Positions 1-64,000 of a DNA stretch of 64,000 bases are shown in pieces. This DNA is from Diplonema japonicum (Eukaryota > Protista > Euglenozoa: Diplonemea). The notes beneath the pieces are model-generated. The model did no database searches. It had not been told where the DNA came from and was given only the letters and a program-made list of their open reading frames with translations. Both the position numbers and the translations under genes were made by a program. The stretch spans positions 1-64,000 of the forward strand of contig OZ025722.1 in NCBI GenBank assembly GCA_964019335.1, given 5' to 3'. Numbering within the stretch: position 1 is the stretch's first letter; every line of letters begins with the position of its first letter.

Positions 1-165
1 GCGGGTTTGCGGGTTTGCGGGTTTGCGGGTTTGCGGGTTTGCGGGTTTGCGGGTTTGCGGGTTTGCGGGTTTGCGGGTTTGCGGGTTTGCGGGTTTGCGG
101 GTTTGCGGGTTTGCGGGTTTGCGGGTTTGCGGGTTTGCGGGTTTGCGGGTTTGCGGGTTTGCGGG
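1..165 (+). repeat. (GCGGGTTT)n 8-mer tandem array, telomere-like, G-rich strand pointing into the window
   Basis: 20 perfect GCGGGTTT units plus GCGGG; runs off the window start; a short recurrence lies at 473-491. Confidence 0.95.
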
Positions 166-420
166 TCATCAAGGAGCATCATCATCGACTCCTCCTCTCC
201 GACTGCATACTCGTAGTGGGTGCCGTTGTACGCCAGCACCACCACCTTCTCGTGGTCGGAGTTGTACTCCCCTATCATCAGGACTGGGTTGTTACCCCCA
301 GCAACCACGAGTATCGTGCGGCCAAACGCTTGTGCTGCGGCTGCCAGGCACAAGTGGTCTCCCCACGTCGCCGCTGTGCCCATCCCTTCCAAGTACCGGC
401 CCCAACCCTCGCTGCAAAAC

Positions 421-422
<2 letters not shown>
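166..422 (-). mobile_element. 257-bp duplicate of an internal (OTU-coding) segment of the adjacent retrotransposon
   Basis: Same orientation as 6525-6781, with 5 substitutions by manual alignment. Confidence 0.92.
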
Positions 423-472
<50 letters not shown>

Positions 473-498
473 CGGGTTTGCGGGTTTGGGGTTTTTTT

Positions 499-623
499 AA
501 AAAGGGGGACTTGAGAAAATAAATAAAAAGGGGGACTTGAGAAAATAAATAAAAAGGGGGACTTGAGAAAATAAATAAAAAGGGGGACTTGAGAAAATAA
601 ATAAAAAGGGGGACTTGAGAATG
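499..623. repeat. 26-bp tandem repeat (AAAAAGGGGGACTTGAGAAAATAAAT), about 4.8 copies
   Basis: Units start at 499, 525, 551, 577 and 603; T-tracts lie at 423-472 (T50), 492-498 (T7) and 624-643 (T20). Confidence 0.9.
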
Positions 624-1306
624 TTTTTTTTTTTTTTTTTTTTCTTCAAAAGACACACAAGGCACGATAAATCTTAAGAGAAAATAAAAATATTCCAAAA
701 CAGACAATCAAGTTCCAACCTGGGAGGAAGGCATGGGTTTCTCTTTTTCTTTATGGGAGGGAGAGGGGAAGAAGAAGAAGCAACTCCAAATGATAAAAAT
801 TCAAAAATAAAAATCTCAAAAAAGGCTTAAAAGAAGAAGAGGCAAATTCAAAAACATACTAGGGAGGAATGAGTGGGGCAGGGGGTAAAATTTAGGAGGG
901 GGAAAGAGGGAGAATCAAAAAAGGGGAAAGGGGCAGAGTGACCAATGTCCATGCGAAAAAGCATAGAGCGGGGGAAGAAGAAAATCAAAAACAGGAAAAA
1001 CACATCACCACACAAGAAAAAAGAAAAAAAAAAAAAAACGTCGACCGAGATGGTTCCACTTCAAAAAGAAAAAGAAAAAGAAAAACAGAAAAATAAAAAA
1101 AAAAAAAAAAAAAGAAAAACAAAAAGAAAAAAAAAAAAAAAGGAAAAAAAAAAAAAATCTAAGTGGTTCTATCTAGCCTGGCCGTTGTAGCACCTGTTCC
1201 TATTCTTTTATTTTTCCCTTTTTTTTTTCTCAGAAAAAAAAAAAAAAAAGTTTCACATCTTCCTATGGCGGGGGGGGGGAGAACAGCCCCCCACACCCCC
1301 GCTGGC

Positions 1307-4300
1307 CTATCTGGCCAGCGAGCCTTTGGACCTCTTCTTGTGGGGTATGGGCCCCACCCGTGCCCTCCCCGACTCGAGCTGCAGCCAAGCCACCGCACTG
1401 TTCACCGGGGCCCAGTTCTCCTTGTTGCGCACCTTGACCGTGTCCCGCACCAGGTCGTCGCTCCCCAGCTCTTCCATCAACCTGTGCTCCGCCAAGAACT
1501 TGAACTGGGGCCCGGTCATCCCCTTGAGCTCACCCCTGCATATGTTGGCTTCGACCACGGTGCCATCCGCCCCCGTACCCTTCAGATAGATGTAGCCACC
1601 CTCCACACAATCCGAGTCAGTACTGGCCGATCGGGCCCGGGCCCGCTTCTTGTCCTTCTTGCTCCACTTCAGCTCTTCCAGGGTGGGGAGGTCCGTGGCA
1701 ACCACCTCAGGCCGCCTCTCCCTGTCTTCCTCCTTCTTCCGGGCCAACAGCCCAAGGTACCTCTCAAAGGAGACGTCCTCGAACAACCCCGGGACCGTCA
1801 CCACCGCTGACTGCAGGTCGACCTCTTCAACACCCATCTTCCGCAGATGGTCCTGGACAGTGCGCCTCGTCTCCTTCTCGCAGGGCCCCCTCCCCTCGTA
1901 GACGTCGAGGGTGACCTTCCTTCCATCCCTCACCCACGCCTTCACTTTGATCAGGTCCTTGACCTTTCCCACTGGGGCCCTTATCCTTGCGTCGCACCTC
2001 TCCAAGAACTCACGTAGTGTCACCTTGGTAGCGCCGGCTCCCGCCGCAATGCCCACTACCCCTTCCTTCCCCGGTGTCGGGTGGTGTCTGCACCCCCGGG
2101 TCTGCAACTTGACCACCCTCCATGCCGTTTCCAGAGTCCCCTTGAGCACGCCACCCTTGAAACGAACAGGTTGCACCGCCGAACACCCACACGCGTACGT
2201 GATCTGGAAATCCTGGACCGTCCTCGGGAACTCGAACTCGCGGTATGTTTCCGACTTCTGCACCTCACAACCCACAATGCGGCTGCGGCGCTCTCCGTCC
2301 GACCCACCTTCCAAGCTTGCGAAGTACTGCTTTACCATCATGTATCCAAGTCCAGCGATACCAATCTGGCCAGCCATAGCCACCTCCAGTGGAACACCCA
2401 GCGACTCGGCCTTCGCAAGAAGCATCTCCTCAGTCCTCTCCCTTCCAGGGTCCGTTCCTTCTTCAAGGATGATCTCCACCCGGCCCTCGAACTGGATGAT
2501 GAACTTGAGCAGTCGGTCCCCCGGCCTCGCCCTCAGTGGCACCATCGCTCTCGGAATTGGGATGCCCATCACCACATCAATCGGGTCAAGCTGAACGAAG
2601 TCTCCCCCTACTTCCACCTGCTGTTCCCTTTCCGGTGCCCCGACTCCCATCAGCTGATCTCCCTCCGGCGTCTGGATCCCACCCCTAGGTGTGTCAGGCC
2701 CCGACTGGCTGCCTCCGCTCGGTGCGTTCCCGCCCTCTTTGGTCCCTTCGGGGGCGTCATCCGCCTGCGGCTTCAGAGTCCTCCCACCGCCCTGTCTCTT
2801 CGCAGCTTGTTCCCTACAGAATTCGCTCACGGTCATCTTCCTCGTAGCAGTTGTCGCACTCTGGTCCCCCTTGTTCGAGTCCCTCTGGGCCTCCGTATCC
2901 CCCTTAGGACACTGGTCCAAGGTCTGGTTCACCGCAGCGTCAGTCGCCCCTTGTCTCTTCCCATCTTCCTGGGCCTTCGGGTCAAGCTCCCCTCCCTGCC
3001 CAGCCCTCTCGCTGGATCCTGTTCCGACCATCTCCGTGTCTTCTCCTCCCGGCGAGGCTGCTTCGAGTCCTGCTCCCGCTTTCCCTTGTGTTCCACCCTC
3101 CACCGGTTCCGCCTTTCGCTGCTGCTGCATTCGGGCGTCCAGGTCCTTCTTCGTCTGCTCCAGAAGGGCATCCAGCTGGTGGGCCACCGTGATTGGGGGT
3201 CCGCCTCCCTGTCCCTTCACTTCCCTCTCGGACGACTCCTCAGCTTCGGTGGTTTTTTCATTGCCGAAGGAGTCCTCTGTGAGGTCAGTGTTGGATTCAG
3301 TGTTGGGTTCGTTGTTCGCTTCCTCGTTGTCCTTTTTTTCCTCTTCGCCGTCCGGTACCGGGGGCCCTGGATCCAACTGTACAGGCCCTTTGACTAACAG
3401 CGCCCCTGCTATCGATCTCATCATGGCCGTTGACACCTCTTGGACCACACGCCTGTGTATCGAGACTCTGTCCCCGTGAGCCCGCGCAGCTATGCTCCTG
3501 GACAGTTTCTTCGTGAGGTAGACTGCTGCCTCCCCGAACCCCCCAAAGGTCTCCATCGCGAAAGGTACAAAGGCCACGCGTGTCTTGGCGAGCTCCGCCT
3601 CATACTTCTGGCGCTTGTAGTGTTCCGCCTTCGCCGCTGCGTATCCCGCAGTCTTCGCCGCCTGGTTGACACAAGACTCGTTCCTCGGGTGCACGATGAC
3701 CACGTCCATAGCCATTGGGCGGGAACCCCCCACCCCACCTGGGAAGAACACGTCCGCCGGGCGCTGGGACGACCCCGGGATCAGCCCCGTCTTCTCCATC
3801 GTTGCGCTCACCCCGGCCCACTGACAGTGTCTGTGGATGGTCTCCTTCACCCGGTCGTGCCTCGCAATCCTGGCGTTGCCGCATCCCTGGGCATGGTCAC
3901 CCCATACGTCCATCCCCTCAGTCTTGCACCTCGGGTCGTGGCAGCTCTCACCCTGCTTGTAGACCGGAGCCCCCAACCACCACTTGATCAGAGCCCCAAA
4001 CTCGTTGTCCGACAGCTGGTTGTAGAAGTCAGGCGTCGCCGTCAACCACGCTCCCGCATAGTGCATTGACTCCGACATCAACCTCGCTCTCGAGCGTGCA
4101 TCTGCTTTCGCCAAGAGGTCCTCCAGCGCCTTCTCATCAAGCACCCTAGAGAGCCACCTCTGGCTGCAGATGTGGGGGGCCTTGGCCACCATGTCGGGTG
4201 TAATCTGCATGCCGCCCTTCGTCCTGTTGAACCACTCGAGCCAGCTCCCCCATACACCCCCTTCCAGCCCATGTTCGTATTTGGGATCCAGCTCCTTGCA

Positions 4301-7300
4301 CAGCTTCATCGTCGACGCCCTCGAAGCCATGTTGGCCGCGCGCAGGTGCTCCTGGCAGCTCCTCATCCCAAGCCCACCGACTTTTACGGACAGTTTCGCC
4401 TGCTGCCATTCTTTCGACCCGTTCTCGAACTGCATGCCGCACACCTTCGACATCGTCTTCCGCACCATCTCGTCGAACCTGTGCATGACCCCTCCCACAT
4501 GCGAGTCTGGGACCACTCTCATGTAAAACACCAGTTTGCTGTATGAGCTGCAATACCGGAGAAGTGTGTACCCTGTCTGCCTCCCCACCTTGGTCAGCAT
4601 GTCGAAGTTCTCTTCCAGCGCGTCCAAGCGTTTGTTCAGAAAGGCTTGCGTGTACTCCGGCGATCCTATCGGCGCCCCCAGGAGCATGAAGTTCCTCTCT
4701 TTGTGGAAATTCTCTTCTGTCAGGCCATCGAAGCCTGTGTCCTCCACTGTCTGGGGGAGGTCGCCACTAACCCATATGAGCTCGCACTTCTGGGGTTTCA
4801 CTTTCAGCCCTATCATTCCGCTCAGCTCACACAAGATGTTGTACGCCTTTCTCACTTCATCCACATTCCCCACAAGGACGCCATCGTCCAGGTAGAACTG
4901 GAGGATGTCCAGGTTGCAGTCTTCACTTATCTTGTTCACCAGGGGTTGGATGGCCAGAGAGAACAGCAGCGGTCCCATCGGGTCCCCCTGTTGCACCCCT
5001 TCCTGGGACTTAATCACCTTTCCGTTGTAGTATAATTGGGAGGGCACCCTGTAGCACCAATCGGCCCACGCATACAGCCCCGACGCTTGCTCATAGGCCT
5101 GTGAGCACAGCTGCCTCCGACAAACACTGTTGAAGGCGTTGGCGTAGTCGATCTTGAGGATCACCTTGTTTTCCTGCTTGTTGCCCCGTTCCCTGTCCAC
5201 ATACTGCCTGATGGTGTGTATAGCCGCCTCCATTCCAGCAGGGACCGATACCCCCACCTGGCCGCCTTTCTTCAGGTACGAAGAGGCCACTTCCGGAGCG
5301 ATCTTCTTCACAAGGGATTTCCCCACCAGCCGACGCAGCACATCCCCAACGGCTATGGGCCGCACGTCCCTGTCGTTCTTCTTGAGGGCCACAAGGTTCG
5401 CCCCTGCCATCAGCGGAGCCACCTCCCTAGGGGCCGTGCCTCTAGCTAATGCGTTGACTGCCCTCGTCACCGACATCAAACAGCCTTGAGACTCAAAAGC
5501 TCCGTCCACCGCGTCCTTGATGTGCTGGGCTCTCAGACCAGTCGGTCCCGCAGCAGTCCCCCTCGGGAAGTCCCTGATTGCGTCCAGCACTTCTTCTGGC
5601 AAGACTTCTACCGCTTCCTTCGTCTTCGCCGGGTTGTCCCATTGGGGGTGTAGTGGCTCTGGATGTTTGCTCTGCAGCGCTCTCCAGCAATCCTCATTGT
5701 CTTCCGCCAGCCCCTGGGCTACAAGCGCCGCGTTTCCTGCCGAGAACCTCCCTTTGCTGCACAGTTCCGTGGCCCTGGCGACCTTAGAGACCTCGTCGTT
5801 CTTAGGTTCCCCCTTCTCACCTGATTCCAGCTTATTCCAGAGGGCCATGTAATTTCCCTTCTCCCACTCCTCCAATCTGGCCTGGACACTCAGCTCCGTC
5901 TCCTTGTCCCGCTTCTTCCCTCCCCTCTTCTTCCACAGGCAGGCTTTGGGGAGCATCGCCACCAGCAGCCAAGCCTCCTCTGTGTTGTCCTTCACCGCCC
6001 GGCCCAGAGTGTGCTTAAGGGTAAGCCCCCACAGTCTTTGAAGGCTCGTCGGGATCGACCCCATGGTCGTGACGTTCATGGCGGCTATGGCTTCCAGGCT
6101 GGGTAACTCGGTCCTCGTCGGGGCCGGCGGGGGGGTCGTGTATTCCCCTTCCCTTCGCACCGCCTTTTTGCACTCGTCGTGGCACCCCTGACCCTTCCAC
6201 ACACAGCCCCTGCACACCAGGCACCTCTCGAGGTCCAGTCTCCTCAGAACGCTCTCCGGGATCTCATCACTCTCCAGGTGCCCATCCAGGTGACACTTCC
6301 ATACCCTTGTCGAGTTGAACGGGGTCGTGCTTTTGCACTTCGACCTAGCGCAGTTCGCCACCGGACAGTACAGGAATTGCTGGTTCCTTGCCCCCATCTG
6401 GTCCAACACCCCTGCCTTCCCGTATCCAGGGATCGCACGGTCTATTATGTCCCACTCCCCGATGTCCTCACCCGGGGCCTCGGAGGGTTGCTTACCTGCC
6501 TTTTGTAGAGCTACCGATTGGGACTCATCAAGGAGCATCATCATCGACTCCTCCTCTCCGACTGCATACTCGTAGTGGTTGCCGTTGTACGCCAGCACCA
6601 CCACCTTCTCGTGGTCGGAGTTGTACTCCCCTATCATCAGGACTGGGTTGTTCCCCCCAGCAACCACGAGTATCGTGCGGCCAAACGCTTGTGCTGCGGC
6701 TGCCAGGCACAAGTGGTCTCCCCACGTCGCTGCTGTGCCCATCCCTTCCAAGTACCGGTCCCAACCCTCACTGCAAAACGGGGCATAGTGCTCCTCCCGG
6801 TGTTTCATCCATTCTACAACCTCGCTCCTGATGTGGGTGTGGTCGCCGTAGGCTTCCCCGAGCGAACCGGCCAGGGCGTGGAACATGCAGTTCCCGTCCT
6901 TCTCCGTCGATCTCCTCGTCAGCTTGAAGCTCTTCATGATCTCGTCCACTGACTTGCCGGCCCTGGGTTGTTTGTCGGGGTTCCACAGATTCCGCTGCCT
7001 GTGTAGTGCACAGTGCGTCTGGTTCGACGAGCACGCCGCAGCACACGTTCCACAGAGGTTCACCTTCATGCTCCTCGCCTGCTCTTGTTTCACAAAATGA
7101 TGGTGGACCGCATTGAGGTGTTTAACTAGACAGCTTGCCACACTGGTGCGGAAAGAGCAGTCTTCCATCCGGCATTGATGTTTGTCTGATCCTTCTTTTT
7201 CCCCCTCCTTCTGCGCCTCCATGTGCTCATCATCCAAATCCATGGGGGGAGGGTCACCACCTCCTTGCAACGCGTCCCCTGCCAGCGTCAAGTCCGCAAA

Positions 7301-8179
7301 GGGGTCCAGGTGTTCGGCCTGAAAGAGCTTATCCTCCGTCTCAGCTCGTTCCTTCGCCGCTTGCTTGGCGTCCTCCTTCTTTTTTCTGCGTCTTGAGCTT
7401 CTAGGCGGGCCCAAGTACACCGGCCGGTAGTGACCTCTCGATCCGCGTCTTGTCTTCTTCAGCTTTACCGGTCCGAATCTCTGGGTCGGGCCAGCACCAG
7501 CTTTCCCCACCATCACTTCCACCATGGCCCAGAGCGACATCAGCCCCCCTATCCAAACTGAAGTGCTTCCCACCAGAGTGCCCCCTACCGCTAGCCAAGC
7601 GAGCTCCCCGGCGGACCATTCATCCCCTCGGGGCCCCACCTGTACCCTTGACCTGTGGGTGGTCCTCCTGTCGCTCCCCGGCCTCTTCCACAACACTGCC
7701 GCATGCAGGAAGGAGGGGGCCATCCCGATGCCCGCCCCCAGCACCTGCCTCACCCCTGGGATCAGCAAGAGGGAGACGGCGACCCAGGCCCACGCCCCCA
7801 GGTGCTCCCATCTCACCCCTTCCTTGCTGTGTCCCGTCCGTCTGCGGTGCCTCCTTGTGCCGGTTGCAGCCCCAGGTGCCGGGATTCTGGGTGCCAGGGG
7901 TTGGGCTCCAGGCGTTCCCACCTCGGTCCGCTTCAGCCCCATTGCAGGGTCATCTGGCTTCTGTTCCAGGGCGGCCTCGTGTTCCTCTCTGCGGGCCCTC
8001 CTCCTCCTCCCTTCTTTCCTCGCACGACGGTGCCTTTTCTTCTCCTGTCTGGCAGCCTCCCTCGCCCCCTCCCTCGCCTTGGTCCTCTTCTCCCGACGCC
8101 TCTGAAGGGCCGTTTCGCTCCTGTGCCTCCTCCTGTTCTTCTTCCGCTTGGGCGCTGGCTTAGGTTCCCTGCCACCCAT
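1307..8179 (-). CDS. Retrotransposon polyprotein: C2H2 zinc fingers, OTU cysteine protease, reverse transcriptase, restriction-like endonuclease, long C-terminal extension
   Basis: Uninterrupted ORF (GTG 8263, first ATG 8179). OTU: DGNCMFHAL...WGDHLCL...NHYE. RT: GPTGLR, RPIAVGD, KIDYANAFNS, GVQQGDPMGP, FYLDD, GGLG. RLE: CHDPRC...HAQGC, RHD, RPAD, MDVVI, KRQKY, PFAMETFGG. Confidence 0.95.
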   Translation of the reverse strand: MGGREPKPAPKRKKNRRRHRSETALQRRREKRTKAREGAREAARQEKKRHRRARKEGRRRRARREEHEAALEQKPDDPAMGLKRTEVGTPGAQPLAPRIPAPGAATGTRRHRRRTGHSKEGVRWEHLGAWAWVAVSLLLIPGVRQVLGAGIGMAPSFLHAAVLWKRPGSDRRTTHRSRVQVGPRGDEWSAGELAWLAVGGTLVGSTSVWIGGLMSLWAMVEVMVGKAGAGPTQRFGPVKLKKTRRGSRGHYRPVYLGPPRSSRRRKKKEDAKQAAKERAETEDKLFQAEHLDPFADLTLAGDALQGGGDPPPMDLDDEHMEAQKEGEKEGSDKHQCRMEDCSFRTSVASCLVKHLNAVHHHFVKQEQARSMKVNLCGTCAAACSSNQTHCALHRQRNLWNPDKQPRAGKSVDEIMKSFKLTRRSTEKDGNCMFHALAGSLGEAYGDHTHIRSEVVEWMKHREEHYAPFCSEGWDRYLEGMGTAATWGDHLCLAAAAQAFGRTILVVAGGNNPVLMIGEYNSDHEKVVVLAYNGNHYEYAVGEEESMMMLLDESQSVALQKAGKQPSEAPGEDIGEWDIIDRAIPGYGKAGVLDQMGARNQQFLYCPVANCARSKCKSTTPFNSTRVWKCHLDGHLESDEIPESVLRRLDLERCLVCRGCVWKGQGCHDECKKAVRREGEYTTPPPAPTRTELPSLEAIAAMNVTTMGSIPTSLQRLWGLTLKHTLGRAVKDNTEEAWLLVAMLPKACLWKKRGGKKRDKETELSVQARLEEWEKGNYMALWNKLESGEKGEPKNDEVSKVARATELCSKGRFSAGNAALVAQGLAEDNEDCWRALQSKHPEPLHPQWDNPAKTKEAVEVLPEEVLDAIRDFPRGTAAGPTGLRAQHIKDAVDGAFESQGCLMSVTRAVNALARGTAPREVAPLMAGANLVALKKNDRDVRPIAVGDVLRRLVGKSLVKKIAPEVASSYLKKGGQVGVSVPAGMEAAIHTIRQYVDRERGNKQENKVILKIDYANAFNSVCRRQLCSQAYEQASGLYAWADWCYRVPSQLYYNGKVIKSQEGVQQGDPMGPLLFSLAIQPLVNKISEDCNLDILQFYLDDGVLVGNVDEVRKAYNILCELSGMIGLKVKPQKCELIWVSGDLPQTVEDTGFDGLTEENFHKERNFMLLGAPIGSPEYTQAFLNKRLDALEENFDMLTKVGRQTGYTLLRYCSSYSKLVFYMRVVPDSHVGGVMHRFDEMVRKTMSKVCGMQFENGSKEWQQAKLSVKVGGLGMRSCQEHLRAANMASRASTMKLCKELDPKYEHGLEGGVWGSWLEWFNRTKGGMQITPDMVAKAPHICSQRWLSRVLDEKALEDLLAKADARSRARLMSESMHYAGAWLTATPDFYNQLSDNEFGALIKWWLGAPVYKQGESCHDPRCKTEGMDVWGDHAQGCGNARIARHDRVKETIHRHCQWAGVSATMEKTGLIPGSSQRPADVFFPGGVGGSRPMAMDVVIVHPRNESCVNQAAKTAGYAAAKAEHYKRQKYEAELAKTRVAFVPFAMETFGGFGEAAVYLTKKLSRSIAARAHGDRVSIHRRVVQEVSTAMMRSIAGALLVKGPVQLDPGPPVPDGEEEKKDNEEANNEPNTESNTDLTEDSFGNEKTTEAEESSEREVKGQGGGPPITVAHQLDALLEQTKKDLDARMQQQRKAEPVEGGTQGKAGAGLEAASPGGEDTEMVGTGSSERAGQGGELDPKAQEDGKRQGATDAAVNQTLDQCPKGDTEAQRDSNKGDQSATTATRKMTVSEFCREQAAKRQGGGRTLKPQADDAPEGTKEGGNAPSGGSQSGPDTPRGGIQTPEGDQLMGVGAPEREQQVEVGGDFVQLDPIDVVMGIPIPRAMVPLRARPGDRLLKFIIQFEGRVEIILEEGTDPGRERTEEMLLAKAESLGVPLEVAMAGQIGIAGLGYMMVKQYFASLEGGSDGERRSRIVGCEVQKSETYREFEFPRTVQDFQITYACGCSAVQPVRFKGGVLKGTLETAWRVVKLQTRGCRHHPTPGKEGVVGIAAGAGATKVTLREFLERCDARIRAPVGKVKDLIKVKAWVRDGRKVTLDVYEGRGPCEKETRRTVQDHLRKMGVEEVDLQSAVVTVPGLFEDVSFERYLGLLARKKEEDRERRPEVVATDLPTLEELKWSKKDKKRARARSASTDSDCVEGGYIYLKGTGADGTVVEANICRGELKGMTGPQFKFLAEHRLMEELGSDDLVRDTVKVRNKENWAPVNSAVAWLQLESGRARVGPIPHKKRSKGSLAR

Positions 8180-8399
8180 GGCAATCCAGGGGGCTCTTTT
8201 CTGTCTTCTCACAAGGGTGTGCAGTGGTGCTCTCACGTCGCCCGCAGCCTCCGCCCCAACCACACCTTGGCGGGCGGTGGGGGTGGGTGCTGGGTCCCCC
8301 TGGTTGTTTGAAAAGAAAAAAGGTTCCTCCTTGTTTGTTTTTTTTTTTTTCTTTCCCTTCCACCCTCAAAAAAAGCCCCCGGCCCTTGGGGACCAGGGT

Positions 8400-8870
8400 G
8401 TACACCTCCGTAGAGGGTCCAGAAAAAATGGGGGGCAGAGAGGGAGGGGCACTACCTTCTCTCGGGTGTGCTGTCTCTCCCTCTGCCTTTTTTTCCTCCG
8501 AAGAGGGTCTGTTTTTCACCTCCGTGGAGGGTCCCTCTGGAGAGGGCTCTATAAAAGAAAAAGGGGGGGACGAATGGGGGGGAGGAACACTACCCTCTCT
8601 CGGGAGTGCCACCTCTTCCCCTCTCTCTCTGTTTTCCTCCGAAGAGGGTCTGTTTTTTACCTCCGTGGAGGGTTCCTCTGGAGAGGGCTCTAAAAATGAA
8701 AAAGGGGGGGACAAATGGGGGGGAGGAGCACCACCCTCTCTCGGGAGTGCCACCTCTTCCCCTTTCTCTCTATTTTCCTCCGAAGAGGGTCTGTTTTCCT
8801 CCGAAGAGGGTTCTAAAAAAAAAAAGGGGGCGGGTGGGGCACTATCCTCTCTTGGGAGTGCCACCCCCCC
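8400..8870. repeat. 141-bp imperfect tandem repeats (about 3 copies) inside the retroelement 5' region
   Basis: CCTCCGAAGAGGGTCTG recurs at 8495, 8636 and 8777; an open frame 8160-9026(-) translates the 47-aa unit. Confidence 0.85.
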
Positions 8871-8890
8871 TTGCCCACAAAAAAGGGGAT

Positions 8891-9868
8891 CTAAAAAAGG
8901 GGGTTCGTTGTTAACCCAGGGGATGGGTCTTCCTGGGGTGTGCGGGTGAGCTTGGGGCCTACCGCACGCAGGGTGATCGACACCCTGACACCAGTGGACA
9001 TCCCGGACGGGATGTGGTGCGTCCACTGGTGTCTCGCTTCACCTTCCAACAGTGCCCATGAGAAGGGGGGCACCAGGTATCTCGCCACCCTGTCCCCCCT
9101 CCTCATGACCATTGTGGTCTCGGCTCCGTACGAGAGGACTAGGACAATCGGTCCCAGCCTCGCGTCGTCCTTGTGGGCGGCAATCCCACAACCAGACTTG
9201 TACTTGTTGACAAGTACCTGGTTGGGGACCACCTTGAGTCCTGCGGCGGCGGCCACCTCCCTCACCCACCCCTCCGCCCCCCCTGGGATCCCCGTGGTGG
9301 GGCGCACCTTGGCGTTCGTCCCCTCCCACCGGTACCCGTATTGGAGGGTCTCCCTCCCTGAGTTCCCAGACAGGGCCTCCCACTTTCCTGAAAGCAGGGC
9401 TTTCGGGAAGGCAGGGGCAGGGCCCGTCCTCAACCCGGGAGGGTGTTCACCATACACCAGTACCCACCCCTTTTTTTCTCCCTCTTTTCTTCCCTCTTCA
9501 ACAATAGCAGGGTCGGCTGCAGGGGTCGTGGTCGCGGCGGTCGTGGCTGCGGCAGGGGCGGCTGCGGCGGTCTCAGTTGCGGCGATCAGGGCGGCAGGGT
9601 CGGCTGCGGCGTTCAGGGCGGCTGGGGCGGCCGTGGCTGTAGCAGCGGCGGTCAAAACCGCGGTCTCTGCTAGTGATTTTTTTATTTTATTTTTTTTTTC
9701 TAAAGGGGGGTGGGGGGATCTAGGGGGTGGGGGTGGGGATTCATACTGCCCAACCAGATAGTCTGGTTGGGTCGGCCCTGGCGTCGTGTGCAGCCTGGCG
9801 GCCTGTCGGGGTTCCTTCTCCCTGCGGTTTGCGCGGTCACCTCCTCTTGCGTTCCGTCTTGGATCCAT
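8891..9868 (-). CDS. AlkB-family 2OG-Fe(II) dioxygenase with Pro/Ala-rich N-terminus (ORF1 of the retroelement)
   Basis: RETLQYGYRW; PNQVLVNKYKSGCGIAAHKD (NxY..HxD); LSYGAETTM; LLEGEARHQWTHHIP (distal His); RVSITLR (RxxxxxR). Confidence 0.88.
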   Translation of the reverse strand: MDPRRNARGGDRANRREKEPRQAARLHTTPGPTQPDYLVGQYESPPPPPRSPHPPLEKKNKIKKSLAETAVLTAAATATAAPAALNAAADPAALIAATETAAAAPAAATTAATTTPAADPAIVEEGRKEGEKKGWVLVYGEHPPGLRTGPAPAFPKALLSGKWEALSGNSGRETLQYGYRWEGTNAKVRPTTGIPGGAEGWVREVAAAAGLKVVPNQVLVNKYKSGCGIAAHKDDARLGPIVLVLSYGAETTMVMRRGDRVARYLVPPFSWALLEGEARHQWTHHIPSGMSTGVRVSITLRAVGPKLTRTPQEDPSPGLTTNPLF

Positions 9869-10040
9869 TTTTTATTTTTTTTATTTTTTTTTAAAGTGTG
9901 TGTTGGGGGAGGGGATCCTTTCGGTAAGCGGCGGGCAGGCCGACGGGCAAAACAACCCCCCCGGACGACGGCGACGACGGACGACGGACGCAGCAGCAAA
10001 CCCAGGCAGAGGCGGCAGGCACCAGCAGAACACGAACGAC

Positions 10041-10079
10041 CAATAAAGTACAGAAACTGTAGCTTTAGAATCGTTGGTT
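10041..10079 (-). ncRNA. Spliced-leader (mini-exon) sequence, exon only, ectopic copy
   Basis: AACCAACGATTCTAAAGCTACAGTTTCTGTACTTTATTG, 39 nt, with the euglenozoan SL core CAGTTTCTGTACTTTATTG and diplonemid-type AACCAACG start; followed by GT. Confidence 0.9.
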
Positions 10080-10263
10080 TTTTTTATTTTTTCATTTTCT
10101 TGTTAAGTTAGGGCAGCATTTAGTAGGGTTTGCAGGATATTTTTCATATTTTCCGCGCAGGACCCCGCCGGCAAGAAAGGGCCGGGCCGTATTGCATTGA
10201 AAGCCCTTTGCGTAAAAGATTTTTTTTCAAATCGTCTATATATAGACGCTCGTTGATAGATGG
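10080..10263 (-). mobile_element. Truncated left end of a piggyBac element
   Basis: Reverse complement of 13285-13461, with TIR CCATCTATCAACG and TTAA at 10264-10267. Confidence 0.9.
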
Positions 10264-10335
10264 TTAAAAATATTTTAATTAAAACTAAGGTACAAGGTAT
10301 AAAATAAAGGTATAGAAAATATAGTAAAGGAAAAT

Positions 10336-10526
10336 GGAAAAGGAAAAGGAAAAGGAAAAGGAAAAGGAAAAGGAAAAGGAAAAGGAAAAGGAAAAGGAAA
10401 AGGAAAAGGAAAAGGAAAAGGAAAAGGAAAAGGAAAAGGAAAAGGAAAAGGAAAAGGAAAAGGAAAAGGAAAAGGAAAAGGAAAAGGAAAAGGAAAAGGA
10501 AAAGGAAAAGGAAAAGGAAAAGGAAA
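10336..10526. repeat. (GGAAAA)n polypurine microsatellite, about 32 copies
   Basis: Perfect hexamer run. Confidence 0.95.
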
Positions 10527-11228
10527 GGTATAGATAGGTGCTGCCCAAAAAAGAGGGGGAGTCGCACAAAAAGCTCCCTTAACTCCGAAGAGTGGGTGTT
10601 TTTTTTTTAGTCCAAGATATAGATTTTGATTTTGATGTGGTTAGCGTATGAAGGTTGTTTTAGTGCCTGCCAACATCAAAAACAAAAAGATACTTTGAAT
10701 TAAAAAAAAACCTCTTTTCATTTTTTTGTTGTTGCTTTCTTTTTTTTGTTTTGTTTACTTTTTTTTTTCTACTTCGTATTCAGCAACGGTCACAACGAAA
10801 GCGGATACACAGCACAGGGGGGAACCACGCACACACCAGCTACCTTACCCCCTCCGACCATCAAGGCTTACCAAGGACAGGGCGAATGGGTAACAGGGCC
10901 CGCTCGGATGGACTTCGTGTAGGACCTTTGAAAATATTATTTTGGAGGTACCTTTATAAAAAGTGAAGCCTGTGATACAAAAAGGAAATAAAGAGATGAG
11001 ATAAAGGAGGTTCTTGTTTGGAACGTCCCTCCTTTGTCTCTACGTATCTCAAAAAAAAAAACAAGAAAAAGTATGATGGGACGAGAAATATGTTGGCTAC
11101 GACCCACCAAACAAAAAAGAATTTGCTTTAAAAAAAAAAAGAGAGAGAGAGGGAGAGGAAGAGGTTTGCAACCGGAGGTCAAAGTTCTTTCGGCTTTTTT
11201 TTTTTTTTTTTTTTTTTTTTTCTTTTTC

Positions 11229-11260
<32 letters not shown>

Positions 11261-11507
11261 TTTCTTTTTCTTTTTCTTTTTCTTTTTCTTTTAAAAGAGT
11301 GGTGTTCAGGGAAGGACAAGTGTCATCACCTTACACACCCTGCTCTTCTTAGCCGCTTTGGTCAGAAAACATTTACCACAAATGGGACACAAAAATAATT
11401 CAATAATCAAAAGGTAGTAATTCAAAAAAGTTTTTTTTTTTCTTTTTTAAATAAGAGAGAACCCCTCCTTTTTCTCATATCATGTACTTATTTATCGTGA
11501 GTGTAGC

Positions 11508-13091
11508 CTAGTTGCCGATCTTCACGCACTCGGGTGCGTAGTGGCAAACAGACAGGCACCTGGCCCACCACTGGTTCTGCTGGTAACACGACAGCCCAGC
11601 CTCGCAGCAGTTAGGGTCCGAGAGGCACCCACCCCATGCACCGATCCTGCGGGCACAGCTGGCGTCCGAGGTGGGGACCGGTGTGGAGGCAGCAGGCTGA
11701 GGAGTTGGAGCGGGGGTGGGCTGAGGGGTAGGCATCGGAGTAGGGGCAGGGGTGCGAACAGTGGTATCGGGCTGAGGGGTAGGCATCGGAGTAGGAGCAG
11801 GAGTGCGGGCAGTTGTGGGAACCGGGGTGGAGGCGACGGTGGTGGGCACAGGGGTCGGCATCGGAGTAGGCATCGGGGTGGAGGCAGGAGGGGGGTTGTT
11901 CCCGTGGCTGCACCCCCTGGAAGGAGTGACGGTGGCGGAGACTGCCTGGGACCAGGCCCCGTTCCCGTCGTGGGCGGCAACCCAGAAGAAGGCCCCCCCG
12001 TTGCAGGCGTACTCCTTGTTCAGGTCCTCCATCACGCTGATGGCCTGCTGCGCGTTGCTGTTGGAGCCGGTGCCCCCGCAGTCGCTGATGCAGAAGCCGA
12101 AGACCACCTTCGTGGGGTCGTTCCCGAAGCAGTCTGTCACAAGAGTCTTGTAGTGCGCCAGGGCGGACTCGTGTACCCCGCCGTTGATCCCGTCCGAGTT
12201 GGGGCGCGTCACCCCGTTGTAGTACTGCGGCATGATGAAGTCCATGGAGCTCGCCACCTCCTTGATGACGTTGTAGTAGCCGGTCCCCTGCTTCATGTCG
12301 ATGTCCATCGGGGCGTGCGAGACCTCGCTCCCGGAGGGGAGGCTCTGCCTCAGCCCGACCGTCACGTCCCTCAGGAACTTCTGTGCCTGCGTCCCCTTCG
12401 CGAAGGAGGACCCCCTCTGCCCGTTCTCGTAGTAGTACTCGTAGTCGATGTCCACCCCGTCGAAGTTCTGGTCCCTCGCGATCTCCACCAGCTGCTGGAT
12501 CACGAAATCCTCCTTCCCGTAGCAGTACTCCCAGCAGTCGTCCAGCCCGTCCCAAGAGCCCCCCATCCCGGCGCCCCCGAAGGACAGGATCACCTTCTTC
12601 CCCGCTGCCCTCCACTTCTGCACGAGCGCCGGCTGAGGGGCGTTCCCACACACCGGCACAGGCGACGAGATCTGGCACTGCTGGTTGCAGGTGTTCTTCC
12701 CGGGGTTCCGGTTCCACGTGTAGGTCACCGCGAACGACACGAGCACGTGCGTGTAGGCGTTCATCTGCGCATCCGTGGGGCACGCCTGCCAGTTCCCGAC
12801 ATAGGCGATCATCCTGCTGTCCTCCTCTGCCTGCGCCGACGGTCCGGGCGGAGGGGTCGGGGGCGTCGGCGTCGGAGGGGGCGCCGGCACCGTGCCCCCC
12901 ATCGACGGGCACCACGTCGCCTGGTTCGACGTGCACACGCTCGCGCTGCCCCCGCCGGGGTAGCACGGCTCTGCCCACCCTGATTTGTAGCAAGGCTCGT
13001 TCCTGTTGATGCAGCGTTGGCAGTCTGCCACTGACTGCCCTGCCGCCCCTGCCGCAAGCAGCATCAACCCAAGCATCTTTAGTGTCTTCAT
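11508..13091 (-). CDS. Secreted GH18 chitinase with P/T linker and C-terminal CBM1-like Cys module
   Basis: Signal peptide [18 protein letters not shown]; KVILSFGG; FDGVDIDYE (DxxDxDxE); GAFFW; C-terminal WGGC...C..G..C...NQWWARC. Confidence 0.92.
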
Positions 13092-13284
13092 TATTATTTT
13101 CTTTTTTCGTGTGTATAAAAAACGTGTTGGGGGATACAAACAACCATTAATATGAACAACAACAAAAAATGGGAGGAATTTTTTTTTTTCATTTTTTTTC
13201 ACTCTGAACGCCTCTACAATATGAAAGTAAAGGAAAGAATGACAAAAAAAAAAAAAGAAGAAAAAAAACAACAAAAGAATTTAA

Positions 13285-15086
13285 CCATCTATCAACGAGC
13301 GTCTATATATAGACGATTTGAAAAAAAATCTTTTACGCAAAGGGCTTTCAATGCAATACGGCCCGGCCCTTTCTTGCCGGCGGGGTCCTGCGCGGAAAAT
13401 ATGAAAAATATAAACTAAATGCTGCCCTAACTTAACAAGAAAATGAAAAAATAAAAAAAAACGCCAGCCCAAATTTACCCTTAAAAATCACTTCAAAAAA
13501 AGGCGCCCGGAAAGAGGCCGGAAGAGGACGTTATGAGTGATGGCAGCACTGATGGCTCATCCCTATTATGCAATTTTGATACAAACAGTGATTCTGACAC
13601 GAATTCGACCGATTCCGAGTCACAGCAGGGTGATTGGACGGCAAAGCCGGAGCAGTTGGAAGGCATCCGGTTTCGTGAAGATCGGAATCCTTGTGGACCT
13701 TGTTTTGACATCAGAGGCTCAACGCCATTCCATATATTCTCCCAAATGCTCGTCCAAACTTTATTCGGGTCATAACTTCGAACAATGTGGCAAATGCGGC
13801 TAAAAAAGGTGTCTCCCTGGATCTCGATGCTGCTTCTCTGCGTACCTTCCTAAGTATCCTTTTGTCGATGGACTTGGATATCAAGCCAGATTATTCTGAT
13901 TACTGGTGCACTGGCTCCACGTTTCTCAACTACACCTGGGTACGCTACCGTCATGTCAAGAGACCGCTTTTTGACTATTCTGGGAAATCTGTGTTTCCAC
14001 AGCGAAACAAACAAGCGTGCTGACTTCTACCTATCGCGAAGGCCTCCCGGAGATCATGGATGCCCCAAAGAAGCGAGGCCGCAAGCCCAAGGACGCGCAT
14101 CCCGTGGGGACACAGTTCCACCAGCACGCGAGCATCCTTTGCACCACAACGTGGCATGACATCAAGCCTGTGTGCTTTCTATCGACGTTGGATGTTCCAG
14201 TGAAGTCAAATTTGACCGTCCGCCAAAAGAGAATGAAAGCCGGAAAGGACATCTTGTTCCCCACCAAGTGCATATTTACAACACCGCAATGGGCGGAACC
14301 GACCTGGGTGATGCTGTGACAAAACGCCATAAACGCTCCCTTATGACTTAAAAGTGGCCCCTAAAAGTATTTTCGTACTTGTTAGGTAAATCTCTGGCGA
14401 ATGCTTGGCTTGTTTGGAAAGAAGCCTTGCCCCCCAACACCCTGAGTACGAACGACAGTGTATTGACGCCTTTCAAAGAGGCAGTCATCGAAGAGCTACT
14501 AGGGAGGCAGTCTAAACAACAGATAAAGTCAACTACAGAGCAGGCTGCCCCAATACCATGCCCCGAAACACAGAACGAGTGCTCTGAGACCCCAATGCGC
14601 CGTGACAGTACCTTCTGGGACCATTTCCCCGAAAAAGTAGTGCAACGTGCGGTGCAAGCATTTCAAGTCGAAAAGACCCCTATTTCAGTGTTCAGCCTGC
14701 TTGGTACAACTTTGCGTGACTCCGTGCTTCAAAGACTGCCACCTTGCCGGGGATACCCCCCAGAAACCCCTCTCGGGGTCAAAAAAGAAGTCCCCCAGCC
14801 CTGGGGCACGTACGAACCGCGACAAGAAGGCCTTAAATAGCTTTTTATAGAATTTTACAGTCGATTTTTTTTGACTTGTTTTTTGTACCCCCTCTCGAGC
14901 ACTTCAGGAACGATATTTTTGACAATGTTGTGGGGGTGGGCCCTGCTGTGGGCACCCTCTCTCTAGAATTGGGACATCTGGAGGCATTTTCGGGGGCATA
15001 TAGCCCCGGCGTTGCGCTAGAATAGCTTTTTTTGAAGTTTTGAAAATTTACCCCCTGGTGGGCAAAAATGGTCCGTTGGTAGATGG
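13285..15086 (+). mobile_element. piggyBac DNA transposon, internally deleted
   Basis: TTAA at 13281-13284 and 15087-15090; TIRs CCATCTATCAACG / CGTTGGTAGATGG (12/13 match). Confidence 0.92.
13533..14850 (+). pseudogene. Frameshifted piggyBac transposase
   Basis: Motifs spread over frames: PDYSDYW, MSRDRFLTILGNLCF, WHDIKPVCFLST, YNTAMGGTDLGD, KWPLKVF...NAW, C-terminal CSACLVQLCVTPCFKDCH. Confidence 0.88.
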
Positions 15087-15588
15087 TTAAAAAAAAAAAA
15101 AAAAGACGAGAAGATAACTGTATTTCTGAATCCAGGCTTACCCTGCTGTGGAGAATGCCCGGCAGTCCTGCAGAAGGCAAAAAAAAAAAAAGAAGAAGAG
15201 TGAGAACATTCACGTTATGAAAGATTGAGATACCTCCTTCGAAGGAGCAGCCGGGGGCAGTGCCCTCCCCCCCCCCCCCCCCCCCCACCAGCGCAACAAG
15301 CAGCCCTTCATACTCGCAGTTTAGATCTTTGTTGATGCAATAAATATTTAAAGGAGAGGGGAAAAGGAAAAAGAAGAAGAAAAAAAAGACCAGTTTTCTT
15401 TTTTTTTATCCATGTGTGTGACACAATGTTAGCCTGGTCCCTGTGGGGTCCCATAAGAGAGGGATCACGGAGAAAGCTCATCGCTAAGCGGTGCTACCAT
15501 GACATGAAAAGGGTCATTTAAATATAAAAAAAAAAGAAAGAGTAGAGCAGCAATTAGCAAAAGGGATATGTCAACTTTCTTTTTTTTT

Positions 15589-16468
15589 GAGAAAAACAAC
15601 GTACACGGTAACCAAATAACTTTTTTCCACTCAAGTCTGTAAGCAGAATTTCCACCACTGTTTACGGTAACCCACAACTTTTTTTCCACTCTCCACGGTA
15701 ACCTACAACTTTTTTTCCACTCAAATGGTTTTTTGTAAAAATTTTCCACTCTCCACGGTAACCTATTTTTATTTCCACTAAACCATGTAAGTAAGAACTT
15801 TTTTTCCAACGTCCACGGTGGAGGTGTGTGTGCACTTGGGGAAAACGTGTAGGCACAACCAGGGCTCGAAAAAAGACACCAAGAATTTCTCCTGGAAGTA
15901 GGCAAGGGCGATTTCCAAAGACGATTTAAAGCCAAAGCCGAGGTATCTGGCGTCTGATGTACTTCTCCACCCCTCGCCCCCCTGCCTGTGAAGGATATGC
16001 CAAGGATGACCTCAAGCCCCCTGTTGTCACGAAGTCACAGATAGGCAGGCCAGCAAAGAGGAAGCGAAGTGAGAGAGAAGGGGAAAATAATGCAGCAACT
16101 TGTAAAAACCTTTATTACTCAACCGCTGCGCCACAGCCACAATCACTCCTCGAAGTGCTGTCCCGGTTGTAGTCCCAGCCTTCAGGGTAGTCACCTGTTT
16201 CTCTTAAAAGGTCTCTTTTCCTTTTCTTTTGCTATGACATCATGTTTTGCCCCTCTCGTTACATTTCGTACCAAACCCCAATGAGGCATAAAAATGTCGG
16301 TTACCGTGGACGGTGGAAAAAAAGTTAGTGGTTGCATAAGGGAAATTGTTGGTGGTTACAGTAAAAAGTGGAAAAAAAGTTGTAAGTTACCGTGAACGGT
16401 GGAAAAAAAGTTGGAGGTTTAAGGCGACGGTGGAAAAAAGTTATTTGGTTACCGTGTACGTTGTTTTT

Positions 16469-16471
<3 letters not shown>
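15589..16471 (+). mobile_element. Non-autonomous Mutator/MULE-like element
   Basis: 40-bp perfect TIRs (15591-15630 / 16430-16469), ~30-bp subterminal repeats, T-runs on both flanks compatible with a 9-bp TSD, remnant IWRLMY...LKPPVVTKSQIGRPAKRKR typical of MULE C-termini. Confidence 0.72.
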
Positions 16472-16500
<29 letters not shown>

Positions 16501-17210
16501 CTATCTTTCTTTCGCAAACGCTTTTCTCTGTACTTTCGCAACTGCTAAGAAACATAACCTCTTAAGCAAATGCTCGGAGCACTATAGGGCAGAGAGTCGC
16601 GAGGGGGAAAAATTTAGGAAAAATGAAAGGAATCCCAAAAACCAACTCTACAAAAATGAACACGAATTGAAGGAAAAAATGAATTTAAAAGAACAGAAAA
16701 AGAAATGAGAGAGAGAGAGAGAGAGAGAAACACCTGATGATGAAAAGATAAGTGATAAACTGAAGGATTGTTACGATCCGTACTCCAGGTTTTCTTTCTT
16801 TCCTTCTTTTTTTTTCCTCTCTCCCTCTCCCTCCTTTTTTCTTTCTTTTTTTCTGAATGCTATCCCGCAAGGAATAATAATAAAAAGAGGGAAACGAAGG
16901 GGAGGGGAGTGAAAAATACCTTTACAACTTAATGCATTTCTTTTGCAACAAGTATAGAGAATAAAGCTTGAGAATAAATAAATAAAAAATAAATAAAAAA
17001 AACTGCAAAAAAGTTTTTTGTGCTTTTTTTTTTTTTTTTCTTCCCCCTTTTCTTTCTCTACTCGGCCCAAAATGCACTAGGAATTAAGATATGTTTTCTT
17101 TTTTTTTTTGAAAAAAACAGATTTTTTAGTAGGGGAAAAAGAATAAAAAAAACCCGCAAGAAAGAAAGGCAAAGGGGGGGGCGGGGTGATAGTTTTATTT
17201 GTGCCTCTCT

Positions 17211-18857
17211 CTACTTCAAGGAACCGCAAGGCTTGTACAGACCACGTGCGGAGACCGGTGCCCTCATCATGGAGATGAAAGAGTCGGGGATCTGATCCTG
17301 GCCGGTGGAGTGTCTGTGGCATTCCTCCTGCGCAAGGTCTTTAAACATAGCAGACTTGCTCTCCCCTTCCTTCTCCCTCGTCGCGTCTGCCTCGTCGAAC
17401 ATCAACTCGAGGTTCTTGTCTGAGAGGAAGTGCTCCTTGAACGCTGCGCGGGCATTGTCCTCCTTGTTGTCTTTGTTGTCCTTGTTGTTGTTGAGAAGAA
17501 TCCCCTCCCTGGAAGCACCCCCCTCGCTCACACAGGTGGAGGAACAGCCGTCCCCATCAACAGTGTTCCCGTCGTCGCACTCCTCGGCACCCCCCATCTC
17601 CGCAGTGTCCACCGTCCCGTCCCCGCAGCACGTCAGCTTCGGGGCCGTCCCGGGAACAACGAGGTCCCAGCTCCCCCTCAAGGGGCTCCCGATGAGGTCC
17701 GCAAGGGTGTCTGTGCCGTAGGTGTAGCTCGCACCGTACGGGAGGTCTGTGATGCTGTGCATGTCGCGGATGGTGGCGGGGTGGTCCTTGAAGAAGGTGG
17801 GGATCCTGCTCCCGTCCACGGTGAAGGGCAGCGTCCCCTCCAGGCTCATGTCCTCAGTGGGCGACGCGGAGAAGTAGATGGTCTCGTTGAGGGCGTCCTT
17901 CGGGACCTCGTCGTAGCCGTGGTAGTCCTGCCACAGGGCCCATATCCTGTCCACGTTCGCGTGGTGCACGAAGAAGAGCGGGTCGTCGGGGCTCAGGTAC
18001 GACCCCATGTGGCCGCTTACGTAGATGTGCGGGGCGGCGTGCGGGTTCCCCTCCAAGGCGGGGCGGAAGTTCCGGAAGGCCGCGTTTGAGGTGATGATCG
18101 CCGAGATCTCCATCGCCCCTGCGAACCCAGCCCCGCCCCAGTTCCTGGACAGGCACTCCCCGTCCGACGCCGTCCACCCCGCCGCCACCCCCTCCGTCAC
18201 GCAGTTGTCGGGCCAGCCCCCCACACCGCCCCTCGTTCCGAAGGTCTTCGCCCTGAAGGGTGTGCTGAAGCGCTCCTCTGCGTCGTCCCTCTCCCAGTCC
18301 CAGTACGGGACCGTCATGCACTCGAACCCGGGGAGGGAGCGCAGGGAGTTCTCGTAGCCGATCAGGAACCAGCGGTGCCAGGGGAGGAAGGCAGAACCCC
18401 CGTGCGCGTACCTTCCGTTGTTCCTGTGCAGCTGCGACAGGTCGTGGTAGTCTGTGGTATTCTCGGAGTGCAGCGTCCGCACTGCCTCGATGAAGTGCTC
18501 CCTCTCCGTGCACGACAGCATGGACCACCCCTTCCTCACACGCGGCCCGCACTTGGTGGGGGGGCTGGGTGTCGACGGCGCATCGGTGGGGGGAGCGGGC
18601 GTCGCTGGCGCATCGGTCTCGTTTGAGGTCTTCCCCCCGCCGCACACGCAGCACGCCTCGTTCGCCACGTGTTCGTTCCTGTAGCGAGAGCCGTACCACC
18701 CGCAGCGCTGCGCCACCGCACCGTACCAGTCACAACCAGTCTCGTAAGGCTTGTCCACCCAGATCCCCCCGCCGGAGAGGCGCAGGTCGGTGCACTTTCC
18801 CGCTGCTGCCCCGCCTGCTAGGCTCAGGATTAGCGCTAGAAGCACCGAAGTATGCAT
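17211..18857 (-). CDS. Secreted tyrosinase (type-3 copper) with Cys-rich accessory modules
   Basis: Signal peptide MHTSVLLALILSLAGG; CuA HGGSAFLPWHR; CuB HAAPH...SPDDPLFFVHHANVD; CGDG...EECDDGNTVDGDGCSSTC repeat. Confidence 0.92.
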   Translation of the reverse strand: MHTSVLLALILSLAGGAAAGKCTDLRLSGGGIWVDKPYETGCDWYGAVAQRCGWYGSRYRNEHVANEACCVCGGGKTSNETDAPATPAPPTDAPSTPSPPTKCGPRVRKGWSMLSCTEREHFIEAVRTLHSENTTDYHDLSQLHRNNGRYAHGGSAFLPWHRWFLIGYENSLRSLPGFECMTVPYWDWERDDAEERFSTPFRAKTFGTRGGVGGWPDNCVTEGVAAGWTASDGECLSRNWGGAGFAGAMEISAIITSNAAFRNFRPALEGNPHAAPHIYVSGHMGSYLSPDDPLFFVHHANVDRIWALWQDYHGYDEVPKDALNETIYFSASPTEDMSLEGTLPFTVDGSRIPTFFKDHPATIRDMHSITDLPYGASYTYGTDTLADLIGSPLRGSWDLVVPGTAPKLTCCGDGTVDTAEMGGAEECDDGNTVDGDGCSSTCVSEGGASREGILLNNNKDNKDNKEDNARAAFKEHFLSDKNLELMFDEADATREKEGESKSAMFKDLAQEECHRHSTGQDQIPDSFISMMRAPVSARGLYKPCGSLK

Positions 18858-19158
18858 TTTTTGTCTTTTTTTTTTCCTTCTTCTTTTTGTCTGTGTTTTT
18901 TTTCTTTGGGGTGTATAAAGACCTGGTGGTGGTTGGTGCAACAAGAGTGAAGGTACGGAAGGACAAGTCGAAGAAAAACAAAAGAAATACAGAAATACTT
19001 GACTTTACTGTCAACAAGCAAGCAGAAAAAGAAAGAAAGAAAAAAAAGAACAACAATTGTCAAACAGAGAGGAAGGACGGTGACAGTAGTTCGTTTCACA
19101 TGCCCATCGTCGCGATCATAGAAATGACTTTCGCAAAAAGTCAGGGTTAGGACAAGGA

Positions 19159-19405
19159 CAGCTCCCCCATACATTCCCTTCCAACACATACTCGTATTCG
19201 GGATCCAGCCCCTTGAACAGCTTCATCGTCGTTGTCCTCGATGCCATGCTAACCACGCACAGGTGTTCCCAACAGCTCTTCACCCTAAGCCTGCCAACTT
19301 TTATGGACAATTTCGCCTGCTGCCATTCTTTCGACCCGTTCACGAACTGCATGCCGCACACCCTCGACATGGTCTTCCACACCATCTCGTCGAACCTGTG
19401 CATGA
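19159..19405 (-). pseudogene. Diverged fragment of the same CRE-like retrotransposon family (post-RT region)
   Basis: MHRFDEMVWKTMSRVCGMQFVNGSKEWQQAKLSIKVG aligns with the element at about 4242-4488. Confidence 0.9.
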
Positions 19406-20542
19406 TATTTCCACATGCGTTGGGGATTTGAGATGAGTCAGATGATCTGCCGCATGTGAAGAACCGCTTCTCACGTTTTGACGAACGTCATTACTGTGAA
19501 CCACTCCCGACGGGTTCCGTCTTGTCTCCTTCAACTGGAGGCTTTCATGCACCACATTTTCTGATCGCGGTAGGCTTGGGTGTTCACTCGATGGAGCGTC
19601 ACCTGCAACACAACGAAATACAGGCTGCTTCCTCTTTTTACCATGTTCACTGAAGGTGCGGTGAAGAGTAGACAATAAGTGGCAATGTAATAAACGTTAA
19701 AAGGGCACCTGCCTACACAAAAGGAAAGTGATTGTTTGTAGAAAACTAAATACGTGGGGGGTCGGAATTGACAGGCTGATGGCGCTGCGATCCATAGGAG
19801 CGGTGCGGTGACTGCATTGCAGGCGCATCGGTGGTAACTCACGACATCAAGTAAGAGGGAAGGTGTGAAGATTTGAAATAAGTGTGACCAGTGTTTGAAA
19901 ACAGGAGAACGCAAGTTAAAATAAATGGAAGATTTAGCAGGAATAGGCTAAAAATCGCCTTTCTTGCCTTTTTTTCTCATTTGTATTTTCTTTTTTTTTT
20001 CTTTTTTTTCTTTTTTTTCTTTTTTTTTTTTTTTTTTTTTTGTCTCAAACAATGCCATGCAAGTGCGACATGTGCTTAAAGTGAAGTGAAAGGGAGAAGA
20101 AGAATTCCTTCTGTAGGGCGATACCATATCTTCCGGTATAGTGGTGAAAAGGACAAATAGAAAGGGAAAAGACGTTGTGGATTTCGTTTTTTTTTTTTTT
20201 TTTTTTTTTTTTTTTGATCGAGCCAGCAGCAGCACATGTTCACTTTACAGGTTCACTTTTTCTTTTCCTTTCGTGCTTGTTCACTGTAAGTGTTGGTCGG
20301 TCATTCTACAGCCGGACCACTCAGCAGAGGCTGCCTTCTCGAGAGGTGTCAAGGGCTAGGTGGGGAAACAACTGTCATTAGAAACTATTAATTACTTCTG
20401 GCAGTATCACACAAAGTAGCGAGACCTTCCCCTTCTGAGGACGTCTTGCAAGCAAATATCACTACGGCAAGCAGCCAAAGGGCTTTGGATAGGGAAATAG
20501 AGACAGCACACATTTGGCCGGTACTTAAAAATGGAGCTTAAA

Positions 20543-20575
<33 letters not shown>

Positions 20576-20592
20576 AAAAACACGGTTCCACA

Positions 20593-23500
20593 CTAGTAGT
20601 CGGTGCGCAAGGACTCTTTGCACCGTCTGATGTCAGCCAGAACGGAGTCCGGCAACAGGAACGGCTCACAGGTGGTGTTGCCACCAACGAAAACGCCGGC
20701 GACGGGGGGGAATGCCTTTGAGGGTGGGTCGCCTTTTGTCAGGCCTCGGTGGCTTGTGGTAACTGCTGTAAGATCGAACGCAACAAGCTCCTCCTTGCTC
20801 CAGCCCGACTCCGGCGACCTGTAGAACACTGCCCAGCACTGCACACCGTACTGTGCGGGCTCCTCAACAATCTTCACTTTGTTGTAGCCCAGCTCGACGA
20901 CTGTGCGTGCAGTACTCGCGACAAACCAATCCCCCTTCAGAGCCACATGGACAGGAACCTCCTTCATTCTTCCGCGCCCGCCCCAGTCGGAGGCCCTCTG
21001 GAGCCATTGCATTACAGCCCCCACCTCGTCGACACCAAGGGGCGACTCCGTGACAGGCAACGGGTTGAACATGGTTGCGCTCTCAGGAACTGTGATTTTG
21101 AACTCGCCAGCCGCTAGTGGGTGCGACACTGGAGTATTAAACACTGGGCTGCTCAGCTTGTGGTGCTCGTAGTTCTCGTCTCTCTGCACTATGCGATAGC
21201 ACACCTCGAGGCGCACAGTGTGAGTCCCAGCACCAGTATCGAAGAGCTTCCTATTAAGCCTCTGGCTTGCGAGCTCCCAGTCGTCAGGACTGTTATCAAG
21301 TATCGTGGCATCTGGCCTCTGTGCCCACACCTTCACAGTAGTCTGCTGTGTCCACCAGTTGGTCTTCCCGCCCTTCCTGAAGTCGAAGTACCCGAGTGCA
21401 CCGTCAGGCTCGCCAGGCTTCACAATCTGCTTCCCGTTGATGTAGCCGAAAACAAGCATTTCAAGGACGTGCTTCGATGTGATCTTGTCTTCCCCGTACA
21501 CGGGGTTCTTTTTCTCATCATTCGTGACACCAACTGCGTAGCACGAGAGCGGCAAATCCCAGAAGGCTCTCCCGTGGATCGTGTCGCCATACGTGAAAGC
21601 GTCGGCAAACCCTGCCTCCTCCTTCTTGTTAGGCTGTTGATGGATGACGTTCTTAGAGAATACAATCTTGTGGTGGAACTGCTTTGTGTCGTTCGTATCG
21701 ACCTTAGAGCTCCTGGCCGCTACGCCAGAGTTGGGACCCAACTTGATCGGGACAGCTGTCGGTACCCAGACATCGGGGTCATCAGAGGACTCAATAACGT
21801 CCAGGTCCTGCATCACGAATTTCTTGCTCTCTTCCTTGCGGCAAGCACGGTCGTGGTTGTACCTGTTTTCTGTCATCTCGGCCCACCTGCGCATTGCCTC
21901 AGCATATGCCTTCGGGTACTTTTGGAGTGCCTTCTGGTAAAGTTTGGCATTTTTTATGTCCATGTGATGAATGCACATCTGTTCCACGCAGTGCCTCACA
22001 TGCCTGATGATGGCGTCTTCGTGTGTGGCATCCCACATCTTCTCGCACTCCTCCTTGCCAGGGAAGTCTTCACATTTGTAAGTGCCCTTCATGATGTCGA
22101 TTGAAGTGCGAGCTCGGTTTTCAAGACGGAAGATGTAGTCCCATGCTTCATAATCGGCTACGTGGGAGATATTACTCCCGAAGTGCACGTCGTGCTTGCA
22201 AGGGCAGGTACCTACTTTGCTGAAAGACTTAGACTGTTTCTGTGCAAAAATAGACATCATCATCAGGCTGCCTAAGTCATTTGACATTTTGTCAAGGGTT
22301 TTCCAGAAGTGCTTCATGTTCGTCCACATTTTTCTAAACTTGTCGTACCCTTCCCACAGTTCAATGACAAGTGGGTACTCAGGGGCCGTGTCCTTCATCT
22401 GCTGCAGAGTTCTTGAAGGTCCGTCAACAGTCATGTTCTTACACATGCTTTCGACGGTCTGCACAGGGTACAATGCCGTTTCGATCTGGAATGCACCCAT
22501 GCCAATCCCACCCGACAGCGCCTTCTCGTAGTTGATCTTGTTCACGATTTTAACAGCGGCCTTCACCTCTTTGTTGATCGTAGAGACCTCGTCGTTGTAC
22601 TTCCTGAGGTACTTGAAGAGCGAAGCCTTAATATCAGGAGTGATGTCCACGCTCTGCAGCTCAGGTGCTTTCGTTTCATGAAAGTCGCAGAAGTTTCTCA
22701 CAAACGCAATAACGCTTTTTCCATCTTTCTTAGAAGGGGCGCTTGAGCCCTGCCCTTCCGTGGTAACCACGTTCACTTCGGCAGTTATGTCGCGTTTAAA
22801 CCACCGGGTACCGAGGTTTTGCAAGCGTTCAGCACATGAAACGGCGAGGGGAAGCTTTCTGTGCAAAGAAGAAGCTTCCAACAGGCATTTACTGATGTCC
22901 AGAGCGTTGTTGAAAAGATCCTCACACTCCTTCTTTTTCAGGCCACCCATGTACGCAGTGGCAGTCTCCAGCAGCGTGTTTACTGCGTTCACAGTAGTCT
23001 GCACGTCGTGCTCGAGGAACCTCTTGGCGAAGACGGACTCCGCCTCTTCAACTTCTTGTAAGTACTTTGGTGTATCTTCCAGCATTAGCATTAGTGGCTG
23101 CTTCCCAAGCGAAGCAATCACATCTTTTGCGTTCTGCAGAGCAGCAGCAGCCAATGTCTTGTGTGTCTCATCGGACAGCTGCGCGAGGTATGCCCTACCT
23201 TTCCTGATGAGCTTGTCTGCCTCATCACCAGTGAGCTTCGTTGCGAGCTTTGTCCTGAAATCACCACTACGGGCTTTCCAGTCTTTGACGAAGTCCACGG
23301 CAGCCGTGTCGCCTTCGAACTTCCTATCGCTTTCCAGCCTGCATATGACCCCTTCGCCCTTCTCCAGTTCGTCACAGCAGACATCGTACACTTGCTTCTC
23401 GAAGTTGCTCACCGCACTTTTCAAGTGACCGTCTGCTTCTTCTTGTATCTTCTTCAAAACATCTGCAGCCACCTTTTCCTTGTATGTGTCCTTCATTATT

Positions 23501-26500
23501 TGCACGCGACTCGCGAAGTTCGTGCAGAATTCTGCAACATTGCAAAGCGTACTATACTTCGCACAAACCTTTCCGCATGTTGTGTCACCGTCCTGGAACA
23601 GAAGCTTCGCATCGTCGATGGCTGTCCACATCAACATCATACCTTCGTCAAGCCACTCGACAGGTGGGTACTTGGCGAACAGGTACTCTGCAGACTTCAA
23701 CGAGCCTTCCACTTGGTGTACAACTTCATTGGCCTCGTCTTTGCATGTAGCATCGATGTAGCACTTCTCGAGTTGCCCCTTGCGCACAGTGTAGTCCGAA
23801 AGGGCAGCAGCCACTTCAGGAATGTCAACAAATTGTGGGTTACATTGAAGTTCCTCAGAGTGGGAAGCGGCTGCCTGCAAGAACTCCATCGCCTCGTCGT
23901 AGAATTGACGCGGAGGGCCCTGTTTCATCCTTGCCTCTGCGTTGCTGAGTGCTGTGGACAAGTCCCTGGTGATAGCTTGTACGGCGTCCTGCAAGGTCTT
24001 CGTAATGTACTCCTTCTGCAGTGCTTCGACCTGTTTACCGTATGTGTCTTGGAAGGAAAGAAGCTCCTGTTTCCCGATAAAACGTGTGTCGTTACACATC
24101 TGTGCGTACTGCTGCTGTGCCTCCGCTACCTTGGCCAAAGCATCATCGAAGAACTCCACAGGCGGGCCACGCTTCATACACGAGGTGGCTGCAGCGAGCA
24201 GGTCTTTGATAGAGTAAATATGAGTGTTGAGGTCGTTAATCGTGACGTTCGTGAAGTATGAAGCTGTCATTTGCTGTTTCGCGTCCTCGTACTCCTTCAA
24301 AAAGGCCTTGGTGTCAGGATGCTCCTTCACACGCTGTTCTGTGAATTGTTCAGCAATCAGTTCGCCAACTTCAGAAAGCTTTTCCATTCCTTGGTTCCAC
24401 CATGCCACGGGAGGACCTTTTTTGAAATCGCCCTGGGCCTCTCTCAACTTGGAGCGGCAAGTGTAGACAGCATTGTGAACGGCCACACCCAGTGTCGCGT
24501 CGTTGTACAAGGTGTACACATTGTCACGCCTTTCATCCCACGAAGAGAGGAAGGTCTGGATACACGGCACACCGAGAAACCTTGTCTTCAAGCGCAGCGC
24601 AGACACAAGGCCCTCTGTTGCCTGCATGCCTGCCATGCCGTCGTCGTAGAGTGTGTCGCTCATATTTCTATCAGTTTCAGAGAGCTTGTTCGTGATCTCT
24701 GACAATGCCTCTTCAGCGTCGATGATAAGGGTCTGCTCTCGGTACTTCATTAGAAGGCCTGCGGTGCGTTCTTCCATCTCCTTCACAAAAGCTGCATACA
24801 AGGCCTGGTTGTGGAATTTGCTCTCTGTCTGCAGGCGGCTTGCGAAAACCTCTTTTGCCTCTTGCAGTTTCTGCATTGCTTCGTCGTGCCACGATCGAGG
24901 GGGGCCTTTCGCGAATGTGGTCTCTGCGTCTCGGAGTAGATTTTGCACCTCCGTGATTGAATCCTTCAGGCTGTTCTCCAGTGTCTTGATGCCGTAACTT
25001 ATGCGCAGTGTAGCGGCCCTGTTCACAAAGTCCGTCTTGAATGCAAGCACCCTTTCGTCTCCAGCAAATTTCGAACTAAACAGCTTCTTCTCAGCGAGGT
25101 CGTCGGCTGCATCCAAGTGCTCCATCGCTTCATCCCACCACGACGCAGGCGGGCCCTTTTTAAACTTATCCTCGGCAGTGCGGAGTTCGTTCGTCACGTC
25201 ACTAACTTGGCTTTCGATTTGCGTCTTTACGACCATTTCGTGGTACTGCTTCTTGAGATCTTCAGATCGTCTGTGGAACTCCTCGAAAGTCGATCCCAGG
25301 GATGGCTGATCAAGGAACTTGGCATCCCTGAGTGTTGTTAGGTGCTCGCTTGCGTGTTCCAGCTCCACCATTGCATCTTCTGCCCACGAGACAGGTGGTG
25401 CCTTCGACATCATTGATTCGGCGGAAGAAAGTGCCGATTTCATCTCTCTGGTCTTGTCTATGAACTCATCTGTCAACACCTTTGAAGAGTAGTTATCTCT
25501 GATCTTGGAGCTACGAAGCTTGTAGTCTCTCACTGCTTCAGCTGCAGGAAGGTACCCCTTAAACCTGCTTGTTGCAAGCTTCTTAACAGCGCCGTCTGCC
25601 TTCTCCAGCTCAACCAGTGCCTCGTCCCACCACGACTTCGGGGGGCCCTTCGCAAACTTGTCCTCCGCCATGTGCAGGTTGCCCCTCAGGTCTTCGTTGA
25701 TGCTGCGGAACTCGCCAGACAGCACTTGCTCTTCAAACGTTGCCTGCAGAGCCTGTGTCCTTTCGGTATGCTGTTGCAGCGCTTCGTTTTTCTCAGCCAT
25801 TCCTTCGAACTTCGGAGAGCGCAGAGTCACCACATGTTCTTCTGCTTTCTCAAGTTCTTCCATAGCCTCCTCCGCCCACGACACAGGGGGGGCCTTCGAC
25901 ATCTTCGACTCTGCTGTTCCAAGAACAGAGTTTAATTCGTACACTGTGTCAGACAAATCACGCTCCGTTCTTTTAACAGCAAATGTAGAGCGTACAACAG
26001 CTGCCCGTTGCTTGTAGTCATCACGTGCGGTAACGACTTCAGTCAATGTGTCGAACATCTCGGCACGCAACTCCGACGCCTTGAGCTCTGCTTCTTCCAA
26101 CGAGTCAAGGGCCACGTCCCACCAGTGTGGGTCACCGTGGGTCATGTGTTGCTCAGCCTCGTTCAGCTTCCCTTTCATCTCATGCAGCAACTCGCTGGAC
26201 TTGCGCTTCGCATAGTGCTCTACAAAGTCCGCACGAAGCTTCTGTTCCTTCTCCTGGAGCATGGTTCTGGTTGCTTGAGCATCAGGATTGCGATCGTATT
26301 TTGGATGAAAGAGGGGGTCGGCCGTCCTGATAGCTTGCTCGAGATGTTCCAAGCCCTCCTCGGCCCACTGCAAGTGCTGCGGTGCTTTCGCCATTTTGGT
26401 TTCGGCATCACGCAAACAACAGTTCACATCGTATATCAATGTCTTGAGACTGTCCGCCGCTATCTTCTCTGCGTAGTCGCTTTTCATTGCTCTGCTTTTG

Positions 26501-27906
26501 ATCTTGAAGTTCCTTAGGGTGTCCTGCACTTTCTGCACGGGATAGTACTTAGGGTCGAACAGCGGCTTCAGAGCTTCTGTAGCTTCATCAAGATCCTCCA
26601 TGGCTTCGTCCCACCACTGCTTGGACCCCTGTTTGATCTTTCTTTGAGCGTTATCCCACTTCAGATTGAAGGTCCACATAGAGTCCTCTGCTTCCTTCTC
26701 CAAGACGAAGGCCATGGCACCATTGCGCACGGTTGTAGCTTTTGTAGCAAAGCTTTCCAGTGCTTCCTTCACACTGTCGACACCCTCGAACTTTGGGTCC
26801 AGCATCTTAGCTCTGTGCTCCTCGGCTTCCTCAAGCTTCTGCATAGCTTCCGTGGCCCAGCAGCGACCCTTATTGAGGAAGCTCACGGCTGCATCGATAC
26901 TAGACTTCATCTCGTACAGCCCTTTCTTCACAAGGTCGTTCATGGCGAGGAGTGTATAGCTCGCCTTTAGCTTCTCAGAGCGTTCCACATAGTTGTCCAG
27001 TGCCTTTTTCACAGCGGGGATTTCCTTGTATTTGGCTTCCTGTAGACGAGAAAGAGCCCCCGCTGCTTTCTCAAGTTCTTCCAGTGCTTCCTCAGCCCAC
27101 GACATGGGTAAAGCTTTTTTCATCTTGTACTCAGCGTTGTCCAAGATGCTCTTCAGGGAACGAATCTCGCCGTCGACTTCGTTCATCACCACGTTCTCGA
27201 CGTACTTCTGGCGGAGATCTGCTACCCTCACTTTGAAGCCTTCCATGCACTCGGCAACAGAAGATAGACAGCTGTACTTTTCATCACATAGCTGGTTCAT
27301 TGGTTCCTCAGCCTTTTCTAGTTCTTCCATGGCGTCATCCCACCAGGATTTGGGAGGGCCCTTCTTGAACATGCTTTCCGCGCTGTTCAGCTTGCTGCGC
27401 ACCTCCCTCTGCAGGTCATCTACTTCATCCCCTAGAACCTTGCAAGCATACTCCGAGCGGAGAGCAGTGGCACGAGCAACGAATGTTGCGATGGCTTCAA
27501 CGGCTTCCTTGATGTCTGTGAACTTTGGTTCCCTCAACTTTGAGATGACCTCCTCAGCCTGATCAAGGTCTTCCATTGCTTCGTCCCACCAGGATTTGGG
27601 AGGGCCTTGTTTGAACTTCCTTTCTGCATTCCTCAAATGCAGCATCATGTCGTCAGCAGTGTCGTCCGCTTCAAATGCAAGTTGTGCAGCTTTGTGCATG
27701 GCATCCACGGCACCTAAGCGCTGTGTGTACTGTGATAGGAATTCAGAAGCACCGTCAAAGGACTTGAGCTGCCCTTCTGCGTCCCTTGCATCTTGCAGCC
27801 ATTCTAAACCCGAAGCCAACTCAGCTCTGCCAGGATTATTCGAAAGCTTCCTCTCTGCTTGGTCAAGGCAGTCTTCTATGTCAGCCCAGCACCTGCTGAG
27901 ATCCAT
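20593..27906 (-). CDS. 2437-aa protein with about 18 helical ~76-aa repeats and an unrecognised C-terminal globular region
   Basis: Long uninterrupted ORF; recurring F-x-K-G-P-P-x-S-W-W-D-E-A-M-E-x-L motif. Confidence 0.88.
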   Translation of the reverse strand: MDLSRCWADIEDCLDQAERKLSNNPGRAELASGLEWLQDARDAEGQLKSFDGASEFLSQYTQRLGAVDAMHKAAQLAFEADDTADDMMLHLRNAERKFKQGPPKSWWDEAMEDLDQAEEVISKLREPKFTDIKEAVEAIATFVARATALRSEYACKVLGDEVDDLQREVRSKLNSAESMFKKGPPKSWWDDAMEELEKAEEPMNQLCDEKYSCLSSVAECMEGFKVRVADLRQKYVENVVMNEVDGEIRSLKSILDNAEYKMKKALPMSWAEEALEELEKAAGALSRLQEAKYKEIPAVKKALDNYVERSEKLKASYTLLAMNDLVKKGLYEMKSSIDAAVSFLNKGRCWATEAMQKLEEAEEHRAKMLDPKFEGVDSVKEALESFATKATTVRNGAMAFVLEKEAEDSMWTFNLKWDNAQRKIKQGSKQWWDEAMEDLDEATEALKPLFDPKYYPVQKVQDTLRNFKIKSRAMKSDYAEKIAADSLKTLIYDVNCCLRDAETKMAKAPQHLQWAEEGLEHLEQAIRTADPLFHPKYDRNPDAQATRTMLQEKEQKLRADFVEHYAKRKSSELLHEMKGKLNEAEQHMTHGDPHWWDVALDSLEEAELKASELRAEMFDTLTEVVTARDDYKQRAAVVRSTFAVKRTERDLSDTVYELNSVLGTAESKMSKAPPVSWAEEAMEELEKAEEHVVTLRSPKFEGMAEKNEALQQHTERTQALQATFEEQVLSGEFRSINEDLRGNLHMAEDKFAKGPPKSWWDEALVELEKADGAVKKLATSRFKGYLPAAEAVRDYKLRSSKIRDNYSSKVLTDEFIDKTREMKSALSSAESMMSKAPPVSWAEDAMVELEHASEHLTTLRDAKFLDQPSLGSTFEEFHRRSEDLKKQYHEMVVKTQIESQVSDVTNELRTAEDKFKKGPPASWWDEAMEHLDAADDLAEKKLFSSKFAGDERVLAFKTDFVNRAATLRISYGIKTLENSLKDSITEVQNLLRDAETTFAKGPPRSWHDEAMQKLQEAKEVFASRLQTESKFHNQALYAAFVKEMEERTAGLLMKYREQTLIIDAEEALSEITNKLSETDRNMSDTLYDDGMAGMQATEGLVSALRLKTRFLGVPCIQTFLSSWDERRDNVYTLYNDATLGVAVHNAVYTCRSKLREAQGDFKKGPPVAWWNQGMEKLSEVGELIAEQFTEQRVKEHPDTKAFLKEYEDAKQQMTASYFTNVTINDLNTHIYSIKDLLAAATSCMKRGPPVEFFDDALAKVAEAQQQYAQMCNDTRFIGKQELLSFQDTYGKQVEALQKEYITKTLQDAVQAITRDLSTALSNAEARMKQGPPRQFYDEAMEFLQAAASHSEELQCNPQFVDIPEVAAALSDYTVRKGQLEKCYIDATCKDEANEVVHQVEGSLKSAEYLFAKYPPVEWLDEGMMLMWTAIDDAKLLFQDGDTTCGKVCAKYSTLCNVAEFCTNFASRVQIMKDTYKEKVAADVLKKIQEEADGHLKSAVSNFEKQVYDVCCDELEKGEGVICRLESDRKFEGDTAAVDFVKDWKARSGDFRTKLATKLTGDEADKLIRKGRAYLAQLSDETHKTLAAAALQNAKDVIASLGKQPLMLMLEDTPKYLQEVEEAESVFAKRFLEHDVQTTVNAVNTLLETATAYMGGLKKKECEDLFNNALDISKCLLEASSLHRKLPLAVSCAERLQNLGTRWFKRDITAEVNVVTTEGQGSSAPSKKDGKSVIAFVRNFCDFHETKAPELQSVDITPDIKASLFKYLRKYNDEVSTINKEVKAAVKIVNKINYEKALSGGIGMGAFQIETALYPVQTVESMCKNMTVDGPSRTLQQMKDTAPEYPLVIELWEGYDKFRKMWTNMKHFWKTLDKMSNDLGSLMMMSIFAQKQSKSFSKVGTCPCKHDVHFGSNISHVADYEAWDYIFRLENRARTSIDIMKGTYKCEDFPGKEECEKMWDATHEDAIIRHVRHCVEQMCIHHMDIKNAKLYQKALQKYPKAYAEAMRRWAEMTENRYNHDRACRKEESKKFVMQDLDVIESSDDPDVWVPTAVPIKLGPNSGVAARSSKVDTNDTKQFHHKIVFSKNVIHQQPNKKEEAGFADAFTYGDTIHGRAFWDLPLSCYAVGVTNDEKKNPVYGEDKITSKHVLEMLVFGYINGKQIVKPGEPDGALGYFDFRKGGKTNWWTQQTTVKVWAQRPDATILDNSPDDWELASQRLNRKLFDTGAGTHTVRLEVCYRIVQRDENYEHHKLSSPVFNTPVSHPLAAGEFKITVPESATMFNPLPVTESPLGVDEVGAVMQWLQRASDWGGRGRMKEVPVHVALKGDWFVASTARTVVELGYNKVKIVEEPAQYGVQCWAVFYRSPESGWSKEELVAFDLTAVTTSHRGLTKGDPPSKAFPPVAGVFVGGNTTCEPFLLPDSVLADIRRCKESLRTDY

Positions 27907-28193
27907 ATGAATGCTAGTTAAACCCTGTTATGATTTAAATGGATGAACCATGAATGAAATAAATATAAGAGATGGGATGAGCCCACCACAGCAAGGGTGT
28001 CCTTAAGGACATAAGATTCGCTCATGCAGTTTGTTGCCTGTTCGTCACCCTGAACAGTTGGTGGCACCCTGCACAAGAACTGTCTACTTGATTACAGGGG
28101 GTGCACCGCAGCCGGGTTGTAGCTTCTTCTGCATTCCACGTCGTGTCCTTAATGTGTGTGGTGTGCAGCTCAACCCCAGCCAGGGCGACCCAC

Positions 28194-29142
28194 CAGTGAT
28201 GGGTGAATCCTAATTAGGACTAGACCGGACTGGACCGGACCGGATCCGGCGTGAATTTCAACCCAATTATGCCGGACTGACCGGACTGACCAGACTGGAC
28301 CGGACTGGACCAGACCGGACCAGACTGGACTGGACTGGACTGAACCGGACTGGACAAGATACAACCACAACACCACATCCCCCCCTTTTTTTTGCTGCAG
28401 AGTTCAAACGTATAAACAGATGTCTACAAGAAAAGATGTTACACAGGTACTGAGAGACGACAACAACAACAACAACAACGAGAAACGAAGAGGAAAAAAA
28501 AAAAAAAAAGGTAAGGAATTCCCTGTTCCGCCAAGTTCTGGTTCCACTGGTTCCGCCGTTCCACCAAGCTCCGACTTTTCAGTTTGGCGGAAGGGAACGG
28601 AACGACCCACTGCATGAGCAGAATCTGGTTACCTGGGACGCCCCGGCAGGGGTTGAACTGAACACCGCACACATTAAGGACACGACACGGAACGCAGAAG
28701 AAGCTGTGGTGTACCCCCTGTAATCAAGTAGTCTTGTGCAGGTCCTTTAACTCATATATCTCTCACCACGGCTGGGTTGTAGCTTCTTCTGCGTTCCACG
28801 TCGATCACCACAGCCGGGTTACATCCAAATACAACATTTCCAGACATGTGTACATACCTGCAGCTGCAGTGCACTGGAGTAGATAGGTGCAAATGGCTTG
28901 ATGGAGCTGTGCATATCTGTGGTACAAAGAAGAAGAAGAAGAAAAAAAAAAAAAAAAAGGAAAAAAAAAATCATTGTCCAAAAATATTTGAAAAAAAAGT
29001 GTTTGCAGGTGTCAAAAATTGCAGAAAATTTTCGAGTCCAGTCAGTCCAGCCGATCCGGTCAGTCTGGCCGATCCAGTCAGTCCAGTCAGTCCGGTCAGT
29101 CTGGTAAATTGGGTACACTGGACCGGACCGGATTCACCCCTG
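28194..29142 (+). mobile_element. CAGTG-ended non-autonomous DNA element, copy 1 (right TIR damaged)
   Basis: Starts CAGTGATGGGTGAATCC; GGACC/GGACT subterminal repeats; inverted homologue of both ends of 33843-35914. Confidence 0.7.
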
Positions 29143-30046
29143 CATGGTGGAACAGGGAATTCCTTACCTAATTTTTTTTTTTTTTTTTTTTTTTGCCCTT
29201 TTTTTTTCATTTATTTCACTCTTCAGAAATTACTTCACACACTGGGGGCCCCATTACTTCACGCTAAATCTCATTTTTTTTTTTTAAATAAACCTCTTTT
29301 TTTTTTTGGCTGGCCAAGCCCTCTCCTTTCTTTTTCTCCCTCCCTGGCCTTGGGTAGGGGTAGGGTGGGTGGGGCCCGGGTGGGTGAAAGTGAAGAGGAG
29401 CGAAAAAAGGGTACACAAGTCTATCCTGGCTTGCTTTTCTTTAACAGATGCTTTGCTCACTTTTAGGTAGGGGGGTGAGCAACTCATACCGCACATTTGC
29501 AGGGTCTTTATCTACAAGTTTTGCCTTGGGTTACGTTTTTTCTTTTTTTTTTTTCTTTCTTCTTTCTTCTTTTTTTTTCCTTTTTTTTTTTTTTTTCCCT
29601 TCTGGGGGTGGGGTTGTGTCAAACATGGGTAATATTTGGGTATTGTTAAATAAGGTTGCTGCTCACTGTTTCTTTTCTCTTTCTTTTCTTTTTTCTTTGT
29701 TCCTTTCTTTTTTTCTCTTTTTGGCACTCTTCTTATTTCACACTTGTTCTCTTTTTTTTCCTCTTCTTCTTTTTCTGGGGGTAAATGAGTTGTTTGGGTA
29801 AATGGGATTAGATAAGGCTGCTGCTCACAAACTTTCTTTTTTTTTCTTCCTCTTTCTTCTCTTCATGGCACTCTTCTTATCTGTATTTATATTCCTACAC
29901 TTGTTCTCTTTTTTTCTTTTCCCTTTTCTTTTTCTTTTCTCATTTGTCCTGTTCATCCCATTAATTATCTCAATTCTCACACTATTTCCTTTCTTTTTGT
30001 TCTCTGTTCCTGTTTTTTTTTCTCTTTTTTTTCTTTACTATTCTAT

Positions 30047-31020
30047 TTACTTCTGCTGCTGGTCCTGTGTGATTATCTCTTTGATTGAACTGAAGAGGTC
30101 TGTGGTCTGCTGTGGTTTTTCATGGAGTGCCTCTGCAAGGCCTTTGGCTCCCAGTTCTGCCCTCCCTGCTGCAGTACCCTTGCAGCTCATCACCAGGTGG
30201 TTCAGGGTGCAGTGCTTCATGCCACACAGCTGACATGGCTTTTGCTTCAGACCCTCACGGTAGTCCTTCAGCCAATTGATGCAGACTTTGGCTTTCCTGC
30301 CCAAGCTGTTTGTCTTTGGGGGTTCCTTGCCCTTTGTCAGCTTCTGGTAGGCTGTCTGCTTGTCCAGCTCTGCATCAATCCTGTCTTTCACACATTTCCA
30401 GAGCTTGTTTTTCACTGCTCCAAGGCTCACTGGCTGCCTCTGTTGTTCCTTCACACCCACCACTGCCAGCCTGTCAGCCACTTCATTCTCTGCAATACCA
30501 CAGTGACTTGGGATGTACCACAGTGAGGGTTGCTCCCTTGCCTTTCAGAAGCCACCACAGCTGTGTCCAGATTCCCACCATTGTGTCCTCTCTCTGCCTT
30601 GTTGGCCCTTGTTTCAGTTTTTGCAAGGCTGAAAGTGAGTTGGTGAGGATGTTGATGTGGGCCCTGGTTTCGCTGTTATCTTGCAGTGCTTGAGTGCAAT
30701 CTCCAGGGCTGTCAGCTCTGCCTGGCAGCTGTCACCATATTGGCATGAGTCTCTGATCAGGTACACCTCACTCCCTGCAGTGGTCTGGACATAGGCTCCT
30801 GCACCACCTTGTTCTGCATCCACAGATCCGTCTGTGTACATGGTGATGTCAGCTTTGGGCAGCTTTGTGCATGCCTTGCCCTTCTGTTCCAACATCCAGT
30901 TGTGCCAGCAGACTCCACTCCCATGGGGGAAAGGGTGACAAGTTGTGAAGAGGTGCTCTTTTGTACTTCTTCAATTTGTTCTCATTGATTGCCCTGCTCC
31001 TTGCCTCATGCCTGTTTCCA
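30047..31020 (-). pseudogene. Ingi/L1Tc-like non-LTR retrotransposon 3' fragment (RNase H and zinc knuckle)
   Basis: YTDGS, AELTAL, ILTNSLSAL, HCGIAENEVADRLA across frameshifts; CQLC...H...C; A-rich tail downstream on minus. Confidence 0.82.
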
Positions 31021-31140
31021 TGAAGTAATAGGGGGTTTCTGTTAAATAATATGCCAGTTTTTGCCTTGGTTCAGTTCCCAGTGGGGCTACTTTTTCCTCT
31101 CAGTTTGTCAATTTCCCCCCAGGTTCACCTCAATTGGCCA

Positions 31141-31403
31141 AGTTGTAGCTTTTTGTGTTCCATGTCATTTCCTTAGTCACAATGGCTGGACAGCCAGGTT
31201 GTAGCTTCTTCTGCATTCTGTGTTGTGTCCTTAATGTGTGTGGTGTTCAGCTCAACCCTAGCCAGGGTGCCCCAGGTAACTAAGATTCTGTGCTTGTGTG
31301 GTTTGCTCAGTGATGACAGATGAGAAGGTCAACAGTGAACAACACATCTGATGTTTTTCTTATATTTTCATGTTATCCCCACCACCTGAAAAAGAAAGAT
31401 AAA

Positions 31404-31440
<37 letters not shown>

Positions 31441-32117
31441 AACAGTCAGCACCCCCATGCACACTGAAATTTTATCATTTTTTTTTCTTTTTTTTTTTCC
31501 TTTTGTATATTGTGCACCAGGAGGTGCATTGTGACACCTGCTTTTCCCTGTGCAATTGGAAAAAGTAAAAAAAGGGTTGGATGGGCAATGTTGGCCAGAC
31601 TGGTGGTCTGAGGTCTGGCCCACAAACCACCCCAACACTGCAAATTTTCGACACACATGATGTATGCAACACAGGGTGCACAACACAGCATGTGTTTTAT
31701 AACATGTACCACTATGCTGCACAGGGAAAAGCAGGTGTCACAATGTGCACCTCCTGGAGAACAATATACAAAAAGAAAAAAAAAAAAAAAAAAAAAACAA
31801 TAAAATTTCAGTGTGCATGGGGGTGCTGACTGTTGGTAAAAAAAAAAAAAAAAAAACTTTTATCTTCTTTTTCAGGTGGTGGGGATAACATGAAAATATA
31901 AGAAAAACATCAGATGTGTTCGCTGTTGACCTCCTCATCTGTCATCACTGAGCAAACCACACGAGCGCAGAATCTTGGTTACCTGGGGTGCCCTGGCTGG
32001 GGTTGAGCTGAACACCACACACATTAAGGACACAACACAGAATGCAGAAGAAGCTACAACCTGGCCGTCCAGCCATCGTGATTAAGGAAATGACACGGAA
32101 CACAAAAAGCTACAACT
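31141..32117. repeat. Large inverted repeat (arms 31141-31554 / 31718-32117, ~165-bp spacer)
   Basis: Arms are reverse complements that differ largely by CpG transitions and homopolymer length. Confidence 0.85.
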
Positions 32118-32330
32118 CAGCCACGGTGATTAAGGACACGATGCAGAATGCAGAAGAAGCTACAACCCGGCTGTGGTGGTTAAGGAAATGACACGGAATG
32201 CAAGAAGTTACAACCTGGCTGCAGTGATTAAGGGCACGATGTGGAACGCAGAAGAAGCTACATCCCGGCTGCGGTGATTAAAGAAACGATGCAGAATGCA
32301 GAAGAAGCTACAACGCGGCTGCAGTGCACC
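32020..32330. repeat. ~42-44-bp minisatellite (GTGATTAAGGACACGATGCAGAATGCAGAAGAAGCTACAACCCGGCTG-like)
   Basis: About 7 degenerate tandem units; the same motif is dispersed across 28040-36200 on both strands. Confidence 0.75.
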
Positions 32331-32845
32331 CCCTGTAATCAAGTAGACAGTTCTTGTGCAGGGTGCTGCCAACACCAGCCTCCTTTAACTCATATATTTA
32401 TCTCCTATATATTATTTTCAGGTGGGGGGGGGACAACATGAAAATATGTGCAACAAACAGGCAGTGTGATGCAGGGGTTGAGCTGTACATCGCACGCATT
32501 AGGGGCACGGTGCTGAAAGCAAGGAACCGATCTGTTTACACAGGTTGTATAAACTTACACATCCTCCTCTTATACATATTATTTATTATTTCCCCCCTTT
32601 TCTATTACATCCAAATACAACATTTGATGTGGAAAGCAGAAACAACAGCTTGGCTTAGGTGTGCGAAAAAATGTGAGAAGACAAGAAAAAAAGAGGAAAA
32701 AAAAAAAAAAAAAGGTAAACACATCATGTATGTCAAAAAAAATCAAGGATTTTTTTCTCTTTTTTTTTTCCCCATTTTTTTTTCTTTTTTTCCAAAGGGA
32801 AAAAAAGAAAAAAAAAAAAAGTTGCAAAACTATCAAAAATAATGA

Positions 32846-32958
32846 CAGTGTTGGAGAGAGTCCCATGAGTCCCGTCGAGTCCCGTCCCATGGAGTCCCGT
32901 GAGTCCCGTCCAGGCCCGTATTCCGTTTTAGGGGACGGGACGGGACTGACCAACACTG
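32846..32958. mobile_element. 113-bp MITE-like element with CAGTGTTGG...CCAACACTG ends
   Basis: 9-bp TIR and internal GTCCC repeats; no TSD seen; related ends near 31586-31640 and 33637. Confidence 0.5.
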
Positions 32959-33842
32959 CTTCAAAATACCGAAGCAGCAGAAAAAAAGGAGCCAGCGGCC
33001 GCGCTAGGTATGGGAAGGCCTGATTAGAGATGGTGACAGTGGCAATGCCAGCGACAGCGGCAGCTCTTAGTCAACAAAAGGAGGGAAAACAACTTGTATT
33101 GTAACCTTTGTAACCCCTCTCTTGTTGTACCCCTTGTCACCCTGTTGTGCCCCTCGTGGTGAAGTAATTTCTGAGTGTCGTGAAATAAAACCACTTACCT
33201 ACCACCAAGTAATGCTTTACCGACCTCGAGGTAACGGTAAAATCATTACTTGTTGGCAGTAAATAGCTATTTTTTTTTTGCATTGTACTTTTCTTGCAAA
33301 GGCCTCTTTTTAATATTTTTTTCAAAGCAGGTCTCCAAACCCCCTGACATTTTTTTTAATTTTTTTTTTTTTTTTTTACATAGTCACAACAAGGTAGTAT
33401 GAGCCTTGCCTCACATCCCACCCAAACCTAGGACTTCTTTTTTTGAACCTTTGAAACCAAAAGTGCCAAAAAAATGCAAGCCCCAGCCTAAATTTGGGCC
33501 TTTGTGACACAAAAAACACAAAGAAATTTTTTGGTCCCAAGAGTCCCCTGAGTCCCCTCCAGACCCCTGAAAATTTCAGGGGGCTCCTGTCCTGTCCCTT
33601 GGAGTCCCCTGAGTCCCTCGGGTCTGGACCAACACTGCTCATTTTACTTTTTTTTGGTGGTGGGGATAACATGGAAATATAAAGAAGTACATCAGATGTG
33701 TTGTTCACTGTTGACCTCCCCGTTGGTCATCACCGGTACTCGGTCCACTTCTTGTTCTTTTGGGCAGGCTGGGGTTCCTCCAAGTGGGACATCTCTTCCT
33801 CCACTGCCTGCCTGGCGGCTGGGGGGGAGAGGCCTGTTGAAG

Positions 33843-35914
33843 CAGTGATGGGTGAATCTGGTCCGGTCCGGTGTACCCAATTTACCGGACTGACCAGACT
33901 GACCAGACTGACCGGATCGGCCAAACTGACCAGACTGACCAGACTCGAAAATTTTCTGCAATTTTTGACACACCTGCAAACACTTTTTTTTCAAATATTT
34001 TTGGACAATGATTTTTTTTCCTTTTTTTTTTTCTTCTTCTTCTTTGTACCACAGACATGCACAGCTCCATCAAGCCATTTGCACCTCTACTCCAGTGCAC
34101 TGCAGCTGCAGGTATGTACACATGTCTGGAAATGTTGTATTTGGATGTAACCCGGCTGTGGTGATCGACGTGGAACGCAGAAGAAGCTACAACCCAGCCG
34201 TGGTGAGAGATATATGAGTAAAAGGACCTGCACAAGACTACTTGATTACAGGGGGTACACCACAGCTTCTTCTGCGTTCCGTGTCGTGTCCTTAATGTGT
34301 GCGGTGTTCAGCTCAACCCCAGCCGGGGCGTCCCGGGTAACCAGATTCTGCTCATGCAGGGGTGGGTCGTTCCGTTCCCTTCCGCCAAACTGAAAAGTCG
34401 GAGCTTGGCAGAACGGCGGAACCAGTGGAACCGGAACTTGGCGGAACAGGGAATTCCTTACCTTTTTTTTTTTTTTTTTTTTTTTTTTTTCCTATTGTCC
34501 TTAATCACCGCAGCCTGGTTGTAGCTTCTTCTGTGTTCCGTGTCGTGTCCTTAATGTGTGCGGTGTTCAGTTCAACCCCAGCCAGGGCGTCCCAAGTAAC
34601 CAAGATTCTGCTCATGCAGGGGTGGGTCGTTTTGTTCCCTTCTGCCAAACTGAAAAGTCGGAACTTGGTGGAACGGCGGAACCGGAACTTGGCAGACAGG
34701 GAATTCCTTACCTTTTTTCCCCCCCCCCTTTTTTTTTTCCTCTTTGCATCATCAAGGTTGAAAGTGGTGACTATATCACCACAACACTGACAGCACAATA
34801 TTCCGTGTCGTGTTCTTAATGTGTGCAGTGTGCAGCTCAACACCAGAGCATCTGGAATACGTTCCTCCACTCGGGCTACCAGTGATGACCAACGTGGAGG
34901 TCAACAGCGAACAACACATCTGATGTACTTCTTATATTTCCATGTTATCTCCACCACCTGAATGATATATATAAGAGTTAAAGGAGGCTGGTGTTGGTGG
35001 CGCCCTGCACAAGAACTGTCTATTTGATTACAGGGGGCACACCGCAACCGAGTTGTAGCTTCTTCTGCATTCCGTGTCATGTCTTTAATGTGTGTGGTGT
35101 ACAGCTCAACCCCAGCCAGAGTGTCCCAGGTAACCAAGATTCGGCACTTGTGCAGTTTGCTGCCTGTTTGTCACCCTGAGCATCTGCATTATGTTCTTCC
35201 ACTCGGGAGCTACCGATGATGACCGATGAGGAGGTCAACAGTGAACAACACATCTGATGTTTTTTCATGTTATCCCCACCACCTTTGGAATAATATACAA
35301 GAGTTAAAGGAGGCTGGTGTTGGCAGTGCCCTGCACAAGAACTGTCTACTTGATTACAGGGGGTGCACCACAGCCGGGTTGTAGCTTCTTCTGCATTCTG
35401 CATTGTGTCCTTAATCACCACGGCCGAGTTGTACTGTTCTTCTGTGTTCTGTGTCGTGTCCTTAATGTGTGCAGTGTTCAGCTCAACCCTAGCCAGGGCG
35501 CCCCAGGTAACAAAGATTCTGCACTCATGCGGTTTGCTCGGTGATGACCGATGAGGAGGTCAACAGCGAACACATCTGATGTTTTTCTTATATTTTCATG
35601 TTATCCCCACCACCTGAAAAAGAAGATAATTTTTTTTTTCTTCGTTTCTCGTTGTTGTTGTTGTTGTCATCTCTCAGTACCTGTGTAACATCTTTTCTTG
35701 TAGACATCTGTTTATACGTTTGAACTCTGCAGCAAAAAAAAAGGGGGGGATGTGGTGTTGTGGTTGTATCTTGTCCGGTCCGGTTCAGTCCAGTCCGGTT
35801 CGGTCCGGTCCAGTCTGGTCAGTCCGGTCAGTCCGGCATAATTGGGTCGAAATTCACGCCGGATCCGGTCCGGTCCAGTCCGGTCTAGTCCTAATTAGGA
35901 TTCACCCATCACTG
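33843..35914 (-). mobile_element. CAGTG-ended non-autonomous DNA element, copy 2, with 7-bp TSD
   Basis: TIRs CAGTGATGGGTGAATC / GATTCACCCATCACTG; GTTGAAG at 33836-33842 and 35915-35921. Confidence 0.82.
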
Positions 35915-36516
35915 GTTGAAGCCCCTGCAATGGGTGCATACCGGTCATGGGCAGTCAAGAAGCCATGGAGCGACATGTTTTTTATTCAGGGTAGGGTTGG
36001 ATTTTTTTAAATGATTATTTATCTGGGTGGCAAACAGGCAGCAAACTACACGGGCTCAGAATCTTGGTTACCCAGGGCGCCCTGGCTGGGGTTGAGCTGC
36101 ACACCGCACGCATTAAGGACACGACGCGGAACGCAGAAGAAGCTACAGCTAGGCCGAGGTGCGCCCCCTGTAATCAAGTAAATGGTGCTTGTGCAGGGTG
36201 CCCCCACCGGCTTCCTTTAAATCATCGAGTTTACTTTATTTTTTGAATTTTTGCCTCGTGGGTTGGGTGTGGGTATAGAGTAGGTCCAAGACCCTTCACC
36301 TACATGTGGTGTTGATCTTCCACTTCCTCACTCTTTTACTCAACACTCAGACACAAAACAAAGTGTCCCCTTTTTTTTCTTTACCCTCACCACTTGAACT
36401 CCCCCTCTCTTTTTTGATTTTAATTCTTCAAGCCCAAGTCGAATTAGGCTCTTTTATTTTCTTTTTCATTTACCTTTTGTGCCCCAAAATCATGAAACCT
36501 ATTCAATCAAACAGTG

Positions 36517-36562
<46 letters not shown>

Positions 36563-38377
36563 ATGCTTTTAAACATGTTGCTGACCCAGGTCTGCCTGGG
36601 TGCTGTGACAGTCCCTACGAAATACTACACATGTGTGTCGGGGAAGTGCACGGCTGGAGGCAACGCGGCTGTTGGAATGGAGCTGGATGAGTGCTACATG
36701 CTGTGCGAAGCGAGGCTGTGGCCCTACCCATCGAAGGTTACGGTGGCTGGTCCTGGGGTGTCCCTGAACGGTGGTGTGGCTTGGGATGTGACGGGTGTCC
36801 CTGCTGGAGTGCAAAACCTTCTTGGTTGGATGCAGAATGAGTTCGAGTCCGTTGCTTTCAATAAGGGGAAGAGCAACACTGGCACCCCCCTCAAAATCAC
36901 CGTCAAGGTCACAAGTGCGGACCCCGTGATGGGCCTGAACACCGTTGAGAGCTACACCATCGCAGGATCCTCCTCGGCATACACCATCACTGCACCCACG
37001 GTCTTCGGGGCACGCCATGGTCTCGCTACCATCTCGCAGCTGATCACATACAGCAAGACCAAGGGGACCTACAGGGGTCCGACCACCACAAGCATCGACG
37101 ACGCACCCAAGTACCCGTACAGGGGCGTCATGGTCGATGTGTCTAGGAACTTCATTAATATCGAAACACTGAAGATGAACATCCGCGCCATGGGGATGTC
37201 GAAGCTCAACGCACTGCACCTGCACATCTCGGACACTGCCTCATTCCCCATCGAGGTGGCCCAGAGGTTGAACCTCACGATGACGGGTGCCTACAGCAAC
37301 GAGGAAGTCTACAGGACGCAGGACCTGGTTGCGCTGGCAAACTACTCAACGGTATGGGGTGTGAGGCTCATCCCCGAGATCGACCAGCCCGCTCACGCCC
37401 GTGCAGGATGGGAGTGGGGCCCCAGTGCTGGTCTTGGTGACCTTGTCGTGTGCAATGCCCCAAACGTCAACTGGGATAACTCCGCACTGGAGCCGCCCTC
37501 TGGACAGTTCAACCCCATCAACGACAACGTACATGCTATACTCTCAGATGTGTACAAAGAGCTTGTGGCAAGTGTGAACCCCACGATCTTCCACATTGGT
37601 GGTGACGAGGTAGTGGTAGGATCCGACGCGGCAGGCACTTCTTGTTGGAACAACACCCAGAAGGCCAAGCCTGTTGTTGACTGGGTGGTGGCCAATGGGT
37701 ACGACAGGGCAGACAGGAACACTTGGTACGGGGTTTGGAGGAACTTCACCCTGAAGTCAATGGCAAGCGTGGAGAACGTCTACGCCGGTGCCCCAAACGC
37801 AAAGTTGGAAAAAATCATGCAGTGGGCTGGAGCCGATGCCAGCGGGTGGAACCTTGTCGCACAGCCCGGGAGGACCACTACCTTCCCAACCGACAAGTTC
37901 ATGTTCCAGGTATGGGACTCGTACACGGCCTCCATCACGCCCACTCTGCTGAACGAGGGCTACGATGTGGTTGTCTCGAACTACGACCTGGTGTACTTGG
38001 ACTGTGGGGGCTCTAACTGGGTGCATGAGGGTAAGAGCTGGTGCTCTTACAACTCTTGGTACCAAATTTATGACTCAGTTCCCACTGCCTTAAAGGAATG
38101 GAGCAAGCAGCTGCACCCCGGCGCCGCTGCCAACTTGAAGGGTTTCGAGGTCACCATGTGGACAGAGCACGTTGACTCCCTCTCCATCATGCCTGGTATT
38201 TGGCCTCGGGCTGCTGCTCTGGCCGAGCGTCTCTGGAGCGACCCGTCGGGAACCTGGCAGCAGGCAGACCCCCGTATGCAGTTCCACCGTGCACGCCTTG
38301 CACAGAAGGGCATCATCACTGCTGCTCTGCAACCTGAATGGTGTCTCCAAAACGGTGCCTACAGCTGCACCGTCTAG
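36563..38377 (+). CDS. Secreted GH20 beta-N-acetylhexosaminidase
   Basis: YRGVMVDVSRNF, LHLHISD, PEIDQPAH, HIGGDE catalytic motif, MWTE, WPRAAALAERLW. Confidence 0.95.
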   Translation: MLLNMLLTQVCLGAVTVPTKYYTCVSGKCTAGGNAAVGMELDECYMLCEARLWPYPSKVTVAGPGVSLNGGVAWDVTGVPAGVQNLLGWMQNEFESVAFNKGKSNTGTPLKITVKVTSADPVMGLNTVESYTIAGSSSAYTITAPTVFGARHGLATISQLITYSKTKGTYRGPTTTSIDDAPKYPYRGVMVDVSRNFINIETLKMNIRAMGMSKLNALHLHISDTASFPIEVAQRLNLTMTGAYSNEEVYRTQDLVALANYSTVWGVRLIPEIDQPAHARAGWEWGPSAGLGDLVVCNAPNVNWDNSALEPPSGQFNPINDNVHAILSDVYKELVASVNPTIFHIGGDEVVVGSDAAGTSCWNNTQKAKPVVDWVVANGYDRADRNTWYGVWRNFTLKSMASVENVYAGAPNAKLEKIMQWAGADASGWNLVAQPGRTTTFPTDKFMFQVWDSYTASITPTLLNEGYDVVVSNYDLVYLDCGGSNWVHEGKSWCSYNSWYQIYDSVPTALKEWSKQLHPGAAANLKGFEVTMWTEHVDSLSIMPGIWPRAAALAERLWSDPSGTWQQADPRMQFHRARLAQKGIITAALQPEWCLQNGAYSCTV

Positions 38378-38736
38378 TTGCAAACCTTTGTTCGTTCAGC
38401 AGTGTTGTGTTTTAATGTACTGTGCATACTAGCAGGCTGCTTCCCTGGCACTCTTTGATTCTAGGACTCCTTCCCCCCCCCCCCCCCCTTCCGTTTTTCG
38501 CTTTTTTTCTTCTTTTTCTGATGCGTGCTTTCCCCCCCCCCTTCTTTTTCTTTTCCGCTTTTTCTCTAATCGGAAGCTTGGTTTCCGGATATTTTTGTTT
38601 CCTTTTCGTCTTTTGTGAGCACCAGAATGCACGGCAAAGAAGAAAAATAAAAATAAAAGAAGAAGCAACAAAAAGAACCATATACAGGATTGGGGACTTG
38701 GCAAACCGAACCAAACAAACAAGAAAGTTATCGAAC

Positions 38737-40859
38737 ATGACAGAGCTTTACGAGCCTGATGGGCTTGCCGCGCACGACGACCCAATGAAGTCGCCGGGCG
38801 GGAGTGTCTCGCAGATGGATGTAGATGAAGACTCGCAGTGGGTATGAGGTAGGGACAAGAAGTTATCGCAACACACAGATGGACAGGTCTGACATGCTGA
38901 GACCTGGGCCAATAAGGACGCTCATTGAGACTGGTTGCAGCAGCCTGACAGACTCGGTATGTGAACCACCACACACAACACCGCACCTGACAGCCCTTGG
39001 AGCCTCCTGAGAACCGTCGCCTCACTGCTGAGGACATCCTTGGCAGGGCACTTCTGAAGTCCCCCAAAACACCTCCCACGCTCAAGTCCCCTACTGTGAG
39101 GTTCGCAGCAGTGGACTCAGGCGTGATCCTGAGCCCAGGGATGAAGTGTGTCAGTCCTAATGTGAAGTTCATCGAACCAGAAAAAGAGGACCAGTCGCCT
39201 GAGCCGGGTGTGGCGCAGCCCGGTTTGGCCATTGCAGGCGGCCGAAGGGGCCGCCACCGCAAGGCAAGGAGGACATTCTTCTTTGGGAAAATCATTGAAT
39301 GCAACAGATGCGGGTCGAAGATCAGGGAAAGGTTCTCTGAGAAGCACAGGGAAAAGTGCCTCCCGTTCGGGCAGGTAGGGTCCCTGCACATCAAAGTCTC
39401 GAAAGATCTGCGAGTTATAGAGGTGCTAGAGCAGGGTGCAGCGGACAGGGCAGGCATACGCCCCAATGATATCATCATTCGTGTAACCAACCCTGTGCGT
39501 GGGTGCGCGGTGGCAACAAGAGAGGATTTCCTGAAGGCCGTGGGGCCCAGGAGCGAAGTGTTCCAGGGTGTTACTATTAAAGTGCTCGTTATCAGGGACC
39601 CGGAGGTGATCGCAAAGTGGAAAAAGATGCGTGGCCTGTCGATGGGCGACTTCGGATCGACGGCAACAATGAGGAAGCAAGCATCGTTCATCCAGGAGGG
39701 CACGGTGGAGTGCACGGTGGTTGTGGGCAAGGAGACGGACGCTGCAAGGGAGAACAGGAGGAAGAAGCTGGAGAAGATGCGCCAGGTGTTCCCCGAAATG
39801 AACATGGAGATGGTGGATGACTTCATGACGAACCCTGAAGCCTGCAGGGGGCACATCCAGGAGGCCTTCAACAAGGCAGACCTGGACGGCAACGGCTACC
39901 TCGACAAGAATGAGATGTATGAAGTCTTCAAGAACATGGCAAGGCTCTCTGGTGTCGAGCCCCCCACGCAGGAGCACGCTTCGGAGTCATTCAGCGAAAT
40001 CGACGTGGACGGCTCGGGCTCCATCTCGTTCGACGAGTTCTTCCCGTACCTGCGTGCCCTGTTCCTAGACGTGGTCTGGGGCGAAGGCACAAGGTCTAAG
40101 TGCGCAAGGTGCGGACTGCGAGTGAGGGACAAATTCTACGGTCGCCACTTAAAGGTATGCATGGGTGTGGAGTTCCCCATGGGTGTGCTTGACGTGGGGG
40201 TCGCAAGTTCCGGAAAGCTTGCCATCACAGAAGTGTTACCTGGTGGGCTGGCAGAAAAGGCAGGGTTCAAGAAGGGAGACATCGTGAAGGCGGTGAACGG
40301 GAAGATAGTGGGCGCGAAGAACGGGATGGCACGTGCCCTTGGACCCGTGTCACATGTGTATGCAGGGTCCGAGGCGGAGATCACACTGCTCGGGACGGAT
40401 GGACAGGAACGAACAGTTGAGTTCAAGATGGGACTGCTGTCTGAGGATGCGGAGGAAGATGTCATGATCGCGATAGAGGCGGAGCTCGAGAAGTCGTACC
40501 CCAAGCTGGAGCTGGGTCTCTTCAATGACATAGTGTGCGAATTCCGTGGCTGCAAGCAGCGTGTGGAGAAGGCATTCTTCGAGAACGATGAGGACGGCAA
40601 CGGGTACCTCACGAACCTTGAGGTGAGGGAAGCCTTCTGCTCCATCTGTCGCGTGGCGTGCTTGCTTCCACCCACCGATAGCATCATCGACAACTTGTTC
40701 CTCGAGGTTACAGGGGACCTTACTAGCCGTGTCTCCTTTGAGGAGTTCCTCCCTCTCGTCAAGAGGCACTTCACCTCTATCATCAGCCCCACGCTGTGGA
40801 CTAAGTTCAACTTGAGCACCGATCCCAACGCGCTCAGGCCTGTTGTTGTGGCTGCATGA
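38737..40859 (+). CDS. Protein with duplicated [C2HC finger - PDZ - EF-hand pair] module; inferred exons 38737-38841, 38879-38956, 38994-40859
   Basis: EF loops DLDGNGYLDKNE, DVDGSGSISFDE, DEDGNGYLTNLE; PDZ EVLEQGAADRAGIRPNDII and EVLPGGLAEKAGFKKGDIV; two 37-nt GTATG..ACAG introns restore the frame. Confidence 0.85.
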
Positions 40860-41977
40860 AAGGGGGGGAAAAAAGAACAAAAAAAAATGAAATATTGTAT
40901 CTCCCCTGTTGATTCCAACCCTGCCTCTTACCCCTCCTGGTATTGTTTTGTAGTTGCAAAGTCCCTGTGGCTTAAGATACGAGAAGAAGGAGGAAACCAA
41001 AGAAAGAAAAAAAAAAAAAGTGAAAAGAAAAAAAAAAAAAAAAAAAAAAAAAGAAACACAACGTAAGAAAAAAGAAAAAAGGGAACGGGAGAAGAAAAAA
41101 AAAAAGAAATTTTTTCCTTCTCCCGTTTTTTTTTGTCCCCCTCTTCCCCCTTTATTCCAATCCTTTCCCTTTTCTCCAATTAAAAAAAAATTCGGTATCT
41201 TCAGGCACACATACTTCACTCGGAGAGAGGGAAGGTAGGGGGAAACCCACTGCGCTCAAGTAGCCTTATATCTCTGAATTACAAAAAAAAAAAGTCATTT
41301 GAGCCTTTTTGAGATATAGGGTTTTACAAAAAAAAAAAAGGAAAATGGATGTTGTGAATCCAGGGAGGGGGGATGTTTATTGTTTCAGCTTTCATGAACT
41401 GCAGTTCAAACCCTCTTGGCAGGATCTTCTTCCCCCTCCCTCCCCTCCGTTTTCCTATTTGTAGTTGGGCTGCCCACATTCTTTTTTTCTGGCGGAGAGT
41501 GAGCACTTCCCCCTCTCCCTTGTTTCCTCCCCATCCCTATTTTTTAAGGCCACCTTCTCCTTTCCTTGATTGTTGCATTGTGAGCCGGCAAGAAAAAAAA
41601 ATAAAGCTAAACTTCCCTTCCCACCCCTTTGAAAAAAAAAAAAATCTGTTTCCCATCAACAAAACAACAGAAAAAAAAAATAAAATACAAGAAGGAAAAA
41701 AAAAGTGACTGACAGGGAAAAAAAAAGATGAAAACACACCCCTCCCCTCCCCTTCCCTTTCCCAGAGATCAGAGTGAAAGAGAGAAGGGGGTCTTCTCCT
41801 TTGTTTGATAGAGCGTTGTGTAACCCCTATCCAAGTTTTTCCTTATTTTCTTTTTGTTTTATTTTATTTGCCCACACCCAGCTCCCCCTCTGCCCACAGT
41901 TTTGTAATTGTTTTCTTTTTCCTCTTTCCCCCCCCTTTCTAATTTAATAGCACCCTCCCCACACCACAGCAGACTAA

Positions 41978-43249
41978 ATGGAACCGAAACGAGATACCAT
42001 TGGGATAGCCCCGCCCTCCCCGGTGCCGCATGTACCTTCTCCTTCCCCTTCTTCTTCCCCTTCCCCTTCCCCGATCCCGACACCACTGCCAATGCCATCG
42101 GCAGTGCCGAAGATGTGGCCCCAGCCGCGCCACGAAGTTATCTCAAAACTGCAGAAAGACTTGCATCACGAGAGAAAGCGCTACGAGCAGGAGGCATCCA
42201 AGGCACTGCTGTATCATGAGGAGGCGCTTTCCCTGAAGCGCACAGTAGACCAGCAGGAAAAGACCATCCAGCAAATGAAGCTCCAGATGGGTCTGAAGGA
42301 GAAGGAGAACGCCACCATGCAACGACGTCTCGCGCAGCGCGGCTCCGAGCGGAACGAACGTGACCAGCGGCTGCAGGAACTGGAGGCTCAAGTGCAGCGG
42401 CAGAACGAGGACCGAGAAGCCCTGAAGAAAGAATTACACCTGGTGAAGAGCATGCAAGAGCTGAGAGATTTGGCGGACAAAGAGAGGGATGCGAAGGAGA
42501 ACGAGAGAGAGACACAGAGGGAGATCGAAATGGAGAAGATGAAGGCGATGGAAATAGCATTGGAGAAGGGAAGGGAAAAGGAACAAGAAAGAGAACGAGC
42601 GATACAAGACATGGAGAAGGACATGGAAAGTGAGCTGAGGTCAGTGCTGGACATGGACAACATGGAGATAGAAGTACCAAAGGCGGGGATGGAGACGAAA
42701 GCAGAAGTGGAGACGGACATGGAAATGAATGTAGAGATGGAGAACCGGCAGCTCGACGGGAATGAGATGTGGAATGTGAAAAGCACCGCAGAGCCTAGTG
42801 CGTCACCTGACATGTTGCAAGCTCTGGATGTTAGTAACATGCTTGCGAACTTTACAGACGTGCCATCTCTGGTGCAGAAGAGTAACCAGCTGCAAAACGA
42901 AGGCTCTGAAGAGGAAGAGGAAGAAGAGGAGGAGGAAGAAGAGGAAGAAGAAGAAGAAGAAGAGGAAGAAGAAGAAGAAGAAAGGGAAGTGCCGGCTACG
43001 TCCACCCAAGAACACACAAAGCAACTTCTCCCTGTCATCAAGAAAGAGCGAGTAACCCCCAACGCAGTACCTGTCATGGAGCCACCGAGGATGTCCCTCA
43101 CATTGCATGCCGACCTGTACCCAGATAGCAATCAACCACCAAAGATGTACACGCTACAAGAGTGCAGGGAGCTTTCGGATGTAGCCCTGGTCAGCCTCAT
43201 CAGGAAGCGGGTCACTTTGGGGAAGGCCAAGAAAAGGAGGCTGGCATAG
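41978..43249 (+). CDS. Hypothetical coiled-coil protein with Pro-rich start and poly-Glu tract
   Basis: 423-aa ORF with coding-like composition; no recognised domain. Confidence 0.75.
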   Translation: MEPKRDTIGIAPPSPVPHVPSPSPSSSPSPSPIPTPLPMPSAVPKMWPQPRHEVISKLQKDLHHERKRYEQEASKALLYHEEALSLKRTVDQQEKTIQQMKLQMGLKEKENATMQRRLAQRGSERNERDQRLQELEAQVQRQNEDREALKKELHLVKSMQELRDLADKERDAKENERETQREIEMEKMKAMEIALEKGREKEQERERAIQDMEKDMESELRSVLDMDNMEIEVPKAGMETKAEVETDMEMNVEMENRQLDGNEMWNVKSTAEPSASPDMLQALDVSNMLANFTDVPSLVQKSNQLQNEGSEEEEEEEEEEEEEEEEEEEEEEEEEREVPATSTQEHTKQLLPVIKKERVTPNAVPVMEPPRMSLTLHADLYPDSNQPPKMYTLQECRELSDVALVSLIRKRVTLGKAKKRRLA

Positions 43250-43334
43250 TACAGGAGAGGCAAAAAAGAAAAAGGGGGGAGAACCTTATCTTATTCATAA
43301 AATACACTTTCCGGAAACAGTTCATTCTTAGGGA

Positions 43335-44207
43335 ATGGCATTGGCCACCAGACATGTGAACACGCCTCCGAGGGCACAGTGGAAGACAGCAGAAGAGGCA
43401 GTAGTGCGCTGCAAGGAGCTTGATGATGAAGTGTTGCAGATACGCATGGCGCTGCAACAGGCAAAGGAAGACGCGCAGCTGCACCATAAGACAGTGCATA
43501 CAGTTTCAGACTACACAAACCAGCAGCAGCAGCAGCAGGTGCAAGTACAGAAAGAGCAACGTGGCCTGCACTCAACCCAGCAGCAGCAGCAGCAGCAGCG
43601 GCAACCGTTTCTACAACCACATAAACAACCACAACAACAACAGCAGCAACAGAAGCAGCAGCAGCAACAACAACAACAGCAGCAGCAGAAGCAGCAACAA
43701 CCGCTCCTACAACCACAACAACAACAGCAGCAACAGAAGCAGCAGCATCAGCAACAACAGCAACGGCAACTTGAGAGTGCGGCCCTGCAAGCGGCCCATA
43801 AAGCAGAAGTGGCAACACTACAGGTGCAGGTGAAGGGTTTGACCAAGCAAGTGAGTCAGCTAACGCAACGAAACACCGAACTAGAGCATGCCTACGGGGA
43901 GTCCTTGGGCATGATACAGGCACTAGAAAACCTACTGAGAGAAAAAGAGCACCATCATGTCCCCCCTGCTTCAGTCCCAACTCCTGCCCCTGTCTCTCTT
44001 TCCCAGCCCGTTCATGTACATGCTGCACTGCCCTTCCCTGAAGCGGAGCCAGAGCCCCTGCGGCCCTTCCCCTCGTCGCCTGAGTGGCGCACTGAGGTGG
44101 AGAACATCACCGACAGACACCACAGCATGCTGCAGGCACTGAGCAGGTCTAAGTCAGGTCTCTCGAGGCGGCTGCGGAGCGGTGGCAATGGCGTGCTGAC
44201 AACGTAG
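43335..44207 (+). CDS. Hypothetical polyglutamine/coiled-coil protein
   Basis: 290-aa ORF with mixed CAG/CAA polyQ. Confidence 0.7.
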   Translation: MALATRHVNTPPRAQWKTAEEAVVRCKELDDEVLQIRMALQQAKEDAQLHHKTVHTVSDYTNQQQQQQVQVQKEQRGLHSTQQQQQQQRQPFLQPHKQPQQQQQQQKQQQQQQQQQQQKQQQPLLQPQQQQQQQKQQHQQQQQRQLESAALQAAHKAEVATLQVQVKGLTKQVSQLTQRNTELEHAYGESLGMIQALENLLREKEHHHVPPASVPTPAPVSLSQPVHVHAALPFPEAEPEPLRPFPSSPEWRTEVENITDRHHSMLQALSRSKSGLSRRLRSGGNGVLTT

Positions 44208-44338
44208 TTAAGTTAGATGCATTTTCTTTTTCTTTTCTTCTTCTTCTTCTTTACTGTAGAGTTATTCCAAATGCACCTGTCATGCCCGTCAACCCATCTA
44301 ACACAAAAGGCGACAAAAAAAAAAGAAGAAAAAAAAGA

Positions 44339-44806
44339 ATGGCCGAGGCAATTGCAAGCATGCTGACGAAGCTGGCGGAGGCCAACGATGAGAAGTACGC
44401 AGACAGCGAGCCGAGCTACTATGACGCGATGGAGGTCCCGCAGGTCACAGTGCTGGACATGCTGAAGAGATGGGCGAGATACAGCTACAGCCCGAATGAG
44501 GTGCTGGTGCTGGCGGCAGTGTACGTGGACCGTGCTGTGGAGGAGGGTGTAAGGGTGACATCACTGTCTGTCCACAGGGTGCTGCTGAGTGCGCTTGTTG
44601 TCGCCACAAAGTACCACTGCGATCAGGTCTACAACAACATGCACTACGCAAAGGTAGGTGGTGTTTCACCAAAGGAGCTGAACCGCTTGGAGACGGCCTT
44701 TATCACTGACCTGCAATGGACTCTGCACGTGGACCCTGAGACTTTTAACGCCACATGTAGATCACTTTCCAGGGCAGCAAAGAAGCTGAGGAGGCGTAGT
44801 TTGTAG
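44339..44806 (+). CDS. Pho80/PCL (CYC2/CYCU)-type cyclin
   Basis: LAAVYVDR, VHRVLLSALVVATKYHCDQVYNNMHYAKVGGVSPKELNRLE. Confidence 0.92.
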   Translation: MAEAIASMLTKLAEANDEKYADSEPSYYDAMEVPQVTVLDMLKRWARYSYSPNEVLVLAAVYVDRAVEEGVRVTSLSVHRVLLSALVVATKYHCDQVYNNMHYAKVGGVSPKELNRLETAFITDLQWTLHVDPETFNATCRSLSRAAKKLRRRSL

Positions 44807-47800
44807 AAGAGATGTTTTCTTGCAAATGCAAGGGCAGAGTGGGGATGGGGAAAAAAAAGAGCTGAGGCTAAACGAACCCCCTTTATTTGTACATGAACAA
44901 TAACAACAGCAACAACAACAACAAACACTATTTTAATACACTTTTTTTTTGACCCCGGATGCAATCTGCAAAAAGAAATAATCTAGAGAGGGGAGGGGGA
45001 AAGAAAAAAAAAATACCCCCTCCTTTTTCTATTGTGTGAGCACATGATCAGTGCTCCCCCCCCCCCCCCCCTTCTTCCAAATAATCAAAAACTTTTTTTT
45101 TCTTCTTTCTTTTTGGAGCTAGTTCTAACCTTAGCTAACCTGATTCTACCATGCCGCTTCGGTTTTTTGGTTGATAACTTTCTTCTTCTTTGAAAATCCT
45201 TTTTGTTTTTGTTTTTGTTTTTTTTTGTTTTTGTTTGTTTAAATATTTCACACGAAAAAAAAAAGAAGTTATTTCTGTCTTTGCACTTATTGCAACCTAC
45301 AAGTACTTCCCCCCCCCCCCCCCCCCCCCAGCCGGTGAGCGCAAAAACGCATACCTTAAAATAATAGTTTTTTTTTTCTTTGCTACCCGCAAAGGATTTT
45401 TCGTTGAGACAATCAAAAAAAGTAAAGAAAAAGAAAACACCCCCCCCCCCCCCCCGCAAACTCAAAGAAAACAATCCATTTATGGTTTGTTTTTTTTCTT
45501 TGCACTCAGACATTTTTATCATTTTTAAGAAAAAAAGAAAAACAAAGTCAGTTCGCCTGGCAATTATATCAACATCCCCCTCTCTCTCCTCTTTCTCTCC
45601 CTCCCTTTTTTCCCAAAGGTGAAAAATGTGACTTTCAACTTAAGTATTACCCTACTATAGGTACCCCTTGATGCAGTGCGGCCTGGCCCAACAGTGTCCT
45701 GAAGGTTTTCTTTTCTTTTTTTTTCTTCTTCTTTTTTTTTAGAAAAAAAGAGTCACACTACCCGAGCACAGTTTACAGATGAGCATTTGCATGGCACCCC
45801 CTCTGAGCTGGGCCTTTCGAAAAGAAAGCTGGGGGAAGAGGGGGACAAATGAAGTAAAGTGCTTGCCCCCTCCCCACCTTCCCTATTTTTGCCTTATCAC
45901 ACAGGTGATCATTGTTTCTTCCTTTTTTTAGCAAAAAGAACTTTTTTTTTTCTTTTTATGCTCCCCTCCCCCCTCCAGGAACATAGGCAGCGTGTTAACG
46001 GGGTATAAAATATAATTACAGGTTTCTACCCCACCGGCAACGAACAAACAACGGCCAGTTCCTCCCCCCCCCCCTCCCCTTTTTTTGTTACTTGATTTTA
46101 ATTTGTTTCTTTCGAAAAAAAAAAATGAACAAGAATACGGCATGGAAATGACGAAAAAAAAAAAAAAAGAAGAAATGAGTAGTCATTTTGGTATTTGGTC
46201 AATTATTTGAAGAAAGAAAGAAAAAAAAAGATGTCCGAAGGCAAGAACAATGGGCGGAGGTGGTGTGTTATTCCCCATTGGGCAAACAAACACCCCCCCC
46301 TCCCAAACTCTTTCCCTGAAATCTGAAAAAAAAAAGTACAAAGGGGGTCACGGACAAACAAAAAATAACGGCCATGCGACTCCCCCCCTACCCTCGCAGG
46401 AAGATATAATTGTAGTGCCTCTTCTGAAGAAAAGAAGGAATAATGGGGAGATGAAACGAAAAAAAAAAAAAAAAAGCTTTTTTTTTGAGATTAATGCACA
46501 TTAGTGCCGTGGGAGGCAGAGTCCATTCCCCCCCCCTTTTTTTTCTCCTCATCTGATTCCTCTTTCCTGCACTCCCCCCAGCCATACAATCAGAGCAGTT
46601 TTAGTAGGTTAAACATTGCCACTGTTGATGAATACCCCCCCTGCTTTTTTTTTGAACCCACGTTACTAGTAAATGGCTGCGAGCAAGGATACCATCCAAG
46701 CTAAAAAAGTGGGAAAAAAAATACCCCCCCCCCAATTCGGGGGAGGAAACATAATAAAATATAAAGAACTTAAAGATCAGGTGGATAACATACCTCCCCT
46801 GTCGCCCCCCCCCCCCCTTTTTTTGTTCCCCCTCTTTTTTTTTTTTAGGGTGGCTAACAGATTCCAAAGTCTTTCTGGCTTAGGTCTCCGAGTGCCCCTT
46901 TCGACGACTTCCCCCTAATTTTTACGAATGGGGGCGGTCGGCATTTCTACTAGTAAATAGCAAAACAGAACCCCCCTCCCCACCCATATTTCAATCTCTT
47001 CTTATCTCATAGTCTTTTTTTTTTCTTCTTTTTTTTTTCTTCTAGTCTTGCACTTTGTGGGTGGCTTGAAGAAAAAAAAAAAAAAAAAAAGAGAGACAGT
47101 ATGCGATTTATTTTTCACTTTTTTTTCTTCTTCTTTCCTTTTTTTTTTTGTAGCTGTACGTAAGTGATTAGACACTAGCTGTGTAGCTTCTGTTCTTTTC
47201 GTTCCCCCTCTTTTTTTTTCTTTTCCTCCAATAGTCCTTTATTATTCCCAGATACCCCACTTAATCACACTAATTTTCTTTTCTTCGCACTGATTTAAAA
47301 AAAAAAAAAAAAAAAAAGAAAAAAAAGGAAGAGAGGAAAAGAGAAAACCCTCTATTAGTGTGATTCCCCTCAATGTTCGCTTGATCATTACACCAACTAA
47401 CTCCTCCCCCCCCCCCCTTTAAACCTATTCTTTTTAACGAAAGACCCATTTACTTATTTGCTGCAAAAACGGAGAGGGAAAAAAAAGAGAAAAGAGAAAA
47501 AAAAATCGAAAGACCAGAAGGAGAGGTTTCGTCTTTGATGCAACCCAAGAGCTGTAAAAAAAAAAAAAAAAAAAAAAGACTTCTTTTTTTTTTTGTTGGT
47601 CTGATTTTCTTCTTCTTCTTTTTTCCCTTCGTTGTTCAGTGGTATTTGATTTTTGAAAAAAAAAAAAGAAAAAAAAAAAACCCCCAATAAAAAAAAAACA
47701 AGAAATACAGTCAAAAGGTTGTTGTTGTTGTTGTTGTTGTTGTTAGCCATGTACCCCCAGCCTACCCTCTTTCCTTTTCTCCTGGCGGGAAAAAAAAAAA

Positions 47801-49374
47801 AGAAAAAAAGAAGAAGAAATATCATCTTCCGTAATTTTCCCCAACTGCCCTTATTGCACAAAAAGAAGAAAACAGAAGTGTAGAAACGAATCTTTTTTTT
47901 TTTTCTCTCCAAGAAGAAAAAAGAAAAAAAAAGGAAATCGTTCCATGGAGCATAATATCACGCACTTTAGTTCCCCTTCCCCTCCCTCCCCTCCCTCCCC
48001 TCCCCCCCGCCCCCTTTTTTTTTTGCTACACCTACTATTATTGCTTTAAAAAAAAAAAGGAACTTCAGACCAACACCAAGCAAGGAGAGTAGAAGGTACA
48101 ATGGAAAAGGGTAAAGTCCCCCCCCTCCCCCCCTTATGAAGTCCCCCCCCCCCCCTTTTTCTTAGGTGTGGGGAGGGGGCAAGAAAAGAAAAGAGTAAAG
48201 AAAAAAAAGATTAAAAATTTCACAATTCGTTGGCCTGAGACATTCCTTTTGTCAACAACGGGCCTCAGGGCAACTTGACGGGGAGGGAGGTCATAAAAAC
48301 ACCATATTTCTTGATTTGTTGTATTTCGCCCGGCGAAAGACAAGAAAGAAAAAAAAAGAAGAAAAAAGAATGAAAAAAAAAAGTAGACCATTCCCCTTTT
48401 CTCCTTTCCTATTTTTTTTTTTGTCCCTTGAGGGTAGTGGGAAAAAAAAAAAAATAAAAAAATAAAAACACAACGAAATTTTTAAACAGATTTTTTTTTT
48501 CTTTCAAGATTTGATCTTGACTCTCCCTCCTTCCCTTTCAGTTTCATTTAGATGAAAGTAGGATATTTTTTTATTCCCCCCCCTTTTTTTCCCTCTTTTT
48601 TTCTGCCTTTGTTACTGTACAAAAAAAATGGGGAAAGAAAGAAAAAAAAAACCACCATATTTTAGAAGGATTTTATGAGAGATGGTTTCTCCCCCCCCCC
48701 CCCCCCCTCCCTCCCTGGAACCACTTTAGTAATCCATTTCTCCATTTTTTCTTTTTTTATGTCTTCCAAAATCTTCTTCTTCAAATTACCTCTTTCCTTC
48801 CTTACCCCCCTGTACTTTGGCGGCTCACAGTACCAACAGTAACAAAACCCCCCAGTATGTAGAGAGCCAAAAAAAAAAAATAATAATAATAAATAAATTG
48901 CCATGTGCAGGATGGAAGGAAGGAAAGGGGGAAGAGGCCATTATCCATTTATATATTTTTACCCGCCCCCTCTCTGTGCATGCAATCTAAGTGCATTCCT
49001 TCATACTTGGTTCCATGACGCACTGTGCGTCCTCTCTGCTTCTTGGCCACATCCAAGAGACTTTGGGTCACGTGCTTATTTTCTCTCTCCTTCCCCTCGG
49101 CGCACCACCCTCCCCTTTTTTTTTAAACTTATCTCTTCCCTTTGTAAGAACGGGTCTTTTGACCTGTCTTAACAACAACAAGGGCCGTTGGAAATGTGCG
49201 TCCCCCCCCCCCCCCCCCCCCCCCTCCTTCTTTTTTCTTTCCTCTCCGGGTTTATAATTTTCTTCCTCTTATACCCCAGCACGCGTACAAACAACCTTCC
49301 TCTTTTTTTTCTCTTTTTTTTTACTATTATTCTTACTGTAACGGGGAAAAAAACTGGGGGGAAGAATGAAAAAA

Positions 49375-49412
<38 letters not shown>

Positions 49413-52092
49413 ACTATCGATTTATAAAAAAATATCAACCTGGGCCAGTCTTGCAATTTTGTGCTATGCTTCATGGCTTTCTGGTGCGGATGCGGCTGAA
49501 CTCGAAGAACTCCCTGAGGAACCTGGGTGCACCAGCGACGCATGGCCACGACAAGAGACCTTTGTTCTCGTCCACCGAGTGATGTTCTTACCGCAGATGC
49601 CATCCATGACTGAAAGGCGAACCCCAGGATGCAACAGCAGAATGGTGACAGGCACGTGTAGGATCCCCTGTCCACGGTGGGCACCAACCATGGCACAAAT
49701 ACCGCAAAAACTTGTTGATTTTCTGGACGCTTTTCTCTGGCGAACCATTCACAAAATCTGCAGAAAAAAAAAAAGAAAAAAAAAAAAAAACATGAGGGGA
49801 AAAAAAAAAAAAAAAAAGCACTTTATTTTCCCTAGGAAAAAAAAAAATATGGAAAACTCTATTTTTCCCGGTTCTAGCCAAAAATCCCCCTTAGAGGGAA
49901 TCCAGAAAAAACTTTTTTTTTGGGGCAAAATAATTCTTCTATATTCCAGTTTTTTCCCCCCCAATACGTGTCCCCTCCTCCCCCCTTCATTTTTTTTTTC
50001 CATGGCACCCGAAAGGAGCGCTTAGGAACCCCCTTCACTAGAAAAACAAAAAAAAAGAGAAAAAAAAAAAACAAAGAAACAAGTTGTAAGATGGCATCTT
50101 TCACGAAATTTTGATGATTTTTAAAAAAGAAAAGAAAATAAGAAAGAAAATAAAGGGGGGGTACGCCGATTCCCCCCTTCCCCTACTGCACTAGAGAGTT
50201 CTTTGTGACGGTGTTACCCATTGTCTTCCTGTGGAGAAGAAGAGATGGAAGGAAACAATGGCAACACCAAGATGTTCTCTATCCCTGCACCCTTTTCTTT
50301 TCTCTTTCCATTTCAGAAGAAAAGAAAATAGCATTCCTTTAATTGATATTAGTGTCCCCCCCCCATATTTATTTAGCAATATGCAAACAAAAAAATCCAG
50401 TAATTTTTTGATTTTCTACTGCCCTCCCCCCCCGTTCTTAATTATTTTTTCTTCATTCCTTTTACATTCTCCCCCTTTCAAACTGTTTTCAGCAGTTTAC
50501 GGACACACGCAACAAAAAAAAAAAGAAAAAAAAAAGATTGTTTCTTTAAAAAAAGAAGAAAACCAACGTTATTGCAAAACTATTTTGAAGGGCTTACCAC
50601 TTCAACAGTTCTGCTTTTTGGCGAGTTCTTTGCTTTTTTTTTTTTTTCCATTCCTCTTTCCCCCACGTTCGCCTCAAGGTAGATTTTATTTCTCTTCTCA
50701 GCAGCCATTAACCAAACTAAAGAAAAGAGGAAAGAAAGGAGAAAAAGAAAGAAAAAAAAGAGACACATGTGTGCATAGCTACCATACTTCTAAGAAGGGC
50801 AGGGTCAGGGGAAATTTAAAAAAAAAAAATCCAAGTTGCCCAAGTGCCAAGGTAAGCACAATTATACACAAGTTGTTCTTTTTTGTTGTTTTTTTTTTTG
50901 TTTTTTTTTTCCCGTCCGTGCGCACCAATGCCGCCGAACTATTCCTCCTTTTCTGTCACTTTTTGTTCTCTGATTTATTTACCCCCCCCCCTTTCTTTTT
51001 AACATCTAAATTATTTTTAAGAGCAGTTAGGCAACAGAGTGGCGGGAAAGAAAAAAACGATAAGAAAAAAAAAGAAAGGGAAGGCAGAATGAAGAGGAAG
51101 ACGCTGTTCGTTCACCTTCTCCCCCCCTCCCTCTTCATTTTTCCCCCCCCCATTCTTTTCATTCCCCTCCACTCTTTAACTTGCCAAACCGTTATCCCTC
51201 TTAACTACTACCGTCTAAGCAAAAAAAGAGATGCCACATCCAAAAAAAAAAAAAAAAAAAAAAAAAAAAACGAAGAAAAAAAACTTTCCTAAATGAAAGG
51301 GCTTGGTCACTAGCTTATGGATAGGCCACTGTTCCTTTCAAGCAAAGATGCAACTACTCTCCTCTTTTTCTCTTGTTTTTTTTTTTCCCCTCCTTCTGTC
51401 CTTGTTAGGTCCGAATGCCCTCTTTTTTTATTTTACCTTTTCTAGTGCTGTTGAGGCTTCTTGAGTCATTCTGGCACGGAAGTAGCACCAGAAGAAGAAG
51501 AAAAAAAAAAAGGGGGTGGGGCAGGGTAAACTATTGCCAACTTGTTACTGTTAGGTTGGCAAGAAACGAAAACTACCCCAACAAACAATTACCCAGACAA
51601 CTCGGAAATGGAAGCAAAAATACCCCCTTTCTCCCTTTTTTTCTTTGTTTCTTCTTCACCCCGAACTGAAGGGGGAACAAAAAAAGCGTACAGCTAACAT
51701 GTAGAAAGTTGGGGGAGAAAAAAAAAAGGAAGAGCGGGGGCGAAAAAGATTGAAACATAGAAAAAAAATTCCTTCTTTTTCTCCTCCCCTTTTCTGTCCT
51801 CCTTCTTGCCTATACACGCGGACTTCGGTCTAATCTGCCCCCCTCTGGTTTTTTTCTCACCCCCTCCTCTCCCCCCATCTTGTACTCCCTTATACCTTCT
51901 TCCTTTGTTTCTTGCTCACAAGTGCTGTGATTTCTTTTTTTTTTTTATCCTTAGTTTGCCCTTTTTTTTTATTTGTTCTTCTTTTTTTTTTTCTCTTTTA
52001 TTCCTTGCCAAAAAAAAAAAAAAAGAAAAAAAAAAAAAAAAAAAAAGTGAAGCTATTTTTCGCAAACATAAAAAGGGGAAAAGAAAAAAAAA

Positions 52093-54432
52093 ATGGAGAT
52101 GTCGACGGACGAGGAGCGGCGGCGAGTAGACAGCAACTGCAGCAATGTGTTTGTGCACCTAACCGCAAAGGAGAAGGAGCTGAGGGAGAAGGAGAACCTC
52201 ATCACAGAGGCACGGGACAAGATTGTGGAGATGGACGAGTTCAGGAGGCAGCTCGAGGTGCATGCTCAGGAGCTCGTTCTGAAGGAATCCAACCTCCGTG
52301 AGCGCGAGCGCCTGCACGGGTGGATTGACTCACGGGAGGACGCACTTTTAGTGAACGAGCAGAAGCTTGCAGAACTGGAACACAGCCTCAACGACCGCCA
52401 AGGCGCAGTAATGATGAAGGAGAAGGAGATCGAGGCGGAAAGCGCTGTACGTCTCCAACAGTACGAAAGCATGATCGCACCGCTGACCGATAGGGAAGCA
52501 CGCTGCCTGCACCACGAGCAGGAAATCCACCAACTCGAACTCCGCACACAAAACCACGCCAAGGCAGAGGCTCAACGCCTGAACGAAATAAACACCGCCA
52601 CGCAAGCTTGGGAAGAGAAAGTGAAGACACACCAAAGGGCTGCCGCTAGCATCCAACGCTCGATGGAGGCGAAGGAGGCAGAGCTCGATGCACTGCGCGA
52701 GGAAATGCTCAACGATCAGAAAAGCCACAAGAAGAAAATGGAAGAACTGGAACAGCGTGCACGCACCGTCGAGTGGAAGGAGAAGGAAGTCGTGCAGCAG
52801 CTCCAAAACTGCCTCGAGAAGGAGACAGCACTGCGCAAGGCAGGTGACGACCTGTACCGAAAGGAGGAGGAGCTGAACCACCGAGAGGCAACCACGCAGC
52901 AGCAGTTCACGATCATCGAAGAGCAGCAGGTGCAGATAAAGGCAAGCAAGCGTCGCGTCATCACCGCCGACGAAGAGGTCACCGTCAAGATCGACATGTT
53001 GAAACGATACGACGCAAAGCTCAAAGACCAGGCGGTGGATCTGGATGCACGCCAGGCAGCACTACAACAACAAGAGTGCGCGGTCGGTGAGAAGCAAGCC
53101 TTCTTAGAAGACGCCACTCGAAAGTGCTCCACAACGCAGGCTAAGCTCGACAAGCAGATGGGCACCTACAACAAGAAGGTGAAGTACGTGAGCACCTTGG
53201 AGAAGGACCTTGTGAAGTGGCTGCGTGTCGTGAAGTGGAAGGAGGACACTATCCAAAAATCGATAGACGCAAGTTCCTTCTCCCTCGTCTTCCCCCAACA
53301 GGAGGTCACGTGCAGGAACAACGCTGTGGTGGCGCACGAACTGCAAAGCATACAACGCCAGTACAGAGGATCCACGCTCAAGAAGGCACCTAAGCGAAAG
53401 AAAGCACAGCAGGAGGACATCTTCGACGATACACTACAACATACAAAGGAAATCACCGAGCTCGAAGCACGTTGCAGTGCAGAGGCTGTTCGTCTGGCCG
53501 ACTACCTGTCGCAGCACCAAGCAGTTGACGAGAAGCTTGCTGACCTCCCCATCAGCTCGAAGGACCCTGCGCTTCACCTGCCACAGGACGTCGAGCTTTT
53601 CCAAAAGCTCACGGAAGCCAACCAGCAAGAACTTAAGACGTGCCTCACGAAGGAGAGGGGGCTGACCTCTGAGCTCGTCTTCCTGAAGTCCATGTACAGA
53701 GCGCCCCTCTTTAAGAGACTCAATTCGGAATCGGATGCAATGGTTATCAAAAGCATGGAGGTCTGGTACACGCAGTGCAGGAAGCGCCTTAGCCTCAGGT
53801 ACAAAGACGTGCTCAATGAAAGGGCTTCGCTGCTGCGAGGCGCTGTGGGCATCTTCCAGCGGAACACGAAGCTGGACCCGTGCTTGGCTCAGAGGAAGGA
53901 CCTTGTGGTGAAAAAGGGCGCGCCTTCCCCAGCCTCGCTGGTGTCGTCGCCTAGCTGTCTAGTTAAGAAGCGTGTACCCGCACCTTCGCCCAAAATAAGC
54001 ACGAAGAAACCGCCTGCTCGTGCGCCAAAGCTAGCGCCCATTGACACTGTGCTGACGAAGGTGCGTGTCAAACCCGTGCCTCACGACAAGGAGGTGAATT
54101 ACTTGACGCATTACTTAACGCTGCCCCCCCCTGTGGTACCTGGTGTGGACAACGCGGTAGAAACCCTTGACTGGAGTATCGATGACCGCCCTTCCTCACC
54201 CTGCTCTGCAACGACGGATGGTGAGGATGTGTGCGATGCAGCGCCGGGACAGCAGCTGAAGTCCGAGTCACGCCCTGCTTCGTCAGGCGGTCTTATCCCG
54301 CCACCCACACCGCCCGCACATGTGCCCGAGACTGATAGTTACAGAAACGGCACTATGGAGGAACAAAAGGCCGAATGCAGCGACAGCACCGGCTCGCAAA
54401 GCTCACGTAGTTATACAGGAAGCGAGGACTAG
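52093..54432 (+). CDS. Hypothetical long coiled-coil protein
   Basis: 779-aa ORF, E/K/R/Q-rich heptads, Pro/Ser-rich tail. Confidence 0.82.
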   Translation: MEMSTDEERRRVDSNCSNVFVHLTAKEKELREKENLITEARDKIVEMDEFRRQLEVHAQELVLKESNLRERERLHGWIDSREDALLVNEQKLAELEHSLNDRQGAVMMKEKEIEAESAVRLQQYESMIAPLTDREARCLHHEQEIHQLELRTQNHAKAEAQRLNEINTATQAWEEKVKTHQRAAASIQRSMEAKEAELDALREEMLNDQKSHKKKMEELEQRARTVEWKEKEVVQQLQNCLEKETALRKAGDDLYRKEEELNHREATTQQQFTIIEEQQVQIKASKRRVITADEEVTVKIDMLKRYDAKLKDQAVDLDARQAALQQQECAVGEKQAFLEDATRKCSTTQAKLDKQMGTYNKKVKYVSTLEKDLVKWLRVVKWKEDTIQKSIDASSFSLVFPQQEVTCRNNAVVAHELQSIQRQYRGSTLKKAPKRKKAQQEDIFDDTLQHTKEITELEARCSAEAVRLADYLSQHQAVDEKLADLPISSKDPALHLPQDVELFQKLTEANQQELKTCLTKERGLTSELVFLKSMYRAPLFKRLNSESDAMVIKSMEVWYTQCRKRLSLRYKDVLNERASLLRGAVGIFQRNTKLDPCLAQRKDLVVKKGAPSPASLVSSPSCLVKKRVPAPSPKISTKKPPARAPKLAPIDTVLTKVRVKPVPHDKEVNYLTHYLTLPPPVVPGVDNAVETLDWSIDDRPSSPCSATTDGEDVCDAAPGQQLKSESRPASSGGLIPPPTPPAHVPETDSYRNGTMEEQKAECSDSTGSQSSRSYTGSED

Positions 54433-54522
54433 CTTTTTTTCAGCTTTCTTTTACAAGAAGCGTACCGTTCACAAAAAAAAAGAAAAAAAGAGGACCGTCT
54501 GTTGACTTACCGCACCGCAGGG

Positions 54523-57500
54523 ATGCAATATGAAAGGAAGAACCCCCTTGGCGGCCTTGCCTCTCTCATCAAGAAAGGCGGGGGGTTGGTGTACTTTGCA
54601 GAGGCAGAGGGGCGTTTGAGGACCTTGGAGACAATGAGCAAAGAGCACGCCGCGGAGCGAAAGGAAGAAGACACACAACTGGTGCGTGCCATGACAGCTT
54701 TTGCGAAGGAGCTGTTGGAGAGGAGCAAATCGGACGCCGCGATGTACAGTCAGAAGGAGAAGCAGCTCACTGTGAAGATGAAGATCACATTGACGAAGTC
54801 TCAGAAGGAGATAGATGACGCTCAGGAGAAGGAGAAGTGCGCTCTCAAGACGCAACACGATTTGGAGAAGAAAATCCTCAACTGCACAGAAGACACAGTG
54901 CGGGAGATCAAGATCAGGATAATCAAGGATATGAACAGCTTAACCGAATTGCAGAAGTTGCAAGCCATGCGTGTGCACCATGGAGGTGCCCCCAACCTCA
55001 CAACAGCGTGCTCGAACTGCTACAGCAAGTATCATAACGAGGAGGGGTTACAGACCGACCCTATCAAGAAGCTCCGCACGCGGTGCGAACTGTTATCCGA
55101 AATGAACAACTTACTGCAAGTGGAACTAGACTCGCTCAGCTCGTTCGTTAAAGCACAAGAGGCTACCATGGAGAAGCTATACCGTTCGAACAGCAGACAG
55201 ATTCCTAACTTCTTTGGAAACGACAGTGAGCCCACGAAGACTCTCTGTGCTCCGGTGCCGCTCCAAAATGGAGTTGCTCAATCTCCCAGGATCAACGTTG
55301 AAGTACCCAATGTCCAAATGCAAAGCAACGCAGCCCTCGCAATGAGCTTCAGCACTATCAAGACTAAGCTGGGCAGGCTGAAGGGGGAACTCGCACAGCT
55401 GCGCATCAGCATCGTCACAAGCATGGCAAACGTGCAGTCACACTGTGACAGGACTCCTCTCCTGCTCAAAAAATGGATCACAGATTACTGCGGAGGCATC
55501 ACGCTGGGATCTAGCAACCTTCTGGGGCTCAGCCTTGAGCGGTTCGTGCACGGCTGGCACGTGATGGCCCAGCACCACAAGCACTGCTCGAAGTACATCA
55601 CCTATCCACTGCAAGGCGACAGAGGGCTCTACGCGATGCTGCATGCCATCGGGCGAAGTGCAGCAGCACTGCTAACGAAGTTGAATAATGTGTGCAAGAC
55701 GGTGCACGAGTGCGATCCTTGCAGCGAGTCGCAGCAAGAGATGAAGTCCACCCTTCAAGGGATACAATCCATGCTGCGGGACGAGAGCCCCACCATGCAG
55801 GTGGAGCTGCCGAAGTACTTCTTAGAAGGGACCACTCTAGTGCCAGAGATCACGCTACAGGCAACCCCCTTCGACATGAGCGAAGAGGACAGCGACGTGT
55901 ACGAAGCGGTGCTGCAGGCGAGCACCACGTCAGCACGTGACAGAAGCGAGCCTGCGATGCTTATGACGCTTGCGGAACTGGGGCTGCTGCAGGGCAAGCA
56001 GCTGCGCATAACGAACAAGATCAGCCTGGACAAAGGCCGCTGCACGAGGTACACGATAAAAGTATCTGGCAGCTTACACAGCATCAACGTGTGCATTATG
56101 CTGCTCAGGTCCGCACACTTTGCTAGAGACCCTACAATCAGCTTCATGACTAGCCCGATGGAGGTCGCCGAGAGGCCGTACATGCTGACAGAAGATGAGG
56201 CGTACGAAGTGGACAGACAGGCAGAGCTAATGGAGGAGACTTTCCAACTAATGAAAGCGAGAGAATCAAAAGCTGCACAAGAAGAAACACCTGTTGCGCC
56301 GTCTGTAGACTCGCTCTTCCTCAACTCAATACGGGAAGAAGCCAAGAGGCTGTCTGCACCTATCAGACCGCTGAAGAACGCAATGCTACGCACGAGGAAA
56401 GCACACGTGAAGACAGCTACGGTAATAAGCGTTATCTGCTGCGTGGTTTGCAGCCGACCAGAGGAGAAGACCAAAGAAGTCCCAAAGCCTCAAAAACCGA
56501 GAGCGAAGCCGAAGAAAGACGCCCAGGGGCAGACGGACAAGTTAATCACCGAGGACATGGCAACTCAGACACCACCCCCCAGGAAGGGGAAGTCAAGCCA
56601 GCTAAAAGAGATCGCGAAGATGAAGGTTTCTCTCAAACAGAAAGCACCCGCGCAACCAACCCCTTCGAAAGAGAAACAGGAGAAGCAGGTAGAACCACCC
56701 CCGCCAGACGAGGTGAGTACTGTCTCCCCTGCGACACCTGTGAAGGAACCGACGAATGTGACCGCACCACGCCCGGTGCCTGTCTCACGGCGGATAACAA
56801 AAGACGTAGTCGCAGCAGCTGCTTCTGGGGGTGACGCACCTCTCGAAGCAGCATGTGGTGCACCGCCTGCCGATGATTTCTGCGTGGCACGCGTCACCAC
56901 CACCACGCCCCCCTCCGACACCTCAATCCACGACTCGATAGAAGGCGAACCCCGCAAATTGTCGGATTGCAACACAGCCTGCGATGAAGAGAGCGTGCCG
57001 TCCGCACTGAATAGCATGATGACGAGGTTGTCCGAACCAGAAGAGCCATCGACACCCGTGCTGCGCAGGCTGAGGAGCGAATGGAGCGCGCTGTCAGAAG
57101 AACGGGAGGAAGAAGAAGATGAGGAGGAAGAGAGCGACGACATGGGCTACGAGGAAGAGGTGTGCGACACGAAGGTGTCGGTGGCGCTGCAGATCTGCGA
57201 CGAGTGGGACTGGCAAGCAAGCTGGAGGAACGCTGTAGGCCCTAGCAGGAAGCGCCCCGCAGTGTACCTAAGGGAGGGCATCCCAGTGTTCTCAAAGTGC
57301 ACGGACAATGCACATGCAGTGCAGTACTACTACATCGTGGGTGACAGGGTGAGGGTCATGTCCACGGAGACACTAAAGCCGCTGATCGACATGTGCCAGT
57401 TCCTCACATGGGACGGTGTGTACAAGAGAGTGGCCGGGCTGGTGGGAACAGTGATGGGGGGATGGAAGTATCACAACCTGGTGAGGGTCAAGACTGTGAG

Positions 57501-58116
57501 AGGCGTCGTAACGCTGCCAGCGAACTCAGTGGTAGGCTTAAAGGAGGAAGAGTTCAGGTCGGACCCCATCGGGCTTCTGACGCACAAGCTGGAGACGGCA
57601 ACAACGGACTTGGAAGCCACGCAGAAAGCGTTGCAAAGAATCTCAAAAAAAATACACGAATCGGCCAAGGAAGAGAAGCAAGAATTGGAGGAAGTGCTCC
57701 CGCAAATGCTCACTCTTGGGACGGCAGCGCAGCTTCACGTGCCGGAAACAAGAGAGAGTGTAGACCGAGACACGCAGACAGAAGGCTACACAATGCAGAA
57801 TGAGGTCAAGATGGAGCTCTCTGCAAGCTTGCGGAAAATAGAACTTTCCTCGAAGTGCGATTTCACGAGCAAGGATTACATATTGGCAGACAGCCCTGTA
57901 CCGACCCCTCCTCTGTGCCCACCCTTGCAGCCAATTAAACACCACCCGAAGCAGAAGCACTCAAGAGTTTCTCTCAAGCCGCACAAACCTCCTCCCTTCC
58001 ACCATCCGGCGTACATCTTGAAACGCAAGCCCACCCCACCAGACACATATCACCTTCACCCAGAGGATCCCCGGTTGCCCCCGTTGCCGCCATCGGCTGT
58101 TCAGACACCTTATTGA
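54523..58116 (+). CDS. Hypothetical ~1200-aa coiled-coil protein with TQT-like motifs
   Basis: Long ORF; first ATG 54523 just after a CAG; GDRVRV segment suggests a small beta domain; function unassigned. Confidence 0.8.
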   Translation: MQYERKNPLGGLASLIKKGGGLVYFAEAEGRLRTLETMSKEHAAERKEEDTQLVRAMTAFAKELLERSKSDAAMYSQKEKQLTVKMKITLTKSQKEIDDAQEKEKCALKTQHDLEKKILNCTEDTVREIKIRIIKDMNSLTELQKLQAMRVHHGGAPNLTTACSNCYSKYHNEEGLQTDPIKKLRTRCELLSEMNNLLQVELDSLSSFVKAQEATMEKLYRSNSRQIPNFFGNDSEPTKTLCAPVPLQNGVAQSPRINVEVPNVQMQSNAALAMSFSTIKTKLGRLKGELAQLRISIVTSMANVQSHCDRTPLLLKKWITDYCGGITLGSSNLLGLSLERFVHGWHVMAQHHKHCSKYITYPLQGDRGLYAMLHAIGRSAAALLTKLNNVCKTVHECDPCSESQQEMKSTLQGIQSMLRDESPTMQVELPKYFLEGTTLVPEITLQATPFDMSEEDSDVYEAVLQASTTSARDRSEPAMLMTLAELGLLQGKQLRITNKISLDKGRCTRYTIKVSGSLHSINVCIMLLRSAHFARDPTISFMTSPMEVAERPYMLTEDEAYEVDRQAELMEETFQLMKARESKAAQEETPVAPSVDSLFLNSIREEAKRLSAPIRPLKNAMLRTRKAHVKTATVISVICCVVCSRPEEKTKEVPKPQKPRAKPKKDAQGQTDKLITEDMATQTPPPRKGKSSQLKEIAKMKVSLKQKAPAQPTPSKEKQEKQVEPPPPDEVSTVSPATPVKEPTNVTAPRPVPVSRRITKDVVAAAASGGDAPLEAACGAPPADDFCVARVTTTTPPSDTSIHDSIEGEPRKLSDCNTACDEESVPSALNSMMTRLSEPEEPSTPVLRRLRSEWSALSEEREEEEDEEEESDDMGYEEEVCDTKVSVALQICDEWDWQASWRNAVGPSRKRPAVYLREGIPVFSKCTDNAHAVQYYYIVGDRVRVMSTETLKPLIDMCQFLTWDGVYKRVAGLVGTVMGGWKYHNLVRVKTVRGVVTLPANSVVGLKEEEFRSDPIGLLTHKLETATTDLEATQKALQRISKKIHESAKEEKQELEEVLPQMLTLGTAAQLHVPETRESVDRDTQTEGYTMQNEVKMELSASLRKIELSSKCDFTSKDYILADSPVPTPPLCPPLQPIKHHPKQKHSRVSLKPHKPPPFHHPAYILKRKPTPPDTYHLHPEDPRLPPLPPSAVQTPY

Positions 58117-58330
58117 GGCCCTTTACTGTGCCATTCTTGGGTTTCCACTCAAATCTCTTTTCCTTCTTTGGTTTTCTGTCCCTCTTTTTGCTGTTTGTTG
58201 CTTCTTTCTATTGTTATTTTACCGCATGCCGAGCACCCCCTCTTCTTTTTTTTGTCGCGCCTTTTGTTGGACGAGGCACCCCCCCCCCACTTTTCTTTTT
58301 TGTACCATTTCATTCACTTCGAAGCTTCCC

Positions 58331-58370
58331 CTCTTTTTTTCTTCTTTCTATTGTTTTCTCTTTAACGCAG
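58331..58370 (+). promoter_or_regulatory. Putative trans-splice acceptor (polypyrimidine tract + CAG)
   Basis: Long Y tract ending TTTAACGCAG, 8 nt before ATG 58379. Confidence 0.55.
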
Positions 58371-58378
58371 TGCCAGGT

Positions 58379-59146
58379 ATGGGCGCGTCGCAAACAACAG
58401 CAAATCTGCAAGACGCTGTTGAAAAGCAAGACCTGAGGCGCCTGAAGGAAGTAGTAAACAAGAGCAGCGATGCCGTCGTGAAGAAATGGCTGCTGGAAGG
58501 AAAGGTGAGGGGGTTTTGCGAGGAAGATGTGTCGAATGTAGGAGTACTGGAGTACTGTGCAGGGGGCTTTTTAGAACCCAAGGTGCTGGAGTGGATGATG
58601 CATGAATTTGTGTCGAGAGGGGTGATCGAGGAGCTGGTCTGCACGGAGCCGCCAGGTTATGTCATGAAGCACGTGCTTGCACCTGCCGTGAGAAGAGATC
58701 TTCTATCTGTGACGAAAGCTCTGCTTTCAGTGACGAAGAAGGTCCCTTCCCTGCTGAACACTGCTGTCTTAACCCGTTACGGAGGGTCGCTCATCCTCTC
58801 CAGCATCGTGCACCTTGCTGCAGAACAGAACGCCATCGCAGTCCTTCCGTGCCTTCTTGACGCTGCCGCGCAGCACCCCCCGCTGCTGTCTTTTCTCCTT
58901 TCCCGTGTTGACGGGGCCGGCAACACGATCCGCTCTGTGGCCACACCCAAAACCCTTCCTATCTTAGAGGAGTACTTCGCACAGCATGCTGCTTGTGGTG
59001 ATGCGGGTGTCGCAGCGGAGCTTGTAGCCATCCTATCGCCCGACAGCACTGTCGAAGAGGTTGTGAAGAACCAGCATCGCGCCAGTAAGGCCAGCAAGAC
59101 AAACTCATGGTTCCAGAAGATCGTCGTGTGGGACAACAACGATTGA
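58379..59146 (+). CDS. Hypothetical protein, possible N-myristoylation and ankyrin-like repeat
   Basis: MGASQT start; SIVHLAAEQN...DGAGNT ankyrin-like segment. Confidence 0.7.
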   Translation: MGASQTTANLQDAVEKQDLRRLKEVVNKSSDAVVKKWLLEGKVRGFCEEDVSNVGVLEYCAGGFLEPKVLEWMMHEFVSRGVIEELVCTEPPGYVMKHVLAPAVRRDLLSVTKALLSVTKKVPSLLNTAVLTRYGGSLILSSIVHLAAEQNAIAVLPCLLDAAAQHPPLLSFLLSRVDGAGNTIRSVATPKTLPILEEYFAQHAACGDAGVAAELVAILSPDSTVEEVVKNQHRASKASKTNSWFQKIVVWDNND

Positions 59147-59365
59147 GGATATTTTACAATAAGCCTCCCCCCCCCACACACACACACGCACACACACACA
59201 CACACACACTTCTATATTTTCTATACAAACGAAAAAAATATATTTTGCCAGTCGTGTAAGCCACAGCAAATATAAAAAAGTAACAGAAAACTATATATTT
59301 TGCCAGTTTTCTTCACATTTCACGAGTGATACCATCGTCACAGGAGGGAGGGGAGGGGGCCTCGC

Positions 59366-60238
59366 ATGGCGTGTGTGAACATCGAGGATGTGGGGTGGTG
59401 GATAGGGGGCGTGGAGGGGCCGCCCGTGAACGACTACGTGCTGAAACGACCTCTGGAGAGCTTTGCAGGAGAGTTGCTGAGGGTGCTGCGAGAACCCGAC
59501 GCAATGCACAGCCCAAGGGGCGCAGGGCTCATCCCCAACACGTACGGCGTGTTCAAGACAGGAACCAAACGGCGATCGACACACGACGACAACCCGCACA
59601 AGCGACGGAAGATGGACGCCCTCATCGCAGCCCTCCCCATAACAGAAGGGTACGCGGAGACCGCCGTCAACCAGGCCTACACACAGTACACAGCCTCTGA
59701 TGGGACAGTAATGGGAGAAGGGTTGTCCAAACTGGAAACCGACCTCGGTTCTGGACCGGGGGGCTATGCGTTCCTCTTTCTTCTGAACATGAAATACTTA
59801 CGGGTCATCACACGGCAGGAATGGCACCAACTCTTTCAGATCCTCAAGGTCAGCAGCCTCGCCTCCGCAGTTGAAAAATGCGAGCACATCCACCAGTTTA
59901 TCCTTACAGAGACTTCCGTCTTGACACAGTACTTCTGTTTCGTGTTTAAGTACACTGATCGGGCGCAGGTACGGGCCTTGGCTCGAGGGGATGCTCAGAG
60001 GCTGTTACTTACTTTAGCGCACCCCCATGCCCACTTTGCGGCCCCTCTGGTCGCATTCTTAGAAGCAGAGCAAGTCAAATGCATGAACTTTGACCAGTGG
60101 AAGAATTTTGTACCTTTCACGATTGAGATTCGACCGGATGCAGAGAACTACAGTGATCTGGACGCGTGGCCGACATTTTACGATAAATTCGTTGCATGGT
60201 ACAAAACAGCTTTCCAAGACCAGGCAATGCAAGATTGA
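59366..60238 (+). CDS. DCN1-like (cullin neddylation, PONY domain) protein
   Basis: C-terminal DQWKNFVPF...NYSDLDAWPTFYDKFVAW matches the DCN1 signature. Confidence 0.85.
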   Translation: MACVNIEDVGWWIGGVEGPPVNDYVLKRPLESFAGELLRVLREPDAMHSPRGAGLIPNTYGVFKTGTKRRSTHDDNPHKRRKMDALIAALPITEGYAETAVNQAYTQYTASDGTVMGEGLSKLETDLGSGPGGYAFLFLLNMKYLRVITRQEWHQLFQILKVSSLASAVEKCEHIHQFILTETSVLTQYFCFVFKYTDRAQVRALARGDAQRLLLTLAHPHAHFAAPLVAFLEAEQVKCMNFDQWKNFVPFTIEIRPDAENYSDLDAWPTFYDKFVAWYKTAFQDQAMQD

Positions 60239-61012
60239 TTTAAAGAAAAAGAGTGTGATTTTTTTTTTTTTTTTTGTTTCATTTACTTCTCATATGGCTC
60301 CTTGTTATTATTATTTCCTGTTTTTTTTTCTTTTTTTTCTTTTTTTTTTTTGTCCAAGAGGTGTTCAAGCTAAACATAGAATGTTTTATGGAGCACATGA
60401 ATAGGGTACGGGAAGAAGGTAAAAAAAAAGTAGTGGAGTGAAGAAATAATGAACAAAAAAAAAAAGAGAGAGAAACAAAGAAGAAGAAGAAAAAGGTTTG
60501 GAGGAGTGTGCAAGGAAGAAAAATTTTTCCCCCCTCCCTCTGTTTTTCTTTTTCACGTTTTAAACACCCGAGCACATGCGTCTAGGTGTACAGAAAAAAA
60601 AAAGGAAAAAAAAAAAAAGGAAAAAAAAAGCCCAGAACACAACTGTAAGGGGTTGTATCCCTGATATTGATAGAACTACTTGCAAGGAATTCGCCATCAG
60701 TAGCATCCACACACACGTCTGTCTGTCGATATCAGTGATCAACACTCTGTTTTCGTGCAGGTTATTTACTTACAATGCAGCGCTCTGTTCCAATCTCCCG
60801 ATTAGTGGACTTCTCCATTCCCATGGCCATCTACCCACGAGTATATAAAAAGAAGAAGAAAAAAAAAAAGTTCCCCCAGTCCTATCTATTTATTATTATT
60901 TTTTTTTTTTGAAAGATTAAAAATAATTTGGATAATTGAAGAGCAAATAATAGGTGGGTGGGAACACAGCACCTGTAAAAAAAAAAAAAAAATTAAAAAA
61001 ATAAAAAATAAA

Positions 61013-63846
61013 ATGGGGAAAAAAGAAGCTAGTGAAAACGTGCAAGTAGTGGTGCGATGCAGGCCCATGAGCAAGAGAGAGGTGGAGCTGAAGACGAAGG
61101 ATGTGGTGACCTCGAGTGTAGCCGACAACCAGGTGGTCGTGAATCTGGACGGGGAGATACCCAAGACGTTCTCCTTCGACCAAATTTACAACAAGCAATT
61201 CTCGCAATACAATATCTACCTGCAGACGATCCACCCCCTGGTGGAGTCGGTGCTTGCTGGCTACAACGCAACAGTTTTCGCCTACGGACAGAGCGGGACA
61301 GGCAAGACACACACCATGACAGGAGTCATAGGGACACCCGAACAGGGTGTCATCCCCAACGCACTCCAACACGTCTTCAACTCCGTTCAAGCAGACCAGG
61401 ACACCGGGTCTAAGAAGCAATACTCCCTCCACGTAAGCTACCTGGAGCTATACAACGGGCGGTGCCGTGATTTGTTAACAGATACTAAAAAGAACCTTGA
61501 GCTTAAAGAGAATGAACATAAACTATTCTACGTTAAGGATCTTGAAAAAGTTGTGGTGACAAGCTCCACAGAGTGCATGCGGCTCATGCTTGAAGGCACG
61601 GCACGGAGAGAGGTCGGATCCACGCACCTGAACCAAGACTCCTCCCGTTCCCACTCTGTCTTCACACTTGAGGTCGCTTGTCATAACACAGAAGAGGAGC
61701 CTGCTACAACAGTTGTGTCAAAGCTCAACCTTGTCGATCTTGCTGGATCCGAGCGGCAGACCAAAACTGCGGCAGAAGGCGACCGTCTGAAAGAAGGCAG
61801 CAACATCAACCTCTCCCTGTCTGCGTTGGGCACAGTCATCGACGTGCTTGTCAAAGGAAAGGGGCACATCCCCTTCCGGTCGTCGCCTCTGACCATGCTC
61901 CTGAAGGACTCCTTGGGCGGCACGTCGCGCACAGTCATGTTCGCCACCATCTCACCTTCCGAGATGAACTCTTCAGAGACGCTTTCCACACTCCGCTTTG
62001 CCGACCGTGCAAAACGTATCAAAAACAAACCACGGGTGCAGATGGACCCGAAGGACGCCCTTATCCAACAGCTGCGTGACGAGGTGTCCACTTTGAAGGC
62101 ACGATGTGGTGGGAAGCTTGATGAGTCCGAAGACGACGCCGTGCGACTCGAGGAGATGCAGGTGGAGGTCTGCAACCTGAAGGAAGAGATCTCCATCCTG
62201 CAGTCCGACATGGGCAAGACAGAGGCGCGCCTTAAGGCCGCCACAGAAGACGCAGAGGCACAACACGTTGTTGTCACGCAGCTCACAGAGGAGCTGAAAC
62301 TGAACAAGGAGACAAGCGACGACAGCACCGTGCAGCTGGTGGCGATGTCCTCGTGTGTGTACAAGTTCATGGCTGGTGTGCTGCCCTCCGCAGTGCTGAA
62401 GGAGTGGAAGGCCCACCTTAAAGGCGTTGACTTCCTTTCCGAGGCCATCCCCACGCAGGCACTGGAGAACGGGCTTGCTAAGGTGACGAAGTTCCTGGGC
62501 AACCCGCACGCAGAGGCAAACAGATGCGACTCTCCAAATGGGAACTACGGCCCGCACACGCCCTCTGTGGGGCTCTCGTCGCCTTTATCGAGCGACGAGC
62601 ATGAGGAGACTCGCAAGAGACGGTCGTCCTCGAAGAAGAGGAAGAAGAAGAAGAGCAGCACACCCATCTCGCCGCCAGACATGGCGGGCGAGTCCAGCCA
62701 CGAACTCCCTGCATCTCTCACACCTGATCAACAATCAGCTGTGGAGGCAGTCATCCAGAACCTCACCCTGGCCTTTGACAAAGAGCGCAAGAAGCTAACA
62801 AAGCAAACCAAAACGTCCGATTCATCGGCAGACTGCGCACGGAATAGAGGCGATCTGATAAGCAAGTTCATGGCGGTGGAGGAGAAATTGGAAGCAGCGC
62901 TTGTGGAAAAGGACGGGACACTGGAGGAGTTAACGAAGAGCAGGGTGATGCTGGAAAAGGTGAAGAAACAAGTGAGCGTGAAGACGCAGCTGGCGGATGA
63001 CCTGAAGAGGGAGACGAGCCGGTTGATGGGGTGCCTGAAGGAAGCAGAGGAAATGGGGAAGAGATCGGTAGAGGAAGCACAGAACAAGCTGATTGCGGAG
63101 AACAACAGACGGCACGAACAGTTGTTGAACCTGCACCAGCAAGAGCTGATGAAGGTGAGGAAGCAGGGCACTGACTCAAAGAAGAAAATCAAGAAGATTA
63201 AAGACGCCAACGGGGAGCTGGAACAGCTGTATGACCAGAAAGTGGTAGAGTACAACCAGCTCATGCGCGACTTCGAAGGGCTAAAAATTCAAAGCATGAA
63301 GAACCTACGGGAACGTGAGGACTCGAAGGATGAGCGACTGTGGCCGGTGAATCAAAACACTATCAAACTGACCTCCATAGCAAGCAACATCATGAAGGGC
63401 CTCAGCGTTGTCACTGCCGCTAACGGTGGAGGGGGACATGGAGGCGGTGAGGAAATCGGAGTCAGACCTGCCAAATCAGCACCTATGCTGGCTACGTACG
63501 GGAAATCTCCCGAGGTCCGAGAAAAAAAAAAAAAAAAAAAAAAAAAAGGAAAACTCAAAACTACAGGTACAAGCGGCGGAAGATGCTCTTCGTCGGCCTA
63601 TGTCAGGGGTAGACACGGCACCTCCACACACCACTTCTATCACGTCATCGGCTCCCTTTGCAAAGCCGCCTCTTCCTGGTCTAGAGCCTTCGTCCCAAGA
63701 TACTCCCGGGGGGTGTGGTCCTGACAAGGTAAAAAGGAAGGAAGAAAAAAAAAAGAAAAAACTGACCACAGATCACGCCGATACCCCCTCAAACCTCGCG
63801 AAGTGGACTCGGTATAGCCGTGCCGGGGAGAAAATATGTGGATTGA
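61013..63846 (+). CDS. N-terminal-motor kinesin (kinesin-2-like); inferred exons 61013-63514, 63567-63728, 63772-63846
   Basis: ENVQVVVRCRP, AYGQSGTGKT, NQDSSRSH, DLAGSER, HIPFR; coiled-coil stalk; the two 3' introns are inferred. Confidence 0.93.
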
Positions 63847-64000
63847 ATGTTTCCCCCCCCCCCCCCCCCCCCCCCTCCGTTGCATTTTTCTTATTTTTTT
63901 CCCCCCTCATTTTTTCTTTTTTTTTATGTTGAGTTCAGTCTTTCTTATTCTTGTTTTTTTTTTTTTTTTTTCTTCTTTTTTTTTTTTTTTTTTCCTTTCA

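Follow-up and report, generated by a model that had tools for sequence, protein, structure and literature searches.

A chromosome-end non-LTR retrotransposon family in Diplonema encoding AlkB and OTU domains

Organisation of the element

The window, a stretch of 64,000 nucleotides from the diplonemid-type euglenozoan Diplonema japonicum, begins at a chromosome end, where a non-LTR (LINE-like) retrotransposon spanning approximately 9.66 kb was identified on the minus strand (positions 10079-423). The element was found to consist, in order along that strand, of a spliced leader (SL) exon, an AlkB ORF, 141-bp tandem repeats, a ZnF-OTU-ZnF-RT-RLE-tail ORF, a 3'UTR and a poly(A) tail; an earlier note on this DNA had described these parts in this order, and every one of them was recovered as stated. 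The note had also placed the element at positions 1-10267, of which 10079-423 does represent the element, while positions 1-422 lie outside this copy. They are made up of a terminal 8-mer repeat, (GCGGGTTT)n on the plus strand (positions 1-166), which is presumed to be the telomere and provides the insertion context, and of a fragment of approximately 250 bp from the OTU region of another copy (167-420, minus strand; identified by sequence match), which is truncated on both sides and directly capped by the terminal repeat.

The polyprotein ORF (1307-8263, minus strand; first ATG at 8179) is predicted to encode 2318 amino acids comprising a basic N-terminal region, a zinc finger, an OTU domain, a second zinc-finger region, a reverse transcriptase (RT), a CCHC motif with a restriction-like endonuclease (RLE) and a non-conserved tail. 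The RT domain (4772-5383, minus strand; amino acids 961-1164) was detected with Pfam RVT_1 (E = 2e-16) and includes FYLDDG at 4880-4897, and its best matches in the PDB were R2 proteins (E = 7.5e-8). The CCHC motif and RLE (RHD .. E .. RPAD .. D; 3692-3943, minus strand) were located by script and are kept both in a second lineage, represented by contig C24, and in D. papillatum; the endonuclease function is predicted from these motifs. The first, C2H2-like finger (7097-7174, minus strand) and the second finger region, with a C2H2-like and a Cys-rich motif (6170-6367, minus strand), were recognised in the translation by eye and by script, and both regions align with the C24 lineage. Identity to the C24 lineage was 40% over 1264 amino acids and to D. 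papillatum KAJ9442719.1 34% over 1353 amino acids, with both alignments ending at approximately amino acid 1620. The C-terminal tail (1310-3388, minus strand; approximately 690 amino acids) is not conserved between lineages, and a Pfam search of the tail gave no domain match.

With an RT upstream of a CCHC motif and a PD-(D/E)XK endonuclease in one ORF, and with A-tails that vary from 7 to 61 nt among copies, the element belongs with the RLE-type non-LTR retrotransposons; the RVT_1 match and the downstream CCHC/RHD/E/RPAD/D motifs uphold the assignment made in the earlier note. By its architecture the element can be likened to the CRE group (SLACS, CZAR and CRE1/2; MoTeR, FoTeR and Cnl1), with which it shares a single large ORF with N-terminal C2H2-type fingers, RT, CCHC motif and C-terminal PD-(D/E)XK endonuclease, as well as a strict site preference for a multicopy repeat, but to which it adds AlkB, OTU and a DNA-encoded SL head. 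The element pattern, C-X4-C-X10-H-X3-C-X6-RHD-X19-E-X10-RPAD-X15-D (C-X2-C-X9 in the C24 lineage), is alike in residues and order to the published CRE REL pattern, C-X1-3-C-X7-8-H-X3-4-C-X9-10-RHD/N ... E ... R/KPD ... D/E, while the spacings differ (PMC12857005). The nearest public RT-RLE proteins are unnamed and of metagenome, sponge and Symbiodinium origin.

The genome was found to contain at least 17 near-full copies with 99-100% identity, and searches returned approximately 90 matches to the RT and 120 to the AlkB; approximately 86 of the AlkB matches are strong, and these are spread over at least four lineages.

The AlkB and OTU domains

The AlkB-type Fe(II)/2OG dioxygenase ORF (8891-9868, minus strand; 325 amino acids) contains a domain at approximately 8966-9367 which matched Pfam 2OG-FeII_Oxy_2 (PF13532) with an E value of 2e-14 and a score of 54.6 bits (Pfam cut-off 31.2), while the N-terminal 125 amino acids of the ORF are of low complexity and variable. 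The motifs of the AlkB family (HxD, distal H and RxSxTxR) are kept in every lineage, and the forms AHKDD, WTHHI and RVSITLR are invariant across three lineages. The best PDB match was to ALKBH8 (E = 4e-10), with the catalytic residues aligned; no close homologue of the AlkB was found among public sequences. The OTU cysteine protease/deubiquitinase domain (6563-6898, minus strand; amino acids 456-561) matched PF02338 with an E value of 4e-12 and a score of 47.1 bits (cut-off 23.3), and its catalytic Cys (DGNCMF) and His (NHYE) line up with those of OTUD5/OTUD3 in the PDB (E = 3e-6).

In the window copy the AlkB ORF is separate from an intact polyprotein ORF, as had been noted earlier, with 2.5 units of the 141-bp tandem repeat (8442-8797, minus strand; TRF, 89% matches) between them. 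This layout does not hold for the family as a whole: most intact copies encode one polyprotein of approximately 2,870-3,000 amino acids, and in the copy on contig C9 a single ORF of 2866 amino acids covers the AlkB, OTU and RT Pfam domains. The window and C9 copies are near-identical except for a 1-nt gap near 8912 and, in the window copy, an additional A in a run of A near 8345 and a further 141-bp unit. The C9 copy, with one unit fewer, reads through in frame; in fused copies the repeats encode an acidic/proline-rich linker. As the AlkB frame of the window copy is not continuous with the polyprotein, this copy may be impaired, or its assembly may contain homopolymer errors.

The AlkB was found to travel with the RT, being in the same ORF in C9 and kept in multiple lineages and in D. 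papillatum, and its many strong matches answer the concern, raised in the earlier note, that it might be a single-copy gene. The C24 lineage, only 40% identical, retains AlkB, OTU, RT and RLE, and D. papillatum GenBank models have the same AlkB-OTU-RT domain order, unrecognised there. In a tree that included the 157 best public hits, the AlkBs from this genome grouped with those from D. papillatum in a single clade (SH-aLRT 91). Within the AlkB domain dN/dS was 0.23-0.27 (dS 0.33-0.98), compared to 0.5-1.4 for the N-terminal part beside it, which evolves freely; these ratios indicate that the AlkB is under purifying selection. It could be argued that neither AlkB nor OTU contributes to the element cycle and that both are passengers, acquired as a piece of a host gene or through a chance fusion, given that both domains are absent from most public RT-RLE relatives and that stops cut off the AlkB of the window copy as an ORF of its own. 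Such an origin is very improbable in view of the domain order held across 40%-identical lineages and another genus, the single clade of element AlkBs, a domain dN/dS of approximately 0.25 with intact catalytic residues beside a freely evolving flank, and the retained Cys and His of the OTU. As judged from sequence conservation, AlkB and OTU are integral parts of the element.

Plant flexivirus replicases carry AlkB and OTU/papain-like protease modules in RNA viruses that also encode an RdRp, a methyltransferase and a helicase. In both the element and the flexiviruses an RNA-templated replicon encodes this pair of accessory domains ahead of the polymerase within a single polyprotein; nothing suggests that the two arrangements share an ancestor, the OTU of the element being closest to the cellular OTUD5/OTUD3. 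Since the same accessory pair was fixed independently by plant RNA viruses, nucleic-acid methylation and ubiquitin are pointed to as general host barriers to RNA-templated replicons. Among retrotransposons, orchid Ty3/Gypsy elements carry an AlkB (m6A demethylase) domain and so likewise have an AlkB-family domain fixed in the polyprotein (PMC9289625), but these are plant LTR elements, and the Diplonema AlkB, with ALKBH8 as its best PDB match and no close public homologue, belongs to a different lineage that was acquired independently. NeSL-1 and Utopia-1_TSP are RLE non-LTR elements which also have a cysteine protease for a ubiquitin-like modifier in the polyprotein, but this is an N-terminal Ulp1 rather than an OTU, the targets are SL or U2 genes, and AlkB is absent (PMC4640811).

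A literature search found no paper describing the AlkB, OTU and RT-RLE layout, and the family is a real and apparently undescribed variant of the telomere-targeting RLE retrotransposons. It would be the first non-LTR retrotransposon family found whose polyprotein includes a demethylase of the AlkB type, which is here accompanied by a deubiquitinase-type protease. For D. papillatum, the annotation needs correction, as part of the 'dozen AlkB-type genes' and the 'tRNA methyltransferase' or 'SLACS' models are fragments of this family.

Origin of the spliced leader at the 5' end

The first base of the element is that of a complete 39-nt SL exon copy (10041-10079, minus strand), identical to the exon found in the true SL RNA genes. 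It is followed by a 5'UTR (9869-10040, minus strand) which starts GTCGTTCG and differs from the true SL intron, which starts GTACCCAATC. True SL RNA genes, with their own conserved promoter, were located in arrays of 346-352-bp repeats at the ends of contigs C15 and C59, while 207 matches to the 39-nt exon, with up to 2 mismatches allowed, are scattered over the genome. The junction of the SL 3' end with the 5'UTR was found 66 times and the same 5'UTR start behind any other sequence not once; no SL-less source copy was found in the assembly. In all 27 junctions that were read the upstream flank differed and SL nucleotide 1 always came first. Four copies (L020, L027, L037 and L039) carry the SL, a 16-nt relic (TTTCTG..ATTG) and then the 5'UTR, a structure best read as the product of re-trans-splicing at an SL-internal CAG, and in L012 the SL is joined after AAAG within the 5'UTR. 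Because copies start at SL nucleotide 1 behind differing flanks, and some have relic SLs, the SL is taken to originate from retroposed RNA and not from a target gene.

SLACS, CZAR and CRE insert after approximately nucleotide 11 of the SL exon. On this model the SL exon at the head of the Diplonema element would be the remnant of an SL RNA gene hit by insertion, and SL-gene targeting had been considered in the earlier note; the SL sequence does sit directly before the element, kinetoplastid CRE-group elements are known to target SL genes, and the D. papillatum homologues (34-39% identity) were automatically named 'SLACS 132 kDa protein'. The model is nonetheless scarcely credible and was abandoned here: the whole 39-nt exon is present, the sequence upstream is not the conserved SL promoter and differs in 27 of 27 junctions, the sequence downstream does not correspond to the SL intron, some copies carry relic SLs, and the family is located at chromosome ends outside the SL arrays, with the terminal 8-mer repeat as insertion context. 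Unlike kinetoplastid CRE members, the Diplonema element is not inserted in the SL exon or SL genes.

Origin of the SL from retroposed RNA has a parallel in the relic-SL retrogenes of dinoflagellates, which are retroposed mRNAs with a DNA-encoded 5' SL, re-trans-spliced at an SL-internal AG to leave truncated relics (PMC5585692, PMC6050394, PMC12014239). A DNA-encoded SL head outside the SL genes and relic SLs are shared with these retrogenes, and the family could provide a euglenozoan counterpart to them; in contrast to the dinoflagellate case, the SL tag is on an autonomous retrotransposon and other euglenozoan retrocopies, and a single SL is usual, with relics in a minority.

Terminal repeat, spread and proposed insertion

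The terminal repeat was present in the same polarity at 10 of 10 other contig ends examined, left and right (C1, C3, C4, C5, C9, C13, C31, C40, C84 and C105), and on C118 it begins after 233 bp. It gave 5287 40-mer matches, and no TTAGGG arrays were found in a search of the genome. Its polarity is the reverse of canonical, the strand with its 3' end at the terminus being C-rich.

The 3'UTR of the window copy (473-1306, minus strand; approximately 830 bp) contains a long T-rich tract (1063-1157) and 26-bp repeats (498-621), and ends with A7 and two read-through telomere units (490-473), after which comes a poly(A) tail of 50 nt (423-472, minus strand). This 3'UTR also adjoins the terminal repeat at seven other contig ends, with junctions of the form ..TTTTT A7-10 CCCGCAAA.., an A-tail, short or long, abutting (CCCGCAAA)n; contigs of run X1 contained many more repeat-to-3'UTR joints. 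Target-site duplications are unreadable where the target is itself a repeat.

Strong AlkB matches were within 50 kb of a contig end, on the sense strand with the 3' end outward, in 77 of 86 cases (70 of these within 12 kb), while three were in the opposite orientation and four were internal; elements are present at most chromosome ends, in head-to-tail arrays whose 3' end faces the terminus. Interstitial repeat tracts were found directly upstream of the SL in six copies (L014, L018, L020, L023, L029 and L039), three of them in phase (CCCGCA|AACC); the internal copies L029 and L039 likewise touch repeat units. Copies truncated at the 3' end are capped by the terminal repeat. As copies lie inside or abut the repeat, in one orientation, and are rare elsewhere, the predicted insertion target is the terminal (GGGTTTGC)n repeat, and the window element is, with good confidence, a full-length member of a non-LTR family that resides in the arrays of terminal repeat at the chromosome ends.

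TRAS and SART, LINEs of Bombyx, insert sequence-specifically and always in the same orientation into the telomeric repeat, which their A-tail adjoins, and the 3' end of SART faces the chromosome end; they belong to the R1 clade and have an AP-type endonuclease and two ORFs. The Diplonema element shares the one-orientation insertion, the A-tail at the repeat and, with SART, the outward 3' end, but it differs in endonuclease type and ORF number, and TRAS/SART are without AlkB, OTU and SL. Fungal CRE members also reside in telomere repeats in fixed orientation and in head-to-tail arrays (PMC12857005, PMC7367193), but in MoTeR and FoTeR it is the 5' end that faces the terminus (PMC12857005), and the Diplonema family may represent a new telomere-targeting lineage of opposite orientation.

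Spread at the DNA level, in which a small number of old insertions would be propagated from end to end by subtelomeric recombination, break-induced replication and gene conversion while the retrotransposon itself is no longer, or rarely, active, would account for the 99-100% identity over 7-9 kb between contigs, for head-to-tail tandem arrays with exact periods (10,659 bp in C24 and 6,021 bp in C99), and for a mosaic pattern in which RT regions of the main lineage, approximately 99% identical, are combined with 5' modules that share 81-98% identity. It is considered unlikely as the main process, given independent 5' junctions that fall precisely on SL nucleotide 1 and follow unrelated flanks, A-tails of varying length (one after telomere-unit read-through), an internally deleted, SL-headed derivative (L015), relic SLs, and the joining of the SL at different points of the 5'UTR. 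These junctions, tails, derivative and relics are RNA-level signatures, and the intact ORFs and purifying selection on AlkB also speak against spread mainly as DNA. Subtelomeric recombination, as opposed to new insertions, may nevertheless be responsible for some of the identity between ends.

For retrotransposition into the terminal repeat, a mechanism may be proposed in which the element mRNA would be trans-spliced and its full-length cDNA would fix the SL as a 5' module. The predicted RLE would nick the G-rich strand of the repeat, and the ..GGGTTT-3' end would pair with the A-tail and prime reverse transcription. At the far end, the first bases of the SL, AACC, match the repeat unit AAACCC and may aid 5' joining; alternatively, the RT may jump to the next RNA, generating tandem units. 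Outward 3' ends would then be eroded and re-capped by the repeat. The AlkB may oxidatively demethylate RNA or cDNA of the element itself; its putative substrates would be base methylations that block the RT or are regulatory, either m1A/m3C-type lesions or marks at or close to the hypermethylated SL cap. The OTU may be a deubiquitinase, a protease cutting the polyprotein, or both. A more elaborate scenario, put forward as a long shot, is that AlkB strips cap-4-like methylations (m6,6A, N3-methyl pyrimidine) so that the RT copies the SL to its first base and AACC pairs with AAACCC to complete insertion, the family being a built-in component of diplonemid chromosome ends with their polarity-inverted repeat. 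The family may offer a system for telomere biology with a non-TTAGGG, polarity-inverted repeat.

Domestication for chromosome-end maintenance, similar to HeT-A/TART of Drosophila, would give the arrays a function in buffering or lengthening the ends, and the RT of the element might help to make the terminal repeat. The occupancy of most chromosome ends, the re-capping of eroded copies and the non-canonical, inverted repeat fit this idea, but it is rated as decidedly improbable: the 3'-outward orientation is opposite to that expected from priming at the chromosome's 3' end, the intact RLE argues for endonuclease-dependent insertion, and a TERT-like gene is present in the genome (Telomerase_RBD, 28.4 bits), with an open frame of 1086 amino acids.

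Organisation of the element and its AlkB and OTU domains

The element is an RLE-type (restriction-like endonuclease) non-LTR retrotransposon of ~9.66 kb on the minus strand of the window (10079-423). It begins with a perfect 39-nt euglenozoan spliced leader (SL) exon (10079-10041), followed by a 172-nt 5'UTR and an ORF of 325 amino acids (9868-8891), the C-terminal 200 amino acids of which match the AlkB-type 2OG-Fe(II) oxygenases (Pfam PF13532, E 2e-14). After 2.5 copies of a 141-bp repeat (8797-8442) there is a polyprotein ORF of 2318 amino acids (8263-1307, first ATG at 8179), with Pfam matches to OTU (a cysteine protease/deubiquitinase domain; E 4e-12) and RVT_1 (E 2e-16), and with C2H2-like fingers and the motifs FYLDDG, CCHC and RHD..E..RPAD..D. 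This ORF is closed by a 690-aa tail containing no known domain, and neither the C-terminal tail nor the N-terminal 344 amino acids gave any Pfam match. The 830-nt 3'UTR holds a T-rich tract and 4.8 copies of a 26-bp repeat, and the 3' end consists of A7, two CCCGCAAA units and A50 (472-423). The parts list in the earlier note, running from the SL exon and AlkB ORF through the 141-bp repeats and polyprotein to the poly(A), was correct, as each part was found on the minus strand in the same order.

Outside this copy, positions 1-422 hold a 250-bp OTU-region fragment of another copy, abutting the 21 units of an 8-mer which terminate the contig. Just upstream of the element lie an (AAAGGA)33 microsatellite (10326-10526) and a GH18 (chitinase-like) gene on the strand of the element (11511-13274); no ordinary gene lies closer to this end of the chromosome.

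AlkB and OTU are both part of the element. In all 15 of the further copies retrieved the AlkB ORF was unbroken; variation is free in its low-complexity N-terminal part (dN/dS 0.5-1.4), and the AlkB domain itself is constrained (dN/dS 0.23-0.27 at dS 0.33-0.98). The AlkB sequences fall into lineages of 94-100, 81-88, 66-71 and 53-55% amino acid identity, nearly all of them subtelomeric. In the near-identical copy on contig C9, a single ORF of 2866 amino acids holds 2OG-FeII_Oxy_2, OTU and RVT_1, and open frames of 2,350-3,005 amino acids spanning AlkB were found on contigs C16, C31, C97, C58, C33 and C24. The differences between the window copy and that on C9 are a gap of 1 nt, an additional A within an A-run and a single repeat unit. 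As a result, stops lie between AlkB and the polyprotein in the window copy; the differences may reflect real decay or homopolymer error. The divergent C24 lineage has the same parts, with 40% identity over ZnF-OTU-ZnF-RT-RLE.

The same order of AlkB, OTU and RT was observed in three D. papillatum proteins (KAJ9442719.1, KAJ9464152.1 and KAJ9446222.1). Identity of the polyprotein to D. papillatum proteins was 34-39%, and 34% to the AlkB-OTU-RT models, which are annotated as 'SLACS 132 kDa protein' or tRNA methyltransferase; the genome paper for that species mentions only 'SLACS reverse transcriptases' and 'a dozen AlkB-type genes' (PMC10161547). In a quick maximum likelihood tree of the 157 best public AlkB matches, the four AlkB lineages found here and the D. 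papillatum element AlkBs formed one clade (SH-aLRT 91), a topology that would fit a single old acquisition. A word-based search for AlkB homologues returned one weak match only and an exhaustive profile search was required; among 1.84 billion representatives, this gave no relative of the domain outside the clade below 1e-30 (best E 7e-20). Among solved structures ALKBH8 is closest (E 4e-10), and the iron ligands align. For the OTU domain the best matches are two deubiquitinases of cellular origin, OTUD5 and OTUD3 (E 3e-6), to which its catalytic Cys and His align; nairovirus OTUs were much weaker matches.

Copies and arrays at the chromosome ends

The window covers the initial 64 kb of contig C75, one of 132 contigs in an assembly of 62.5 Mb. 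The SL sequence and the 34-39% polyprotein identity to D. papillatum proteins point to a euglenozoan of the diplonemid type. The terminal 8-mer was found at window positions 1-166 and at left or right ends of C1, C3, C4, C5, C9, C13, C31, C40, C84, C105 and C118, reading (GGGTTTGC)n on the plus strand at all left contig ends examined and as the complement at the right end. There were 5287 perfect 40-mer matches to the repeat in the assembly, and no TTAGGG arrays anywhere in it; the 8-mer repeat was taken to be the telomere. Its polarity is opposite to the canonical one, the strand with its 3' end at the terminus being C-rich, (GCAAACCC)n. A weak TERT-like gene was located at C41:533974-534300 (locus L049).

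At least 17 copies of the element with 99-100% identity over 5-9 kb were found in the genome, along with ~90 RT matches and ~120 AlkB matches. Seventy-seven of the 86 strong AlkB matches are no more than 50 kb from a contig end towards which their sense strand points, 70 of these 77 being within 12 kb; of the remainder, three sit close to an end but face the other way, four are internal and two could not be placed. At seven other contig ends the same 3'UTR reaches the terminal repeat via A7-A10 or a 61-nt A-tail, and two copies truncated in the 3'UTR or ORF are capped directly by the repeat. In contigs from a public sequencing run, the terminal repeat was joined to at least 8 distinct points of the 3'UTR, these junctions being read from assembled contigs and uninformative on expression.

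Copies are also joined head to tail, either with an A-tail followed immediately by the next SL (loci L030 and L041) or with short tracts of terminal repeat between units (L014, L018, L020 and L023). Exact tandem arrays were identified at C24:6,245-41,300 (period 10,659 bp; divergent lineage with 3005-aa open frames) and at C99:344,894-357,928 (period 6,021 bp; a shortened main-lineage unit). Locus L015 (C9, ~10,050-11,013, minus strand) is an internally deleted derivative of ~1.06 kb, in which the SL and 174 nt of 5'UTR run directly into the final ~350 nt of the ORF and a portion of the 3'UTR. The SL of a full-length copy comes immediately after this derivative, which may be a non-autonomous form.

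The interstitial terminal-repeat tracts preceding the SL in L014 and L020 contain CCTGCAAA and CCCACAAA variants, which are CpG to TpG/CpA changes and are consistent with cytosine methylation of subtelomeric repeats. In addition, among public runs X1-X18, 31-mers from the 5' part of the element were present in ones filed under at least four differently coded organisms, which may be one species with several labels or its relatives, and, as a small share, in a coral metagenome.

Source of the spliced leader

True SL RNA genes were found at loci L026, L028 (C15:778700-779900), L031 and L034 (C59:512000-513161). They form repeats of 346-352 bp at the extreme ends of C15 and C59, where the SL array probably breaks the assembly. 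Each gene has a conserved promoter/upstream region and the exon, together with an intron that begins GTACCCAATC and a T-run. The SL of the element continues into GTCGTTCG.., unlike the true intron, and the sequence 5' of it differed in all 27 junctions read, the flanks being unique DNA, truncated copies, A-tails or terminal repeat. Insertion of the element into an SL gene was rejected, because the true gene has another upstream region and intron; the SL is part of the element's RNA and not a target gene.

The junction of the SL 3' end with the 5'UTR occurred 66 times, and in both subfamilies the 5'UTR start was never found behind any other dinucleotide. Four junctions consist of the SL, a repeat of its last 16 nt and then the 5'UTR, which is the expected product of re-trans-splicing of a DNA-encoded SL at an internal CAG; relic SLs of this kind are described in dinoflagellates (PMC6050394). 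In L012 the SL is joined after AAAG within the 5'UTR. A search in both subfamilies returned no assembled SL-less source copy of the 5'UTR, and the SL is thus now an inherited 5' module. An RNA beginning exactly at SL nucleotide 1 could be produced from an SL-carrying copy through an internal or SL-borne initiator, or through a processing step; a scan for bacterial-type promoters and terminators around the SL, of a type not applicable to this organism, returned nothing.

There are 207 SL copies genome-wide. Their first base varies: 48 have A, and most of the 52 one-mismatch matches listed have T, C or G. The variable base may belong to the flank, have been added without a template, or come from a modified cap-adjacent base that was misread. 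A full 5' SL is also encoded at unrelated loci (L025, L032, L033, L035, L036, L037, L043 and L044, on contigs C3, C52, C61, C85, C102, C44 and C27), in several cases preceded by (ATT)n or T-runs and with a relic SL in L037. In this genome, SL-tagged retrocopies or additional families of retroelements seem to be common.

Classification, proposed working and relatives

Membership of the CRE clade is plausible. Searches for RT-RLE homologues gave no named CRE, R2 or NeSL among the matches; the matching RVT_1 clusters in the protein atlas were all 'hypothetical protein', and the PDB counterparts were R2 only. Kinetoplastid CRE members target the SL gene, a feature which this element lacks. It works like the telomere-targeting elements, with its 3' end facing outward as in SART, an orientation unlike that of MoTeR and FoTeR (PMC12857005). 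In the literature searched, the sole precedent for an AlkB domain in a retrotransposon is in Ty3/Gypsy elements of orchids (PMC9289625), and no publication describing AlkB or OTU within a non-LTR element was found.

The cDNA strand runs on from the 3' side of the G-rich repeat strand, so that the primer would be a 3'-OH in that strand, most simply produced by the predicted RLE; a ..GGGTTT-3' end could then pair with the A-tail of the element. The SL opens with AACC, bases that it shares with AAACCC of the terminal repeat, and the phase is kept across three SL/repeat junctions (CCCGCA|AACC); this suggests that microhomology guides 5' joining. End-to-end template jumps are known for the R2 RT, and by analogy the direct joints of A-tail to SL suggest such jumps here. 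As the 3' ends face outward, erosion would remove 3' parts of the element, and the eroded copies would then be re-capped by terminal repeat. AlkB probably strips base methyl groups from element RNA or cDNA, where candidate substrates could be lesions, m6A-type marks or cap-proximal methylations of the SL. The OTU domain probably deubiquitinates element or host proteins, cuts the polyprotein, or both.

Other accessory domains were found in public proteins related to the RT-RLE polyprotein: a UCH/USP domain after the RT in P0123 from D. papillatum, a ubiquitin domain in the metagenomic P0130, and OTU in the metagenomic P0138 and P0122. Ubiquitin-related modules appear to have been recruited repeatedly. 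Some of the closest AlkB domains from outside the elements are fused to other domains: to an mRNA cap guanine-N7 methyltransferase in P0253, to FtsJ and an N6/N4 methylase in P0245, and to a weak OTU match in P0249. AlkB is thus met repeatedly beside cap/methylation enzymes and beside OTU in other contexts, which are probably viral.

Follow-up and report, generated by a model that had tools for sequence, protein, structure and literature searches.

The window analysed here comprises the first 64,000 nucleotides of Diplonema japonicum contig OZ025722.1 and carries, at its left end, a non-LTR retrotransposon of about 10 kb that encodes an AlkB-family Fe(II)/2OG dioxygenase. The polyprotein of this element is composed of the AlkB domain, a linker of about 700 residues, an OTU domain, a reverse transcriptase (RT) and a REL-type endonuclease, in that order. 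We are highly confident that AlkB is a selected, functional domain of this element-borne polyprotein.

Architecture of the element

The copy in the window lies on the minus strand, and its features are collected in Table 1. The translation start had been placed about 170 nt past the spliced leader (SL) exon in the first-pass annotation, and the measured interval of 172 nt agrees. Among solved structures, the RT region comes closest to R2 proteins. The endonuclease motif fits the REL consensus of SLACS, CRE, MoTeR and FoTeR quoted in PMC12857005; it is also present in the two other lineages of the element (B and C, described below), with slightly different spacings and with RPAD or KPAD replacing R/KPD. 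The REL motif, together with the NCBI naming of D. papillatum homologues as 'SLACS 132 kDa protein', points to a CRE-like element.

Table 1. Features at the left end of the window (positions count from its first nucleotide)
Feature	Position	Strand	Evidence or remark
Chromosome-end repeat (GCGGGTTT)n, as read on the plus strand	1..166	.	
Second-copy fragment (part of OTU region)	167..422	-	5' truncation at the first copy's poly(A); 3' side cut by the chromosome end
3'UTR	423..1306	-	26-bp repeats 498-621; telomere-like tail CCCCAAACCCGCAAACCCG 473-491; poly(A)50 423-472
Polyprotein remainder, in the frame of AlkB	1307..8263	-	Pfam, solved-structure matches, motif search
REL-endonuclease motif, CCHC/RHD/E/RPAD/D	3704-3943	-	ORF2 residues 1441-1520
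RT (RVT_1)	4772-5383	-	Pfam E 2e-16
OTU	6581-6898	-	Pfam E 4e-12
Out-of-frame linker with 141-bp tandem repeats (8442-8797)	8264..8890	-	Alignment to intact copy
325-aa ORF: variable Ala/Thr-rich N-terminus and AlkB domain	8891..9868	-	Stop created by private 1-nt deletion
Private 1-nt deletion site, about 8908	8899..8917	-	Severs AlkB from the polyprotein remainder in the window copy
AlkB-family Fe(II)/2OG dioxygenase core	8957..9469	-	Pfam, alignment, model, motifs
RVSITLR, residues 295-301	8966-8986	-	R295 and R301 form the RxxxxxR pair
WTHH, residues 282-285	9014-9025	-	Distal iron ligand H284/285
HKD, residues 232-234	9167-9175	-	
NKY, residues 221-223	9200-9208	-	
5'UTR, 172 nt	9869..10040	-	SL-to-ATG interval, ATG at 9868
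Spliced leader, 39 nt, AACCAACGATTCTAAAGCTACAGTTTCTGTACTTTATTG	10041..10079	-	5' end of the copy; identical to the SL RNA gene exon (C4, C51, C15)

Copies at chromosome ends

In the 62.5-Mb genome (132 contigs), AlkB matches number more than 130 and scored RT matches 81, and nearly all of them are found no further than about 10 kb from a contig end. The element is present at most chromosome ends. Contig ends carry (GCGGGTTT)n, and copies of the element sit in or adjoin these chromosome-end repeats in a single orientation: left-end copies are on the minus strand and right-end copies on the plus strand, so that each reads 5' to 3' towards the end. Three lineages can be distinguished, all with the AlkB–OTU–RT arrangement: A, to which the window copy belongs, B (about 67% AlkB identity), to which a 10,659-bp tandem array on C24 belongs, and C (about 53%). 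A 2.4-kb stretch is identical in five copies from five different chromosome ends, and some 30 RT regions share 99–100% identity, evidence of a very recent spread or homogenisation of the family. The D. japonicum genome note (PMC13598402) makes no mention of telomeres, retrotransposons or AlkB.

Identity and fold of the AlkB domain

Residues 168–301 of the 325-residue translation match the Pfam family PF13532 (2OG-FeII_Oxy_2) with an E-value of 2.2e-14 and a score of 54.6 bits, versus a cut-off of 31.2; the proteins of lineage B, lineage C and D. papillatum match the same family. A word-indexed protein search with the AlkB domain gave only one weak match, and the 68-sequence alignment used here consists of the domain and its closest relatives from an exhaustive search of 1.8 billion representatives. 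The catalytic motifs coincide with invariant columns of this alignment (Y84, H93, D95, R140, H145, R156 and S158), and the N82 and R162 columns are conserved at 90% or more. The first-pass annotation had described an element-borne AlkB in which the HxD...H, NxY and RxxxxxR motifs are intact, a description borne out by the Pfam match, the alignment and the motif coordinates.

An AlphaFold2 model built on the 68-sequence alignment has a mean pLDDT of 93.1 and a predicted AlkB-type double-stranded beta-helix fold. The best 50 Foldseek matches of the model are AlkB-family chains throughout, with TM scores of 0.6–0.77. ALKBH6, NMAD-1 (which we take to be ALKBH4-like), ALKBH8 and Ofd2 lead the structural ranking, with ALKBH2, ALKBH3, ALKBH5 and E. 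coli AlkB behind them. The best viral matches are giant-virus oxygenases and the AlkB domains within picorna-like and flexivirus polyproteins. In searches of solved structures the top single-sequence match is the oxygenase domain of human ALKBH8 (E 2e-9), and ALKBH8 (3thp) and ALKBH6 (7vjs) are also at the top by profile (E 2e-47). By sequence and predicted fold, the element AlkB is thus nearest to ALKBH8, ALKBH6, NMAD-1 and Ofd2, outside the AlkB/ALKBH2/3 branch of m1A/m3C repair enzymes. This placement does not favour the m1A/m3C-type chemistry that the first-pass annotation cited for AlkB enzymes. ALKBH8 is a tRNA wobble-base hydroxylase rather than a demethylase, and NMAD-1 is a DNA 6mA demethylase.

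The element AlkB shares with ALKBH8 and ALKBH6 the RxxQxYGY hairpin and the HxD...WTH...RxSxTxR motifs, at about 25% identity. It differs in a divergent segment where these relatives have an N-terminal strand and helix, and in the absence of an RRM, a methyltransferase domain and a C-terminal extension. A Pfam search of the polyproteins for the ALKBH8 architecture, with an RRM upstream and a SAM-methyltransferase downstream, gave AlkB, OTU and RVT_1 only. These comparisons bear on the idea that AlkB and the OTU deubiquitinase form a host-directed effector, a counter-defence acting on host tRNA or protein in the manner of ALKBH8, ALKBH4 or Ofd2, which would favour translation of the giant ORF or blunt restriction. 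The closest solved relatives (ALKBH8, which acts on tRNA, ALKBH6, NMAD-1 and Ofd2) are in keeping with such a role, as is the repeated co-occurrence of AlkB and OTU in flexivirus replicases (PMC544882). The element nevertheless has neither the RRM nor the methyltransferase domain that ALKBH8 requires for its work on tRNA, and we regard a host-directed effector as unlikely.

AlkB as the N-terminal domain of a polyprotein

The stop codon that closes the 325-residue ORF is the product of a deletion private to the window copy. The surrounding stretch can be located in 27 other copies, 26 of which carry AACAGACGAA where the window copy reads AACA-ACGAA; the remaining one, L019, is rearranged there. 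The undeleted form is also found in contigs of three other public runs (X6, X7 and X3). The frame of AlkB is that of the downstream ORF2 (2,318 aa), with 186 out-of-frame codons between them: a compensating base, gained in a homopolymer at about 8350, restores the frame. Beyond the stop at 8891, six further stops lie between the two shifts. The window copy also has one extra 141-bp repeat unit in the linker, which is frame-neutral.

Seven other genomic copies have a single frame of 2,700–3,005 aa that starts with MDPRR and continues through AlkB, OTU and RT, and intact single-ORF copies, with 2,826–3,005 aa, are known in all three lineages. The undeleted sequence in 26 of the 27 copies and in the other runs establishes that the window copy is frameshifted and dead, and that AlkB is natively the N-terminal domain of a giant polyprotein. 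We therefore rejected a stand-alone ORF1, since intact copies read AlkB, OTU and RT as one ORF and the stop in the window comes from the private deletion. The 325-residue ORF is no gene of its own; it is this N-terminal domain cut off by the loss of 1 nt.

Two of the public runs also bear on expression. In X6 and X7 the SL is covered at a depth 37- to 1000-fold over neighbouring sequence, as in RNA libraries, and contigs from both cover the AlkB region at 99% or more. This evidence for transcription of the AlkB region is suggestive only, because the run type is not on record. Joints in run X7 between the SL and about position 8354 were considered as a spliced form of the element and rejected; they involve 21–25 matching letters on a T-rich tract, and we treat them as unrelated SL-carrying mRNAs.

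Conservation and selection

Nei–Gojobori estimates between the three lineages, which are only rough because dS is near saturation, give a dN/dS of 0.23–0.38 for AlkB (amino-acid identities of 71, 55 and 50%), 0.16–0.21 for RT (58–62%) and 0.31–0.47 for OTU (35–42%). The linker between AlkB and OTU is about 30% identical, with a dN/dS that is unreliable at saturated dS. The ranking of the regions is clear: AlkB is the best-conserved part of the polyprotein after RT, and its conservation is roughly RT-like. Some lineage A copies bear a B-type N-terminus and dS is lower at the 5' end, suggesting that the A–B similarity of AlkB stems in part from 5' recombination between the families. The A–B conservation is partly raised by this exchange of N-terminal segments.

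Every motif and a stop-free core are retained in 25 of 30 family A copies. Neutral evolution and frequent disruption of otherwise intact copies, which the first-pass annotation had listed as arguments against a function, are thus not what the ratios between lineages and the state of the copies indicate. AlkB is under purifying selection in the three lineages and in the second Diplonema species, D. papillatum. Together with RT-like conservation, this selection marks AlkB as a working part of the element and not a passenger.

Relatives and origin

Proteins of D. papillatum have the same AlkB–OTU–RT order, with an AlkB identity of about 39%. One of them (KAJ9442719.1; 2,635 aa) is the database 'SLACS 132 kDa protein', and another (KAJ9446222.1) is misnamed as an ALKBH8-type methyltransferase. 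Such entries are misleading, as polyproteins of the element are named 'tRNA (carboxymethyluridine(34)-5-O)-methyltransferase' or counted as host AlkB genes. Outside Diplonema, the nearest sequences are metagenomic AlkB-like proteins of about 180 aa with 33–40% identity. The same AlkB radiation includes two metagenomic proteins that are fused to mRNA cap methyltransferases: P0111 carries an N7-MTase and P0104 an FtsJ 2'-O-MTase.

The host has at least a dozen AlkB-type genes in contig interiors. The six paralogues nearest to the element AlkB are 25–33% identical to it, and the four of these that were compared with solved structures are all of ALKBH8/ALKBH6 type. One host paralogue (C22:82k; 617 aa) matches ALKBH8 far better than the element AlkB does (E 1e-27). 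In a 114-row maximum-likelihood tree with an unresolved backbone, the AlkBs of the element group together across the two species (SH-aLRT 84), with subclades supported at 96 and 98, apart from a clade of five host paralogues (SH-aLRT 95). Comparison with the host genes, proposed at first pass, accordingly revealed no orthology or synteny with a host gene. The separate clades and an identity of at most 33% led us to reject a recent acquisition of AlkB from a host ALKBH gene. The acquisition of AlkB appears to be old, as it is common to two Diplonema species at about 39% identity, and the domain may have an ancient origin in the host ALKBH8/6-like expansion.

The same data address the view that AlkB is an inert passenger, a captured fragment of a host gene without function. 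Non-LTR elements can transduce host sequence, and a tree joining the element clade to that of the host ALKBH8/6-like paralogues is not rejected by an AU test on a 39-row subset (p 0.39). The dN/dS values argue against inertness, however, as do the retention of the catalytic residues across three lineages and D. papillatum, the low identity to any host paralogue and a conservation second only to that of RT. The inert-passenger reading is largely refuted by dN/dS and by conservation in D. papillatum, and we consider it exceedingly improbable.

The spliced leader and the 5' junctions

SL RNA genes with a conserved promoter, the exon AACCAACG...TTATTG and a GTACCC intron are present at C4, C51 and C15. 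C59 also matched the SL RNA gene pattern (pattern match only). A literature search with the SL sequence returned trypanosomatid papers only. Insertion of the element into an SL RNA gene was rejected: a complete SL is followed by the element 5'UTR with no SL intron, and the upstream flanks are telomere repeats or fragments of other elements. The SL is joined to the 5'UTR at six or more different points among copies, which fits alternative trans-splice acceptors. Because the DNA copies are headed by the host SL, the template for retrotransposition must be a trans-spliced mRNA.

Thirty-five distinct SL-headed junctions were compared. The SL begins at +2 in 14 of them, at +3 in 5, apparently at +1 in 12, and further in, at +5 to +13, in 4 (one truncation, one rearranged copy and two with SL point changes). 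Only 3 of the 12 apparent +1 junctions are unambiguous; the other 9, including that of the window copy, are uninformative because an A-run or an A-ending telomere unit precedes them. Three retrocopies of unspliced SL RNA likewise start at +2. Either the second A is the true +1 or RT mostly halts one base short, and the +2 pattern would neither need nor suggest cap demethylation. The initial reading of the window copy as cDNA reaching SL +1 is therefore left without support, both by the A-run upstream of that copy and by the 14 junctions at +2 and 5 at +3.

These junctions weigh on the proposal that AlkB is directed at the cap or SL, clearing base methyls on the first SL nucleotides so that RT can copy to +1. 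The SL is present on every copy, which speaks for the proposal, as does the fusion of P0111 and P0104 to mRNA cap methyltransferases. The first-pass annotation had invoked the base methylations of trypanosomatid cap-4, but the host is a diplonemid whose SL begins AACC and not AACU; m3U at +4 has no counterpart here, as there is no U at that position. With so few unambiguous starts at +1, and with unspliced SL RNA retrocopies that begin at +2, as expected if +1 is uncopied or the second A is the start, we judge a cap- or SL-directed eraser to be very unlikely.

DNA methylation

The host genome contains 4–5 genes for homologues of C5-DNA-methyltransferases. In the copy L021, transitions occur at 0.208 per CpG site versus 0.024 elsewhere (9-fold), and in L022 at 0.102 versus 0.017 (6-fold). 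This CpG bias suggests that the element is not shielded from cytosine methylation, and protection from it by AlkB is unlikely. To our knowledge, AlkB-family enzymes are not established as 5mC erasers in vivo. The suggestion made at first pass that AlkB opposes host methylation sits poorly with CpG-specific decay of up to 9-fold in the element copies themselves.

A DNA-directed enzyme could also act on the telomeric target or on new cDNA (6mA, 3mC, 1mA or oxidised 5mC), either to help integration or to counter methylation of the element DNA by the host. In favour of this, NMAD-1 ranks high among both structural and profile matches, the host has C5-DNA-methyltransferase genes, and the telomere unit contains a CpG. 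Copies such as L021 and L022 are nonetheless unprotected, and the Pfam search of the polyproteins found no DNA-binding module beside AlkB. We consider action on DNA quite unlikely.

Proposed role of AlkB

The explanation that we prefer adds to the conserved polyprotein domain a cis-acting role of AlkB on RNA, and as a whole we give it about an even chance. Action in cis is most likely because the oxygenase and RT share one polypeptide. Inside the element RNP, the oxygenase would act on single-stranded nucleic acid and most probably strip base methyls from the 10-kb RNA template, whether these are lesions of m1A/m3C type or a regulatory mark. The outcome would be that full-length cDNA becomes possible, or that the RNA evades a methyl-dependent host response. 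Template cleaning for reverse transcription is our best guess, and cis demethylation is suggested by the parallel with the AlkB domains of flexivirus replicases and of an orchid Gypsy element (see below). Hydroxylation instead of demethylation is possible, because the nearest characterised relatives, ALKBH8, ALKBH6 and NMAD-1, are not classical repair enzymes.

Several observations count against this explanation. The domain groups with ALKBH8, ALKBH6, NMAD-1 and Ofd2 and not with AlkB, ALKBH2, ALKBH3 or ALKBH5. A genome search for MT-A70, the METTL3-type m6A writer, found none, which is weak evidence since the controls matched nowhere. The cDNA mostly ends at SL +2 or +3, with no sign of cleared cap-proximal modifications, and 5' recombination accounts for part of the A–B conservation.

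A broader proposal, which we put forward tentatively as possible but short of probable, is that a telomere-targeting lineage of diplonemid non-LTR elements has carried an RT-fused nucleic-acid oxygenase and an OTU domain since before the split of D. japonicum and D. papillatum. The oxygenase would clear RT-blocking or silencing methyls from the 10-kb template in cis, and the AlkB–OTU–polymerase module would have arisen independently of that of flexiviruses. If so, a built-in RNA/DNA demethylase would be a first for non-LTR elements, and methyl-base marks would be a general host weapon against RNA-templated replicators.

Comparison with known systems

AlkB was previously known from RNA-virus replicases and from one lineage of orchid LTR retrotransposons. 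A literature search found no paper that places AlkB or OTU in retrotransposons of the non-LTR or telomeric kind, and none on an element AlkB in Euglenozoa. The genome paper of D. papillatum goes no further than a tally of 'a dozen AlkB-type genes' and, separately, of SLACS-like RTs.

Among retrotransposons of related architecture, the site-specific CRE-clade elements SLACS, CZAR and CRE1/2 and their fungal, telomere-targeting relatives MoTeR/FoTeR have, like the element, a single ORF in which RT is followed by a CCHC motif and an RHD...E...R(P)AD...D/E endonuclease (PMC12857005). MoTeR and FoTeR also resemble it in their insertion into telomere repeats in one fixed direction, the sense strand running collinear with the C-rich strand of the repeats. 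SLACS, CRE and CZAR insert within SL RNA genes, whereas the Diplonema element begins with a complete SL of its own and resides at chromosome ends. Neither AlkB nor OTU has been reported for CRE-clade or MoTeR/FoTeR elements, and the FoTeR paper contains no occurrence of either term (PMC12857005).

Giant Ty3/Gypsy elements of Phalaenopsis contain an AlkB (2-ODD) ORF whose product has m6A demethylase activity in vitro and has been proposed to counter epitranscriptomic control by the host through action on the RNA of the element itself (PMC9289625). Both systems are retrotransposon lineages with a fixed AlkB-family oxygenase. The orchid elements differ in being LTR elements with a separate extra ORF, recently captured from a plant gene of m6A demethylase type; the diplonemid element is a non-LTR element of REL type in which AlkB is an N-terminal fusion of old acquisition.

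A parallel in domain order is found in plant Flexiviridae and Closteroviridae, whose replicase polyproteins contain AlkB domains, often just upstream of an OTU-like protease (Bratlie & Drablos 2005, PMC544882). As in the element, the order in flexivirus replicases is AlkB, OTU and polymerase, the catalytic motifs are conserved, and AlkB is part of the polymerase polyprotein of an RNA-templated replicator. The polymerase is an RdRp in these plant RNA viruses and an RT in the genomic non-LTR retrotransposon of a protist. The element AlkB is ALKBH8/6-like by sequence, and its likeness to the viral domains is one of structure and order. An old AlkB that is conserved about as well as RT and paired with OTU in the flexivirus order suggests that unrelated RNA-templated replicators have convergently assembled one accessory module.

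Methyltransferase fusions and annotation of AlkB relatives

Two metagenomic proteins retrieved by protein search, P0111 (646 aa) and P0104 (858 aa), fall within the same AlkB radiation as the element domain. The fusion partner is an mRNA cap guanine-N7 methyltransferase in P0111 and an FtsJ-type 2'-O-methyltransferase in P0104. Two D. papillatum GenBank entries (KAJ9446222.1 and KAJ9439924.1) are fragments of the retrotransposon polyprotein and are labelled 'tRNA (carboxymethyluridine(34)-5-O)-methyltransferase' because their AlkB domain is ALKBH8-like; this name is a mis-annotation.

Relationships among element copies

Six copies on six chromosome ends (L025–L030, on contigs C105, C9, C16, C80, C92 and C69) are identical across ~2.4 kb or depart from identity by a single base at most, and ~30 RT regions are 99–100% identical. 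The explanation is either transposition in the very recent past or gene conversion in the subtelomeres. The first ~100 codons of family A, the lineage of the window copy, occur as two distinct N-terminal segments (L035/L036 versus L037/window), one of which is identical to the segment found in family B. Such 5' chimerism points to exchange between lineages, through template switching or recombination. Contig C99 contains RT-containing units in tandem, with a spacing of 6,021 bp and open frames of 1,800 aa; the repeated unit is probably a 5'-truncated, AlkB-less form that has been tandemly amplified. Two old copies show CpG-specific transitions in 6- to 9-fold excess, and the D. japonicum genome contains 4–5 C5-DNA-methyltransferase homologues.

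Coordinates of features in the window and elsewhere in the D. japonicum genome
Feature	Contig or window	Position	Strand
Chromosome-end repeat, read as (GCGGGTTT)n	window	1-166	+
Terminal OTU-region piece	window	167-422	
~130-bp unit	window	10100-10265	-
~130-bp unit, inverted occurrence	window	13290-13418	+
(AAAGGA)33 microsatellite	window	10326-10526	
Old element copy L021	C118	6223-10194	
Old element copy L022	C97	362111-366061	
Tandem RT array	C99	344897-358618	
C5-DNA-methyltransferase homologue	C74	154656	
C5-DNA-methyltransferase homologue	C10	360309	
C5-DNA-methyltransferase homologue	C36	98772	
C5-DNA-methyltransferase homologue	C11	562567	
C5-DNA-methyltransferase homologue	C108	75311	
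Unspliced SL RNA copy L051	C2	150300-150900	
Unspliced SL RNA copy L053	C30		
Unspliced SL RNA copy L056	C107		
SL RNA gene L052	C4		
SL RNA gene L054	C51		
SL RNA gene L057	C15		

SL RNA loci and sequence flanking the window copy

Genuine SL RNA genes at three loci have in common an upstream block, CTAAGCCTTATCTGGGTTTGGAGAAAGAGG...GGTT. Three other loci contain the entire unspliced SL RNA (exon plus ~105-nt intron) but lack the gene promoter, have T-runs upstream and start at SL +2; judged by these features, they look like SL RNA retrocopies.

A ~130-bp unit, whose artefactual translation is ...LTIYQRASIYRRFEKKSFTQRAFNAIRPGPFLPAGSCAENMKNI, lies directly upstream of the SL of the window copy and recurs as an inverted repeat 3 kb away. 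The interval that separates the element from the next host gene holds a perfect microsatellite.

Structure of the chromosome ends

The outermost element copy in the window consists of just 256 bp from the OTU region. It is truncated at its 5' side, where it meets the upstream copy's poly(A), and its other side is directly capped by the end repeat, an arrangement such as would be left after end erosion followed by healing. Genome-wide, left contig ends carry (GCGGGTTT)n on the + strand and right ends carry it on the - strand; the C-rich (AAACCCGC)n strand therefore runs 5' to 3' toward the terminus. This polarity is the opposite of that of canonical telomeres.
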